Shown here piece by piece: positions 1-14,719 of a DNA stretch of 14,719 nucleotides. The stretch lies in the sequence record SRR16203515_19538; one strand, written 5' to 3'. The notes below the pieces were generated by a model. That model was not told where the DNA came from and searched no databases. It worked only from the letters and a program-made list of their open reading frames with translations. The position numbers and the translations under genes are program-made. Every line of letters begins with the position of its first letter. Position 1 is the first letter of the stretch.

Positions 1-46
1 TGTCATATTGAGATGATGAATATGATAGATGTGACACATATGATAG

Positions 47-360
47 CTATTGCGCCGAAAGCTGAACACCCTTCTTCACGATGAGACCCAACTCAATCAG
101 ACGGTTAATTGCTTTTGCGACTTGCCCCTGATCTTTTCCAATCGTGTCGACAATGTATTTCTGTGTGCAGCGCGGATATTCGCGGATTAGCTCTAGAACC
201 AGCTTCTGCGTAGCACCCAGCTTCGCCTCACGCACATCGTCACTGATGTCAAAGCCATGTCCGTTCCACGCAAGGTGCTTTTCCGCTTGCTCGACATCTT
301 TGCCTGTCACAGTCAGCTTGCAGTCCTGCGTGCCTGTCAGTTGCTCCATAACAAGTACCG
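47..360 (-). pseudogene. C-terminal fragment of a mobile-element AAA_25/RepA-like helicase with winged-helix tail
   Basis: VLVMEQLTGTQDCKLTVTGKDVEQAEKHL resembles the end of the AAA_25 domain (xLxVTGRDVEE). It is followed by a wHTH-like segment (QKLVLELIREYP..TQKYIVDTIGKDQGQVAKAINRLIELGLIVK). There are no Walker motifs or good start codon, and the similarity stops near 360. Confidence 0.55.
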
Positions 361-447
361 AAAACAACCAGTGACACCGCAACAAACGTGATCAGCGCAA
401 GTTTAAAAGATTGACCTGAACACTCACAATTCATCCACGCATAAGGT

Positions 448-936
448 TTACATTTCCATCACAATGCATGTTGTGCTGCCTGTTGCGTATAATTTTCCCG
501 TTTCTGCATCAACGATTTCCGCCGTGGCCACACCCGTTGAACGCCCAACATGATTTGTCACACCGATTGCGTGAATTTGACGATTTTCCGGAATGGATTT
601 TACAATGTTCACTTTATATTCAAGCGTTGTGTAAATTGATCCTTTGGGAACCTTTGTCATCACCGCGCAGGCCATGGCACTGTCCAATAAGGTTCCATAC
701 CACCCGCCATGAACGGTCCCCATAGGGTTGAAGGCATCAAAGTTTGGTGCACCCGAAAATACCACGCGACCCTCGGCAACTTCGCTTAGATAATATCCAA
801 GTGTTTTGCCAATCGGTGGTGATGGATAGCGCCCATCCAAAATCCCTTGCATGAACTCCAAACCGCTTATGTCAAGCATTTGATCCAGGTTCAGTAATTC
901 GAACATGGAATTTACGTGAAATTGGTTTGGCAACAT
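448..936 (-). CDS. PaaI family (hotdog-fold) thioesterase
   Basis: NPMGTVHGGWYGTLLDSAMACA motif and YTTLEYKVN. Starts 5 nt after the tyrC stop. Confidence 0.93.
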   Translation of the reverse strand: MLPNQFHVNSMFELLNLDQMLDISGLEFMQGILDGRYPSPPIGKTLGYYLSEVAEGRVVFSGAPNFDAFNPMGTVHGGWYGTLLDSAMACAVMTKVPKGSIYTTLEYKVNIVKSIPENRQIHAIGVTNHVGRSTGVATAEIVDAETGKLYATGSTTCIVMEM

Positions 937-941
937 GTCAC

Positions 942-1868
942 TTACTCTTTGTTATCCAATTGCGCGCGCCCAAAATCTGGTGCGTCTGTGTCTTGTCCTG
1001 CTTCAATAATTCCACGCCGAATTGAACGGGTGCGGGTGAAATAATCGTGCAGCATTTCTCCATCCCCTGTACGGATGGCACGCTGAAGCGCGAACAGCTC
1101 TTCCGTGAACCGCCCAAGAATTTCTAGGGTTGCATCCTTATTCGTTAAAAACACGTCCCGCCACATTGTCGGATCGCTGGCGGCAATGCGGGTAAAATCA
1201 CGGAACCCAGCCGCCGAATACTTGATCACTTCGCTATCGGTGACCCGCCCCAAATCATCGGCAACGCCCACCATCGTATACGCAATTAAGTGGGGTGTAT
1301 GCGATGTCACAGCCAACACCAAATCGTGGTGATCGGGATCCATTTCATCGACGTTTGATCCAATCCCCACCCAAAAATCACGCAAACGCTGAACTGCATC
1401 CGCATCTGTTTCGGGCATTGGAATCAACAAACACCAGCGATTGTCAAATAGGGTTGCGAAACCACTTTCGGGTCCAGAATGTTCGGTACCCGCCAATGGG
1501 TGAGCCGGAATGAAATGCACACAAGCAGGCAAATGTGGGGCAACGGCGTCAATTACGGACCGTTTCACCGATCCCACATCGCTGATGGTTGCACCAGATT
1601 TCAAAACGGGCGCGATATCCCGTGCAACTGATCCCATCGCACCAACAGGGACACACAGGACGACCAAATCCGCATCACGCACCGCATCCTGAACAGTGTC
1701 ACACACACGGTCACATAACCCAATTCGGCGGGCTGTATCGCGTGTTTCTGCAGAACGGGCAAATCCCGTGACCTCACCCGCGAGCCCCGCGCGTTTGATT
1801 GCCCAGTACATAGAAGAGGCGATCAACCCCAATCCAATGAGGGCCACGCGATCGTATACCTTATTCAT
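942..1868 (-). CDS. tyrC: Prephenate/arogenate (cyclohexadienyl) dehydrogenase
   Basis: GLGLIA Rossmann motif, [26 protein letters not shown] and [13 protein letters not shown]. The real start MNKVYD at 1868 overlaps the hisC stop (ATGAATAA), suggesting translational coupling. Confidence 0.95.
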
Positions 1869-2949
1869 TCTTCTGCCCTTTGAATTGCCCAACGGCATTC
1901 GCAACACGGCGACAGGATGCTTCATCACCGACAGTGATGCGCAAGCATTCGGGCAAATTATACCCCCCAACGCGGCGAACAATCAGACCCTGTGATTTTA
2001 GATAATCATCACATGCCTCTGCTTCTTCCTGAGAGTTAAACCGCGCAAGAATGAAGTTTGTCATAGATGTATCAGAGGCCACCCCGTGTTCGGCTAATGC
2101 ATTTGCCAACCAAGCGCGCAGCCGCGTGTTTTCATCCCGGCATTTATCTGCATAGGCCTGATCCTTCACCGCAGCCTCTGCTGCGGCAAGTGCAGGAAGG
2201 GAGACGTTAAAGGGGCCGCGAATGCGGTTTAGGGTTTCAATAATATGCTTGGGCCCATAGCCCCATCCAACGCGCAATCCGCCAAGACCGTAGAGTTTGG
2301 AAAAGGTGCGCGTCATGACGACATTTTCATAGGAATGCACCAAACGCGCACCGCCATCATATGCTTCTACATATTCCGCATAGGCCCCATCCAAAACCAA
2401 AATGGTGTGTGACGGAATGCCCTCGGCCAAACGGCGCACTTCTGCCTCGGCAATCATGGTGCCTGTGGGATTGTTTGGATTGGCGATAAAGACGATTTTG
2501 GTTCGTTCATTACAGGCCGCCAAAATGGCATCCACATCGGTCATGCGACGATGCTCTGGGACTTCAACAGGTGTTGCGCCTGCTGCAAGCGTGGAAATAC
2601 GATACATCGCAAATCCATGTTCGGTGTGAATAACCTCGTCCCCTGGCCCTGCATAGGCATAGCAAAGGAAACTGATGATTTCATCACTGCCCACCCCGCA
2701 AATGATATTATCGCTCCACAAATCAAAAGCCTCGGCAATTGCCTTGCGCAAGGGCAAATGGTCCGTTGACGGATAGCGGTGCAACATATGCGCGGTTTTG
2801 CCCAAAGCCTCAATCGCAGCAGGCGACGGGCCAAAAGGGTTTTCATTTGAACTTAGCTTCACCGTATTTTCGGCACCTGTGGCGTGTGAACTGCCAGCCT
2901 GATAAAGCTCGATGTCCATAATCCCAGGTTGGGGCTGAATTTTTGGCAT
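1861..2949 (-). CDS. hisC: Histidinol-phosphate aminotransferase
   Basis: [26 protein letters not shown] and the PLP-lysine motif [18 protein letters not shown] at 2949 has a GGAG RBS upstream. Confidence 0.96.
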
Positions 2950-3011
2950 GCTTAACTCCGTTGTTGCGACCTTCATACGCGGCGAATTTTACCAATGCCA
3001 GAGGCAAAACG

Positions 3012-3046
3012 AAAAAGGCCGCGGCGGTTCCCCGTCGCGGCCTTTT
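3012..3046 (-). terminator. Rho-independent terminator of rpsD (potentially bidirectional)
   Basis: aaaaaggccgcggcgg-ttcc-ccgtcgcggcctttt is a GC-rich stem with A/T tracts on both sides, just downstream of the rpsD stop. Confidence 0.9.
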
Positions 3047-3063
3047 GCTGAAAACTGAAACTC

Positions 3064-3684
3064 TTAGTTTTGAGCGTAGTATTCGATGACGAGGTTTGGT
3101 TCCATCATCACTGGATATGGCACATCGCCAAGACCCGGTGTGCGAACGAATGTTGCAGTCATCTTTGAATGATCCGTTTCGATGTAATCAGGAACATCAC
3201 GCTCGGCCAACTGTACTGCTTCTAGCAAAACTGTCATCTGCTTTGAACGATCACGTACTTCGATCACGTCACCCTCTTTTACACGGTATGACGGAATGTT
3301 CACACGCTTGCCGTTCACCGTGACGTGGCCGTGGTTTACGAACTGACGGGCCGCGAATACTGTTGGAACGAACTTCGCGCGATATACAACGGCGTCCAAG
3401 CGGCGCTCTAGTAGACCGATTAGGTTCTCACCGGTATCGCCCTTCATACGGTCCGCATCAGAGAAGACGCGGCGGAATTGTTTCTCGGTCATATCACCGT
3501 AGTAACCTTTCAACTTCTGCTTGGCGCGAAGCTGAAGACCGAAGTCAGACAATTTGCCCTTACGCGCCTGACCGTGCTGGCCTGGGCCGTATTCACGACG
3601 GTTGAATGGTGATTTTGGACGACCCCAGATGTTTTCGCCCATACGGCGGTCGATTTTGTACTTGGCAGCGGTTCTTTTTGTCAT
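3064..3684 (-). CDS. rpsD: 30S ribosomal protein S4
   Basis: [33 protein letters not shown] and [18 protein letters not shown]. Stand-alone location is typical of Alphaproteobacteria. Confidence 0.99.
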
Positions 3685-3795
3685 CGCTGATCTCCTTCGT
3701 TACGGTCGAGGCCAAATGGCCACTATGAAGGGCGTTGTCCTTTTACCCGAGGGTACGACAGGCATCCCCTTGCGAGGGCCACCAACACCAATGAA
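3685..3795 (-). promoter_or_regulatory. Structured rpsD 5' leader, candidate autoregulatory element
   Basis: Minus-strand hairpins cctc-GCAA-gggg, tacc-CTCG-ggta (within tgtc/gaca) and ggcc-attt-ggcc. A ccttc segment is complementary to gaagg of the RBS. Confidence 0.5.
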
Positions 3796-3802
3796 TGCGC
3801 GG

Positions 3803-3830
3803 CTTATATAGCCTCTCGCCTCAGAGTCAA
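3803..3830 (-). promoter_or_regulatory. sigma70-type promoter of rpsD
   Basis: TTGACT-16 nt-TATAAG followed by GC-rich ccgcgc on the minus strand. Confidence 0.7.
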
Positions 3831-3891
3831 TGCACATATCAATTGAATCTTACGCCTGTCGCTTTAGTTTTTGTGTGGAGGTCATTTTTCG

Positions 3892-4203
3892 ATGCACATG
3901 AACATTTCTGAACACATTGAAACGCTGTTGGAAACAGAACGCCTGAGCCTGCAGATTTCGGGTGAGTTGGATAACGTAACAATCACTGAATTCTTCGAAT
4001 TGCGGATCCCATCGGAAAGGGTGACCGTGAATTTTAGCGGCGGCATCCAAAAGGAATGTTGGCGCGTGACACATTCGAATGGATCATACAGCGTTGTCTA
4101 CATGCCAGACGCTGGGTATTTTTCACTTTGTGTCGATAGCGCTTTGGGGCCCCTTGATATTGGTGTGCACGGGCCTGCCATACGTTGTTTTTCATCCGTT
4201 TGA
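3892..4203 (+). CDS. Hypothetical protein
   Basis: Open frame with GGAGG at 3877-3881 before ATG 3892 (alternative start 3898). Protein-like composition, no family recognised. Confidence 0.7.
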   Translation: MHMNISEHIETLLETERLSLQISGELDNVTITEFFELRIPSERVTVNFSGGIQKECWRVTHSNGSYSVVYMPDAGYFSLCVDSALGPLDIGVHGPAIRCFSSV

Positions 4204-4248
4204 AATCCGCCCGACCGCCCTACCTATAATGTGAAAACGGGGGAAAAC

Positions 4249-4644
4249 ATGCGTCTATTCTCAGGTCTTTTTACACTGATTGCGTCATCCGCCATGGCAG
4301 GGGATGAGATTTTTATCTGTCAAGCAAATGGTTTTGGAACACTGCCACAGATCACAGTCCAACATGATACCACCAACGATTTATTGCAATTCGATAGCGG
4401 ATACAGTTTTGCGGGTCAGACCAACCCCAAAACGCCAATCGCTGAACGCGGGGCAGAAAGCCTATGGTTTAAAGCAAAGATTAAGGGTGACGCGATTAAA
4501 ACAACCTATAACGTGTACCTGTATGATAATTGGATTTTGATAGAAACAATCGAATTGCCCGTTTTAGAAGAACCTTGCACCCCGATGACATGCGAGGAAC
4601 AGCAAACGATTTATCGGCTTGAACCCTGTACGCTGACAGATTGA
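4249..4644 (+). CDS. Hypothetical secreted protein
   Basis: GGGGGA RBS and signal peptide MRLFSGLFTLIASSAMA. Four Cys in the mature part. The 3' end overlaps the convergent MFS gene by 34 nt. Confidence 0.7.
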   Translation: MRLFSGLFTLIASSAMAGDEIFICQANGFGTLPQITVQHDTTNDLLQFDSGYSFAGQTNPKTPIAERGAESLWFKAKIKGDAIKTTYNVYLYDNWILIETIELPVLEEPCTPMTCEEQQTIYRLEPCTLTD

Positions 4645-5861
4645 CGCTTGGTGACGCGCCATAGCGCGTAAATTGCACAAATTTTCAGCGCACTGGGTAC
4701 CAAGGCATATGCGACACTTAGATTATAGATACCCAAAGGCGTGGGGGATGCAGGATCAAATCCAGACACCTCTAGTCCTGGCAAAACAAGCCCGACGGCA
4801 AGTGCCAAGGCCAGTTTTGAGGACAGCGACCAGTATCCAAAGGCCTCTTCACTCGGTACATCTGTGCGTTGTAAAAATTTGATGAAAACCATCGGCAATA
4901 GGGTCAAGTCTGCACCTGTCAAAACGCCTGTGACCCCACAAATTATTGCGAAAGCAACAATATCTCCAGCCCCGAGTGTAAAGGTAAGCACAAACGCCAA
5001 AAGGGACGCCAACATTGCCATCCCTAACACCCATTCAATCACATATTTTTTCGCCAAGACCGTCCAAATCGGCACCGAAAACGCCGCTGCACCGAAGAAG
5101 AGTAGTAATAACGGTCCAGACGCCGTTGCAGATCCAATGGCATATTCGACATAGAACAGGAATAGTGTGGATGTGATCGCCACAGGTATCGCGTTGATAA
5201 AAGCGAGCACCAAATAGGGGCGGATCCGAGCATCAGGCGCCACAAACGTGAATTTTTGCGAGGTGATTGTCATTTGTTCCGACCATCTGTTGTGCATCAA
5301 AAGGACTGAAACAACAGTTATCGAAATCAAAAATCCCCCAAACAAAGTATAGGGAACATGACTTATCTCCGTGAAAAGCGTAGGCGCAATCGCGGACAGA
5401 CAAATTCCAATCAACTGCCCCGCTTCACGCCAACGGGCAACGATAGGCTGCGTAGTGTCCACAAAATTATTTGCTGCATGCGTGTAAAGCAAGATTACGG
5501 ACAAACTATACCCCGTGAACAACAGGACTAATGACAAGGCAAACCAAATCGTTGGGTTGATCGGCGCAGCAACTATGAACAAGCCGAGTGCGCCCGCGAC
5601 GATAAGTGCCCCGGCACCTGCAGACAGAACCCTATGTGACGCAATCCCAATCGCAGATAAGCGTCCCAACAGTGGGTCTTGAATGAAATCAACAACCCGC
5701 AGGACAAACATGATCGCCCCCAACAAGGCCAGAGAAACACCATATGTATCCGAAAAATACTTGGGCGCATGTAGGTAGATCGGCAATCCGACCGCCCCCA
5801 GCATTACACCAAACAGGCCGACCGCCACTAGTATTCTTCTATTCGGTACGTTCTTGGACAC
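4611..5861 (-). CDS. MFS transporter, GPH (MFS_2) family, RSP_1089-like
   Basis: About 12 hydrophobic segments. GLPIYLHAPKYF..YGVSL..LG..FVLRVVDFIQDPLLG, RWREAGQLIG and FGYWSLSSKLALALA. GTG start with AAAGG upstream. Confidence 0.88.
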   Translation of the reverse strand: MSKNVPNRRILVAVGLFGVMLGAVGLPIYLHAPKYFSDTYGVSLALLGAIMFVLRVVDFIQDPLLGRLSAIGIASHRVLSAGAGALIVAGALGLFIVAAPINPTIWFALSLVLLFTGYSLSVILLYTHAANNFVDTTQPIVARWREAGQLIGICLSAIAPTLFTEISHVPYTLFGGFLISITVVSVLLMHNRWSEQMTITSQKFTFVAPDARIRPYLVLAFINAIPVAITSTLFLFYVEYAIGSATASGPLLLLFFGAAAFSVPIWTVLAKKYVIEWVLGMAMLASLLAFVLTFTLGAGDIVAFAIICGVTGVLTGADLTLLPMVFIKFLQRTDVPSEEAFGYWSLSSKLALALAVGLVLPGLEVSGFDPASPTPLGIYNLSVAYALVPSALKICAIYALWRVTKRQSVSVQGSSR

Positions 5862-5889
5862 TGTCGCCGCCTTTGGGATTCACATAATA

Positions 5890-5917
5890 TATACGCTGAG
5901 CAACAGATCGCAGATCA
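5890..5917 (-). promoter_or_regulatory. ECF11 (RpoE/ChrR)-type promoter
   Basis: Minus strand TGATCT-16 nt-CGTATA, 28 nt upstream of the MFS start. Matches the TGATC/CGTA consensus of singlet-oxygen sigmaE promoters. Confidence 0.65.
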
Positions 5918-5926
5918 ACCCTTCCT

Positions 5927-5950
5927 CGGTCCGCCACTTTCCAAAAACAA
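5927..5950 (+). repeat. tRNA-3'-end-like (att-like) scar at the island's left border
   Basis: cggtccgccactttccaaaaacaa aligns to the reverse complement of 14618-14639 (cggtcaccactttcaaaaacaa) with 21 identities, 1 mismatch and 2 single-base gaps. GTCCGCCA also resembles a tRNA-Ser 3' end. Confidence 0.4.
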
Positions 5951-6090
5951 AAATTGGCAACTGCAAACGTAGGCTTCTGATAACGCTTAGTTTTTAACCT
6001 TGGCGCTATTTTGCCTTAGCCTTTGACTGACCGTTATGCAGACCAGATTACGTTAGCATCTAGGCACCGTGTGAGTATACCAACTCGATG

Positions 6091-6297
6091 CTACAAGCCC
6101 ATTTTAGCAGCTCGGATACGATCGGCTTTGCGTTTACGCTTAATTCCCTCTTTCGCCTGCCGTGCTTTTTTTACTGAGGGCTTCTCGTAAAATTCTTTTG
6201 TGCGCATCTCTCGTAGAAGCCCTTCACGCTACATCTTTTTTTTCAACACACGCAAAGCCTGATCGACATTATTGTCTCTTACATCAACGTGAAGCAT
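6091..6297 (-). pseudogene. rpsU: 30S ribosomal protein S21 paralogue with one in-frame TAG at codon 23
   Basis: Manual translation: MLHVDVRDNNVDQALRVLKKKM*REGLLREMRTKEFYEKPSVKKARQAKEGIKRKRKADRIRAAKMGL*. VRDNNVDQALR, KKKxQREG and YEKPS are S21 hallmarks. TAG at 6229-6231 replaces the conserved Gln. Confidence 0.93.
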
Positions 6298-6430
6298 TAA
6301 TAACTAGCCTACTATGTTTAAACATTGGCAGAGGTGAACCTACAATTGAAGCTTCTTCCGACTCGCAAAACAAATGGGACGTAAAGGCCCACCTCTCATC
6401 TCATAGTGATACAGTTATCATCCACTTCTG

Positions 6431-6463
6431 GCACAAAATCGACAACTCAGCACAAAATCGACA
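6431..6463 (+). repeat. 14-bp direct repeat, 19-bp period
   Basis: gcacaaaatcgaca at 6431-6444 and 6450-6463, in the rpsU/htpG divergent intergenic region. Confidence 0.8.
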
Positions 6464-6634
6464 TAATATTATTTAGTTAAGTCACTTTATCCACATTTAA
6501 TCGCTGCTAGCTGAGCTCTTCACCCTTTGACCTAATACCTTCAAAATTTGCCTAGAAGAAAAATTATCTACCACCCGACATATTGTAAATCTGTCGGCTC
6601 TCATTACTTATCGCACCAAATAATGGAGGATAAC

Positions 6635-8476
6635 ATGACGGTACAGACCCACGACTTTGAGGCCGATACAGGCAAAATTCTGAACATTGTGATTAACTCT
6701 CTTTATTCTGACAGAGACATATTTTTGCGTGAACTATTGTCCAACGCCTCTGATGCAATTCACAAACGAAAATTTCTCGGGCAAACGGAACCCAAACTCC
6801 TCGACAACAGTGCAGATGAAATTTCAATCAACATCGACGAAAAGAAGAAAACAATTGAAATCATTGATACTGGCATTGGATTGAATGCAGATGATCTGAC
6901 TGAAACATTTGGGACAATTGCACGTTCTGGAACCTCATCTTTTTTAGAAGCTATCGATGAGAATACAGATAAAAAAGACGCAGCTAAGACACTTATTGGT
7001 AAGTTTGGTGTGGGCTTTTATTCTGCTTTCATGGTTGCTGAAAAAGTAGTAGCCACAACAAAAAAAGCCGGCGAAGATGATACATTCATTTGGGAAAGTG
7101 ACGGCAAAACAGGTTATTCCATCACTTCATCAAGTGATGCACATGAGACTGGTACTTCGATAAAACTCTTTTTGCGCAAAGATGCCAAGGAATACGCTGA
7201 CGTCCAAAGACTCAAGACACTCATTAAAAAATATTCTGACCATATTCTCGTTCCAATTTTTGTAACCGCAAAGGATGCAGAGAAAGAACAGGCCAACAGC
7301 GCACAAGCGCTTTGGACAAAATCACCTTCAGAAATTTCTGCGGAAGAATACGCAGAATTTTACAGAAGCAGCTTGGGTGCATTCGATGAACCATTCATCA
7401 CCCTACACAACAAAACTGAGGGATCCATAGACTTCACTAATATGTTGTTTGTTCCAAAGACTGCGCCTTTTGACCTGTTTGAACCAGAACGAAAAACAAA
7501 AGTCAGCCTCTACATCAATCGTGTATTTATTAGCCAAGATGTCGACGGGATAATTCCAGCATGGTTACGTTTTGTTAAAGGTATCTTAGATACGACAAGC
7601 CTGGATCTGAACGTTAGCAGGGAGATGGTGCAGAATAGTCCTGTCATCAGAAAGATTGCAAAGTCTGTCACTAAAAAAGTTCTATCAGAACTGAAGAAGA
7701 AGCTGAAAAAGGACGAGACTGAATACGATGCATTTTGGGAACAATTCGGCAAGGTTCTGAAAGAAGGTCTCTACGAGGATTTTGAAAATCGTGAAAAAAT
7801 TGCAGAGATTACTCGGGTTTATTCGCTGAAACATGAAAAACTCATCAGCCTCGATGACTACATCGCAGAAATGGACGAAAAACAGGACAATATCTACTAC
7901 CTAGCGGCCGATACCCTCAAGCAGGCGAAGTCGAGTCCGCACTTAGAGGGCTTCCAGGCTAAGGGTGTAGACGTTCTTCTCATGACAGATCCCATTGATG
8001 CATTTTGGATGTCTCAGATGGGTTCATTCAAGGAAAAGGCATTCTTATCCATCTCACGTGATAAGTATGATTTGTCAGACTTGGATGATGAAGATGCAGC
8101 AGAAACATCAGATGATGAAGAAACCAACACAATCGCTGCCTTGATCAAAGAGTGCATCACTGACTTGGTTGAGGATGTAAAACCCACAGCAGCACTGGTG
8201 GAAAGCCCCGTAAGGCTCGTAGCGGGTGAGGGTGGATTAGACTTCAACCTCGAAAGAATTCTCAAAGCACAAAATCCCGACTTTGAGGGTGGAAAGAAGG
8301 TATTGGAGGTGAATTGTAATCACGACCTCGTGAAAAAGATTCCGTCACTTTCTTTAGATTTGCAAAAGGCTGTAAGCAGAATCTTGTTTGAACAAGCAAG
8401 AGTTCTTGACGGTGAAATGCCGTCGGATCCGCAGCAATTCTCAAAAGATCTAATTGCCCTAGGCAACGCCCTTTAA
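6635..8476 (+). CDS. htpG: Hsp90 chaperone HtpG
   Basis: SLYSDRDIFLRELLSNASDA, DTGIG, GTIARSGT, FGVGFYSAFMVA and LNVSRE. GGAGG RBS before ATG 6635 (613 aa). Confidence 0.97.
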   Translation: MTVQTHDFEADTGKILNIVINSLYSDRDIFLRELLSNASDAIHKRKFLGQTEPKLLDNSADEISINIDEKKKTIEIIDTGIGLNADDLTETFGTIARSGTSSFLEAIDENTDKKDAAKTLIGKFGVGFYSAFMVAEKVVATTKKAGEDDTFIWESDGKTGYSITSSSDAHETGTSIKLFLRKDAKEYADVQRLKTLIKKYSDHILVPIFVTAKDAEKEQANSAQALWTKSPSEISAEEYAEFYRSSLGAFDEPFITLHNKTEGSIDFTNMLFVPKTAPFDLFEPERKTKVSLYINRVFISQDVDGIIPAWLRFVKGILDTTSLDLNVSREMVQNSPVIRKIAKSVTKKVLSELKKKLKKDETEYDAFWEQFGKVLKEGLYEDFENREKIAEITRVYSLKHEKLISLDDYIAEMDEKQDNIYYLAADTLKQAKSSPHLEGFQAKGVDVLLMTDPIDAFWMSQMGSFKEKAFLSISRDKYDLSDLDDEDAAETSDDEETNTIAALIKECITDLVEDVKPTAALVESPVRLVAGEGGLDFNLERILKAQNPDFEGGKKVLEVNCNHDLVKKIPSLSLDLQKAVSRILFEQARVLDGEMPSDPQQFSKDLIALGNAL

Positions 8477-8482
8477 GGCAAT

Positions 8483-8522
8483 CGGTAGCCGCTACTGACG
8501 TTGGTTAGCGGCTACCGTTTTT
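8483..8522 (+). terminator. Rho-independent terminator of htpG
   Basis: Perfect 12-bp stem cggtagccgcta / tagcggctaccg followed by ttttt, 6 nt after the htpG stop. Confidence 0.88.
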
Positions 8523-9202
8523 CCCATCCAGTCCATAAGCACCTCAATCGGGCACCCAGAACCGTAGCCCTGCCCTACCCCGTCAGTCGCCCAACCTCCG
8601 ATTTGATCGGCGATGTCTGCAGGGCATTGCACAGCACGTAACCGGTCACGCATTGAAAGTCGAAAGCTGTGCATCGTGCAGCCCGCAGGGACATAGTTCC
8701 TCAGCCACTTGTTAATTGCAGCACTCGCCGAATTTGAACTGGTACGTGATCCACGATTGTATCTAGGGAACGCAAAAGTAGAAGTGTACGCTTCTTGCAG
8801 TATTCTGTTAGCAGCCCAGAGGGCCATTCCAGATAACGGTATTACTCTTGCACTAGCAGACGTCTTCAGACTGCGCCACGAGTGAGGACGCACCTCCACG
8901 AAAGGAATATCGCCCTGAAGGTTAAAGTCACTCAGTGACAGCCCTGCAGCTTCTGCCAGCCGCATTCCAGTATCTGACACCAAAGCTACAAGCCATCGGA
9001 TATCATCATCAATCTGCATACACTCTCGCTGAACACGGCGAAGGTCACCTATTGGGATAGGCTTTCGGGTGATAACACCCTTTGACCGATCATGGTACAC
9101 GCCCACAAAGGGATTACGGACATCCAAGGCAAATTCGGACAGGGCGAAGTTGATCACTGCTTTGACGTAGGAAAAGTTGCGGGTGACGCTTGATCCCGTT
9201 AA
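8492..9202 (-). pseudogene. 5'-truncated tyrosine recombinase/integrase
   Basis: Catalytic domain motifs DTGMRLAE, LKT..S.RVIPL, HSFR, IGGW and GQGYG. The frame continues upstream of the called GTG as LTGSSVTRNFSYVKAVINFA to about 9202, then meets TAA at 9218-9220. The N-terminal domains are absent. Confidence 0.88.
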
Positions 9203-9283
9203 ACGGATTGTGCGTATTTACTGGGCGGATGGTACTTTTGTAGGTGAAATGTATTTCTAACTATATGCAGAAATCTACCATCC

Positions 9284-9949
9284 CTACATCTTAAAATCTG
9301 CGATACCAAACCAACCACGATTAAAAAATAAGTTTGCGCCAACGTCTGATGACCTAATTTCTAATTCAGAGCGTGGTTCCAATTCAAACGTAGCATAGTC
9401 AGTTGGGACACCATTCACAAAGCTGTCATATATATTCAAATTGATAGGACGCCGTGTATCGTTGTTTAGTGTAACAACAAATCCTACCTGTGAAGCATCC
9501 AATGTAGCGAAAAGCAGTGCGCTTTCTATATCATTTATCGCCCTAGGAAGCATTGGATTGGCCTGCATGTTCAAATAATACACGCCGTCTACGCTCTCTT
9601 CTACAATCAATCCAACAATGCCATTGAAGCTATCTGCTTGGGACGTTGTAGAGAGTACAACAGTTGCAGTGAACTCTACGTTTGCCAATGCGAAAAAATT
9701 ATCCTCATCTGAGCTGCACGACTGTAGTATGCCATCCATGCCATATGTCTTCAAAATACCCAAAACCTGTCCGATTTCAGACTGACAGCTATCAACATCG
9801 GACGTAGGTATTTTGAGGAAAATTGGAATATCTATCGGTTGCTTGTCAGCAATAACGTCTTGAACGTCTCTTATGTAAAAGGTCGGGGTCACGTTAAAAT
9901 TACACGCCGACATAAACATTACACACACAACTGCTAGTATTTTCCGCAT
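9284..9949 (-). CDS. Hypothetical lipoprotein
   Basis: Type II signal peptide MRKILAVVCVMFMSA-C with a lipobox-like MSAC. 221 aa, AT-rich. Confidence 0.8.
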   Translation of the reverse strand: MRKILAVVCVMFMSACNFNVTPTFYIRDVQDVIADKQPIDIPIFLKIPTSDVDSCQSEIGQVLGILKTYGMDGILQSCSSDEDNFFALANVEFTATVVLSTTSQADSFNGIVGLIVEESVDGVYYLNMQANPMLPRAINDIESALLFATLDASQVGFVVTLNNDTRRPINLNIYDSFVNGVPTDYATFELEPRSELEIRSSDVGANLFFNRGWFGIADFKM

Positions 9950-10043
9950 AGTTTCAATCTCATTACACTTTCAAAAAGGGTATTTCAGCTGAACAAAAAG
10001 TCAAAAACAGTAAGTCGCAATAGCGATCGGTAAACTTTGTCAT

Positions 10044-10087
10044 TTTTGTCATTGATCTTGTTTTGCAAAGTGTTGCCCTGTGCAGAA
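10044..10087 (-). repeat. Degenerate copy of the tRNA-Phe att site and flank
   Basis: 10044-10080 matches 14604-14640 ungapped at 31/37 positions (offset 4560). It continues as tgcagaa versus gggcggaa. Confidence 0.8.
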
Positions 10088-10215
10088 CTTAACAACAAAC
10101 ACCAGGATGTTGCAGTCTGCTGTTGACCCATCGTAAATTAGTCACGAAACATATCATAGCAGTCCTAAAATCGATCAAAATGTAAGGACTACCTGAAAAC
10201 ATGAAAAGGTGACGC

Positions 10216-11376
10216 ATGCACTGGCGGACAAAACTTTTAGATCCAACTCCACATGCAAGACGCGATTATGCGTCACTTGCGACCCCAATTTACAGAGGCT
10301 CTACCGTTCTATTCAATGAACAATCCGCTGTAACTGATGATTGGAGACAAGCAGAAAATGGATATTCGTATGGACTTTATGGAACTCCAACAACACTTGA
10401 ACTTGCAAGTCGCATTGCAGATATCGAAGGTGCAAGAGAGACATTTATTGTTCCGGGTGGTCAAGCCGCGATTGCATTGATTTATCTGTCATATTGCGAG
10501 TCAGGAAGCCATGCATTAGTGCCCTTTTCGGCATATGGCCCCAATAAAGCAATTGCAGAAGGTTTGATGCGCGGCTTTGGCGTTGAAGTAGAAGAATATG
10601 ATCCCATGATTGGGGCAGGCATATCTGGCTTAATTCGTGAAAACACCAAACTGATTTGGTGCGAAAGTCCAGGCTCAGTAACCATGGAAATTCAAGATAT
10701 TCCAGCAATTGTATCCGCAGCTCAATCAATGGATGTAGCCGTTGCATTGGATAATACATACTCAGCCGGTGTTATGTTTGATGCCTTTTCATATGGTGTT
10801 GACGTAAGTATGCAGGCTTTAACAAAATACGTCGGAGGTCACAGCGATCTACTGCTTGGCGCTGTATCTGCACGAGACGACTCAGCTTATTCCAAGCTAG
10901 GTCCAGTATATCAACAGCTAGGGCTCGCTGTATCTCCCGACGATTGTGGTCTAGCGTTACGAGGAATACAGACGTTAGGCGTGCGCTTAGATGCTTTGGA
11001 AAAATCTACACTGCAAATCGCAAACTGGTTAGAAAAACATCCGTTAATAGAAAAAGTATTACATCCTGCTCTGCCTACATGTCCGGGTCATGAGATTTGG
11101 AAGCGTGATTTCTCCGGATCCAGCAGCGTGTTTTCTTTCGTATTTAAAAATTACATTAGCGTCGCACAGGCAGAAACCTTTATAAATTCTTTAGAAGTTT
11201 TCAGAATAGGTATGAGCTGGGGCGGCGTACATAGTCTCGCAGTAATCTACCCCGACTTGCTAAGACCAAATAAAGATTTTGGCGGCGCAATAGTACGACT
11301 GAATATAGGGCTCGAACAAACTGATGATCTCATCTCGGATCTTTCACAGGCGTTGCAAAAGACTACGCCCAAATAA
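10216..11376 (+). CDS. metC: Cystathionine beta-lyase family PLP enzyme
   Basis: PIYRGSTV, YGLYGTPT, ESPGS, DNTYS, PLP motif ALTKYVGGHSD, GMSWGG and RLNIGLE. Confidence 0.9.
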   Translation: MHWRTKLLDPTPHARRDYASLATPIYRGSTVLFNEQSAVTDDWRQAENGYSYGLYGTPTTLELASRIADIEGARETFIVPGGQAAIALIYLSYCESGSHALVPFSAYGPNKAIAEGLMRGFGVEVEEYDPMIGAGISGLIRENTKLIWCESPGSVTMEIQDIPAIVSAAQSMDVAVALDNTYSAGVMFDAFSYGVDVSMQALTKYVGGHSDLLLGAVSARDDSAYSKLGPVYQQLGLAVSPDDCGLALRGIQTLGVRLDALEKSTLQIANWLEKHPLIEKVLHPALPTCPGHEIWKRDFSGSSSVFSFVFKNYISVAQAETFINSLEVFRIGMSWGGVHSLAVIYPDLLRPNKDFGGAIVRLNIGLEQTDDLISDLSQALQKTTPK

Positions 11377-11463
11377 AATCATCATGAGCACTATGTTCAA
11401 GGCTACCTATCAAGCAAACGACATAATCATCCCAAACCGGAACCTTTAAAGAACTAGCGCTTA

Positions 11464-12630
11464 TTATATCATTGGCAGCTCAGGTTGAGCACGTTCGGTC
11501 AAAAGTCTAGCTTGGCCTTCCGAAACAACAATATTCTCTTCATGAACCATCATCTTGCCGTTTCCATAGCTAAGAGACGGTTCTATCGTAAGCACCATAT
11601 TTTCCTTAAGAACAGTCGTATCAAATATAGCATGTGAAGGCTGTTCTGTTAGTTGCATTCCAAGGCCATGGCCAAGTCTTCCTATTTCACCACCACTATC
11701 ATCAATTTCTGCAATTACAGTAGACATTGCCACATAAAGGTCACGGCAGGTGGCACCTGGGCGTGCAGCGTCAATTCCAGCTTGGGTGGCACGCCAAAGT
11801 ACATCGTATGCACGACAAGCTAACTCATCAGCTTGACCGATAGCCCAGTTGCGGTCGAAGTCGCAAAAATATCCGTCCCATACACAGCCTGTGTCCAGCA
11901 TTAACACATCACCGTTTTGCAATGGCCGTGAAGAGGGCGGCGATATAACATCGGCATACCCACCCTGGTCAGCAGCACCGACTACATACGGAGCGTTATC
12001 AGCACCAAGCTCTATTGCAGTACGTCGGAACTCACGGAAAACCGCATCGAGCGGCATGCCTTCCTTCAGGAACTCCGGGGCCGCGGCAAATGCGCCTGAT
12101 CCAATCGCACAAATGTGCTCGAGCTTTTCAACTTCCGCTGGCGTCTTCACCATTCGCAAACTTTGTACGAGGCCTGTAGCATCTGCGATCTGCATGCCTG
12201 GCAAAGCCGCAATAAGGCGCTCCCAGTCTGCTAGGGGCATACGAAGGCAAGTTTCATGTCCCTTCATTATTCCGATACATTCGCGTTTTCTTGCTAGCGG
12301 CGAAAGTATCTCCATAAGCAGACTAATTCCATCGTCTTTTGGGCTAGGAGCTGGCCAAGTACGCACGTCATCGAGCCAGCCCCTACGCATCAATTCTGCT
12401 CCAATTTCTGGGATGACTGCTATTGGTTTGCCTTCAGCAGGAATAAATAAGAACCATGGGCGGGTTGGACTTTGCCAAAATAGAGTATTGAACCCACTAA
12501 AATAGTAAAGTTCCGGTTCAGTCATCAACAAAAGTCCCTCTAGTCCGTCGATAGCCATTAGTGCCTGCGCCCGCTCGGTGCGAGAGCGGTATTCCTCAGG
12601 TTCAAATCCGCGTGATGGTAATGTCAACAT
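11464..12630 (-). CDS. M24 (Xaa-Pro peptidase fold) metallohydrolase
   Basis: Creatinase-like N-terminus (F..EEY..R) and RMVKTPAE. Metal ligands in LDTG, YFCDFDR, GHGLG, TIEP and VHEE. ATG 12630 has AAAGG upstream. Confidence 0.92.
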   Translation of the reverse strand: MLTLPSRGFEPEEYRSRTERAQALMAIDGLEGLLLMTEPELYYFSGFNTLFWQSPTRPWFLFIPAEGKPIAVIPEIGAELMRRGWLDDVRTWPAPSPKDDGISLLMEILSPLARKRECIGIMKGHETCLRMPLADWERLIAALPGMQIADATGLVQSLRMVKTPAEVEKLEHICAIGSGAFAAAPEFLKEGMPLDAVFREFRRTAIELGADNAPYVVGAADQGGYADVISPPSSRPLQNGDVLMLDTGCVWDGYFCDFDRNWAIGQADELACRAYDVLWRATQAGIDAARPGATCRDLYVAMSTVIAEIDDSGGEIGRLGHGLGMQLTEQPSHAIFDTTVLKENMVLTIEPSLSYGNGKMMVHEENIVVSEGQARLLTERAQPELPMI

Positions 12631-12760
12631 TGGCAACCTTTCGTACTTTTTAATAGCGTGAAAACTAAGTGAATATTCTGTACCAAAACTATCTACCGAA
12701 ATTGCATAAAAACAACCTTTTATCTTGACAAATCGATACAGAAAACTGTCCGCTAGGGAT

Positions 12761-12792
12761 TATGGAGTATACCATACGTGATTATACTATAC
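12761..12792. promoter_or_regulatory. Candidate GntR/FadR-type operator in divergent promoter
   Basis: Imperfect palindrome tatggagtataccata plus a second half-copy ttatactatac. TTGACA at 12725-12730. Confidence 0.4.
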
Positions 12793-12911
12793 GTCGATGA
12801 AAACTTCACTGATTGCACCGAAAGAAAAGCGAACTTTCGCCGCCTATTTCAGTGTGACGTTGTTCATAAAATGAACGGAAGAGCATCGTCGTATTTATAA
12901 GGGAGATGTTC

Positions 12912-13799
12912 ATGCGTAATTTAACACAGGAACAAATAGATGCTTTTTGGTATGACGGTTTTCTGGTGATAGAAGAAGCAGTTTCAAAAGGTGAGCTAAC
13001 CGAGCTTAAGGCTGAATTTAACGACTGGGTTGAAGAAAGTCGTTCACATAATGATGACTATGGTGAGACGTTGGATGGTCGTGCTAGATTTGACCTACAA
13101 CCGGGACATAGTGCTGACCGTCCGGCGCTTCGAAGAGTACAGTCACCTGAAGAAGTATCGCATGTATTCGAAAACACAATGCGAAATGCCAAAACTGTAG
13201 ACTTCTGCGCTGAACTTATTGGGCCTGGAATCCGATTTCATCACGGTAAGGTGAACTCTAAGCTGCCTGGTGCAGCAACGCAGATAAAGTGGCATCAGGA
13301 TTTTCCTTTTCAGCCCATGACAAACGATGACATGATTACCTGTCTTTTATTTATCGACGAAGTGACCCTAGAAAATGGCCCTCTCGAAGTTATCCCAGGT
13401 AGTCATAAAGGGCCAATTCACTCACATTGGCACGGAGGTATATTTACCGGAGCCGTAGATGACGCGATCATTGATGCACAGCGTGAGAAGATTGTGAAAT
13501 GCACTGGTAAGGCGGGGTCAGTTTGCTTGATGCATGTGAACTTATTGCACGGTTCTGCTCCAAACTTATCAGATTTCCCACGTACGCTCTATATCGCAAC
13601 CTATTATGCAGAAGACGCTATCGAGCTGAGCCCCAATCATTTACCTAGTAGATTGACACACGAATTTGTGCGCGGTGAACCTTCTGGTCGAGTTCGATGC
13701 ACAAACTATGAAATGGAGATCCCAGCAGTACCCAAAGGCACCTCTTTCTTCGGTCAACAAGAGGGCTCGGACGACGTTAAATTGGGAACGATCATGTAG
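12912..13799 (+). CDS. PhyH-family Fe(II)/2-oxoglutarate dioxygenase
   Basis: WHQD (HxD), ENGPL.VIPGSH and LLHGSAPN.S..PR. GGGAG RBS 6 nt before ATG 12912. Confidence 0.93.
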   Translation: MRNLTQEQIDAFWYDGFLVIEEAVSKGELTELKAEFNDWVEESRSHNDDYGETLDGRARFDLQPGHSADRPALRRVQSPEEVSHVFENTMRNAKTVDFCAELIGPGIRFHHGKVNSKLPGAATQIKWHQDFPFQPMTNDDMITCLLFIDEVTLENGPLEVIPGSHKGPIHSHWHGGIFTGAVDDAIIDAQREKIVKCTGKAGSVCLMHVNLLHGSAPNLSDFPRTLYIATYYAEDAIELSPNHLPSRLTHEFVRGEPSGRVRCTNYEMEIPAVPKGTSFFGQQEGSDDVKLGTIM

Positions 13800-13801
13800 C
13801 T

Positions 13802-14584
13802 ATGGAGAACACAACAGCAGATATGCCCATAACCATAGAAACATTAGAGTTTGACACCGACGCTGGATTGGGACACACCGCTCGGATTGGACTAATTGTT
13901 TTGCAAACAGACCAAACTATCGAATACGAATTCGCTCATATGTTTCATGTCCCTGACGTCGCACTTTACCATGCCAGGATCCCTAATGCGATGGAAGTGT
14001 CTCCAGAAACTTTGCGCAGAATGCAACTTGATCTTCCTGAAACTGCCGCCCTTCTTCCAGAGGCTTTCCAGTTTGACGCAATAGGATATGCTTGTACTTC
14101 AGGAGCCACAATGATTGGGGAGACCAAGGTCGACAAAATAATCCGAGAAGTTCATCCACAAGCCGCAACCTCCAATCCACTCACCGCATGTAAAGCCGCA
14201 TTCGAGAAATTGAAGCTAAGGAACATAGCGTTGGTCACTCCTTACTCGCCGGATGTCACGCTTGAGATGCAAGCCAATTTGCGAAGTGCTGGATTTAATA
14301 CGGTCGCAGTTGCCTCATTCAATCAGACTGATGATTTCACCGTTGCGCGGATCACATCGGAAAGTATCTTAAAAGCCATAACTAACGTTGGGGCGAGGGA
14401 TGAAGTAGACGGCGTGTTTGTTTCGTGTACCAGCCTTAGGACATTGAATATTATAAACGAAGCAGAATTGCAGATTGATAAGCCAGTAATCACTTCAAAT
14501 CAGGCCCTTGGGTGGCACCTGGCACGACTTTCAGGACTACGTTGTGCAAAGCATGAATTTGGACGCATTTTCACCTATTCGTAA
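13802..14584 (+). CDS. Asp/Glu racemase - maleate isomerase superfamily protein (EutA-like)
   Basis: IGLIVLQTDQTIE, two catalytic-type Cys motifs YACTSG and VSCTSL, TPY and KPVITSNQAL. Starts 2 nt after the PhyH stop. Confidence 0.9.
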   Translation: MENTTADMPITIETLEFDTDAGLGHTARIGLIVLQTDQTIEYEFAHMFHVPDVALYHARIPNAMEVSPETLRRMQLDLPETAALLPEAFQFDAIGYACTSGATMIGETKVDKIIREVHPQAATSNPLTACKAAFEKLKLRNIALVTPYSPDVTLEMQANLRSAGFNTVAVASFNQTDDFTVARITSESILKAITNVGARDEVDGVFVSCTSLRTLNIINEAELQIDKPVITSNQALGWHLARLSGLRCAKHEFGRIFTYS

Positions 14585-14630
14585 TATTCAGCACAAAAAT
14601 AACTTTTGTCATTGATATTGTTTTTGAAAG

Positions 14631-14676
14631 TGGTGACCGGGGGCGGAATCGAACCACCGACACGAAGATTTTCAAT
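14631..14676 (-). repeat. 3' half of tRNA-Phe(GAA), att-site fragment
   Basis: Minus strand ATTGAAAATCTTCGTGTCGGTGGTTCGATTCCGCCCCCGGTCACCA contains an anticodon loop with GAA, a T arm and CCA. No D arm or 5' acceptor strand lies upstream. Confidence 0.9.
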
Positions 14677-14719
14677 AGAGATGGCAATAAATAATTAAAT
14701 GAATACAGTAAGTTGTATG

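Follow-up and report, generated by a model that had tools for sequence, protein, structure and literature searches.

A recurrent gene trio of M24 hydrolase, PhyH-type dioxygenase and EutA-like enzyme as a possible catabolic core for a DMSP-like marine osmolyte

Three folds, those of M24 hydrolases, PhyH-type dioxygenases and EutA-type two-cysteine enzymes, come together in the ectoine/5-hydroxyectoine genes (the hydroxylase EctD and the catabolic eutABCDE/doeABCD set with Ehu/Ueh importers), whose regulator is EnuR. Two of these superfamilies also contain DMSP lyases, namely DddP (M24 fold) and Alma1 (Asp/Glu racemase superfamily), which both remove the carboxylate-alpha proton and expel the beta-substituent. 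Known DMSP cleavage has no part for a 2-oxoglutarate dioxygenase. In the glycine-betaine demethylation chain, a further point of reference, methyl groups are handled by enzymes that include a dimethylglycine dehydrogenase. Finally, DmpXWV is an ABC importer specific for DMSP that occurs in Roseobacters and SAR11 (Li et al. 2023, PMC10030565); according to the available text of that paper, the known DMSP catabolic genes do not share a locus with dmpXWV.

The trio described here has the three folds of the ectoine genes in common, resembles the DMSP lyases in two of its three members while including a dioxygenase, and is accompanied in many relatives by counterparts of dimethylglycine dehydrogenase or DmpXWV. 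A literature search found no published description of this cluster.

The trio and its setting in the window

The window, i.e., the whole stretch of DNA analysed, is 14,719 nucleotides long (record SRR16203515_19538). The M24 gene (11464-12636, minus strand, ORF of 390 aa; Pfam Creatinase_N 50 bits, Peptidase_M24 123 bits) and the PhyH gene (12906-13799, plus strand, ORF of 297 aa; PF05721 106 bits, cut-off 22) diverge from each other at a distance of 269 bp, and the EutA-like gene (13802-14584, plus strand, ORF of 260 aa; Pfam Amdase 62 bits) starts 2 nt past the PhyH stop. Translation of the M24 and PhyH genes probably begins at internal ATGs (12630 and 12912), as suggested by the Shine-Dalgarno-like motifs GAAAGG and AAGGGAG, respectively. 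The initial annotation had assigned one shared divergent promoter region to the three genes. The divergent geometry stands, but a sigma-70 scan detects no site in the intergenic region (12637-12905) and finds 5 sites over the region as a whole versus 5.5 expected. As read from the sequence, this gap contains neither a GntR gene nor the GntR-type palindrome of relatives (0 matches at ≤3 mismatches), and it is not alignable with the corresponding gap of L030 and L034, the two loci whose layouts come closest to that of the window.

A metC-like PLP beta-lyase gene (10216-11376, plus strand; Pfam Cys_Met_Meta_PP 310 bits) is convergent with the M24 gene. Its product is predicted to be a cystathionine beta-lyase on the strength of its score against the PRK-derived equivalog model PRK07050 of NCBIfam (548.3 bits, cut-off 500). 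Elsewhere in the window, which has 26 ORFs of ≥80 aa, 16 of them covered by the family scan, are genes for a thioesterase, a prephenate dehydrogenase, a class-I/II aminotransferase, RpsD, an MFS transporter, HtpG and DUF7424 as well as an integrase remnant. A GntR regulator, a DMGDH-like demethylase and an importer gene of the module are all missing from the window. In relatives these three components belong to a larger regulon, of which the module found here is a reduced version. In the near-identical genome G001 the nearest DMGDH-like match is just 49 % identical, and the DmpX-like gene lies on a different contig from the module.

Catalytic residues and distance from described enzymes

That all three genes have intact catalytic motifs, as first stated from the sequence, is borne out by motif alignment and by conservation among orthologues. 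The WHQDFPF motif of the dioxygenase occupies residues 129-135, and H130, D132, H215 and R226, which make up the His-x-Asp...His triad and the 2-oxoglutarate arginine, are invariant in 73/73 sequences. The solved folds closest to its structure model (pLDDT 93.6) are the trans-3/4-proline hydroxylase H11, the leucine hydroxylase GriE and EctD, at 20–24 % identity. H11 and GriE, the best structural matches, hydroxylate free amino acids, and the dioxygenase keeps the residues that bind iron and 2-oxoglutarate. However, they are biosynthetic or biocatalytic enzymes, whereas the dioxygenase described here is part of a catabolic-looking, repressor-controlled locus.

In the M24 protein, D248, D259, H323, E352 and E366 align with the D/D/H/E/E of the Pyrococcus prolidase 1pv9 and are kept in 30–31 of 31 orthologues; we take these positions to be the di-metal ligands of the enzyme. 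Its closest solved relatives are prolidases (1wn1, 100 bits), with creatinase 1chm at 47 bits and DoeA 6twk at 45 bits. Solved DddP structures are present in the PDB. No DddP or other DMSP lyase entry is found among the best 60 of the 78 PDB matches of the M24 protein; the title of a reference cited in the available literature text calls the DddP fold peptidase-like.

The third protein is, judging from its modelled fold (pLDDT 94.8) and its cysteine pair, a member of the maleate-isomerase/arylmalonate-decarboxylase branch of the Asp/Glu racemase superfamily. The top PDB matches of the model are maleate isomerases (4fq5, 2xec; TM 0.82–0.86), and C98 and C209, invariant in 39/39 sequences, align with the cysteines of maleate isomerase. 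Identity to these closest structures is nevertheless only 22–24 %, and the locus offers no nicotinate or maleate pathway context. The protein belongs to the wider superfamily that also includes Alma1.

The three proteins stay far below the curated cut-offs of the DoeA/EutD, EctD and EutA models. The M24 protein reaches 38.5 and 44.0 bits with the DoeA/EutD models TIGR02993 (cut-off 613) and NF038259 (cut-off 575), and 94.8 bits with the Xaa-Pro dipeptidase model for PepQ (NF040821, cut-off 630). The dioxygenase scores 73.9 bits with the EctD model TIGR02408 (cut-off 336.5) and the third protein 181.5 bits with the EutA model TIGR02990 (cut-off 318), on which its orthologues and the second EutA-like copy of relatives score 176–190 bits. 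Residues 127-143 of the dioxygenase, IKWHQDFPFQPMTNDDM, match the 17-residue EctD signature F-x-W-H-S-D-F-E-T-W-H-x-E-D-G-M/L-P (given in the available text of PMC5924519) at 4/15 specified positions, which agrees with the earlier remark that WHQDFPF takes the place of this signature. The family scan of 16 window ORFs found no eutB, eutC, eutE/doeB, enuR or ehu/ueh importer gene, and the absence of eutB/C/E had been noted from the start. Since all three proteins fall so far below the DoeA/EutD, EctD and EutA cut-offs, the module does not appear to be the ectoine pathway. The initial annotation, which saw in it an ectoine look-alike acting on another marine osmolyte, is thus supported: two outcomes had been named that would speak against it, membership of characterised clades and lack of co-occurrence in other genomes, and neither was found.

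Recurrence of the trio and its linked genes

The locus survey covers 79 other loci with a dioxygenase 69–83 % identical, and the denominators that follow are the loci assessable for each partner. The EutA-like gene lies directly downstream of the dioxygenase in 33/77 loci, and an M24 orthologue, 63–81 % identical, is found ≤4 kb upstream in 28/67. Both partners are present in 19/65 loci and neither in 29/65. The same order and orientation recur in records of Rhodobacterales, Hyphomicrobiales, Geminicoccaceae, SAR116 and Granulosicoccaceae, and the trio co-occurs in Alpha- and Gammaproteobacteria. Cultured carriers include Ruegeria alba, Marivita cryptomonadis and an Aliiroseovarius sp. That the dioxygenase keeps 69–83 % identity across these two classes suggests strong selection and lateral spread. 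Gaps are mostly 0–39 nt between PhyH and the EutA-like gene and mostly 6–62 nt between the latter and the DMGDH-like gene, which indicates operons. The linkage is specific to this dioxygenase orthogroup; none of the partner genes occurs in 16 loci with dioxygenase homologues of 40–68 % identity. In SAR116 the dioxygenase adjoins a LacI/TRAP/histidinol-dehydrogenase-like set.

The fuller cluster usually includes a GntR repressor with a predicted palindromic operator and a DMGDH-like demethylase. The regulator, of the GntR/UTRA type and hence different from the EnuR of ectoine genes, is linked to the dioxygenase in 27/70 loci, and the palindrome TGGTATATACCA is found in 29/95 loci between GntR and PhyH, usually in two copies. 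The DMGDH-like gene, linked in 27/62 assessable loci, is on another count the commonest partner (35/80). Its product has the architecture FAD-DAO, FAO_M, GcvT, scores 459 bits to rat DMGDH 4pab and is one of at least six paralogues (about 32–49 % identity) in G001. It resembles the dimethylglycine dehydrogenase of the glycine-betaine demethylation chain, but the locus of the window lacks such a counterpart.

Linked transporters, for which a gene-neighbourhood search had been proposed, are present in relatives. A DmpX-like ABC importer is located behind the M24 gene in 13/66 loci, and its binding protein scores 406–408 bits (about 63 % identity) against PDB 7YLE, the DMSP complex of Roseovarius DmpX (PMC10030565, available text). 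Of the eight residues listed there for the DMSP pocket (W35, T64, W84, E113, W152, A153, Y200 and W202), all but A153 are kept in 12/12 module-linked binding proteins of these related loci, position 153 being G or A. Their pocket is the same as that of stand-alone DmpX proteins. The available text of PMC10030565 does not mention a linkage of dmpXWV to this module, and seen from the importer side the link is weak: among the 20 best DmpX-like loci, drawn from 42 positive genomes among 201 sampled, 2 adjoin module genes and 18 are without the module. M24 to dmpX gaps of 45–389 nt leave co-transcription uncertain. Instead of the DmpX type, an Ehu-type (ectoine-type) ABC importer is the neighbour in 8/66 loci, and a transporter of this kind suggests a ligand resembling ectoine.

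Further genes that recur nearby encode an omega-aminotransferase (8 loci), M20 deacylases, a diaminopropionate ammonia-lyase (6 loci) and a BisC-family S/N-oxide reductase. The metC-like gene, 71–77 % identical, flanks the dioxygenase in 7 other loci (L030, L034, L044 (partial), L064, L070, L079 and L089), or in 4/66 on a stricter count. In L030 and L034 a cupin 'DMSP_lyase' gene (PF16867) comes first, followed by the arrangement metC-M24 | PhyH-EutA-like and then by dmpXWV-like genes. A metagenome protein search with the dioxygenase returns 4992 homologues (E ≤0.001), and the best 120 listed are 75–98 % identical. Four RNA libraries, each from a different study, yield contigs that match all four genes at 95–99 % identity, and single contigs span PhyH and the EutA-like gene, although DNA carry-over is possible in both cases.

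Candidate substrates and competing explanations

With somewhat less than even confidence, we regard the trio as the enzymes at the centre of a conserved marine locus that breaks down a small, carboxylate-bearing 'onium' osmolyte, which would be processed by hydroxylation, chemistry at the alpha proton and metal-dependent cleavage. The leading candidate for the substrate is DMSP or a closely related dimethyl-onium compound, for example N,N-dimethyl-beta-alanine or beta-alanine betaine. In the putative order of steps, the PhyH-type enzyme would first hydroxylate the free zwitterion with Fe(II), 2-oxoglutarate and O2, much as its nearest solved relatives act on proline, leucine and ectoine. The cysteine pair of the EutA-like enzyme could then act on the proton alpha to the carboxylate, leading either to inversion or to expulsion of a beta-leaving group, after which the di-metal site of the M24 enzyme might cleave a C-N or C-S bond. 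In the lineage of the window the metC-like PLP beta-lyase is the probable terminal step and would finish the product to pyruvate; in most relatives a folate-linked DMGDH-like demethylase may take its place.

The remark that DddP and Alma1 share folds with the M24 and EutA-like proteins, made in passing in the initial annotation, gains weight because the importer linked in 13/66 loci is of the DmpX type. A narrower version, oxygen-dependent turnover of DMSP itself, seems rather unlikely. Here the PhyH-type enzyme would either C-hydroxylate imported DMSP or S-oxygenate it to DMSOP, the EutA-like and M24 enzymes would expel the sulfur group, and the carbon would leave as pyruvate or malonate semialdehyde, not as toxic acrylate. 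Several findings speak against the onium-osmolyte reading: the lack of importer, GntR and DMGDH-like genes in the window, the weak link as seen from DmpX-like loci, the uncertain co-transcription of M24 and dmpX, the Ehu-type neighbours in 8/66 loci and the 29/65 loci in which the dioxygenase has neither partner. The DMGDH family is known for N-methyl and not for S-methyl substrates. Apart from the analogy with DddP, DMSP chemistry does not predict a role for the M24 enzyme.

To our knowledge, the enzymes that oxidise DMSP to DMSOP or break down beta-alanine betaine and related osmolytes have not been identified. If the substrate is DMSP or a close analogue, the locus provides a testable route to these reactions. 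Oxygen-dependent DMSP turnover, if true, would bring a new enzyme family into the marine sulfur cycle. Should the locus act on another osmolyte, it would still represent a new pathway, specific to that substrate, of Roseobacters, SAR116 and Granulosicoccaceae. Marine sequence data frequently contain the dioxygenase, as judged from its metagenome homologues and the matching contigs in the four marine RNA libraries, and many genomes link the cluster to a DMSP-specific importer that its discoverers reported, in the available text, without linked catabolic genes (PMC10030565). The GntR regulator–operator pair is ready for biosensing.

The strongest competitor of the onium-osmolyte reading, doubtful but by no means far-fetched, is the degradation of an N-methylated cyclic imino or amidine amino acid, for example an analogue of ectoine or proline betaine, by hydroxylation, epimerisation, DoeA-like M24 ring or amide opening, deacylation, N-demethylation and deamination to pyruvate. 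Each part of the locus has its counterpart among the ectoine genes, the EutA model is the top match of the third protein (181.5 bits), and the nearest solved dioxygenases use proline and ectoine. Some relatives bring ectoine-like extras: Ehu-type ABC genes, of which EhuA (395/345, score/cut-off), EhuC (242/197) and EhuD (280/205) pass in Ruegeria loci and EhuB (173/191) just fails; recurrent AsnC regulators and class-III aminotransferases; a DoeB2-like M20 deacylase (310 versus a cut-off of 550); and a second, DoeA-like M24 protein (418 versus 613). M24, diaminopropionate ammonia-lyase and M20 genes form one transcription unit in 3 loci, and N-demethylation would suit the commonest partner, the DMGDH-like gene (35/80). 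On the other hand, the Ehu-like unit comes with a separate AsnC regulator and a distant EutA-like gene of its own (27–29 % identical) and may therefore serve a separate pathway, and the DmpX-like pocket is identical to that of stand-alone DmpX proteins. We know of no abundant marine metabolite of such a description.

A proline/hydroxyproline route, in which proline released from Xaa-Pro peptides by a prolidase-like M24 enzyme would be hydroxylated by the dioxygenase and then epimerised by the EutA-like enzyme, is quite unlikely. Prolidases are indeed the top M24 matches and H11 the best structural match of the dioxygenase, but the PepQ model gives just 94.8 bits for a cut-off of 630 and identity to H11 is only 23–24 %. 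A near-identical contig carries an MFS_2 transporter gene and a proline-racemase-family gene after the module, the latter with trans-3-hydroxy-L-proline dehydratase as its top match (322 bits, cut-off 550); this pair, however, occurs in 1/80 loci and lies beyond the repeat. Moreover, proline catabolism does not require hydroxylation, and the recurrent DMGDH-like, DmpX-like and GntR partners do not fit.

Divergent but genuine degradation of ectoine or 5-hydroxyectoine is most improbable. The three common folds, the EutA model as top match of the third gene and the Ehu-type importers near the dioxygenase in 8/66 loci would agree with it; against it are the wide shortfalls from the curated cut-offs, the poor match to the EctD signature (4/15), the lack of eutB, eutC, eutE and enuR among the 16 ORFs scanned, and the usual DMGDH-like and DmpX-type partners, which are foreign to the ectoine scheme. 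In the available text of PMC5924519 the catabolic scheme, moreover, has no place for a hydroxylase step.

That the genes are unrelated neighbours assembled in a genomic island, as their repeat-flanked block next to an integrase remnant and the 29/65 dioxygenase loci without either partner might suggest, is very improbable given the order and orientation that recur from Rhodobacterales to Granulosicoccaceae, the operon-like gaps and the shared operator. The block itself, comprising the metC-like, M24, PhyH and EutA-like genes, is bounded by a 35-nt direct repeat (10044-10078 and 14604-14638), the two copies being 86 % identical and spaced by 4560 nt, as determined by repeat search and alignment. 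On the right, the element (14604-14680) runs on into a stretch that, read on the minus strand, resembles a tRNA 3' half; ARAGORN finds no tRNA in it, and it has no Rfam match. Of 11 matches to the queried stretch in G001, one is the locus itself, ending in a truncated copy, and the remaining 10 are confined to the repeat element.

Three intact enzymes outside the ectoine families

Intact ORFs are found exactly where the initial annotation had placed three enzymes within 11464..14584: a M24 hydrolase (11464-12636, minus strand, 390 aa; Pfam Creatinase_N and Peptidase_M24), a PhyH dioxygenase (12906-13799, plus strand, 297 aa; Pfam PhyH) and a EutA-like two-cysteine enzyme, whose Pfam family, Amdase, belongs to the Asp/Glu racemase superfamily (13802-14584, plus strand, 260 aa). 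The M24 and PhyH genes diverge across 269 bp, and 2 nt separate the PhyH stop codon from the EutA-like start. For the shared divergent promoter region proposed earlier, a common promoter is a matter of geometry only: a consensus scan for promoters and terminators gave sites that did not exceed shuffled sequences overall and none in the M24-PhyH gap. Internal ATGs at 12630 (M24) and 12912 (PhyH), each following a Shine-Dalgarno-like sequence, are the likelier predicted starts.

The catalytic motifs, said to be intact, are indeed so: active-site residues are present in all three proteins and conserved among orthologues. Prolidase-type dipeptidases (1wn1, 1pv9) give the best alignments to the M24 protein. 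Where Pyrococcus prolidase has its five di-metal ligands, the M24 protein carries D248, D259, H323, E352 and E366, which 30-31 of 31 orthologues share. The dioxygenase carries the reported WHQDFPF at residues 129-135, and H130, D132, H215 and R226 are invariant in 73/73 sequences. Its predicted model (pLDDT 93.6) is nearest to the trans-3/4-proline hydroxylase H11, the leucine hydroxylase GriE and EctD, at 20-24 % identity each; all three of these nearest structures act on free zwitterionic amino acids rather than on CoA esters. The closest structures to the EutA-like model (pLDDT 94.8) are maleate cis-trans isomerases (TM 0.82-0.86), followed by arylmalonate decarboxylase; the cysteines of these enzymes are matched in alignment by C98 and C209, invariant in 39/39 sequences. 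These residues show all three predicted active sites to be intact.

Membership of the ectoine families was judged by the cut-offs of curated NCBIfam models. Although the folds resemble those of the ectoine system, every score is too low: the M24 protein reaches 38.5 and 44 bits with the two DoeA/EutD models (cut-offs 613 and 575), the PhyH protein 73.9 bits with EctD (cut-off 336.5) and the EutA-like protein 181.5 bits with EutA, its best match yet below the cut-off of 318. With archaeal PepQ (94.8 bits, cut-off 630) the M24 protein does better than with DoeA/EutD. The 17-residue EctD signature, as set out in the review PMC5924519, is matched by the dioxygenase at 4 of 15 specified positions. 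Neither eutB, eutC and eutE, whose absence had been remarked upon, nor enuR occurs among the 16 window ORFs scanned. By sequence scores, then, the three proteins show themselves as look-alikes rather than members of the ectoine families, as the initial annotation had supposed.

Recurrent linkage of the module genes

Scanning one genome per species yielded 80 loci with a dioxygenase 69-98 % identical to that of the window, assigned by record title to Rhodobacterales, SAR116/Puniceispirillales, Hyphomicrobiales, Geminicoccaceae and the gammaproteobacterial Granulosicoccaceae. ORF clustering gives a canonical layout in which ABC-ATPase, permease, binding protein, M24 and GntR genes lie on the strand opposite PhyH, which is followed by the EutA-like gene and a gene for a dimethylglycine-dehydrogenase-like (DMGDH-like) demethylase. 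Partners were counted only at loci with a long enough flank, leaving out the near-identical L010; many of these loci are short metagenome contigs, their ORFs were called mechanically and related genomes are not independent samples. Counted in this way, a EutA-like gene lies directly 3' of the dioxygenase in 33/77 loci and a M24 gene at most 4 kb upstream in 28/67, while GntR and DMGDH-like partners are found in 27/70 and 27/62, respectively. The anticipated co-occurrence in other genomes is seen in 19 of 65 loci, where both M24 and EutA-like genes accompany the dioxygenase; at least one of them does so in 36/65. Gaps between module genes are operon-like across loci.

A perfect palindrome, TGGTATATACCA, lies between the GntR gene and PhyH in 29 of 95 loci (among L011-L077), usually as two copies 10-70 nt apart (e.g., 9891-9902 and 9970-9981 in L022), and is likely a GntR/UTRA operator. 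The window lacks this palindrome, and its own M24-PhyH gap does not align with the same gap of L030 or L034, the loci nearest to the window in layout. The three enzymes are recurrently linked with each other, with a repressor and its putative operator, and with a folate-linked demethylase.

This linkage is confined to the dioxygenase orthogroup. No partner gene occurs at 16 loci with 40-68 % identical homologues, which were therefore left out of the functional inference. Of 301 genomes sampled evenly from the class, 24 contain a dioxygenase homologue at E 1e-60; at the same threshold the plasmid collection gave no match, and the ESM Atlas returned only generic PhyH clusters.

Several variants depart from this layout. 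In five SAR116-type loci (L029, L035, L042, L045 and L052) a dioxygenase orthologue (72-76 % identical) without M24 or EutA-like genes neighbours LacI, DctPQM, a histidinol-dehydrogenase-like gene and SDR, an arrangement that presumably resembles the DHPS (hps) genes; chalcone-isomerase-like, aldo-keto reductase, methyltransferase and EamA genes also lie in the flanks. Locus L127 (G490:C6) reads dmpW, dmpX, M24 and GntR, then EutA-like and DMGDH-like genes, and a search between GntR and the EutA-like gene found no dioxygenase. At L043 and L065 (e.g., L065 14212-18066), the DMGDH-like gene is followed 3' by genes for a CysK-like PLP protein extended by ~150 residues at its N terminus and for a molybdopterin S/N-oxide reductase of the BisC family, cytoplasmic and scoring 870 bits vs a cut-off of 1017. 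Two single-member EutA-like fusions, P0272 (614 aa) and P0271 (564 aa), 33-36 % identical and each on one contig, carry a PF01212 beta-eliminating-lyase domain in one case and an ArgJ-family domain in the other. The former echoes the PLP beta-lyases that recur as neighbours; as functional clues the fusions were rejected because of their small number and their distance. The longer PhyH proteins P0123, P0223 and P0262 contain no second Pfam family.

Linked importers and the candidate substrate

In the canonical cluster, the binding protein is of the OpuAC type and matches PDB 7YLE with 406-408 bits and ~63 % identity. According to Li et al. 2023 (PMC10030565), 7YLE is Roseovarius nubinhibens DmpX with bound DMSP, DmpX belongs to the DMSP-specific importer DmpXWV, and its pocket consists of W35, T64, W84, E113, W152, A153, Y200 and W202. 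Seven of these eight residues are kept in 12/12 module-linked proteins, position 153 being G or A; the same holds for 18/20 stand-alone DmpX homologues. That paper describes dmpXWV as lying apart from the known genes of DMSP catabolism (PMC10030565). A DmpX-like gene lies in the dioxygenase flank in 13/66 loci. L030 and L034 show the order cupin PF16867 'DMSP_lyase', metC-like and M24, then PhyH, EutA-like and dmpXWV-like genes. The converse link, from importer to module, is weak: DmpX-like genes occur in 42/201 genomes of the order, and module genes adjoin only 2 of the 20 best DmpX-like loci.

At 8/66 loci an Ehu-type ABC system takes the place of the DmpX-like neighbour, with EhuA, EhuC and EhuD over their cut-offs and EhuB narrowly below (173 vs 191). 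It keeps company with AsnC, a second EutA-like gene that is only distantly similar, a diaminopropionate ammonia-lyase (471 bits vs a cut-off of 276) and a EutQ-like cupin. Other recurrent neighbours are M20 deacylases (one DoeB2-like, 310 vs 550), class-III aminotransferases, a BisC-family S/N-oxide reductase and a second, DoeA-like M24 protein (418 vs 613). The module is linked with importers of onium-carboxylate osmolytes.

Substrate and step order are inferred; we favour, tentatively and at slightly below even odds, a DMSP-like dimethyl-onium propionate. This reading draws on an importer with the DMSP pocket, encoded on the same strand directly 3' of M24 in a locus with the GntR operator, on the DMSP-lyase-like cupin and C-S/C-N beta-lyase that join the reduced form, and on two module folds shared with the DMSP lyases DddP and Alma1. 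The DMGDH-like partner and an omega-aminotransferase fit better with N analogues (dimethyl-beta-alanine, beta-alanine betaine) than with DMSP itself. A N-methylated, ectoine-like cyclic substrate, to which the Ehu-type and DoeB2-like neighbours in related loci point, is an unlikely but serious competitor. Weaker than either is a proline-peptide route, which we consider improbable, and weaker too, each very improbable, are a true ectoine route and genes without joint function. A full-text literature search covering few subscription journals found neither the cluster nor a link between PhyH and DMSP described.

RNA-library contigs and the repeat-bounded block

The genes from metC-like through EutA-like are covered at 95-99 % identity by contigs of four RNA libraries (four studies), and single contigs span PhyH and the EutA-like gene. 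Since such libraries may contain DNA, these contigs indicate presence in RNA libraries and are not proof of transcription; no meaning was given to uncovered parts.

Two copies of a 35-nt direct repeat (10044-10078 and 14604-14638, 86 % identical) bracket four genes: the three module genes and a metC-like PLP lyase (10216-11376; PRK07050, 548 bits, over the cut-off of 500). The right copy continues into a tRNA-3'-half-like stretch (to 14680), whose minus strand resembles a T-arm and acceptor end; neither ARAGORN nor Rfam at its gathering threshold called it. Over 14582-14719, the depth of RNA-library contigs is up to ~100-fold above that of the genes in 2/4 runs. In the near-identical genome G001, the stretch searched with has 11 matches, the locus itself and 10 covering only the repeat element (L002, L003 and L005-L008 among them); several of these 10 lie at contig ends. 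Between htpG and the repeat-bounded block are a truncated Phage_integrase-family ORF (8492-9157, minus strand, 221 aa, 47 bits) and a DUF7424 ORF (9284-9949, minus strand), and G+C falls to 0.40-0.42 near 6000-7500 and 9000-10500. The integrase remnant, the DUF7424 ORF and the low G+C suggest an island boundary.

Beyond the window end, the sequence was taken from the 98 % identical G001 contig. Past the repeat it carries a proline-racemase-family gene (L009 1662-2675) and an adjoining MFS_2/GPH transporter gene (3139-4497), a pair that was rejected as part of the module, being found in 1/80 loci and beyond the repeat. The best NCBIfam match of the former is trans-3-hydroxy-L-proline dehydratase (322 bits vs a cut-off of 550). 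Its product has Cys at the second site (SPCGTG) and Ser in MSGSN, where proline racemases have their first catalytic Cys.
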